Below are positions 1 through 64,000 of a stretch of 64,000 nt of DNA, one piece after another. Each line of letters opens with the position of its first letter. Within the stretch, counting starts at the first letter, position 1. Position numbers and translations under genes: made by a program. The notes under the pieces were generated by a model. That model had not been told where the DNA came from and did no database searches. It saw only the letters and a program-made list of their open reading frames with translations. Origin of the DNA: Salpingoeca rosetta (taxonomy: Eukaryota > Protista > Choanoflagellata); contig JAWQFM010000033.1 of the NCBI GenBank assembly GCA_033442325.1, positions 531,669 to 595,668 on the forward strand, written 5' to 3'.

Positions 1-99
1 TGAGATGTAAGATAAGTGACAGGAAGAAGAAACGAGGATGAGCGTGCGCTTGGGGTTTGTTTCTGGTTGTCTGATGCCGTGGCATCAACACGTGGCTTG

Positions 100-4919
<4,820 letters not shown>

Positions 4920-5141
4920 GCGTGCGTACGTGTTGGGCGTGGGGTGTTGGGTGTGTCCTTTGCTCCTCGTGCGTGGGTGAGTGCGTGGGTGGGTGGATGC
5001 ACACTGTCGTCCGGGCTGCCTGCTGTTGGCTCATTTACAAGCAAGACCTTTTCCTTCTTTCCGGTCCTGTGCTGTTGTGAAGAATGGCCATAACTTCATG
5101 TAATTTTCCGCACTGAAGCAGAACAGGAAGAACCAAGCGAT

Positions 5142-15258
<10,117 letters not shown>

Positions 15259-15285
15259 TGTTTTGCGTGTTTGTGTGTTTGTGTG

Positions 15286-15328
<43 letters not shown>

Positions 15329-16404
15329 TCGTGCATGTGTATGTGTGTTGTATTGTGCATGTGTGTGCATGTGTGTGTGTGCGTCCGCCCCTTGCCACAT
15401 GTCTGCATGTCGCTGTCGTGAAGCTAAAAATAACCCCCGCCATTTCGTAATTTCGAACCCAAGAACGCTCGCGCAGCAGAGAGTTTGCGTGCACATTCCC
15501 AATTTTACGTGCAAGAGAAATCCAAACAAACAAACTGTTTTCACACAAAGCAAACGAAAGAAACGGCGCAAGACGAAGCAAGATCGCTCGGCTCGGCGAT
15601 AGGGCGAACGAACCAACCAACCAACCAGCCACTCGTGTCTGCGTGTGTGTCTGTGCGTGTCAACGAAACAAGCAACAGAAGCAGCAAAGACGGAAGGAAG
15701 GAAGGAAGAAGGGTGTCAAAGCAACGAGCCAGCCAAGCCAGCCAAGCTTGACTGTTTGTTCTTCTCTCTGTGCTGCGGACTTGGCTGTTTGCCACGCGCA
15801 AACGGCACGCTCGAAACAGAGAGAACTCACGCTGCTCTCTTGCACGCCCGGTAGGTTTTGTTTCTTGGTTAGTTGGTTGGTTGGTTGGTCTTGTCACGAC
15901 GCATCTTGTGCCTTGCGGTGACTTCACGCACACGCACACCACACAACGCACAACGCACAACGCACACGCACACTTGCACCGCGTCAATCACGCGGCGGGG
16001 TTTGGGTGGCGTGCGCGGATTTGTCGTGTCGGCAGTTTCCCCCTCTTGCGCTGACGCTTGCGAGCAAGCAAGCAAAGAAGCAAGACCCTTCTTTTGTTCT
16101 GTTCATTTGTTTGGTTCCTTTTCTCATTTGTCTGTTTGGCCTGGTTGGTGAGCCATCCAGCAAGCGGTCGGTCGCTTGCTTTGTTGCCTCCCACTTTTTC
16201 CTTCTCATTCAGACACCCGTCTTCCTCCCACCACGATCACCACTCCACACACTCCACAGCATTATCTCTTGTCTTGTTCTGACCCCCTTTTTCTTTTTCT
16301 TTTCGGCCCCCTGTCTCTGTGTCTGGTTCTTTGTACAGTCATTGATCGGCGGCATCGGAGTGAGGCAGAAACACTCCACCACCACAGGCAAGTGCACGAA
16401 CACG

Positions 16405-16452
<48 letters not shown>

Positions 16453-16701
16453 ACGCATGCTGTTCTCTCACACAGAAACACACACACACACACGCACACA
16501 CACACACACACAAATGCACGAACGGTCTCGGGTCGGTTGCTTCGCTGCGCTCACACACGTTGCTTTCGTCTCCCCATCCTCTCCTTTTCTTCCCGTTTCT
16601 CTTCCCCTTTCTTTCCTCTCTTCTTCCAACACAACAGCGTCCTCACAACCGGCTAAGCTACATCTCCAACCACCTCCGACTACCCAAGCACCAATAACAC
16701 G

Positions 16702-17460
16702 ATGACGTCGCGCCAGCCAGTTCAGCCGCACCAGCAGCAGCAGCAACAGCAACAGGACGCGCAGCAAGCGACCATGCCACATCAGCGGCCCCAGCACCAG
16801 CACGGCGGCCGCCACCATCACCACAACCACCACCACAACCACCACCATCACAAGCACTCGCGCGGTGTTCCGCATGCGATCCCGGACGTGCCGCCCATCC
16901 AACTCGTCTTCCACCGCGTTGGCGAGGACGAGGCCGCCACGGCCACGGCCACGGCGACAACACCTGCTGATACGGCGTCCAAGGCAGGCCGCGCGGCCGC
17001 CACAGCACCACCGACGGCCGGTGAGGACGGCAGCGGTGGTCGCGGTGGTGTTGGTGACAAGGCAAGCGACAACGCTGCCGTGTACATTGAGTTGAAGCGG
17101 CCAAACGAGGACATCTTTCGTCCGCCGCCGCCACACTGCGTGCACCAGGTGCCTGGCCTGAATGGCGAGCAGGACTGCTACCGCTTGCACGGCCCCTCTG
17201 TGAACCAGGTCAAGGCCGACTTCTTCAAGTGGGCCATCAAGCACTGCACGCCGCCAAGCCTGCTGGTGAAGTTTCTCAAGGCAGTTGGTGTTCTGCATGA
17301 GGATGTGCCCGAGGCGGCTGGCGTCTCACTTCGCGCCGACCTCATCTCCGCCCTCCGCTACAACCAGTGCATCATCACCATCCACAAGAACGACATTGGC
17401 CGCGTCATCGGTGCGGCGCCCTTGTTATTGCTGTCGTATGTCTGTTTGTATGTGCGTCTG

Positions 17461-17541
<81 letters not shown>

Positions 17542-18020
17542 ATGACCGTCTATCTGGCCGTCCGTCTGCTTCTGGCTGTGTGTCTATGCGTCCACCGATG
17601 TACGAACGTGCATGCATGCATGCATGCATGCATGCATGCGTTGAGCTCACGCTGCCCGTCTTGACTGTACCGCATATCCCGTTCATCCATCATGCACATG
17701 TCTGCTTGCAACAGGTCGCGACGGCCACCATATCTTTGCATTCCAACAGCTCTCTGGCGGAAACATGTACATCCCCTCCAAGCCCAAACCGGACGAAGAC
17801 GCTGTCGAGTTGGTCATTCTGGCGCCAAACGCCCGCACGGTGACATACTGCGAGGCTCTGGTCAACATGATGCTCACGCCCATCAGCCAGGGCGGCGTCA
17901 AGCCAGACGACGATGAAGCACAGGGTGTACAGGAGTCCAGCGCTGCATACGTACGTGTTTTTACTGTGGAAGGGGAGAGGGGAATGCGTTTCAGTGTGTG
18001 TTCGTGCGTTTCAGTGTGAG

Positions 18021-18094
<74 letters not shown>

Positions 18095-18461
18095 GTTGTT
18101 GTTGTTGTTTGTTGTTATTGTTGTTGGAAGTATGTGGTTGATACAAGTCTTTACTCGCGTCAACTCCACTCATCCTCTGCCATCTCACATGTCTCAACAA
18201 CCATCCACACACACACACACACACGCGTCTGCTGGTGCCCAAACACAGCGGGTGCTGCACATGTGCGACAACGAGTTTCGACAACTGTTCCAGGGCCTGA
18301 AGCGGCCCATGTCCGCCATCCAGATTGCCGTCAAGCGCACGGCCACCACTGTCTCCGCCTTTGGCCACGTGCCAAACACACACGCGCAGCAGGTTGTCCT
18401 TGCCGGCCCGGCATGCAACAACTTGCTGGAGGAACTCGCGGTACGCAGCGTGGCGCGCGCG

Positions 18462-18554
<93 letters not shown>

Positions 18555-19110
18555 GTGTGCGTCTGTATCTGCCTGCCTGCCTGTCTGTGTTGAGAAGCAC
18601 GCGAAAGTGCGTGTTGCGAGCAACACTGTGCTCTTGTGTCCGTGCTCATACCACGCTTCCCTGACGCGCCAACCTCTCGCTCGCCATTGTTTCACCATCC
18701 CCCCCCCCACAAATTATCTCCTTGACGTTGCAACAGCAGCAGCTGATCCGGCGCGACCGCCACGGGAAGAGCAAGAAGCCTGCCATGATGGAGATTGCCG
18801 TCATGCACCACACCAACCCGGCCGTTGTCCTTCCGCTCAACAAACCATACGGTTCGCACGCATGGGCGATGGTTGTGCGTTTGTGTGTTTGTGTGTGTGT
18901 GTGTGTGTGTGCGTGTGCGCGTGTGTGTGTGTGTGGTTGTGTTGGTTGTGCTTGTTGCTTGAACAAGAGTTATGGCTGTTGCGTTGCGGAAAATCATGTG
19001 TGTCAAACCTTTTTCGTTGCTCATCCACTCACTGTATCTTTGACACCCCTTCACCCCGCCCTCCCTCGTGGTTCTACTCACCACCACCAATCGACAACGA
19101 CGACGACGAC

Positions 19111-19163
<53 letters not shown>

Positions 19164-20481
19164 CAACAGAGACGCGCACGCCAGACTCGCTGCCGGGACC
19201 GTCCGGCCCCATTGGTGTTCCACCGCAGTTCATGCCCATGCAAGGTGAGCAGGCAGTTTTTTGGATTGCCTGTCCTTGCTTCTGCTTTGTGCTGAGAGAT
19301 GCACGCTTGCCTATGAATTCATCCTCACTCACTCACTCACTCACTCACTCACTCACTCACTCACTCACTCACTCACTCACTCACTCACTCACTCACTCAC
19401 TCACTCACTCACTCACTCACTCACAACGACAACAACAACAACAACAACAACACACACACACACACACAACACATGCAACTCACAAACACAAAACTTGCAA
19501 CAACACAACACAGGCACGCCAATGCAGCCGCCATTTGCGGTGTTGGATGGCGGGGCCCCTGGCTCGCCCATGACAACCCCAGGCTCAGGACCGCACCAAG
19601 CAGGACCGCCACCACCGCCTCCGCACCACCAGGGGATGATGGGCAGTCCTTTTGCAGTGCCGTTTGCCCCGCCAGGCATGCACGTTCACCCGGTCCCCGT
19701 GTCTACCATGGCCACTGGTGCGCCCCTGATGCGCAGCCCTGGCATGGGGCCGGCTGTTGCGCAAGTGCCGCTTATGCCCCACAGCCCCATGATGCAACCC
19801 GGTGGTCCTCCCGGCGGCCCCACGCCACCCTACATGATGCAACAACAACAGCCACCACCACAGCAGCACCAGCAGCGCCCTCGCCACCTTCGCTCCGTGT
19901 CATCATCCACGTCACAGCCCGGCTCGCCGTTCACCGACAGGCGCAGTGGCGGTGGTGCTCAGCAGCAACTGCACCCACAACAGCCACAGCAGCAGCGTGC
20001 ACAGGGTGCCACGTCTTCACCACAGCAGGCAATGTATGCACAGCAGCAGCAGCAGCAGCAGCAGCATCATCCTGTGTTGCTGTCCCCAACACAGCATCCA
20101 GCACAGTTTCAACCCCAGCAATTCCCTCCGTACCACCAGCAGCCACCACACGTGATGGGCCAGCAACAGCAGCTACCACCATCACAGCAGCACCAGCAGC
20201 AGCCACCGTCAGGCATGCCCTACACGAGCACGGGCGCTGTTGTCACGACTGCGCAGGGCGGTGCCCCTTATGGCGGATATTACGGGCCACCAACGCCCAC
20301 GACAGGCCCGTTCAACGCCATGACGCCAGGCTCCCAGCCCTCATTCCCTTCCGCAGATGGCATGGGCATGGGCGGGGTCATGTACGTCCACCCGCAGTAC
20401 TCCGCGCAGGCCCAGATGTTTCCCATCCAGTGCAACAACATGCTGGTGCGTTGCACTGTTGTGCTGGAGGTTGTGTCTGCG

Positions 20482-20519
<38 letters not shown>

Positions 20520-21760
20520 TGTCTGTCTGTCTGTCCGTCTGTCCGTCTGTGTGTGTGTGTGTCTGTCCGTCTGTGTGTGTCTGTGTCTGTGTGTCTGTGT
20601 GTGTGTGTGTGTGTGCACGTGTGTGCTGCAGCTCGTCCTCGCTACTTTCCTTGTCGCCTTGCCATTCCTCACTCGCTCCCCTTCTTCATGTCCGTCCTTT
20701 CTCTTCATCCACGCTCTTCATCCACGCCCCCCCCCCTCTCACTGTCTGCAACAACAGAAGCGCCGCCTGTCGTACCACTTTGCAACGCTCTCTGCGATGG
20801 TGAATGACGCGTTTGGCAGCCGCCTCATGTGGGAACAAGGTATGCATGCATGTAAGCGCAATCGGAACAGCACACGCAGTCTGCATTCACTGTGCGTTCT
20901 TCACTACTTTCACCACTCCATCACTGTCCCATGACCCAACCTCACCTCCTCACTCAACCTCACCAACCCGCGACCTGTCCACAGGCGCGGACCACCTTGT
21001 GCTGGTGACTGTGCCCGAGCTCGTGCAACCCATCATGCACCAGCTGTACGAACTGCCCCTCCCACCCGTGCCCACATCCCACCACCACCACCACCATGGC
21101 GGCAGCAGCGGCCGCCATAGCCGGTGGTCCTCTGAGGGCGACGAGGACACGCACCCACACGCCCATCACCGCACCGCGGGCACGCAACAGCAACAGCAGT
21201 CGCAACAGCAACAGCAACACCAGCACCAGCACCAGCACCAGCACCAGCCTCAGCAGCAGCAGCAACAGCAACAGCCAACGGGCAAGAACGGAGGCAAGTC
21301 TGCTGCCAGGACGCGGGACGTCGAGGGTGCCGTGCGTGTTCCCGAACAGCAGCAGGTGAAGACGCAACAGCCAACAACGACAATGACACCAACCAGCACC
21401 AACGGCGGTGGTGTTGCTGCATCCGCGTCCACGTCCACAACGCCGAGTACGGGGGCGTCAAGTGCAACACCGTCGTCGTCGTCCCGTTCGCAGCGCCCGC
21501 CAAGCGTGAGCGGCGCCAAGGGTGGCAACGCCCCCAACGGGGTCGTATGTGGTGCTGGCATGACGCAGACGCAGCACGCAGACAAGGAGAACGCAACACG
21601 GTCCTCACGGTCGTCCCGCCCATCGTCGGCCTCTAGTCACGGCGTGGGCACGCTTAGCATGGACAGGCTCACGCTGTCTGGGCCCACGACACCAAAGGGC
21701 ACGCACGCCATGACGCTGCCGCCGCCACCAGGCATGACCACACCCCCACACCCGCACTGA
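16702..21760 (+). CDS. KH-domain RNA-binding protein with long Q/P/H-rich low-complexity regions
   Basis: Exon 16702-17410 spliced to 17715 gives IITIHKNDIGRVIG-RDG-HHIFAFQQLSGGNMYIPSKPKPDEDAVELVILAPNARTVTYCEALVNMML, a KH fold with a GxxG loop. Further exons at about 18250-18440, 18740-18851, 19170-19243, 19514-20445, 20759-20839 and 20985-21760 (TGA). Confidence 0.75.
19324..19423. repeat. (ACTC)n microsatellite; similar tracts at about 29525-29718 and 53016-53155
   Basis: Directly visible. Confidence 0.95.
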
Positions 21761-21852
21761 AGGGGTACGGCGATTGACAGAAGGAGGCAGGGGAGGTGGA
21801 GCATGATGAGTGACTGACTGTGATGATGGAGGGAGAAACATGAAGGCCATGG

Positions 21853-21948
<96 letters not shown>

Positions 21949-23118
21949 CTTGTGTGTGCGTGCTTGTGTGTGTGTGTGTGTGGTTGATGAAACCAGAAAC
22001 GGGAGCGGCTGAAGAACAACGATGGGGAGGATGGAAACTGCCGCCTGACCAATGAAAGCACATGTAAAGCTGCATTGCTGTTGTTGTTGTTGTTGTTGCA
22101 TGCATGTAGTAGTGAGCAACAGGCAAGCAAGTGTCGTCGTTGGTTGCGATGTTTTGGGGCTTGTACACTGCTTTGCCTCTTGCTTCCTTCCTGTATTGTG
22201 TGTCTGTGCGTGCGTTCCAAGCGTCTTTTTTTTTTTTTGCTTGTTTGTGTTGTTTGGAATGCTTCATCTTCCACTGTTGCGCGTGTGCATGCGTGTTAGC
22301 ACGTCCACCAATCCATTTTACACATTTCCATTTGCATTTAATGCGTTGACGTGTGTCGTGGGTCTGTGTTTTTGTTTCGTTTCATGCACGTGTTTGTTTG
22401 TGGGTTTGCCTGGGATTCAATGGTGAATGTTCTGCAGAGTAAATGAAGCAATTAACCACGTGCACACATCTTGTGGTGTTCAGAGGGCGGCGGAGAGCTA
22501 ACGGAGAAGAGGGAACGAACGAAGGCAGGCATGCGGGGCTGAGGCTGGAGTCGTGATGATGATGTGTGGTGATTCAAGACGAAACTAAGCCAAAAAAAAA
22601 AAAAAAAAAGCAACACCAATTATGCGTTGTGTGGGAGAGGTTGTGGCTGTGGTCGTTTGTTGAGTGACACAAACAAGCACAGCGACGCACATCAGATCCC
22701 GAGGTTGACGACGACATAGCAGTGGGTGAACTGCCAATGCGACGGCCGAGGGGAAGTGCGAGTGTGCGACAAAGAGCGATGGGAACGAAAGCAAGCCAGC
22801 AAGAAGAAACAGGTCAAGAGTGAATGGCGGTAACACGAAGGAGTGAGTGGCGCTGTTGCGTATGTGTGAGAGTGCACACAGCACACAACAACAAAGGCGA
22901 CAATGATGATGATGACGACGATGCAGAAGTAGCCGGCGTTTTATCTGCAAGTGCGTGTGTGTGTGTGTGTGTGTGCGTGTGTGTGTGTGTGTGTGTCAAA
23001 AGTCTTGCAGTGTGCGTGTTTGTGTGCGTGTTATTGGTGGGTTGATGAACCCAAGACACAAGCAAGCGCACAATACAGCAAACGCGCCGCGACCACCAGG
23101 TTGGCATTGACAGTCATC

Positions 23119-23290
23119 TCACCAGCTGCGCGCTCCAGCCTCCTGCACAGCCGGCAACGACGACCGCTAGACACATGTACACGCGCACACACATACATGG
23201 GCGCACAAGGAACGTGAGTTCATCTCTGTGCGTCTATGTGGGTCCGTGTGTGTGTGTGTCTGCTTGTCTGTGTCTGTGTGTCTCTGTGTG

Positions 23291-23321
<31 letters not shown>

Positions 23322-24544
23322 CTGCTTGTGTGTGTGTGTGTCTGTGTGTCTGTATGTGTCTGCGTGTGTATTGTATGAAGTTCAGAGTGCAAATTCAACA
23401 TCAACAAACGCAATTCGCCAACATCAACCACTCTTCCTGCTGCACCCCTGCCCCCCAATCTCCCTGTGTGTGCCTCTCTCCCAGTCTCTCTGTCTCGCTG
23501 TGCCTCTCGCTGTCTCTGTCTCTCACTGTCATAACCGGTCACGTACCGCGGGCCGGGTGTTGACAGATCGGCGACGATGCAGCTCATTCGCACCTGATGA
23601 CAGATGGAGATTGTGAAGGGAGTTGTGATGGTGATGGTGGTGGGTGGTGAGCAATACGATGGTGTACTTGCTAAAGAACTGACACACACACACATACACA
23701 CACACACATTTGAACAGACATACACACACGCGCGCGCACACACGGGATGGATCACAAGATCGTCACATCACATGTGGATGTGACGCACTGATTCCGCCGT
23801 TCATGAAGCGCTCGACGTCGCTGTCAACGGTGCCGAGGGCATCGCGCACCTGATGCATGCAGGCAACAACAAGGTTGATGTGAGGGCGGGGGATGTGTCG
23901 TCGAATGATGAGGCGTTCAAGTACATGTTTACACACACACACACGCACACGCACACGCACACACACACGCACACGCACACGCACGCACACACGCACACAC
24001 CACACGCACACACACACGCGCGCGCACACACACACGCACACGCACACACACACACACACACACGCACGCAAACACGCATGCGTAAACACGTGTCTGCAGG
24101 CCACTGCACAGAACGGGTTGTGCTGTGGGCTTACCATATCCGACTGGGGTTTGCCGCGTGGGCCGTATTTCTTGGAGCGGCGGCGAACAAGCTCTTTGCT
24201 GTCAACCTGGCGTGGTGAACGCGACAATACGACGAATGGGCGCTCGTGAGATTGGACGCGGGGGGTTGAATGCAGCACACGCACGTGGGTACACGGGGAC
24301 AGGTACACAACATGGCAAACACAACACAACAAAAAAACCAGCAAAAACACCACACAACGCGGACACAAGCACAGCATCATCATCATCATCATCATCATCA
24401 TCGCACCCCGCCCTCGAGGAACGCGGCGACGTCCTGGTCAAACTCCGACGCGTCCATGCCGGCCTCCTCCGCCTTGCACAGCAGATCGGGCGCAATCACG
24501 CTGCCCGGCGCCTGCAGCGGATGCCTGCAGGCAAATGGCAACAA

Positions 24545-24599
<55 letters not shown>

Positions 24600-24700
24600 G
24601 ATGTGTGTATGGATGTGTGTGTAAGGATGGATGGACATGTGTGAGAATGTGCGGGCTTCAGTGTGGAAGAGGCAAGCACGTGCGTGAAAACGTTTCCAAG

Positions 24701-24735
<35 letters not shown>

Positions 24736-24775
24736 CTCACACGCACACGCACACACACACACACACACACACGCT

Positions 24776-24811
<36 letters not shown>

Positions 24812-25627
24812 TACACGCTCGTACACGCACCTCAAGGCGACGTTGTCGTATGTGTCAAAGGAGTTGGTGAGTGTTCTGTTCATCTGCCGTTGGATGAGTT
24901 CCCAGACGGAGGGCACGCTTGGATCGGCGGGGCTCAAGGCATATCCTCCTGTGACGCATGCGTTCAATTCAAGCGAACCCGTGTTGCAAAGAGGCACGAT
25001 GTGAGCACAAGCCTGCCCCCATCCTTTCTTTCTCATCACCGGTCATGGGGTGATAAAATAAATAAGCGGCACTGCACCGCACTTCAACAACGCACCGTCG
25101 TCCTTGTTGATGACACGAATGTGACGCACAGCAGTCCCTTGCCTGCACATGCACAAGCGTACAAACGCACGAGCACACCGAGCACATGCAGAGAGTGTGT
25201 TGAGTGAGATGCGGTTTGTTTCCGAGCAAGGAAAGGCTGGTGGATCAGCCACACCACCGCTATTTGTGGCAGACATGAAACGCATCCGCAAACAGGCACG
25301 CAGCCTCACATGACAGAGACGGTGTAGACGCCGTCCTGTGATTCGCTCATGCGCAGCAGGAACGAGCCATCCTTGCCGCCTTCGTGGAGCCGCGACACGG
25401 CCTCGTCTCGCGAAATGCGCCCATGGTAGTACCTGCACGCACGAGCGGGGATGGGGTGAGGTTGCCCGTGTGGCTGCCGTGGTGGCTTGTCGGTTGTTGG
25501 TGGCCTTGCGAGACGACGCAGTCGTTCCTCAGATACAAACATGCAACAAGGCACAGTGTGTATGTGTGTATGTGTGTGTGTGTGTCGCCACTCACGAGCG
25601 ATCCTCGTCGTCCTCCTCGTAGCTCAT
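23119..25627 (-). CDS. Small SH2-domain protein (about 220 aa) with two C-terminal internal repeats
   Basis: Spliced product: [90 protein letters not shown]... The YHGxISRxEA and GSFLLRxSES SH2 motifs are present and GT-AG phases are consistent. The last exon ([15 protein letters not shown], stop 23119-23121) is the least certain. Confidence 0.85.
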
Positions 25628-26453
25628 GTTGGCTCGTGAGTTGAGAGGTGGTTGGTGCTGCTGGAGCTGGTGAGGTGCAGAGCACGAAACACGGAGCACG
25701 GGTGTATGGGAAGAAGGGTTGCGCGGAAATCAGCCCGCGCTGTGTGTTTGTGTTTGGGTTTTTTGTGTGGTGCCGGCCACCAAAGGCAGGTTTGCCTTTG
25801 ATGTTGCCGTGCGAAGGCAAAGTTGCGGTCGGTCGTTGGGGGTTGAGGGAGGTTTTGTTAACGATTTCGCCTATTTTTCCTCGTGCTCTCTGTATTGTGA
25901 ACTGGTGAGTGGCCAAGACGCAAGCAGCCAAGATGAGGGCAGCGGGTGCTGCTTGCTTCTTCGTTGCTTTGGTCTCGATGTGCTTTGCCTTGGCATGAGG
26001 ACGGGCAGGGCAGTGATGGTGATGGTGATGGTGATGGTGATGGTGATAGCTGTGTGGTGGTGGTGGTAGTGGTGGTGGTGATGGCGATGCCTCTGGCCGC
26101 GTGTGACGGTAGTGGTGGCGGTGTCACGTGTAGCGATTGGGAGTGAGGACGAGCGAAGATGGTGGTGGTGACGCTGTGGTGGTCACTGACATGAACGATG
26201 CAGGAGATGGCGACGGTGATGACGGTGATTGCTGCAGCTATGCGTTGATTTTGTCCAGTGCATTCCACACACACACACACACACATACAACGCACACGCA
26301 CGCACACGGTGCACATAGTGCTCGCTCTCACATCACATCACACGACTCTTTCTGACACCTGCCACTGGCACTGTCAACACAACTCCATGCAGGCATCTCC
26401 TCTGAATCGCTTAGCCCAGCACACATCATACACACCCCTTTTTGTCCGCCAAG

Positions 26454-27795
26454 ATGATGCGCCTTGCCCGAGTTTCCCGTGTCGCCGCTGCTGCTCGCCG
26501 CGTGCACACTGCTCGCGTCACCCTTGCTTCCGACCCGGCCAAGGTTGAACAGAAGCTTCAGGGTAAGCGCAACACCTGAATTCTGCCCATGTGTGTGTGC
26601 GTGTGTGTGTGAAAACGGGGATCGGGCGGTGGTCACCTGGTCAGCGTACGTTGTGGTGACCGTGTTTTGCAGTGCGATGACACGGCGCCTATGTTGTTGC
26701 CGTCTTTGTTATCTGTCCAACCCTCGCGCACTTCGTTGCTGCGTCACCATCCTGCCGCCTTCTCACCTTTTTGTTTGTGTGTGTGTGTGTGCACACATGT
26801 GTGCTTCTGCAGAGATTACCAAGTCTTCCGATCCCAAGGACAGCCAGGACGGCTATGGCGTGACTGGCCGCGTTCCCGACAACCACGAGCAGGCAACCGG
26901 CCTGGAGCGCCTTGAGCTTCTCGAGCTCGCCAAGGGCAACACGGTCAGTTTGTGCTTGTGGGTGTGGGTTGTGCTGTGTGCCTTTGGGCGCTTGTGTGTT
27001 GTACTCTGTGTGTGTGTGTTCAATGTGTTAGTTGTGCTCTGTGTGTGGGTGTGGGTGTTCGAAGTGTTAGTTGTGCTCTGTGTGTGCTCAGCTGTATTGT
27101 ATCCATTCGTCGCGTCTCCTTTGATACTATTGCGTGCCGATGCCAACTGTTGCTCGCACTCGTCCTTTGTGCGACCAACACTGCCTCCATCAATTCCATA
27201 CCCTGCCTTGTTAAAACACCACCAACAACTCACCCATGCTTGCACGCGAACAACTGTCCGTCCACATCTCTCCTACACCCTCTTGTCTCATGCCCCGAAC
27301 GACTTTCACTCGCAGGATCCCTTTGGCCTTGAGGGCATCAAGTGGGGCCCCGCCGGCACCAAGGCCGAGCCCCGCGAGATCCCCTCCCACTTTGACTCTC
27401 GCCTCGTCGGCTGCTGCTGTACGTTCCACGCTGCGTTTACATGCCGCTCTTGTGCCTTTGCCCTCACTGACACGGGTTCTCTGTCCAGCCGTGTGTTGGC
27501 CGCCCACAAGTTCTGGTGGCTCACGCGCAACCTCTCTCTCTCTCCTCTCTCCTCTCTGTCTCTCCCCCCTCCCTCCCTCTCGCTCGCTCGCTGACAACAC
27601 ACACCCTCTGTGCACACACCCTCTGCCGCCACTCACGCCTGTCCCTTGTCCGACGCATGACACTCCGCACGTGCAGGCGACCCCGAGTCTGAGCTTGTCA
27701 AGTACTTCTACGTCAAGGGTGGTGATGCCCAGGCCTGCCCCTGCGGCCAGCAGTACTTTAAGCTTGTCAAGACCGAGGACAAGGTCTCGTGGTAA
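26454..27795 (+). CDS. COX5B: Cytochrome c oxidase subunit Vb, mitochondrial
   Basis: Arg/Ala-rich presequence MMRLARVSRVAAAARRVHTAR, then VPDNHEQATGLERLELL, DPF, GTKAEPREIPSHFDSRLVGCCC and the zinc-site end QACPCGQQYFKLV. Four exons; TAA at 27793-27795. Confidence 0.93.
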
Positions 27796-28522
27796 ACACG
27801 CGACGCCTGCTTTCCTCGCTTGTCGTTTGTGGTTGACCTGAGTCTTTGCTTGCTTCGGTTGTTGTGGCGGTTGGGGCAGGTCCGTCCACCCTGCCTTTGC
27901 CCCCTTTTCCTTTCCCTTTTTCTCGGCTCCCTTCTTCTCTCTTGTCTCTCTGTTCTTGATGATCTACTAAACTCCAACGCAAGCCAGCGCTTGTGTGTTG
28001 TGTGCGTGCGCGCGTCTTGCTGTGTCTCGTCTTATCGCCCTGTCGTTTTTTTCTGTTCGTCCGTCGTGTTGTCCATCGTGCAGCTGCGTGATATGAAAGC
28101 CTCGTTTGTAGTTCCCTGTCAGCTATCGTGTGTGTGTGTGTGTTGTGTTGTGTGATGCAGTCAATCAAACGAAACCCTTTGTGACACAAGACAAGCAAGC
28201 ACAGGAAGTGGCGATGCGACGCCGTGATGTGATGGATCGATGTGCCGTGCACGACACAAGCAAAGCAAGCCAAGAAGCAGGTGGTGGTGGTTCTGCGCAT
28301 CTGCCAGCTCTGATGAATAATACTGGATGATTTCTATAAACTTTCGTTGACGTTGGTGCCTGAAAGACGCCATAGAGGGTGAGCGCAGAGCATGGAGCAT
28401 GCAGGCGACTTGTGACTTCACTGGCCTTGTTTGGTGTTGTTGTTGTTGTTAGTGTCTCGTGCCAAGGCCCGGACAAGAAACCCAGTGCACGCGTTGCTCA
28501 TTGCTCACTCTACTGACACTTG

Positions 28523-28572
<50 letters not shown>

Positions 28573-28712
28573 TGTGTCTGTGTGTCTGTGTGTCTGTGTC
28601 TGTGTCTGTGTGTCTGTGTGTCTGTGTCTGTGTGTCTGTGTGTCTGTGTGTGTCTGTGTGTGTCTGTTGGTGGCAGGTTCTCTGCAAGCACGGAGGAAAG
28701 CAACACCCAACC

Positions 28713-28835
28713 ATGTCTGCCAAGCGTCGCCCAGACAAGCAAATTACTGCGGATGACCCTGACGATGACGGGGACGCCAACGAGGGCGGCAGTGGCCCAT
28801 TCCTTCGCGCTTCCAAGGACGTCGTCTCACAGCGC

Positions 28836-28905
<70 letters not shown>

Positions 28906-30648
28906 CAAGGGAAATGGACGCTTGTTGGGCGGTTGGTTTGTTGGAGGCCACGCTGCACACCCGTCGTGTCTGCATGTGTGTCCTGCTTGGTGTGTCGACG
29001 TGGTTAACGCACTTGCCAGCCACGGCGTTCCCCAGCTCGTGTGCACTCATTATGCTTGGCTGGCACCATCGACATCTTCCTCCCCGAACACGCCCACCCC
29101 GCTTCAAACAAATATGTGTGTACACGCTGCCCACAGGATTGCACAGGCCCGCCGCTCCTCATCCTCGTCCACTGGCTCATCCGTAAGCTGACCTTTTGCA
29201 CGTCGACATGCCACTTGTGCTGCTATTTTGTCAGACGTAGTGGATGCATGACTCAGCCCTGCCCTTCTTTTTGTCCAGCCTCATGCCGTGCTTGTTCTTG
29301 GCCTCTTCTCGGTACTGGCAGAGTGCCAGCAAGGGTGCATTCGCGGGCTTCAAAGGCTTCGGCTCTGCAGCCGTGAAGGGCGTCTCCCAGTTCAAAGGCC
29401 TATCAGGTAAGAATATTGCCTGTCGACAGCGCACCAGCGGAGCGGACAAGCGACCCTGCTCATGACCTTGCTGTAGAGCGCTTGCTCTCTCTCTCTCTCT
29501 TACTGTCTATTCATGCACTTGTTGACTCACTCACTCACTCACTCACTCACTCACTCACACACTCACTCACACACTCACTCACTCACACACACTCACTCAC
29601 TCACTCACACACACACACTCACTCACTCACACACACACACTCACTCACTCACACACACACACACACTCACTCACTCACTCACTCACTCACTCACTCACTC
29701 ACTCACTCACTCACTCACGATTATACACTCCAACCACCGTGCCACTGGCACAGCGAGCCCCGGCAGCTTTGGCGCAGCGCCATCGTCGTCGGCATCGTCG
29801 TCGTCCACCGGCACGCCCAAGACCACACCAGCCTTTGGGGGCGCTGCTTCGTCGACATCGACATCCTCCTCCTCTTCGGCCACTTCGCCGTTCAAGTTTG
29901 GCGGGCCAGCCAAGCCAGTAACAGCAGCAGCAGCAGCAGCAGCAGCAGCGTCATCATCAGGAGACGACAAGGACAAGGGCAAGGAGAAAGACACGGCGGC
30001 AAGCAGTGGACCAACGTTCAAGTTTGGCGCAAAAACGGGCGCTATCACCAGCAGCGGCAGCGGCAGTGGGGGGTTTTCGTTTGGCGGTGCAAAAGCGAAG
30101 CCTGCGAGTGCCAAGTCTGCGTTTGGGCAGGCCGCAAAGGTGTTTGGTGGCGGCAGCAAGAAGACGGGTGGTGACGATGATGACGACAACAAGAAGGAGG
30201 ACGAGGAAGAGGACGAAGAGGAAGGCAGCAACGCTGGTGATGGTGATGAGGATGATGAGGAGACAGGGAGCGATGAGGATGAAGACAACACGGACACAGA
30301 CACGGATGAGGACGACGATGGAGACAACAAGCGGAAGAAGAACAAGTCTGGTGATGACGAGTCGCCTGCGCCCAAATTCACCTTTGGCAAGCCCACGGGG
30401 AAGCTGCCTGGCCTGTCCTCCATTTTTGGTGGCAGCGGCGGCGGCAGCAAGCTCAAGCCCGCACAGGGCGCTGTCTTTGGCAAGGTGGGCACGTTCAAGC
30501 CAACTACAACCACCCCACCAGCACCAGCAGCGACATCAGCAAAGGCGACGGATGGCGATGGTGGCAGTGATCTGACGGACGAGCAGAAGACGAAGATGCA
30601 AGGCCTCAATGACTCGCTCCTCTCCTTTCTCAAGGAGCAGGTGGGGCT

Positions 30649-30684
<36 letters not shown>

Positions 30685-31239
30685 GCGATGTGTGTGTGTG
30701 TGTTGATGTTACATGCTCATCAATGGCGTGTGTGTGTGTGTGTGTGCAGACTGCTGCAAGTGCTGGGGTGCTTGACTTTACGCCGACGCTCCTGAGCTAT
30801 GTCGACCAGGCAAAGACCATCCTCACAGCAGGTGCCGTGCTGGGTGTGTGTGTGTGTGTTTGCGAAAGAAGTGGTGTTGGGAAAGAAGATTGGTGGATGC
30901 AAGAAAGGCACAATGAAGCGTTGGAAGGTACCTCACACGTCATCATCATCACCACCACCACCACCACAGGCAAGGCGACGATGGTAACAGCGCCGTCGTC
31001 GTCTGGTGCTCAGAAGCAGCAGCAGCAGCAATCACAGCAGCAGCCGGAGGAGAAGGAAGAGCTGGAGGAGGGCGTCCTCTACAAGACACGGTGGGAATGG
31101 GAGTGAGACTGGGACTTTGACGTGTGATTGGCTGCTTGGTTTTGCGTTGTGTGTACGTTTGTGTATGTGCGCGCGTGTGTATGTATGTGTGTGTGCATGT
31201 GTGTGTGTATGTTTTGCTTGCAAGCACACGTACTCATGC

Positions 31240-31275
<36 letters not shown>

Positions 31276-32049
31276 GTACAGGGTGAAGCTGCGGTACCAG
31301 CAGAAGGGGGAGGATGGGAAGATTGAGTGGAAGGAAAAGGGCACGGGCACATTGCGGCTGGAGGATGCCGAGGACGGTACCAAGAAGCGCGTCATCATTC
31401 GCGCAGACGGAACAACAGGGTGAGGCCGTGGGTGGTGGTGGTGGTGGAAGGGGTTGGTTGGTGGGTTTGTGATGGCAAGTGACTGGACACAGCGGGGTGC
31501 TGTAGCTGACTTGAGCTGCATGCTTTGCGTTGTCTTGCGTTGTGGGTTGGTTTGCACTCACGTTCACGCTCACGCTGGGTTTGCTGTGGTGTGGTGCAGG
31601 CTGATTCTGCTGAACGTGTATCTCGCATCCCAGACGCCGGTCAACCGAACCGGCAAACGCGAGGTGGGTGGATGTGTGTTTTGTGTGTTTCATGTGTGTT
31701 TCATGTGTGTGTGTGTGTGTAAGTGAATGATTATTTTGTGTCTGTGTCCATCTGATGATGCATTTGTGTTGCATACTTGCGACCGTGTAACCTTTTTACA
31801 CACACACACACACACGCACACACGCACACACACACACACACACGCACACACACACACACGCTTATACGCGCAGGTGATGACGAGCATGGTGCCGAACCCG
31901 CCCCTCAACCCAAAGAAGCCGGAGGACAAGGTGCAGTATTTGGTCGCCGTGCAACTGGCGAGGGATGATGATTCTGCCTTCGTGTGTTGTGCGTCCTCAC
32001 CTTCCCACCGAGACAGTGCTTGTAGCAAAACTCACATTTTACCACCACT

Positions 32050-32126
<77 letters not shown>

Positions 32127-32215
32127 AGCCCGTGGTGTTTATGATCAGCTGCAAGACGCCTGCGTTTGCGGATGAGCTGGCCGCCAAGATGAAGGAGGCA
32201 AAGGAGGCGTGCTGA
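28713..32215 (+). CDS. NUP50: Nucleoporin Nup50/Nup2 (importin-alpha-binding N-terminus, FxFG repeats, C-terminal Ran-binding domain)
   Basis: The N-terminus MSAKRRPDKQITADDPDDD...PFLRASKDVVSQRRIAQARR is Nup50-like. FKFG/FSFG/FTFG repeats lie in 29750-30640, followed by LNDSLLSFLKEQ...LDFTPTLLSY. RanBD exons: LYKTRVKLRY...EWKEKGTGTLRL...RVIIRADGTTGLILLNVYL. TGA at 32213-32215. Confidence 0.88.
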
Positions 32216-32295
32216 GCGTAACAAACCGAAAAGAGAGAGGGTGTGGCGTGACAGTTCACGTCGCCTTCACTCCCCTTAGGACCCTTCCTTCGCGC

Positions 32296-32326
<31 letters not shown>

Positions 32327-32684
32327 TGTGTTTGCGTGTATTTGTGTTTGCGTGTATTTGTGTCTGTGTCTATGTGTGTGTGTGTGTGTGTGTCTCTGTG
32401 CTCTGTCTTTCGTGTTTGCGTGTGTCTCTGGTGCGCTGAGTCAAACATTGTGGGCAGTAAACGTGTTGTCCAGTGCATTCGAACTGAGGAGAAGTTGGTT
32501 TGTATTGGTTGGCGGAGGCGGTGGTTCGCAACGGAAAAAGGGAATGGCAGGGGAGAGGAAGCCAGGCAGGGGGTGGTCAGGTAGGAGAGGTCAAACAGAG
32601 ACTGGGGGAATTGAAAGGAGGCGTCAAGGGGGCATAACTGTAAAGCGGGACTGAAAAGGAGGGGGGTAACACAGCACAATGCAC

Positions 32685-33149
32685 TCAAGAGGAAGTTGCT
32701 TGACTTTTCAGGTTGGCGCACCTCTCCTTTGCAGCATCAAGTTGTTGTCGGGCTTTGTCCCTCGCGTCACGAGCAGCTTTCACCATCTTCGTCATTTCTG
32801 GTGATTCGTCGGCCTTGAAGTCAGCAACGAACAAGCGCAACAAGTTGCAAGCATGATCGTATCCTCTTTGGGCAAGTCGAACATGCTTTTCAGCCTCTTT
32901 GAGGTAATCGGCGTGGGACCACATCATTGACCGCCAGACGTTGCGGGAGAGCACTTTGACTTCGCTGATGGCGACTCCCACAAGACAAAAAGCGTTCATG
33001 ACGAGGTCAAACGCGGCTTTCACAGTAGCCATCGCTTTCTTCGCGCCATCCACCAAGACATCCCAAACGGTTTCAAACCTGGCGATAACGCGGTCCATCT
33101 CCGCTTCTGTCATGTCGAGAACCGACATACTGCCGCCGCATTCAGCCAA
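32685..33149 (-). CDS. Hypothetical alpha-helical/coiled-coil protein (single long exon; true start uncertain)
   Basis: 154-codon ORF of normal complexity (…MTEAEMDRVIARFETVWDVLVDGAKKAMATVKAAF…AARDARDKARQQLDAAKERCANLK) in a microsatellite-free stretch; no recognised family. Confidence 0.5.
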   Translation of the reverse strand: MAECGGSMSVLDMTEAEMDRVIARFETVWDVLVDGAKKAMATVKAAFDLVMNAFCLVGVAISEVKVLSRNVWRSMMWSHADYLKEAEKHVRLAQRGYDHACNLLRLFVADFKADESPEMTKMVKAARDARDKARQQLDAAKERCANLKSQATSS

Positions 33150-33685
33150 CGTCAGTGAAAAGGGGGAGGTACGGATATGTGGATGTCAAGGTAGAACGGC
33201 CACAGCGAGTGTGCAAAATAAGCACAAGCAGCGCCTGATCAGGTAAGGAAAGAGAAAGACACTCAGCAACCGGGATGCAGCGGAGTTGGGGTTGTTTCCT
33301 TTCGGATGTGTCTTCATGACTCAGCGTCAACCAATCAACAAGTGTACCACACACGGGAGCAGGGGAGCAGGCCCATTGCTCGCTGCGTCCATGGCGTGAC
33401 AGCCACCGCACAGTCACAGCTGACGCAGTCGAAGTTGATCATGACCACGGAGACAGTGCCGATTGTGTCGTTGTGTTACACATTCTGTTTACGTTAGCCT
33501 GACACATGCTGGCAGATGTTGTTGTGGTGTGAATGTGAAACACAACACAACAAAGACGCGCCACCACCACCATGCCACTCTTTGTCCCTCCTGCGACAAC
33601 ACAAATTGCATTCGTTGCCTGCACGCACACACAAACGACAGACCAAGCACTCAGCCAGCCAGCCAGCCAACAGCGAAGCAAGCAG

Positions 33686-34759
33686 ATGGTTGGTTTCTTG
33701 GTTTGTTTGTGTGTGCGCTGCACCACCACCACCACCCGTCCCTCCCTTCAGCACCTGCCTGGTGTCCGCCTCCCCGCCCATACAGTCCTTCCATCATTCT
33801 CTCACATCATCCTATGTTTGTGTTGGATCTCTTCAGGGCGCCTCATCCAGCAAGGGCGGCGTGCCCGTCGTTTGGGGCGCCACCACCCACCGCGGCAAGA
33901 AGGTCAGCAGTGGAGATCGTGTGGTGTTGACGTGTGTGCTGTGTGATGTGATGTGATCGTGTCTCTTCTTCTTTGTGATCGTTTGCTTGTGATTCTTGTT
34001 GTGATGTGTGTGGTGCCGTTCGATCCTGCATCCTTCTCACTGACACCATGCCACTGCGATGACCCTTGTTTGGGCACTTCCAGGAAGGAAAGCAGAAGAA
34101 GGTGCGGCGTGATCAATGCGTGTGTGCATAATCGTGATCGTGTGTGTGATCGTGATCGTGTGTGTGTGTGTGTGTGTGTGTGTGTTTCTATTCAACGTTC
34201 ACTCCAACGCTTGCGCACTCCAACGCACACACGTTCACTCCAACGCTTGCACACTCCAACGCACACATGCACACACTCTCTAACGCAAACCTTTTTCCTT
34301 TCTCACATTGGCAGGAGTACACTGAGGATCAGCTGAAGAAGCTGAACGTGTACCTGCAGCAGCAAATCGTCCAGCTGCGCGCCCACATGAAGCAGCTGCG
34401 CGAGTCTGAGACGGGCTGGCAGGAAGAGTTTGGCATCATCTCCAAGGTGTGTGCTGTTCGTCCCTGTGATCGATCAGCCTTGCTAGCAGGTCGTTGCGTC
34501 ACGTTTCCCTCACACCGCTCTGCGTTTCACTGTCCATCAAACACGTTGCGCCGATGCACAGGTTGGCCTTGGCACGCGGGCGTCTGCATCTGCGGCCTTG
34601 GAGAACACCACCAAGAACCGCTACAGGAACATTGTCGCATACGATCATTCGCGCGTCAAGATCACCCCAGCAAAGTATGCCTGTGTGTGATGTGTGTGTG
34701 TGTGTGCGTGCGTGCGTGCGTGTGTGTGTGTGATTGTGTGTGTGTGTGTGCGTTCGTGC

Positions 34760-34803
<44 letters not shown>

Positions 34804-35399
34804 TGTGGTGCTATGCATGCGTGCTATGCGTGCGTGCTATGCATGTGTGTGGATGCATCTGTGCTATGCATGCGTGTGTGTCTGTGGTATGTGGATGCAT
34901 GTGTGTGGATGCATGCGTGGGTGCGTGTGCGCGCATTTGTGTATTTCTGTGCAATGTGCTGGCGCAAACGCGAGAACGTCACCTACCACCACGTTTTTCA
35001 AAACGTCATACAACTTCTTGTCATGCGTGTTGCTGTCGTCCACACTGCCAGGCACAACTTTCACAACGACTATGTGAATGCCAACTTTGTCGACGGCTAT
35101 TACAAGAAGAACGCCTACATTGCCTCGCAAGGCCCAGTGCCTGACGCCTTTCCAAAGTATGCGCAATGTCGTCTTGCTTGTGTGCTCGTGCATGCTTGCA
35201 TGATTGCTTTTCACACTCGCTCATTTGATTCACCCTGTTCTTCAACCCCCCCCCCCCGCCAACACCACAACAGCTTTTGGCAGATGGTGTGGGAGCAAGA
35301 CGTGAACATGATTGTGATGGTTGCCAGTGAGGTGGAGGCAGGCCGTCTCAAGTGCCACCGCTACTGGCCAGAACTCAACCAGACCGTGAGTTTGTGATG

Positions 35400-35447
<48 letters not shown>

Positions 35448-38400
35448 TGTGTGTGGGTGTGTGTGCGTGTGGGTGTGGGTGTGGGTGTGGGTGTGGGTGT
35501 GGGTGTGGGTGTGGGTGTGTGTGGTTGTGGGTGTGGATGTATGAGTGCGTGGGTGTATGGGTGCGTGTGTGTGTTTGCGTGCGTATCGTGTCATGTGGGT
35601 GCATGTGCTTATGTGGGTGCATTTGTTGCGTGATCGTGTGCATGGCATAAGTGTACATGTGTGTGCGGTTTGCGTGATCGTGTGCTTGTCATCTGTGTGT
35701 CTGTGTGTGTGTACTTGTCATCTATGTGTGTGTCTCAGCCAACTCAATATCAAGCAATCCTTGCTGTAGGCGGATTCATCGCTTAATTCACGTGCATGTA
35801 ACCCTGGTCACAGGCGACGTACGGCGTGTTTGAGGTGACGACAATCAAGGAGCAGGCCACGCGCAACAACATCCACCGCACATTCCGTCTCAAGAATCTC
35901 GAGACAGAGCAGGTGTGTGCTGTTTTGCTTGCGAGCTTGTGGCTCTTTGCACTTTTGCATGTGTGCTTTGCTGCTTGTGGCCTTGTGGCTTCTTTGTGTT
36001 TGTGCGTGTGACGCCTTTGGGTGCTTTATGGGGATGCTTTGGCACACGGTTGCATGCAAGCAAGACACGACTTCACACGTGTTCTGTTCTTCATCTGCAG
36101 CATGACCGAGTGGAGCATCTGCAATTCATTCTCTGGCCAGGTGCGTCGTGTGAAATAAGAGCTGGTGGAAGCTTGCATACTGAGGGACAGCTGTGATTGA
36201 TTGATGCACATTCCTCACCCTGCTGTTTGTTGGCGTTGTCGACGTCTCGCTCCAGACCACGGTGTTCCAAATACATCCGGTGAAATCCTCGCGTTCAGGT
36301 ACACCAACAAACATGCACACGTACACTGCACCCAACGCTTACATGGATGGGCATAGGACACACTCCTGCTACATTCTTATGCTGTGCTGTGCCTCCCACG
36401 TATCGACGCCACATACACACATCCACACACATGCACATGCACACACATACACACATGCACATGCATATTGCACACACACACACACATGCACATGCATGTT
36501 GCACACATGTCCCGCGTGTCGAAATGTTTCCAGGGAGGACGTATACCGGCTTCACGATCCGAACACACCGCTCATTGTGCATTGCAGTGCTGGCGTTGGG
36601 CGCACGGGCACGTACATTGCCATCGACAGGTGCGCATATAACGTTGGGAGGGGTAAATTTGTCAAATGTTGTTGCTCACATACACACACACACACAAAAC
36701 ACAACACACAACACAACACACACACACAACACACACACACACACAACACACACACACACACAACACAACACACACACAACACACACACACACACAACACA
36801 CACACACACACAACACACACACACACACAAAACACAACACACACACAACACACACAAAATACAACACACAACATACACACGCACAACACACACACATACA
36901 CACGCACAACACACAACACACACACACACTCCCTCCCATCCACACTGCCACACAGGCTTATCTGTGCTGCTGAGAGTTTGGCGCCAACGCTGAGTGTGGT
37001 TGACATCGTGAGCGATTTGCGGCGCACACGAAACTTCATGGTGCAGACAGTGGTGCGTCAACCGTTTCCTGTTTGATTGGCATTCAGGGAGGCGTGTGCC
37101 GCATGGGTTGTGCTGTGCTGTGCTGTGCGACCCATCGCGAGTGCATCCTTGTCGTCACATCAGCTTGCATATGTGCGCATGTGCTCATGTGCAACTCCCC
37201 CCTCCCTTCTCGCATGCACACACGTGTACACCCACTCAAAATGACGTCAGATCCAGTATGGGTTCGTGTACTTGAGCCTTCACGAGGCGCTTGTGAAAGG
37301 ACACAAGCAAGTCCAGCTGGTGAGAGAAGTCCCTTGTCACGTTTGTCTGCATGATCCGCGAACAAGCACACTTTACACGGCTCACACAACAACAACTCTA
37401 CAACTCATGCACTCCCACACGCACCCACATACACACATGTGACATGATCATCATCCTCCATCAACACTGTAGGGTCTGGCCAAGCTGGATCAGCTCACGC
37501 GAGAACAAATGCAGGGCGAACTCGATGAAATCACAGGTGCACTGCTCAATTGTGTGTGTGTGCATACTGTTGTGGTTGCCGAGGTGCCTTTGCCTTCATG
37601 CTTTGTTTGCGCAACCCTCGCCACCTGCTCACTCTGTAAATCGCGTCATCACACCGTGGTTCGTTCTATAACTGCTTCGACAGAGGACATTGACGAAGTG
37701 CTTGAGGAGGTGCAGGCGTACGGCAACGATCGCGTGACCCAGCAAGTGTCTGAGCTGCGTCAACGAACAGAGGTGCGCAGTTTTTTCCATTGCTTGCAAG
37801 CATCGGTCGCAATACAGGAGCAGGATGTGCGCTGGCTGTGAGTGGCGACAGCGAGAGCTCATGCGCGCACGCACGCACGACAGACAGTGTGTCCACATAT
37901 CTGCATGTATGCACAAGCGCCCCTATCATCTCAGCCAACGTCTTTGCTTGCATGCTCGCTTGCCTGCATGCATCTGTTGCACATAGGGCGGAAGAGCGGA
38001 CGAGTCCCGCGTGTCTGTCGTGAAACGCATGGAGGCCTTTATGAGCGCCGCCAAGGAGCCAACACGTACGTTCTGCACGTGCATGTTGGTTGGAGTAGCG
38101 GAGGGAAGCTCTATTTGACGTATTGGCACACAACGAACATACAGTACACGTCACCAATGTACACAACACCAACACACACGCATTCTCTGTCTCTGTCTTT
38201 CTCTCTGTCTCTATCACACACACACAATCACGCACACACAATCACACACAATCACACACACACACACAATCACACACACACACACACACACAATCACACA
38301 CACACAATCACACACAATCACACACACACACAATCACACACACACACACACACATCAACACTAGCCGTCTTGCCTAAACACAAACCATTTCCCTACACGC

Positions 38401-39508
38401 ACGGCAGCGAGGGCGCGGACGGCGCCTGCTGTTGACGCCGACTGGGAGGGGCTGCAGTCACGCATCAAGACGCTTGCCGACCAGGCAGCGGATGCCTTCC
38501 AGCAGCAGTACCGCTCAGCAGAGTCCGCGTGGCAGCAGGAAGGCGAGTACAGCGTAGGTACAGAGCTGACACCGATTGAGTCGCGTGTTGCTGCATTCAC
38601 GTCGCAGGAAGAGGCGTGGAAGATCAGAGGCCCAGAGTTTCGAAAACAGATTGAGGACGACAGTTTGCGGGAGCTGGCATCCCTACAGGCGCGCGTGGAG
38701 GTGAGGTCACGCGACGTTGTATGCGCAAATCCTTGCGTATGTTTGCGTATGTTTGCGTGCGTTTGCGTACGTTTGCATGTGTTTGCGTGCGTTTGCGTGG
38801 TTCCGAACACCGCTTGTATCTTCGAGGTCCAACAAATCTTCTGCTCTTCAAAACACCTTCCACCCTGATTGTTCTTCACCACTCCCCCCTCCCCTTGCAC
38901 TCTTCATCTCTTCATGTGACACTCCATCGTACCCAGAACTTCAACGATGCCTTGCGTGACGCCGAGCACAAATTTCTCAAACGCCGCCAGTCATCGCAGG
39001 CGCAGCTGCAGTCTGACTTCGACGGTGCGTACAAGCAAAAAACCAGTGTGGGATCGGTGCGATTTTGCCTGCAAGCAAACAATGCTGTGTTGGCACGTTA
39101 ACGCTCACGCACACACGCTCACGCACACACGCACGCACACACACACACACACGCACACACACACACAACTACACACACGCACACACGCACATACACATGT
39201 TCACACGCATGCTTGCATTGCATCCTGTGCTCACGACAACAGATATGCAAACGACGAGCCTGGTGGATCGCATGATGGCGTTGGCAACGCCAAATGCAAA
39301 GGGCAGTTCGTTTGGACGTGTGCTGGCGAAGCCAATTAGCTCGTCTCGCATCCAGGTCAGGCGCACGCGAAGAGAAAGGAGGGGGGGGGCGGCGATGTGT
39401 GCGCAGGAGAAGAATGGCGATTGTGGCAAGGAAATCTTGTGTGTGTGTGTGTTTGTTTGTGTGTTTGTTTTGTTTGTGAGTGTATGAGATGTTGGCGTAG
39501 ACGTTTAT

Positions 39509-39542
<34 letters not shown>

Positions 39543-39981
39543 CACTTACACTTACACTTACACGCACACGCACACTTACACTTACACTTACACGCACACG
39601 CACACACACACGCACACACACACACACACATTGCAGAAGGGGCAGGCGCGCAGCCGGCACTCAAGTACAAGCAGCAGCCCGCGGATGCTGAGCCTTAACG
39701 GGTCGTGCTCCAGCCTCGTTGGAAGCGGCAGCGGCACACCGCGGTCGGGCCGGCGATCAACAAGTGGCGGTGGTCTTGGCAGTCACGGCAGCTCGCACGA
39801 ACAGCTTCCGCCGACAGACGAAAAGAGGGCGATGGCAACGCCGCCGCGCGCACACGGTGGGGTCACCGATATGGCGTGGCGTGAGCTTTCCATATGCTGT
39901 TGTTGAGTTCGTGTTTGAGTGTTTCATGGCTTGCTTTGCTCTTGGCGTGCCCCACCAACCCGGCCCACGCTCATGCTCTCT

Positions 39982-40045
<64 letters not shown>

Positions 40046-40348
40046 TGCTGCTGATTCGTGTGATTGTGAAGGGGAGGTTGTTGAAACAACAGAACCAGAG
40101 GCCTTTTTTGCACTGCGGGCATCGGCACCAAAGCAGGAAGCAGTGCACCCCATGGTTGGTGTGTGCTTGTGTGTATGTGTGTTTGTGTGTGTGCGTGTGT
40201 ATGTGAGTGTTGAGCAGCAGTTTCTGTCTTTGCTTGTGAATAGCACCCTTTGTCCATATCTGTGGATGGCCGTCAATGGTGTTGTTGATGTTGCTGCTAT
40301 GGAAACGAGCATGCACATCATGTCATGGGTCACCACATGTTCCCGACG

Positions 40349-40388
<40 letters not shown>

Positions 40389-40580
40389 CAGGTTGCACAA
40401 ATGGCGCGAACTCGCTCCGACGACCACGTGAAGGCGAAGAACAAGAAGCAGCAGAAGAAGAAGCTGTCGAAGAAGTGGCGGTTCAGCAGGAAGGCAAGCA
40501 AAGGCTCCAAGCAGCTGGACCAGCCGCAGGATGAGCAGGAGGAGGAGCATGAGGCGGGAGATGGACACGGCAAGGAGTGA
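33686..40580 (+). CDS. Non-receptor classical protein tyrosine phosphatase with a C-terminal coiled-coil and basic tail
   Basis: All core PTP motifs occur across exons: KNRYRNIVAYDHSRV (~34613), DYVNANFVDGY...YIASQGP (~35068-35140), FWQMVWEQ...KCHRYWP, WP-DHGVP (36133/36256), VHCSAGVGRTG (~36578-36610) and RNFMVQT-IQYGFVY. No transmembrane segment seen. Ends ...KKKLSKKWRFSRKASK...GHGKE* at 40580. Start exon (MVGFL) is tentative. Confidence 0.92.
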
Positions 40581-41245
40581 TGTGTGTTGAGTGCTGGGAT
40601 GCACGGATGCTTGTGGTTTAGCAAAAGGGATGGATGATGCCCAGTCATCCCATGAACATGTTTGGAGCATTGGTGTTTGCACAATCAGGCAGCATCGTTG
40701 CTGCACTGAAAGGCCCTCTTCGAGGAGTGCATGCAAGCATCTTCCCTCACGTTATTCCCTCCGGTGTTGTTCTTGATTCTCGCTTGTTCTCCTTCTGCTT
40801 CGTGCCTTCAACCACTCAAACCCGCTACACCAGGCTTTCCCCTTCCCGTTGTCCCTCTTCTCCTCTCTCTGTTGTGTTCACTTTGTCGTGCTAGGAGTTT
40901 GTTTGTTTGTTGAGCTTGCTCTCACAGTCTGCTAGAGTGCTAGTTGGTCACATCAAGACATCACATCACATCACGTCACCCTGTCACCTGACACAGTTCT
41001 CTCCTCAAGTCCCCAAGTTCTCCTTTCCTTCTTCTTCTGCTTCGCCCTCTTCCTCTTTCCTCCCGCGTTACAAACAAGCAACTGCTTGCCGCTCACTCCC
41101 TGTTGCCCTTTGCTTTTTGAGCTCGACTGCTCGAGGGTGCAGCTTGGCACATCCTCGCCTCTTGCTGCTCGTAGCGTTGCTCGTAGCCGTCTTACAAGCT
41201 TAAGCTTACAAGAGCCTTTCAACAGCGTCCAACTGTAGAACTGTG

Positions 41246-41324
<79 letters not shown>

Positions 41325-41474
41325 TGTGTGTGTGGGTGGGTGGGTGTGTGTGTGTGTGTGTGTTTTGGTCGTGGTGGAAGGGTGGGGCAAGTCTTCTTTG
41401 CTCTCTGCTTGTTGCACGGAAAAGAGACAAAAAGAAAAAAAGGCGGACACAACACACGCGCAACGACACTGGTG

Positions 41475-41669
41475 ATGATGGCTGACAACAGCAAGGGCAA
41501 ACAGGTGGCGGTGGGCGATGATCTTGGTAGTGGCGGTGGTGACGGTGATGATATGGCTGCCCTTGTGCAAGCAACAAAGCCCGAGCTGCCACAGCTACCA
41601 CGGAGTTTGCTCATGGCAACATGCGCTGCCGGCACGGAGCGTGCCGTCATCCACGAACTCATGACCAAG
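41475..41669 (+). pseudogene. Isolated first exon whose 3' end resembles the start of the Spt5 NGN domain; possible 5' exon of a chimeric gene
   Basis: MMADNSKGK...PQLPRSLLMATCAAGTERAVIHELMTK|GT resembles, from recall, Spt5 NGN ([22 protein letters not shown]). No further Spt5 exons follow. Confidence 0.4.
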
Positions 41670-41889
41670 GTGTGTGTGTTCGTATGTGTGCATAGGTGCA
41701 TGTGTGCGTGTGCGTGCGTGTATGTATGTGCTTGCATGAGTGCATGTGTGTGTGTGTGCATGTGTGTGCATGTGCATGCACACGTGCTTGTGTAGTAATG
41801 TCGGTCTCGTCCACCCCGTACAATAGCAGCCGATGCCTGAACTGGCACACACATACACACACACTCACACACACACACACACACGCACG

Positions 41890-42056
<167 letters not shown>

Positions 42057-42070
42057 ACACATGCGTGCAG

Positions 42071-42678
42071 CAAGGCTGACGGGCAGCTGACGACTGCCGA
42101 GCGCTTTGCAACAGCCATGACCGCGGGCGGGTGCGGTGGCATAGCCGCACGACCTCGACTTTTCTGTGCAGCAGACCATCTTGGAGCCTGAGGTGGCACT
42201 CAAGCGGTTCGCTTTCATCGGCAACGCCCTTGTTCGCATCATCAGGGAGGAAGGCATTGGCAAGTTGTACTCTGGGCTCGGGCCCAACGTGATTCGCGCC
42301 ATGCTCATGACGGCGGGGCAGCTCGCCTCATATGACACGTTCAAGCAGCTGCTGCTGACAACAACTGGCGGCCTGTTCAAGGACAACCTCGTCACCCACT
42401 TCACGGCGTCGACGCTTGCCGGTGGCGTTGCCACGCTGCTGACACAGCCGGTCGACGTGGTGAAGACGCGCGTGATGGCAGCGACCCCGGGCACATACAG
42501 CAGCGCGCTGCAGTGTGCGGGCATGACGCTCAAGCAGGAAGGACCGCTCGCCTTCTTCAGGGGGATGGTGCCTGCGTTTACGCGTCTGGGCCCACAAACG
42601 ATCCTCACGTTTGTGTTTCTGGAGCAGTTGCGGCGATTGCACTACTACCTCACGCATGGTGATGACAAGCCCGTCTGA
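42071..42678 (+). pseudogene. Mitochondrial dicarboxylate carrier (SLC25A10/DIC-like) 3' fragment, copy 1, with an internal replacement
   Basis: Near-identical to 54826-55444, with carrier motifs EGIGKLYSG, GQLASYD, PVDVVKTRVM and GPLAFF. Bases 42143-42217 replace the segment encoding GTPMDVCNVRMQ...NYKH. Confidence 0.85.
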
Positions 42679-42775
42679 TGGAGGCAAGGGGGGGGGCGTG
42701 GTTGATTGGCGTGGTGATGTGTGTGTGTGTGTGTTTGTGCATGTGTGTGTGTGTGTCGTGCGCGTCGTTGCTTGT

Positions 42776-43131
42776 NNNNNNNNNNNNNNNNNNNNNNNNN
42801 NNNNNNNNNNNNNNNNNNNNNNNNNNNNNNNNNNNNNNNNNNNNNNNNNNNNNNNNNNNNNNNNNNNNNNNNNNNNNNNNNNNNNNNNNNNNNNNNNNNN
42901 NNNNNNNNNNNNNNNNNNNNNNNNNNNNNNNNNNNNNNNNNNNNNNNNNNNNNNNNNNNNNNNNNNNNNNNNNNNNNNNNNNNNNNNNNNNNNNNNNNNN
43001 NNNNNNNNNNNNNNNNNNNNNNNNNNNNNNNNNNNNNNNNNNNNNNNNNNNNNNNNNNNNNNNNNNNNNNNNNNNNNNNNNNNNNNNNNNNNNNNNNNNN
43101 NNNNNNNNNNNNNNNNNNNNNNNNNNNNNNN
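42776..43131. other. Assembly gap (N run)
   Basis: N characters. Confidence 1.
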
Positions 43132-44428
43132 ACACACACACCGAGACACTTGGTTTCTATTGATCTTTTTGGTTTCTGTCTATCAACGCTTGAGGCCCTT
43201 GGGCCGCTCACATAGCATTCAAGCACTCAGTAGCAGACATTCACTCCCTCACCCAGTCATGTCACCCACTCGTGCAAGCGCCTGTCTGAAATGAGCACAC
43301 TTTCGGTTTTGATTGCTTCCCTCATCTCTGAGCACTGGGAATGATGTAAGATTTCAACAAATTTTCCCCAATGACGAGAAGTTGCAAAAGATTCGAGGGT
43401 GATTTAATGATCCCGCCGCGATTCAATTTCGCTGTTCACCAGTACCACCAACACGAGCCAACCAACCAACCGCACGAAGACTACGAAGGATGGCAAGCAC
43501 GAGAGGCAGCTTCGATTCGGCGTCAGGCGGGCTGTGGCGCATCGACGAAGAGGTTGTTGTATGCAGAGCTGTCGTGTGTCTCTCAGTCTCTGCCTCTCTT
43601 TCATTTTCTATCCCCTTCCGTCTCTCAGTCTCAGTCTCTCTTTCGCTTTCTGTTTCTCTGTCTCTGTCGTGCTCTTTCTGTTTTGCTCTATCTTGCTCTC
43701 TTGCTTATGCGATCGTCCCTTGGAGTGATTGAGCACACACTTGTGTCTTGTGTCGTCTGTGCCCGTGTGTCGACCCTGACGTTGGTTGTTGTTGTCGATT
43801 CCCGCCTTCCTCGTTTTCTTTCCACACCGTCTGTGTTACTGTGTTTCCCACTCTTTGCATCCTGTACGGAAGAACAGAGAGAGCATGTGTGTGTGTGTGT
43901 GTTGATGCGTGTATGTGTATGTGCATATCTCTCTGTGGTGCATCTTCACTTCACACACAACCTTAGTGTGGCTCACGTTCCTGTTTACCTGTGCCTTTGT
44001 GCCCGCCTTTGTCTTGGCCTAGTCCTGTTCTGACACCAAGTCGGGCAGCATGAGCTCTGAGACATTCAACGCAGTACGTACAAAGGAATGCGACCATGCT
44101 GCTGTGTTGCACGTTCACTTGGCCACAGCACACACACACACACACACACTCCCCTGCCCATTGCATCTCACTCAAACACAACACAACATGTTCCTTGCTT
44201 TCTGCCTGCTCTGTGCGTGTCGTGCCTTGAATCGTGTGCTGTTGCACATAAGCAGGCCTCAAGGGTAAGCGGAAACAGCAGGTGTTCATGGTCTGTCGAG
44301 TACAAGCTGGATTGCATGATACACGTGTTCGTCCTGCCAGCAGAAGCAGACCAGCATCACGATCGTCGCCACCACAGCGCAACCACCATCACAGCGCCGT
44401 TATCATTGCTGCGCCGCTACACAGCTGC

Positions 44429-44463
<35 letters not shown>

Positions 44464-45086
44464 NNNNNNNNNNNNNNNNNNNNNNNNNNNNNNNNNNNNN
44501 NNNNNNNNNNNNNNNNNNNNNNNNNNNNNNNNNNNNNNNNNNNNNNNNNNNNNNNNNNNNNNNNNNNNNNNNNNNNNNNNNNNNNNNNNNNNNNNNNNNN
44601 NNNNNNNNNNNNNNNNNNNNNNNNNNNNNNNNNNNNNNNNNNNNNNNNNNNNNNNNNNNNNNNNNNNNNNNNNNNNNNNNNNNNNNNNNNNNNNNNNNNN
44701 NNNNNNNNNNNNNNNNNNNNNNNNNNNNNNNNNNNNNNNNNNNNNNNNNNNNNNNNNNNNNNNNNNNNNNNNNNNNNNNNNNNNNNNNNNNNNNNNNNNN
44801 NNNNNNNNNNNNNNNNNNNNNNNNNNNNNNNNNNNNNNNNNNNNNNNNNNNNNNNNNNNNNNNNNNNNNNNNNNNNNNNNNNNNNNNNNNNNNNNNNNNN
44901 NNNNNNNNNNNNNNNNNNNNNNNNNNNNNNNNNNNNNNNNNNNNNNNNNNNNNNNNNNNNNNNNNNNNNNNNNNNNNNNNNNNNNNNNNNNNNNNNNNNN
45001 NNNNNNNNNNNNNNNNNNNNNNNNNNNNNNNNNNNNNNNNNNNNNNNNNNNNNNNNNNNNNNNNNNNNNNNNNNNNNNNNNNNNNN
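44464..45086. other. Assembly gap (N run)
   Basis: N characters. Confidence 1.
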
Positions 45087-45441
45087 CACCACCGCAGCCA
45101 CCAACCATCACCACAGTGCAACCACCACCACCACCACCATCACGGTGCAATCACCACAACACGTGCTGTGATTTCGGCTTCCGCCACGATGTTCTAGGAT
45201 GTTGCTCATACCCGCACCCACCTCATGTTCTCGTGCATAATATCCACCCCCGTCTTTTCTTTTCAGAGAGACTTGAAGCGAACTGAAACCCGCGTGGCCT
45301 CCAAGGTTCTGCAATTGCGCATGCACAAGCACACATTGACACAGCACTGCCTTACGATGCAGCAACCGAATCCCCCACCCCCTCACACCCCCCGCCAAGA
45401 ACGGGTATACCTTCTAACCCCACCGCAACACAACCATCGCA

Positions 45442-47494
45442 ATGCCAAGGGTTCCTTCTAACGGGAGCAGGCAGTTGCAAGTATGCGCGCAGCAGCAAGG
45501 CGGCGGCAGCAGTAGCAGCAGCAGCAGGGTGGACGACATGCTCCATCTGCTGGAAAGATGGACCCTGGATGAAGACAGTGCAAAGTATGCCAAAGTGCTG
45601 CGTGTGCAGCGAGAACTGGAAGATGACTTGCAGGCCGCACAACAACAGCTTGCCGCTTTAAAGGCGGGACATGACGAGATCAGGGCGATGCATGCGCAGG
45701 CACAGGTGGAGAGGATGAAGGCGGAGGTGGAGAGGGTGAAGGCGGAGGTGGAGAGGGTGAAGCGCCATGTTCAGCGAGTGAAGGAGATGGAGGACCTGTT
45801 CAAGAAACGCATCAATGACAAGAAAGGCGAGATCCGCAATGCACGGCATGAAAGATGGAGGACAGAACTGACAGGACCCGGCAACGGAGAAGCGGTTGCA
45901 GCGGCGGAGACGAAGGTGAAAGAGAAAGAGCGGGAATTGGCCGTGCTTGAGGAACAAAAGAAGATATGGCGCAAGCAGATGGAGGAGGAGAGGAAGAACG
46001 GAGAGGAAGAGAGGAAGAAGTGGCAGCAACAGCAGCAGCAACACAAAGTGTGGGTGCGCGCGTTGACGACATTGCTGCAGGCGGCAGGTGAGCCGCTGCC
46101 ACACACCACAAGTGCCGAGCACCTGTGGACTGTGGTGTCGCAGGTGGTGGACGACGCCCTGGCGACAGCGTGGGAGGCCGGCCTTGTGCCCGCTGCTGGC
46201 CCGCCCCGACTGGCCACTATCACTTTATCTGCTCTCCAAGCTATCGAGAAGCGCGTTGCGGAGAAGAAGATCAGCTCACCTGCCGCGATCAGAGACGGTA
46301 TGCTGTCATCCACCTCTTTGTGTGTTGTCGTGCGGATGTGGTGATGAAGACGGCCCTGCTTGTTTTGGTTGTCTTGATGACACAAGGTCAAGCGTGCACC
46401 TGTTTGCGCCTGTGTGTGTGTGTGATGTTTTGCGTTGATGTCACACAGCGCACAACACGTTTGCTTGTATCGTCGTTGCCTTTGTCACTGCTACTGCCAC
46501 TGTAATTATCGCTGCCTTTGTCACTGTGTCGCAGTTACTGTCGTTGGCATTTGCATTGGTAGCCTCCACCACCATAGTCACGCATGCGACACATTCACGC
46601 TTGTTTTGACACCTCTCCGCCCCTCATGCGCGCTGATTGCACTGCTGTGTGTGTGTGTGTGTGCGTGCAGAATTCTTTCTTCACGACGCCACCCAGCAGC
46701 ATCACCAAGCCCGAGAAGAACCCGTATCTCGTCTACTGGCCGGACAATGCCCAGTTCTTCACCGACATATGGCGAGAGCCACTCGCAAAACAGGTGCTGC
46801 AATGCAATGACATCCGTCGCCGCTGCGCTGTGTGTGCGGGCGGTGCTGGTGGAACAGTAGTGCTGTGCTCATTTCTGTGAACGTGCATGTGCGTGTGTTT
46901 GTGCGAGCGAGAATATATGAGTGCGACTGTGTGCTTGTGTGTGTGTGTGTGTGTGTGTCATGTGCTTGGTGGCATTATCATCACCACCCATCACTAAACG
47001 ACGTGCCGCCATATGTGCACTCCTCCCTATGCCTCTCACCAACCGCTCGTCCCGCACGCCTTTGTGTCAACACACTCGTGTGTATGTGCATGTGTGCGTG
47101 TGTGCATGCGTGCTTGTTTTCGCGTTTCCAGTTTGAGCTGAAGGCTGATGACATCACGCCGCAAGCAGTGATTGCAAAGATTCACGAAATACCAGTGCTG
47201 GAGGTGTCCAGCAGCCGTGGGCCCCGCCCCAGGGGGCGCCAAGTGACGCTTGGCCTGCGACAAGGTAAGGACGTGGCGAAGACTGTTGTTGCCTGTGTTT
47301 GCACTGCTTTCAGTTTTAGGTGCACGTGCAGACACGTGTACTTGGCCTTGGAGCGTTTGTCAACGTCGTCATCATCATGTGGTGTTTGGTCGTGTATTGC
47401 CGATGTGTGCGCAAGCGCACATGAAGGGTTGTGATGTGAGATGTGATTGTGACACCATCGTGCAATGCGTGCACGCTTACATCTCACCCCTGCC

Positions 47495-47528
<34 letters not shown>

Positions 47529-49536
47529 GCTTGCTCGCAGGTCTGCCTTTGCCAAAAGCACTGCCAACAGGATGGTCCAATGAAGCGGAGATGTGCACCG
47601 ATATCGCCGAGCACCTTCGCGCCACGGCTGCGCACCTCGACCCCGGTGTCACGTTCCCGAGTGAGGTCCCAATCATGACGTACGTTGTGCGGTGCATGTT
47701 GTGTCCAGGCGTTGGAGGGGTGGGGAGTGGGTGTTTGCTGTATCCTTGTTTCCGCTCTCTTGCGTGTCCTGTGATGCTTGTGATGCTGCAAATGCCGGTT
47801 TCTTACAGGGAACCTGCCCGTGCTCTTGTCGCGCTTGCCGCCTTGCGTTGGCCAGGTTCAAGCCAGGCACCCGCCCCAAAACAGACATTGTGATGGTGGA
47901 CCGTCACACAAACACAATAGCGGCCGTGTTTGAGCTCAAGCTAGGCGAGGATGCTGATTCGCTTGGCCAGTTGGCAGCGTACGCACACCACGCGATTGTG
48001 GCGAACGTGCTTTGCATTGCAGGCGAGCACGTGCCTCTGGAGGAGCTGCCCCTGCTCGCTGGGCTGGCGATGTTTGGGCTGCGTGTCAGCCCGGTGCAGA
48101 CCACCGTTGTTGAGTTTATGGTGGCCAACGCCGGTGGAGTGGTGAAGGTGGTTGCCCACAACATCATCTCCATGCCGACGAAGAACATTGGGCAGGCTGC
48201 TCTGGCCATTTCCTGCTTTGCGGACTTCCTGCACGCGAAGTACGCCCACGCCATCAAGCAGAACACCAAGCATGGCAGCGACTTTGCGCTGAATGTCATG
48301 AAGCCCCATGTGCTGCACTTCAACCCCGACAGCGGCAAAGGTGTGTTGTTTGCTGCTTGCTCGTCTGCGTCTGTATGTGCGTGTGTGTGCCTGCGTGTGT
48401 ATGTGTGCACATGTGTGTGTGTGTGCATGCATGCGCCTGTCTCTCTGCCATCTCTCTCTGCTTCTGTCTGTGTGTGTGTGTGGTTGAAAGGCGGTCACTG
48501 TGCAGTGTTCTCTCTGCCATCTCTCTCTGCTTCTGTCTGTGTGTGTGTGTGGTTGAAAGGCGGTCACTGTGCAGTGTTGTATGCACAATTGCGCCCGTGC
48601 CTGTGCTCGTGTGTGGTGTGATTCACATGATGCTGGTTGTGCTTATCGCTGTGCTGTCAGCAGAGGCACCGAAAGTGCTCAGTTCCGTCGCCAACAAAGG
48701 GAGCGGATACGTGTGCAAGTTCATCAAGACTGGGCACCGTGCTGGCGACTTGTGTGCTGAAGAGATTGAGAACATGTGGAAGTACGTCAACGGGCAACGC
48801 GCTTGCAGTCGCATCCCCGCCACCAACAGCACCGCCACCACCAACAGCAAGAGCAGCACCACGAACACCACCAGCAGCAACATCATCAGCAGCAGTGGCA
48901 ACGACACGCAGATGATTGCGGTGCCCCACCTCGGGTCGACCCGCGCTCACATTCACGAACAGCACGTGGTGCAGCTCTGCAACAGCTTGTTTCTCCTGTC
49001 AGCGGCTGGTCTCGTTCACCATGACATTCGCTGCGCCAACGTGGTCGTGAGCGGCGACAAAGCCTCTCTTATCGACTTCGAACTGGCTGGCTGTGACGCC
49101 GATGTCATGGAGGCAGCGGAACTCGAGCCGGCTGAGGTTGCTCTTCGCACGGACCTGCCTGAGCGGTCAGCACGCATCCGTGCAGCTGGTGNNNNNNNNN
49201 NNNNNNNNNNNNNNNNNNNNNNNNNNNNNNNNNNNNNNNNNNNNNNNNNNNNNNNNNNNNNNNNNNNNNNNNNNNNNNNNNNNNNNNNNNNTCCGGTCTG
49301 CGCTCTACAAGAGGGCACCGCAGATGGCACACAGGGCAACCAAGGACGCCATGCTGGCCGCGTTGGAACAGCTCGAGCAGCAGCAGCAGCAGCAGCAGGG
49401 GAAGGGGAAGCAAGGGGAGAAGGAGAAGCAGCAGGGTCATGTCGTGCTGGTCGGGATGAACCCGACGCTGCCGCAGTCGTGTGATTTGCTGGGCCGCATC
49501 AAGAAGGTCATCAAGGACATCCCGCTGTACGACTGA
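45442..49536 (+). CDS. Coiled-coil + PD-(D/E)xK nuclease + protein kinase gene (Crinkler/RHS-effector-like), copy 1; apparent +1 frameshift in exon 2 and an N gap
   Basis: Exons ~45442-46297, 46671-46793, 47132-47264, 47541-47679, 47856-48340 and 48661-49536. Nuclease motifs NEAEM...SEVPI...PKTDIVMVD...VFELK...LGQLAAY; kinase motifs YVCKFIK, LVHHDIRCANVV, LIDFELA. Carries an extra T at about 46677 relative to copy 2. Confidence 0.8.
48441..48578. repeat. About 69-bp direct tandem duplication in an intron of effector copy 1 (single in copy 2)
   Basis: ctctctgccatctctctctgcttctgtctgtgtgtgtgtgtggttgaaaggcggtcactgtgcagtgtt occurs twice. Confidence 0.9.
49192..49291. other. Assembly gap (100 N) inside the kinase exon of copy 1
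   Basis: N characters; the matching stretch in copy 2 (~62160-62219) is only about 60 bp. Confidence 1.
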
Positions 49537-50312
49537 GCTCGACGTCTCCGCGCGCTTGGGAGACAGGGAGCCATGTGCTCGTGTGTGTGTGTGTGCATGT
49601 GTGTGCATGTGCGTGATTGATTGTAATTGCGCGGGGAGTGCATGTCTACACGTGTAAGGGAGGGAGAGAGAGGGGGGGGGGAAAGACGTGTGGAGGACAG
49701 TGACAGTGTGTTTGCGTGCATGTGCATGTGCACACGATGCTGTTCTTTGCTTTGCTTTGCTTTGCTTTGCTTTCTTACACGTCCATATGTGTCTGCAATA
49801 CACTGCATAAGCTACAGTGATGTATGTGATCACGAATAGCGCTTTGCGGTGAACAGAGCACAGAAATGGAATGTGTGTGTGTGCGTATGTGAGGGATGTG
49901 TGTGTGTGTGTGTGTGTGTGCGTGTATGTGTTTGAAGGACTGTTCTATTGACTGTCAGTCTGCCGTTCTGCGTTGTCGCATTGTCGTTGTCGTTGTCGGT
50001 GATGAGAAGTGATGTGAACAACCACTCGACCACGCTGATGTTGATGGTCGGCGTCACAGTCACTTGTGCTTGACAAGGGAATGGTTGGGTTGTGATTGTT
50101 AACGAGTGGCTTCCCAGCACTGCCTCTGCTGCACCGCTCGTTGACACGGGTGCCCTGGTCGTGAGGGTCGTCGGTGGGCGATTGAAGTATTGGTTGTGTG
50201 TGCCTGTGTGCGGTGGTGGTGGTGAGGAACGTGTCGTGTCACAACGTCACCATGCTGGGTGAGAGACAGGCGTTGCATTCATTGCTGAGAAATTTTATGT
50301 TGACTGGGAAGG

Positions 50313-51148
50313 ATGATGATGATGAGACGCAGGATGATGGTGGTGGCGGTGGTACAACTGCTCGTGTTGATGTGTTGCGGTGTGGCGGCGTCGCATGTGT
50401 CTTCTGGTAGGAAGGCGTCCATCTTCTTTCTGCTCACGGATGACCAAGACGTCGACATGGGCTTTGTGTCCCAGCCCAAGCTCGTCAGCCTGTGGCAGAA
50501 GCAAGGCGGTGTGTGTGTGTGTGTGCGTGTGTGTGTGTGCGTGTGTATGAGAGAGTGTGTGTGTGTGCGTGTGTATGAGAGAGAGTGTGTGCGTGTGTAT
50601 GAGAGAGTGTGTGTGCGTGTGCATGTGCGTGTGTATGAGAGAGTGTGTGTGTGTCTGTGTGTGTGTGTGTTTGCAGCTGTAGCTGAGGCTATGTCAAGCT
50701 GTATGTCAAGCTGTATGTCAAGTTGTATTGTGGTGTGCGTGCATGCGTTTGAATATGTATTTCTACTTCATGTCTGTGTACCTATCTGTCCACCCGTGCG
50801 GCTGTCCGCTTGCCACGCACTTGCGCACTGCCGTCCTCCCTTCCTCCCCCCCCCCCCCCATCCACGGGGCTACCGGACGTCAAGGCTGGCCCTGCCTCTC
50901 TTTCTCTGTGCACAGTCTGACACACCACTGGCCTGCTCCTGCGTTGCCCTTGCAGCCACATTGGAAGCAGCCTTTGCCAGCACACCTGTGTGTTGTCCTT
51001 CACGCGCAGGCATCCAGACGGGAAGGTACATCCACAACGTCCCCATGACCAACAACTCCATCCCGGGCAATTGTTCCAGCACTGCGTGGCAGCAAGGCGC
51101 CGAGAGGCACAACATCGGCCACCTCATGAAAAAGCCGGTGTGTGTGTG

Positions 51149-51237
<89 letters not shown>

Positions 51238-53320
51238 ATGTGTGTTCGAGGGAGGGAGCGCGCGTGTATGTGCCTGTCTTTCTGTGTCTCTCTCTGCATG
51301 TGCTTGTCGTTGTTTGTGGTGCTTGCTCCCTGTTCAGTGGCCTCTGCAGCTGCAGTTGTGTCCTTTCATCGCTGGCACTGCCCCACACGTCACCTCTCAC
51401 TTGCAGGTTACACAACAATGTACACGGGCAAATACTTGAACCAGTACGTGCATCGTGGCACGCGTAACGTCGACACGCGCACGACCGACAGTGTTTCGTT
51501 GCTGCATGTATGATGGATTCACGCACATGAACGCAGCCACGTACATACACGCATTCAAAGATACACATGCACACGCACACATACACGCACATACACACGC
51601 ATACTCATACTCACATACACGCACATACATACACATTCACATGCACACGTGCGATTGTCTTGGGTGCAGATACGGTGCCCCGAGTGCCGGTGGTGTGCAA
51701 CATGTTCCTCGCGGATGGGACAACTGGCAAGCACGTAAGCTCGTCATGTACGCGCATGCGTGTGCGTGTGTGGTCATGTGCACATGCGTGTACATGCGTG
51801 AACATGCTCGTGTGTGTATGTGTACTCGTGTGTGTATGCATGGCTGTATAGATGTGAAAATGGGTGTGTGCGTGTGTGTGTGTGTGCGTGTGTGTGTGAA
51901 CGCGCCGTGCATGCTGGTTTCCAGCCTGGCAGTGGTTATGCTCCCAGTTCATGTACCGCCTTGCTGTCCATGTATGTATGTATGTATGTATGTATGTATG
52001 TATGTATGTATGTATGTATGTATGTATGTATGTATGTATGTATGTATGTATGTATGTATGTATGTATGTATGTATGTATGTATGTATGTATGTATGTATG
52101 TATGTATGTAGGCAACAGCGTGTACTACGACTACGTGATCTCCAACAACGGAACCCCGGAGCCACACGGCAACACGTACCTGCCAAACGTATGTGACACG
52201 TCCGTGAGTGGCGCGCGTGCTTGTGAACTTGTGCGTGCGTATGCACTTGTACGTGCGTGTGTGTGTTTGTGTGTGCGTGAGTGTTGTCATTTTGCTTTGT
52301 CTGCAAGCCTACTGCTGTTGTTCCACCTGGACACGCCGCCACGCTGCGTGCTCCTTGATCCTATGCGTCACACCACCACCACCACTCCCCGCACACCGCT
52401 GGCATGCCGTGGCAGCTGCTGTTGGACAAGACATCCAATTTCCTGCGGACACTGGAAGGGACTGATGACCCCTTCTTCATCATGGTTGGCACTCCGTCAT
52501 GCCACGACCCAACAGAGCCTGCACCAGAATATGCGCACCTCCTGCCAAATGCAACTGCCGCGCCCGCCAAACTATGGTCAGCAGCTGCTGTGCCTTTGTG
52601 TCTCTGTGTATGTGTGTGTTTCTGTGCATATGTGTGTATGTCGGTGTATGTGTTTGTGTACGCGTGTTTGCGTGTTTCTGTGTATGCGCGTTTCTGTGCA
52701 TATGTGTGTATGCGTGTGTGTGCATATGTGTGTATTTGTGTGCGTGTAGTTGTGTTTCTGTTTCTGTTTCTGTTTCTGTGTGTGTTTCTGTTTCTGTGTG
52801 TGTGTGTGTGTTTTCGTCCGTGTGCTCCGTTGAAACGGCTGTCTCGCTCTGCGCCCCCTGTTTCTGCTTGCAGGCAAGGCGTTTCGAGACAAGCACTGGT
52901 TTGTTGCAAAGCAAGGAGAGGTCGCAGGTTTTGGATCAGGTAGACAGATATGGCACATGCAATTGCGTTTATTGCCAGACACACGCACTCACACGTGCCA
53001 CACGTTCACTCACACGCACTCACTCACTCACTCACTCACTCACTCACTCACTCACTCACTGACTCACTGACTCACTCACTCATTGACTCACTGACTCACT
53101 CACTCACTGACTCACTGACTCACTCACTCACTCACTCACTCACTCACTCACTCACCTTCGACGTGTGTTCTGGCACCACGCGCGCTGCTGTTGCATGTTG
53201 ATTGCGCCTGTCATACGGCAAAGGGTATGCGCCAATCGAGGAGAAGTACAATGATCTGCAGTACCGCCGACGCGCCCTCACGCTCATGACCGTTGATGAC
53301 ATCGTCGCAAACGTCACAGC
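50313..53320 (+). pseudogene. N-acetylglucosamine-6-sulfatase (GNS/SULF-family) gene, 3'-truncated and frameshifted, copy 1
   Basis: Signal peptide, then IFFLLTDDQD, the formylglycine motif TPVCCPSRAGIQTGRY (~50982-51030), GYTTMYTGKYLNQY, VPRGWDNW, NSVYYDY, PFFIMVGTPSCHDP, DKHWFV and YRRRALTLMTVDD. Frameshift near 52558 (NATA/PRPPNYG). No TSDNGYH or later exons follow. Confidence 0.85.
51970..52110. repeat. (TATG)n microsatellite abutting a sulfatase splice acceptor
   Basis: Directly visible; ends in ...tatgtag|gcaacagc. Confidence 0.95.
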
Positions 53321-53348
53321 GTACGCCAATGCCTCGTGCACTCGTGGC

Positions 53349-53474
53349 TTAAGTTGTTGTTGTTGTTGTTGTTGTTTAAGTTGTTGTTTAAGTTGTTGTT
53401 GTTGTTTAAGTTGTTGTTTAAGTTGTTGTTGTTGTTTAAGTTGTTGTTTAAGTTGTTGTTGTTGTAGTTGTTGT
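53349..53474. repeat. (TTAAG(TTG)n) compound repeat at the point where the sulfatase is truncated
   Basis: Directly visible. Confidence 0.9.
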
Positions 53475-53663
53475 GTGCGACGATGACTGTTGTGCGTTCA
53501 TGCGCACATTCGCCACCACAACCAGCAACACCGCCGCTTAGCACGACGCAAATACACTGCGCTTATTCGATCGCTCTGCATTCACACTCACTCACTCACA
53601 CACACGCTTATTGCCTGCCTGTCTGTCTCTGCCTGTCTCTCTCGTACACGCACGTGCTTGCAG

Positions 53664-53749
53664 GCACACAGCGGGGGCAACTGCTGCTGACGATCAACGG
53701 CGTGGAGAAGGACCGTGACTTTTACTTTGGAAAACTCAGACAGCTCGAG
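53664..53749 (+). pseudogene. Isolated exon of an EB1/RP-EB family microtubule end-binding protein (EBH C-terminal domain)
   Basis: AG|…QLLLTINGVEKDRDFYFGKLRQLE|GT matches the EB1 signature LxLTVxxLEKERDFYFGKLRxIE. No CH-domain exons nearby. Confidence 0.8.
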
Positions 53750-53966
53750 GTGAACGCGATACGCGAAGCCGTGGACAGAACCATAGCTCATCACACACGC
53801 ACTTACGCATGCACGCTCCCCCACACACTCTCTGCCTGTCTCTGTCGATGCCTCTCTTGTCCCCCTCTTTCCCCTCCCTCTTCCTTTGCCTCTCTGCATC
53901 TCTGTCCCTCCGTCCCCTCAGCTTCCCTCCCTCCCTCTCTCTCACACACACTCACACACACACACA

Positions 53967-53997
<31 letters not shown>

Positions 53998-54178
53998 ACT
54001 CACTCACACACACACACTCTCTCTTTCTCTCTCACTCTCACTCCCACACACACTCACACACACACACTCAGACACACACACACACACTCACACACACACG
54101 CTCTCACTCCCTCACTCTCTCTCGCCGTCTCTTGTCCGTATCTCATCAACGGTTGCGTGTTTGTGCCGGCCTGAGCAG

Positions 54179-55444
<1,266 letters not shown>

Positions 55445-56261
55445 TGGAGCAAGGGGGGGTTTGATTGGCGTGGTGATGTGTGTGTTTGTGTGTTTGTGCA
55501 TGTGTGTGTGTGTGTCGTGCGCGTCGTTGCTTGTTGGTTGTGTTTGCAATGAAGAGGAGTTGCTGTTGCGCTGGGCTGTGGCCCACTGTTGTGCTGCGTC
55601 GTGCGCACGTGACGTGGCCTTGCCTTCCTTCCTGTTGGGACGCTGCTCTCTCAGGGGATCGTTACTCTCTGCCATATGCCCGTTTGCTCTGTTTGATGTC
55701 ACATCACAACATTACTTTGTGCATCTGACAGCATGATGGGAGTAAAAGTGGCCATGGATTAGTTGCGGATGACAGCAGCAACAGCGCAGAGTGGTGGGGG
55801 GGAGGGAGGAAGGGCTACACATACACACACACACACACACGAAGGAGATATACACACACGCACACACACACGGAGACACTTGGTTTCTATCGATCTTTTT
55901 GGTTTCTGTCTGTCAACGCTTGAGGCCCTTGGGCCGCTCACATAGCATTCAAGCATTCAGTAGCAGACATTCACTCCCTCACATCACCCAGTCACCCACT
56001 CGTGCAAGCGCCTGTCTGAAATGAGCACACTTTCGGTTTTGATTGCTTCCCTCATCTCTGAGCACTGGGAATGGTGGAAGATTTCAACAAATTTTCCCCC
56101 AATTACATACACCACACAAGCGAAGATTCGAGGGTGATTTAATGATCCCGCCGCGAAATTCAACGAAGACCACGAAGGATGGCAAGCACGAGAGGCAGCT
56201 TCGATTCGGCGTCAGGAGGGCTGTGGCGCATCGACGAAGAGGTTGTTGTATGTGCTCTGTG

Positions 56262-56345
<84 letters not shown>

Positions 56346-56474
56346 AGCTGTCGTGTTTCTCTCAGTCTCAGTCTCTTTCATTGTCTCTCTATCCCCTGTC
56401 CTAATCTTCCGTCTCTCAGTCTCTGTCTCTCTTTCGCGTTCTGTCTCTCAGTCTCTGTCTTGCTCTTTCTGTTT

Positions 56475-56684
56475 CGCGCGCTCTATCTCCCGCGCGCGCT
56501 CCATGTTTCCTTCTCGCTCATTCGATCATCTCTTGGAGTGATTGAGCACACACTGGTGTCTTGTGTTGTCTGTGGCCGTGTGTCGACACTGGCGTGCTTG
56601 CCCTTGTCGATTCCCGCCTTTCTCACTTTCTTTCTACTTTGTCCACATCCTTGTCTCGCTCTGCTGTTCTCACACACACACTCT

Positions 56685-56770
<86 letters not shown>

Positions 56771-56968
56771 CTGTTTCTGTTTCTGTTTCGTGCGCTCTCT
56801 GTTTCGTGCGCTCTCTGTTTTGCGCGCTCTATCTCCCGCGCGCGCTCTATGTCTCCTTCTCGCTCATTCGGTCATCCCTTGGAGTGATTGAGCACACACT
56901 TGTGTCTTGTGTCGTCTGTGCCCGTGTGTCGACACTGGCGTGCTTGCCCTTGTCGATTCCCGCCTTCC
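56475..56968. repeat. Direct repeat pair of about 145 bp (56475-56620 and 56822-56968) around a (CT)n tract, specific to unit 2
   Basis: gcgcgctctatctcccgcgcgcgctc...ggagtgattgagcacacact...gtcgattcccgcctt appears twice; unit 1 has one related copy (~43710-43810). Confidence 0.85.
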
Positions 56969-57978
56969 TCGTTTTCTTTCCACACCGTCTGTGTTACTGT
57001 GTTTCCCACTCTTTGCATCCTGTACGGAAGAACAGAGATTGCTTGTGTGTGTGTGTGTGTGTGTGTGTTGATGCGTGTATGTGTATGTGCATATCTCTGT
57101 GTGGTGCATCTTCACTTCACACACAACCTCAGTGTGGCTCACGTTCCTGTTTACCTGTGCCTTTGTGCCCGCCTTTGTCTTGGCCTAGTCCTGTTCTGAC
57201 ACCATGTCCGGCAGCATGAGCTCTGCGACATTCAACGCAGTACGTACAAAGGAATGCGACCATGCTGCTGTGTTGCACGTTCACTTGGCCACAGCACACA
57301 CACACACACACACTCTCCCCTGCCCATTGCATCTCACTCAAACACAACACAACATGTTCCTTGCTTTCTGCCTGCTCTGTGCGTGTCGTGCCTTGAATCG
57401 TGTGCTGTTGCACATAAGCAGGCCTCAAGGGTAAGCGGAAACAGCAGGTGTTCATGGTCTGTCGAGTACAAGCTGGATTGCATGATACACGTGTTCGTCC
57501 TGCCAGCAGAAGCAGACCAGCATCACGATCGTCGCCACCACAGCGCAACCACCATCACCACAGCGCCGTTATCATTTCTCCTCTGCAACACAGCTGCTTG
57601 TGTGTGTGTGTGTGATGTTTGCATTCACCCTCTGTGCTCACCCACACTCTCTGCCCAACCCCTTTCAACCACCACAACGCCGTTCTGTCGACACCAGCAG
57701 GCTTCACGCAACAGCGTGGTACGTCAACCACCGACCACAGTCACCACAGACAGCAACAACCATCGCAGCCACCAACCATCACCACCACTACCACCACCAC
57801 GGTGCAATCACCACAACACGTGCTGTGATTTCGGCTTCCGCCACGATGTTCTAGGATGTTGCTCATACCCGCACCCACCTCATGTTCTCGTGCATAAAAC
57901 CCACCCCCCGTCTTTTCTTTTCAGAGAGACTTGAAACGAACTGAAACCCGCGTGGCCTCCAAGGTTCTGCAATTGCGC

Positions 57979-60900
57979 ATGCACAAGCACACATTGACAC
58001 AGCACTGCCTTGCGATGCAGCAACCGAATCCCCCACCCCCTCACACCCCCCGCCACAGACCGGTATCACCTCTTACCCCACCGTCACAACACCATCGTCA
58101 TGCACAGGCATCCATCATAACGGAGGCAGCCGCGCGGTTTGCGACCATTACGCAGCTGCAAGAAGTATGCGCGCAGCAGCAAGGCAGCAGCGGCAGCAGC
58201 AGCAGGCTGGACGACATGCTCTATCTGCTGGAAAGATGGACCCTGGATGAGTGCAGCTCAATGATTGACAGACTGCAGCACGTATTGGAGGAGAAGGAAG
58301 AGGGTGTGCGGGCCGCACAACAACAGCTTGCGGCTGCACAGGCGGAGCATGACAAGGTCTGGGCGGCCCTTGCGCGGGAGCAGATGGAGAGGATGATGGC
58401 GGAGGTGGAGAGGGTGAAGCGCGATGCTGAGCGAGTGAAGCAGCAACAACACAGGCAGCAGCGCATGCGCGACAGGCAGCAGCGCATGCGCGACAGGCAG
58501 CAACGCATGCGCGACAGACACGACAGACAGCAACGCATCCAGGAGGCGAGGAACGTGAATGCACAGCGGATCGGGGACAAGAGAAATGAGCTCACGCACG
58601 CACAGGCCGAAGCTGGTTTGGCATCGCCGACCGACCAACAGGCATTTGCAGCGGCGGAGAGGAATGTGACTCAGTTGGAGGAACAGCTTGCCACGCTGCT
58701 GGTGCAACGTGATAACCTGCGCAGAGCGATGGAGAAAATCATCAAGGAGAATGAAGAAGAAAGGATGAGGGATGAAGAGGAGAAGGTGCGGGATGAAGAG
58801 GAGAGGGTGAGGGAAGAAGAAGAAAGGATGAGGGAAGAAGAGGAGAGGGTGAGGGATGAAGACGAGAGCACAGGGGAAGAAGAAAAACGGATGAGAGAAG
58901 AAGAAAAGAGGAGGAGGGATGAAGAAGAATGGACGAAGAAGTGGCAGCAACAGCAACACAAAGTGTGGGTGCGCGCGTTGACGACATTGCTGCAGGCGGC
59001 AGGTGAGCCGCTGCCACACACCACAAGTGCCGAGCATCTGTGGACTGTGGTGTCGCAGGTGGTGGACGACGCCCTGGCGACAGCATGGGAGGCCGGCCTT
59101 GTGCCCGCCGCTGCTGGCCCGCCCCGACTGGCCACTATCACTCTATCTGCTCTCCAAGATATCGAGAAGCGCGTTGCGGAGAAGAAGATCAGCTCACTTG
59201 CCGCGATCAGAGACGGTATGCTGTCATCCACCTCTTTGTGTGTTTTCGTGCGGATGTGGTGGTGAAGACGGCCCTGCTTGTTTTGGTTGTCTTGATGACA
59301 CAAGGTCAAGCGTCCACCTGTTTGCGTGTGTGTGTGTGTGATGTTTTGCGTTGATGTCACACAGCGCACAACACGTTTGCTTGTATCGTCGTTGTCACTG
59401 TCACTGCCATTGCCACTGTAATGATCGCTGCCTTTGTCACTGTGTCACAGTTACTGTCGTTGGCATTTGCATTGGTAGCCTCCACCACCATAGTCACGCA
59501 TGCGACACATTCACGCTTGTTTTGACAATTCTCCGCCCCTCATGCGCGCTGATTGCACTGCTATGTGTGTGTGTGTGCGTGCAGAATTCTTCTTCATGAC
59601 GCCACCAAGCAGCATCACCAAGCCCGAGAAGAACCCGTATCTCGTCTACTGGCCGGACAATGCCCAGTTCTTCACCGACATATGGCGAGAGCCACTCGCA
59701 AAACAGGTGCTGCAATGCAATGACATCCGTCGCCGCTGCGCTCTGTGTGTGCGGGCGGTGCTGGTGGAACAGTAGTGCTGTGCTCATTTCTGTAAACGTG
59801 CATGTGCGTGCATGTGTGTGTGCGAGCGAGAATATATGAGTGCGACTGTGTGCTTGTGTATTTCTGTGCTTTTTTGTGTGCTTGTATGTGTGTGTGTGTG
59901 TGTGTGTCTCATGTGCTTGGTGTCATTATCATCACCACCACCACTAAACGACGTGCCGCCATGTGTGCACTCCTCCCCATGCCACTCACCAACCGCCCGT
60001 CCCGCACGCCTTTGTGTCAACACACTCGTGTGTATGTGCATGTGTGCGTGTGTGCATGCGTGCTTGTTTTCGCGTTTCCAGTTTGAGCTGAAGGCTGATG
60101 ACATCACGCCACAAGCAGTGATTGCAAAGATTCACGAAATCGAACAGCTGCTGGTCTCCAGCGCCGACCCACACTGCCCCCGCGAGGACCGAGTGACGCT
60201 TGACCTACCACAAGGTAAGGACGTGGCGAAGTCTGTTGTTGCCTGTGTTTGCACTGCTTTCAGTTTCAAGTGCACGTGCAGACACGTGTACTTGGCCCTG
60301 GAGCGTTTATCAGCGTCGTTATCATCATGTGGTGTTTGGTGGTGTATTGCCGATGTGTGCGCAAGCGCACATGAAGGGTTGTGATGTGAGATGTGATTGT
60401 GACACCATCGTGCAATGCGTGCACGTTTGCATCTCACCCCTGCCTATACACACACACGCACACGCACACACACACACACACACACGCACACACACGCACA
60501 CACACACACACACATACACACACACACACACTACACACCGCGCGCTCGCAGGTTTGCCTTCACCAAAACTGCTGACAACAGGATGGGCCAACGAAGCGGA
60601 GATGCGTACCGATATCGCTCAGCACCTCAACGCCATGGCTTTGCGCCTCGGAGCCTGGGTCACGTTCAACAGTGAGGTCCCAATCATGACGTACGTTGTG
60701 CGGTGCATGTTGTGCCCAGTCGTTGGCGGGTGTTTGCTGTATCCTTGTTCCCGCTCTCTTGCGTGCCCTGTGCTGCTTGTGGTGCTGCGAGTGCCGACTT
60801 CTTACAGGGAACGTGCCGTGCTCTTGTTGCGCTTGCCGCCTTGCGTTGGCCAGGTTCAAGCCAGGCACCCGCCCCACAACAGACATTGTGATGGTGGATG

Positions 60901-62458
60901 GTCGTACAAACACAAAAGTGGCCGTGTTTGAGCTCACGCTAGGCGAGGATGCTGACTCGCTTGGCCAGTTGGCAGCGTACGCACACCACGCGATTGTGGC
61001 GAACGTGCACCGCATTGCAGGCGAGCACGTGCCTCTGGAGAAGCTGCCCCTGCTCGCTGGGCTGGCGATGTTTGGGCTGCGTGTCAACCCGGTGCAGACC
61101 ACCGTTGTGGAGTTTATGGTGGCCAACGCCGGTGGAGTGGTGAAGGTGGTTGCCCACAACATCATGTCCATGCCGACGAAGAACATTGGGCAGGCTGCTC
61201 TGGCCATTTCCTGCTTTGCGGACTTCCTCCACGCGAAGTACGCCCACGCCATCAAGCAGAACACTGAGCATGGCAGCGACTTTGCGCTGAATGTCATGAA
61301 GCCCCATGTGCTGCACTTCAACCCCGACAGCGGCAAAGGTGTGTTGTTTGCTGCTTGCTCGTCTGCGTCTGTATGTGCGTGTGTGTGTATGCATGTGTGG
61401 GTGTGTGCATGTGTGTGTGCCTGCGTCTGTATGTAGTATGTGTGTGTGCATACATGCGCCTGTCTCTCCGCCCCCTCCTCTCTCTGCCTCTCTCTGCTTC
61501 TGTTTGTGTGTGTGTGGTTGAAAGGCGGTCGCTGTGCAGCGTTGTATGCACCATTGCGCCCATGCCTGTGCTCGTGTGTGGTGTGATTCATATGATGCTG
61601 GTTGTGCTTATCGCTGTGCTGTTAGCAGAGGCACCGAAAGTGCTCAGTTCCGTCGCCAACAAAGGCAGCGGATACGTGTGCAAGTTCATCAAGACTGGGC
61701 ACCGTGCTGGCGACTTGTGTGCTGAAGAGATTGAGAACATGTGGAAGTATGTCAACGGGCAACGCGCTTGCAGTCGCATCCCCACCACCAACAGCAAGAG
61801 CAGCACCACGAACACCACCAGCAGCACCACGAACACCACCAGCAGCAACATCATCAGCAGCAGTGGCAACGACACGCAGATGATTGCGGTGCCCCACCTC
61901 GGGTCGACCCGCGCTCACATTCACGAACAGCACGTGGTGCAGCTCTGCAACAGCTTGTTTCTCCTGTCAGCGGCTGGTCTCGTTCACCATGACATTCGCT
62001 GCGCCAACGTGGTCGTGAGCGGCGACAAAGCCTCTCTTATCGACTTCGAACTGGCTGGCTGTGACGCCGATGTCATGGAGGCAGCGGAACTCGAGCCGGC
62101 TGAGGTTGCTCTTCGCAGGGACCTGCCTGAGCGGTCAGCACGCATCCGTGCAGCTGGTGACGAGCGAGTGAAACGCCACATCGAGGATGACTGGATTGCC
62201 ATGTTCTACGTGTGCGTTCTCCGGTCTGCGCTCTACAAGAGGGCACCGCAGATGGCACACAGGGCAACCAAGGACGCCATGCTGGCCGCGTTGGAACAGC
62301 TCGAGCAGCAGCAGCAGCAGCAGCAGGGGAAGGGGAAGCAAGGGGAGAAGGAGGAGGGCCATGTGGTGCTGGTCGGGATGAACCCGACGCTGCCGCAGTC
62401 GTGTGATTTGCTGGGCTGCATCAAGAAGGTCATCAAGGACATCCCGCTGTACGACTGA
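57979..62458 (+). CDS. Coiled-coil + PD-(D/E)xK nuclease-like (ExK changed to ExT) + protein kinase gene, copy 2; frame intact
   Basis: Exons 57979(or 58015)-59215, 59585-59706, 60082-60214, 60552-60690, 60854-61338 and 61626-62458 splice in frame with GT-AG. Motifs PTTDIVMVD...VFELT...LGQLAAY, HHDIRCAN, IDFE and EDDWIAMFY. Confidence 0.85.
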
Positions 62459-63253
62459 GCTCGACGTGTCCGCGCGCTTGGGAGACAGGGAGCCATGTGC
62501 TCGTGTGTGTGTGTGATTATGTGTGTGCATGTGTGTGCATGTACGTGATTGATTGTAATTGCGCGGGGAGTGCATGCCTACACGTGTAAAGGAGGGAGAG
62601 AGAGAGAGGGGGGGGGGGAGAGACGTGTGGAGGACAGTGTGTTTGCGTGCATGTGCATGTGCACACGATGCTGTTCTTTGCTTTGCTTTGCTTTGCTTTG
62701 CTTTGCTTTGTTTTCTTACACGTCCATATGTGTCTGCAATACACTGCATAAGCTACAGTGATGTATGTGATCACGAATAGCGCTTTGCGGTGAACAGAGC
62801 ACAGAAATGGAATGTGTGTGTGTGCGGATGTGAGGGATGTGTGTGTGTGTGTGTGTGTGTGCGTGTATGTGTTTGAAGGACTGTTCTATTGACTGTCAGT
62901 CTGCCGTTCTGCGTTGTCGCATTGTCGTTGTCGTTGTCGGTGATGAGAAGTGATGTGAACAACCACTCGACCACGCTGATGTTGATGGTCGGCGTCACAG
63001 TCACTTGTGCTTGACAAGGGAATGGTTGGGTTGTGATTGTTAACGAGTGGCTTCCCAGCACTGCCTCTGCTGCACCGCTCGTTGACACGGGTGCCCTGGT
63101 CGTGAGGGTCGTCGGTGGGCGATTGAAGTATTGGTTGTGTGTGCCTGTGTGCGGTGGTGGTGGTGAGGAACGTGTCGTGTCACAACGTCACCATGCTGGG
63201 TGAGAGACAGGCGTTGCATTCATTGCTGAGAAATTTTATGTTGACTGGGAAGG

Positions 63254-63448
63254 ATGATGATGATGAGACGCAGGATGATGGTGGTGGCGGTGGTACAACT
63301 GCTCGTGTTGATGTGTTGCGGTGTGGCGGCGTCGCATGTGTCTTCTGGTAGGAAGGCGTCCATCTTCTTTCTGCTCACGGATGACCAAGACGTCGACATG
63401 GGCTTTGTGTCCCAGCCCAAGCTCGTCAGCCTGTGGCAGAAGCAAGGC
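63254..63448 (+). pseudogene. GNS-type sulfatase exon 1, copy 2
   Basis: Identical to the exon at 50313-50507 (…IFFLLTDDQDVDMGFVSQPKLVSLWQKQG). Downstream exons are not within readable sequence. Confidence 0.8.
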
Positions 63449-64000
63449 GGTGTGTGTGTGTGTTCGTGCGTGTGTGTGTGTGTGTGCGTGTGTATGAGAG
63501 AGTGTGTGTGCGTGTGCATGTGCGTGTGTATGAGAGTGAGTGTGTGTGTGTGTATGAGAGAGAGTGTGTGCGTGTGCATGTGCGTGTGTATGAGAGAGAG
63601 AGTGTGTGTCTGTGTGTCTGTGTGTGTGTCTGTGTGTGTGTGTGTGTTTGCAGCTGTAGCTGAGGCTATGTCAAGCTGTATGTCAAGCTGTATTGTGGTG
63701 TGTCTGCCATGCGTTTTGAGTAGGTATTTCTACCTCAAGTTCTGAGTACCTACCAGCCCACCCCGTGCTGCTCGCTCGCGTGGAAAGCAGTTGGGCACAT
63801 GCCTTGCGCACAGTCTGTGTTGTACTATGTCACCGAGCTGCTGCTGAGAGGAGCTGTCCCCAGCTCATATTCGTCGTCTCACATTTAAGACAGTTGTCTA
63901 GCATTCATTAGGTGTCGGTGTAGAATCGGTAGGTAGAACGGTGAACGACCATATGGGTGGGTAGGGTGAGGATGGTTGTCAGGGTGAATATGACTAGATG

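Follow-up and report, generated by a model that had tools for sequence, protein, structure and literature searches.

Divergence islands are known from several gene families that evolve in concert, among them the wtf drivers of S. pombe (cited via PMC7032740), the dimorphic blocks of Plasmodium surface antigens, and the MHC. The Spok genes, spore killers of Podospora and other Ascomycota, encode proteins whose variable N-terminal part has been proposed as the specificity determinant; in Spok3, loss of the ExK lysine ends killing while resistance stays (PMC6660238). The C-terminal modules of Crinkler (CR-effector) proteins include combinations of an REase with a protein kinase, as in CRN8 (Zhang et al. 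2016, as summarised in PMC5289972).

The genes described here belong to the choanoflagellate Salpingoeca rosetta, which has at least seven otherwise near-identical members of this family. Judging from sequence, the protein of each combines a coiled coil with a putative PD-(D/E)XK nuclease and an atypical kinase. Two members, copy 1 (P0006) and copy 2 (P0003), lie in the 64-kb stretch of DNA that we analysed as a whole, hereafter the window. The family is a clear, small example of genes that are homogenised nearly everywhere and in which a few coding blocks are kept as interchangeable alternatives.

Results

Self-BLAST of the window shows copies 1 and 2 to be neighbours in a tandem duplication of ~12.9 kb. 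The unit containing copy 1 (41933..50803; this and all features below are on the + strand) pairs with 54686-63772 in blocks that are 78-95% identical, and is interrupted by N gaps at 42776-43131, 44464-45086 and 49192-49291. No third copy of the gene was found inside the window. Together with five more paralogues, the pair makes up the set of seven compared here, which is distributed over three scaffolds, at GL832987.1:570-650 kb, GL832984.1:280-287 kb and GL832965.1:1.31-1.32 Mb. The splice sites that we derived match the annotated S. rosetta proteins, in which the same exons are used, and the reading frame is intact in six of the seven members.

The annotated start of P0006 lies in exon 1 (45442..46297), which encodes the coiled coil; its first part (45442-46026) is a strongly diverged island that contains indels and repeats, and the remainder (46027-46297) is conserved. 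Homology with the other members begins further upstream, so that copy 1 probably has an additional 5' exon near 44031-44100. Exon 2 (46671..46793) carries one extra T near 46677-46679 that is absent from all six other members and puts exon 2 out of frame with the phase-1 donor of exon 1. The annotated protein sidesteps this break by means of an odd 39-residue insertion; because of the break, copy 1 may be non-functional. Exon 3 consists of a conserved 5' half (47132..47189), whose protein sequence is invariant throughout the family, and a variable cassette, E3b (47190..47264), which in copy 1 is of the type that we call A. Intron 3 (47265..47540) is near-identical between cassette types and holds a length-variable (CA)n tract at 47497-47530. 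Exon 4 (47541..47679) is a second variable cassette, again of type A in copy 1, with differences spanning 47543-47666. The putative nuclease core (D...E-x-K) is encoded by exon 5 (47856..48340), the lysine being retained in copy 1. Exon 6 (48661..49536), into which the last of the N gaps falls, encodes the predicted Bud32/RIO/Kdo-like kinase domain, a Q-rich tail and the stop codon.

Copy 2 (gene body 58204..62458) has an intact open reading frame and a threonine in place of the ExK lysine. Its exon 1 ends at 59215 and is followed by exons 2 (59585-59706), 3 (60082-60214), 4 (60552-60690), 5 (60854-61338) and 6 (61626-62458). Both of its cassettes are of the alternative type, B. The exon 3 cassette (60140..60214) is shared, at 97% identity, with P0004 and P0005, and the exon 4 cassette, which takes up that whole exon, with P0004, P0005 and P0007 at 95-96%.

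The assignment of the nuclease region relies on a D(IVM) ... E-L-K motif found in copy 1, in P0004 and in a metagenomic homologue, L007 (32-44% identity); in the other five of the seven members the lysine is a threonine. With the model held in the ESM Atlas itself, structural look-alikes of the region include fungal clusters, PDDEXK_12 among them, at TM values of 0.51-0.58. No significant match to the nuclease exon was found in Pfam, NCBIfam or PADLOC, a PDB profile search with the nuclease region returned noise only, and the AlphaFold model of the region from a 6-row alignment reached a pLDDT of 33, too low for use. The exon 4 cassette probably encodes a loop and the first helix before the nuclease core, a low-confidence model being the sole source of the helix call. 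The kinase domain retains a catalytic loop of the form H-x-D-x4-N and a DF(G)-type, Mg-binding motif: VHHDIRCANV ... IDFE aligns to HRD...N / DFG of PknB and PknE, and the motif is conserved in L007. Weak but consistent matches to APH, RIO1, Pkinase, Bud32, Kdo kinase and PD-T4-6, all under curated cut-offs, fall on this segment, and in the ESM Atlas the domain finds kinase clusters with scores of 0.93-0.97 and TM values of 0.60-0.65. These features point to a protein-kinase-like fold of the ELK type (Bud32/RIO/Kdo). A profile search at E<=10 returned the seven S. rosetta proteins and no further relatives, and neither HMMER against 1.84 billion representatives nor two word searches yielded a fungal relative; a single metagenomic contig holds the only relatives detectable by sequence.

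A preliminary description of this DNA had reported that the peptides encoded by exons 3 and 4 differ between the two copies, and that these exons diverge more than the neighbouring introns. Both observations hold: the peptides are present where it placed them, and the divergence of the 3' half of exon 3 (36%) and of exon 4 (20%) exceeds that of the introns (2.6-8%). The p-distance between copies 1 and 2 rises from 0.017 in the 5' half of exon 3 to 0.360 in its 3' half, falls to 0.051 in intron 3 and rises again to 0.197 in exon 4. Elsewhere it is low, both in introns 1, 2 and 4 (0.035, 0.026 and 0.081) and in exon 2 (0.018), exon 5 (0.039), the kinase exon (0.017-0.022) and the 3' flank (0.018). 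In all, 55 mismatches are clustered within ~215 bp, far beyond chance; they comprise 27 substitutions in one patch and 28 in the other, with no indels and the frame kept. Compensated frameshifts were considered as a source of the peptide differences and rejected, as the patches align gap-free at 64-80% nucleotide identity.

The excess extends to synonymous sites. The two patches together differ at 14.5 of 53.8 synonymous sites, compared with 49 mismatches in 1150 intron positions (Fisher p=1.4e-7), which corresponds to a synonymous divergence of 0.33 against an intron divergence of 0.043. By the NG86 method, dS and dN are 0.33 and 0.31 in the patches and 0.063 and 0.033 in exon 5. Overall dN/dS in the patches is 0.93; it is 1.5-1.7 in E3b, which is not significant (p=0.44), and 0.7-1.0 in exon 4. 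The transition/transversion ratio is 0.6-1.1 in the patches versus 2.4 elsewhere, consistent with an older divergence.

When all seven paralogues are aligned, each patch is found in just two nearly invariant types. The contrast seen between copies 1 and 2 is repeated in all 12 type-A versus type-B pairs (E3b, 0.33-0.36; exon 4, 0.23-0.26; flanks, 0.016-0.08), and over all between-type pairs dS and dN are 0.31 and 0.52 in E3b and both 0.26 in exon 4; for exon 4, nucleotide divergence between the types is also put at 20-24%, and dS at 0.26-0.31. Within types there is little variation. Four genes that differ in other places have the same E3b sequence of type A, and copies of type B differ at no more than 2 of 75 positions; exon 4 copies of type A differ at 1-3 of 135 positions, and those of type B include some non-synonymous differences. 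The two E3b types carry opposite net charges, +4 in A and -3 in B, and 25 consecutive informative sites in this patch have one common partition.

The types of the two patches assort independently of each other. In the order exon 3/exon 4, copy 1 is A/A and copy 2 B/B, a difference that accounts for everything the preliminary description had noticed, and P0007 combines exon 3 of type A with exon 4 of type B; it is recombinant within intron 3, with a breakpoint between 47319 and 47425 in copy 1 coordinates. Yet other partitions are found in the N-terminal coiled coil and at further sites, so that the seven genes represent seven combinations. The first 580 bp of exon 1, in the coiled coil, form a third and larger divergence island, which the preliminary description had not picked up (pi 0.20; 0.199 in 45442-46026 versus 0.032 in the conserved part of the exon). 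Over the whole family, the three islands have pi values of 0.20, 0.20 and 0.14, compared with 0.04-0.10 for introns and 0.015-0.06 for the remaining exons. The boundaries are not absolute: type-linked sites persist in introns at 47317, 47319, 47476, 47479, 47531-2, 47704 and 47709, and P0004 and P0007 have a distinct haplotype block of intron 2 in common. Mosaicism is pervasive. With 176 informative sites in 3.2 kb, Rmin comes to 46, compatibility between neighbouring sites exceeds that in permuted data (PHI-like test, p<0.001), and 20 of the 21 paralogue pairs share significantly long fragments (p<=0.0005).

Discussion

The preliminary description had left a choice between positive selection and patchwise gene conversion from other family members. 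The independent assortment of patch types, the recombination tests and the five additional paralogues with their near-unchanged types strongly favor conversion. Since dS itself is high and only two discrete types are seen, the patches are long-standing, not fast-evolving. The probable explanation is that the family evolves in concert through gene conversion over short tracts, and that coding islands retain cassette types of old origin, probably through selection. Frequent non-allelic conversion over short tracts would hold introns, flanks and most exons within ~2-6%. Three coding segments, namely E3b, exon 4 and the coiled-coil stretch of exon 1, would escape homogenisation and persist as two old types, or two or three in exon 1, with a synonymous divergence of ~0.3. 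These types would pass from gene to gene as whole blocks only, giving each gene its own combination. Chimeric or homogenised cassettes might be selected against, which would preserve both types and make the islands end at exon edges; selection against homogenisation is, we infer, the most likely cause of the islands sitting in exons. The cassette just before the nuclease core would probably set partner or target specificity. The term "specificity region", used in the preliminary description, is plausible because the patch sits just N-terminal of the D...ExK core.

Several points weigh against this explanation. The dN/dS ratio is not significantly above 1, a 4:3 split of types in seven sequences could last by drift, and high divergence alone could block partial conversion through heteroduplex rejection, making selection unneeded. 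The sequence comes from a draft assembly of a repeated array with N gaps, in which the merging of reads from different copies could give some of the fine-scale mosaicism; and the frame break in exon 2 means that one of the genes compared is possibly non-functional. Conversion mediated by cDNA, which would account for exon-limited tracts, was set aside, as the type-linked variants reach into introns.

An unselected mosaic is an unlikely alternative. One could envision that short tracts were imported by one or a few conversions from a far more diverged member, since lost or not sampled, and then spread by duplication and whole-block conversion, partial conversion being prevented by divergence alone. 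A patch dS of ~0.3 with dN/dS near 1 and the complete linkage inside blocks speak for such a history; the (CA)n tract adjoining exon 4 could terminate conversion tracts, and the intron 2 block of P0004 and P0007 indicates that blocks are not strictly exonic. However, the large islands are coding in three of three cases, and a splice site is found no more than ~20 nt from three of the four patch edges. The sparse type-linked sites 30-65 nt into the introns fit the eroded flanks of old blocks rather than sharp imports. For a neutral patch to out-diverge neutral introns, import would be required, and no donor of either cassette type turned up elsewhere in the window or across the 150 kb of sequence fetched from six loci.

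The idea that recurrent positive selection acted on new point mutations after the tandem duplication, as in the hypervariable region of an arms race, is highly improbable, the excess in dS and the dimorphism having largely refuted it. The point estimate of dN/dS in E3b, the reversal of charge in this patch and the non-synonymous differences inside exon 4 type B could be taken as its marks. Nevertheless, divergence at synonymous sites of the patches is 6-10 times that of adjacent introns (p=1e-7), the ratio for the patches as a whole is below 1 and that for E3b not significantly above it, seven genes have produced two types only, and type A is identical across genes that differ elsewhere. Simple positive selection is thus not supported. 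An artefact of assembly or base calling in a collapsed repeat array is harder still to credit. In its favor, the draft assembly has N gaps next to the genes, the single T added in exon 2 of copy 1 resembles a homopolymer error, and of the words sampled from the copy 1 gene independent runs contain just 0.69-0.77; against this, the two types reappear with little change at loci on three scaffolds whose flanks are unique, the clustered substitutions are indel-free and keep the frame, the annotated proteins use the same exons, and by the sampled-word check 17 runs from 9 studies contain half or more of the words from copy 1. Locally targeted hypermutation of the exon patches by a diversity-generating mechanism would explain why high divergence is limited to short coding segments, but has a negligible chance of being correct: the two types are fixed and internally almost invariant, no base-specific bias is obvious, and no repeat or template copy was found nearby, in the window or at the six loci fetched.

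The layout of these proteins resembles that of fungal and oomycete toxin-antidote and effector proteins, in a host that is among the closest unicellular relatives of animals. Choanoflagellate sex and genetics are now tractable, and the family, if its cassettes set specificity, would offer a testable system for the origin of recognition diversity or of selfish killing outside fungi. It is tempting to speculate that it is a choanoflagellate equivalent of the single-gene toxin-antidote elements of the Spok type, with a nuclease that kills and a kinase that protects; shuffled cassettes (coiled coil, E3b and exon 4) would match toxin to antidote, the seven combinations would be distinct selfish or incompatibility factors in the S. 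rosetta sexual cycle, and the members with threonine for lysine would be antidote-only. We give this scenario a slim chance.

The parallels with Spok are the domain order, which in Spok runs from a coiled coil with variable-length repeat through an unknown region and a PD-(D/E)XK nuclease to an ELK-like kinase and in S. rosetta from a coiled coil through a nuclease-like to a kinase-like region, and a small multigene family with conversion between paralogues as judged by a PHI test (PMC6660238). The threonine at the ExK position in five of the seven S. rosetta members recalls the lysine loss in Spok3. The likeness appears to be one of layout, homology to the Spok family not being supported by the searches: Pfam Pkinase_fungal and SPOK2_N, both at E<=10, and PDDEXK_12 do not match the family, and the sole Spok trace is a weak ESM feature neighbour, a SPOK2_N cluster with a score of 0.79. 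The C-x3-C-x13-C-x5-H-x7-H cluster that precedes the kinase in the Spok layout (PMC6660238) is not visible in the family alignment. Unlike Spok, the S. rosetta genes are intron-rich, belong to a choanoflagellate and are not known to kill or drive.

With Crinklers the family shares a restriction-endonuclease-fold domain, putative in S. rosetta, joined to a kinase, in modular proteins that are thought, according to the summary in PMC5289972, to recombine at domain borders, and one structural neighbour cluster in the ESM Atlas has the Crinkler family in 17% of its members. Pfam Crinkler, however, matches none of the seven members, and the N-terminal header (a Ubl with LxLFLAK and the HVLVxxP junction) was not recognised in their sequences; the N-terminus is instead a predicted coiled coil, and the host is free-living.

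The resemblance to the divergence islands of wtf genes, Plasmodium antigens and the MHC concerns the pattern itself: paralogues homogenised by conversion, in which short, deeply diverged coding blocks are shuffled into new combinations. The S. rosetta blocks differ from these in sitting in a nuclease-kinase protein without an assigned role, and in being strictly two-type, 75 and ~125 bp long, and separated by a homogenised intron.

A tandem duplication carrying a six-exon gene

Comparison of the window with itself revealed a tandem duplication of ~12.9 kb (41933-50803 versus 54686-63772) in sequence that is eukaryotic, has introns rich in GT/CA microsatellites and contains three N gaps. Each duplication unit holds one six-exon gene on the + strand. 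Splice sites were placed by GT-AG rules and reading-frame continuity, and the annotated proteins, found afterwards, agree with them. The exons of copy 1 (protein P0006) lie at 45442-46297, 46671-46793, 47132-47264, 47541-47679, 47856-48340 and 48661-49536; exon 1 of copy 2 (protein P0003) ends at 59215, and exons 2 to 6 span 59585-59706, 60082-60214, 60552-60690, 60854-61338 and 61626-62458. Both units also include a mitochondrial-carrier fragment representing the C-terminal end of the protein (Pfam Mito_carr, E=1e-33; 42145-42675 and 54900-55440), and intron 5 of copy 1 has a tandem duplication of ~55 bp (48449-48560) that is missing from copy 2.

Exon 2 of copy 1 reads TTCTTTCTTC (46671-46680), one T more than the TTCTTCTTC present in all six other family members. 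The extra T, which is a genuine pseudogenising change or else a homopolymer error, breaks the frame relative to exon 1, and the annotated P0006 skirts the break through a 39-residue insertion translated from intron 1. In the six other members the frame is open wherever sequence is present. At the 3' end of paralogue P0008 (locus L005:15100-15200) the family frame is lost ~25 codons ahead of the usual stop, beside an N gap, which may reflect low-quality sequence or a truncated copy. Word shares in runs guessed to be RNA lend indirect support to expression of the gene: the share present is 0.46-0.53 over 46000-49190, where the exon fraction is 0.535, and 0.91-1.00 for exon 5.

A nearly orphan family

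The kinase ORF, used in a word search, gave no match inside the length window applied. Queried with exon 5, HMMER returned only two proteins from the full set of 1.84 billion representatives, one of 878 residues from S. rosetta and a metagenomic fragment of 163 residues. The former, used as query, retrieved seven S. rosetta paralogues, beyond which a profile search at E<=10 found no members. Copy 1, copy 2 and P0008 lie on one strand of GL832987.1, P0001 and P0004 on the opposite strand, P0005 on GL832984.1 and P0007 on GL832965.1. Sulfatase genes stand beside several members (loci L001, L003, L005 and L006), so segmental duplication accounts for most of the gene's spread; P0007 is a dispersed, gene-only copy whose homology spans 44031-49605. 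The only relative found outside S. rosetta, on a 1761-bp metagenomic contig (ENA ERZ27265955, k141_123599), probably comes from another choanoflagellate. It has a nuclease exon and a kinase exon, separated by an intron placed as in the family, with 32% identity over 463 residues.

The catalytic loop of a kinase and a DF motif lie in exon 6, in a segment to which many kinase models give weak matches; its ESM Atlas neighbours all belong to the kinase clan, with a Bud32/RIO/Kdo flavour. Exon 5 carries a D...E-x-K motif, kept in the metagenomic homologue as D...E-V-K, that marks a putative nuclease. The sequence libraries searched recognised no nuclease, and the ESM Atlas's own model has structural neighbours at TM 0.51-0.58 among fungal PDDEXK_12 proteins, N-terminal regions of FunK1 kinases and certain Crinkler members. 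At the lysine position of the ExK motif (47937-47939 in copy 1, 60935-60937 in copy 2), copy 1, P0004 and the metagenomic homologue alone keep Lys; it is replaced by Thr in copy 2, P0001, P0005, P0007 and P0008. The genes form an almost orphan family of putative nuclease-kinases in a choanoflagellate.

Old patches in a tandem duplication

Mismatches between copies 1 and 2 cluster in the 3' half of exon 3 (E3b, 47190-47264; 27/75) and in exon 4 (28/139), a variable cassette directly preceding the putative nuclease core. Introns 1-4 differ by 2.6-8.1%, and exon 2, the first half of exon 3, exons 5 and 6 and the 3' flank by 1.7-3.9%. The preliminary description, whose quoted peptides for exons 3 and 4 are correct, was thus right that exons here out-diverge introns. 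It had not noted a third, larger island at the start of exon 1 (580 bp), in which only ~43% of residues are common to the two copies and repeat number also differs. In copy 2, short peptides are repeated in tandem in this coiled-coil exon (58400-58900), with about three QQRMRDR units and many units of EEER type; both are missing from copy 1, so that repeat expansion has made the island more divergent.

The patches owe their divergence to age and not to rapid change. By the Nei-Gojobori method, E3b and exon 4 pooled give dS 0.33 and dN 0.31 (ratio 0.93; 1.48 for E3b and 0.68 for exon 4), compared with dS 0.063 and dN 0.033 in exon 5. Synonymous sites in the patches (14.5 differences in 53.8 sites) are 6-10 times as diverged as the adjoining introns (49 mismatches in 1150; Fisher p=1.4e-7), and the non-synonymous excess in the patches is not significant (p=0.44). 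Transitions no longer dominate there (transition:transversion 25:30, versus 197:81 elsewhere).

Two types assorting among seven genes

Protein and DNA alignments of the seven paralogues show two types of each patch. Type A of E3b, mutually identical in copy 1, P0001, P0007 and P0008, is opposed to type B in copy 2, P0004 and P0005, which differ from one another by no more than 2 in 75; in exon 4, type A occurs in copy 1, P0001 and P0008 and type B in copy 2, P0004, P0005 and P0007. In all 12 A-versus-B pairs the types are 0.33-0.36 apart in E3b and 0.23-0.26 in exon 4, and flanking intron and exon segments of the same pairs 0.016-0.08. Family-wide pi is 0.20 in the coiled-coil part of exon 1, 0.20 in E3b and 0.14 in exon 4; the values are 0.04-0.10 for introns and 0.015-0.06 for the remaining exons. 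The patches are therefore dimorphic, a robust pattern that recurs on three scaffolds, and the types assort independently. P0007 joins E3b of type A to exon 4 of type B, with a breakpoint within intron 3 (47319-47425), and the 3' end of exon 4 in P0004 reverts to an A-like state. The coiled-coil island sets P0001, copy 2 and P0007 apart from the other four members; the start of exon 5, including the ExK lysine, and other sites in exons 5 and 6 partition differently again. With partitions differing by segment, the seven genes carry seven combinations.

Gene conversion is pervasive in the family, in keeping with the patchwise exchange among members proposed in the preliminary description. The four-gamete test requires at least 46 recombination events (176 biallelic informative sites, 46027-49190), neighbouring-site compatibility exceeds that of 1000 permutations, and a GENECONV-style permutation finds a significantly long common fragment in 20 of 21 pairs (p<=0.0005). 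The assembly is a draft, and the finest mosaic detail is to be read accordingly. Copy 1 and P0008, which lie on one scaffold with ~30 kb between them, match over ~1.9 kb (45889-47900 versus L005:11600-13620): they are identical at 132 consecutive variable sites (45889-46997) and agree at all parsimony-informative sites from 46011 to ~47900, then diverge. This tract represents either a very recent conversion or reads common to both copies in the assembly. P0004 and P0007 alone have in common a distinct haplotype over part of intron 2 (46880-46912), which indicates that deep blocks are not strictly exonic across the family.

Persistence of the islands

Neutral sequence cannot out-diverge adjoining neutral introns unless it is imported or conversion is kept out of it. 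Each of the three large islands lies in coding sequence, three of the four patch edges fall within ~20 nt of a splice site, type-linked sites form a thin shoulder reaching 30-65 nt into introns, and the charge of E3b is reversed between types, from +4 (A) to -3 (B). These properties argue that the islands likely persist through selection against homogenised or chimeric cassettes. Short-tract concerted evolution operates across the family, a few coding blocks persisting as whole alternatives that such selection probably keeps. It is also possible that the cassettes were imported neutrally from an unsampled, diverged member, their high divergence blocking partial conversion and keeping the tract intact. 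The (CA)n tract adjoining exon 4 could stop conversion tracts in such a scenario. A search of the fetched DNA turned up a donor for neither cassette. Post-duplication positive selection on new mutations does not account for the estimates, since it would raise dN only, yet dS in the patches is high. The earlier interpretation was half right: conversion and mosaic ancestry have support, and simple positive selection lacks it.

Relation to known systems

In the fungal Spok killers, a coiled coil bearing a variable repeat is followed by a nuclease required for killing and a kinase required for resistance, and the paralogues undergo gene conversion (PMC6660238). In Spok3, the lysine equivalent to the ExK position is required for killing, not for resistance (PMC6660238). 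The S. rosetta family has a matching order of coiled coil, putative nuclease and kinase-like domain, together with conversion between paralogues, but the Spok Cys cluster is not visible in its alignment. Its layout also matches the REase-kinase class that figures among Crinkler C-termini (PMC5289972), although the Crinkler header is absent. No sequence homology to Spok killers or Crinkler effectors was detected, and the resemblance is a functional lead rather than a classification. The cassette pattern itself is a variant of an already known evolutionary pattern, here in a choanoflagellate.
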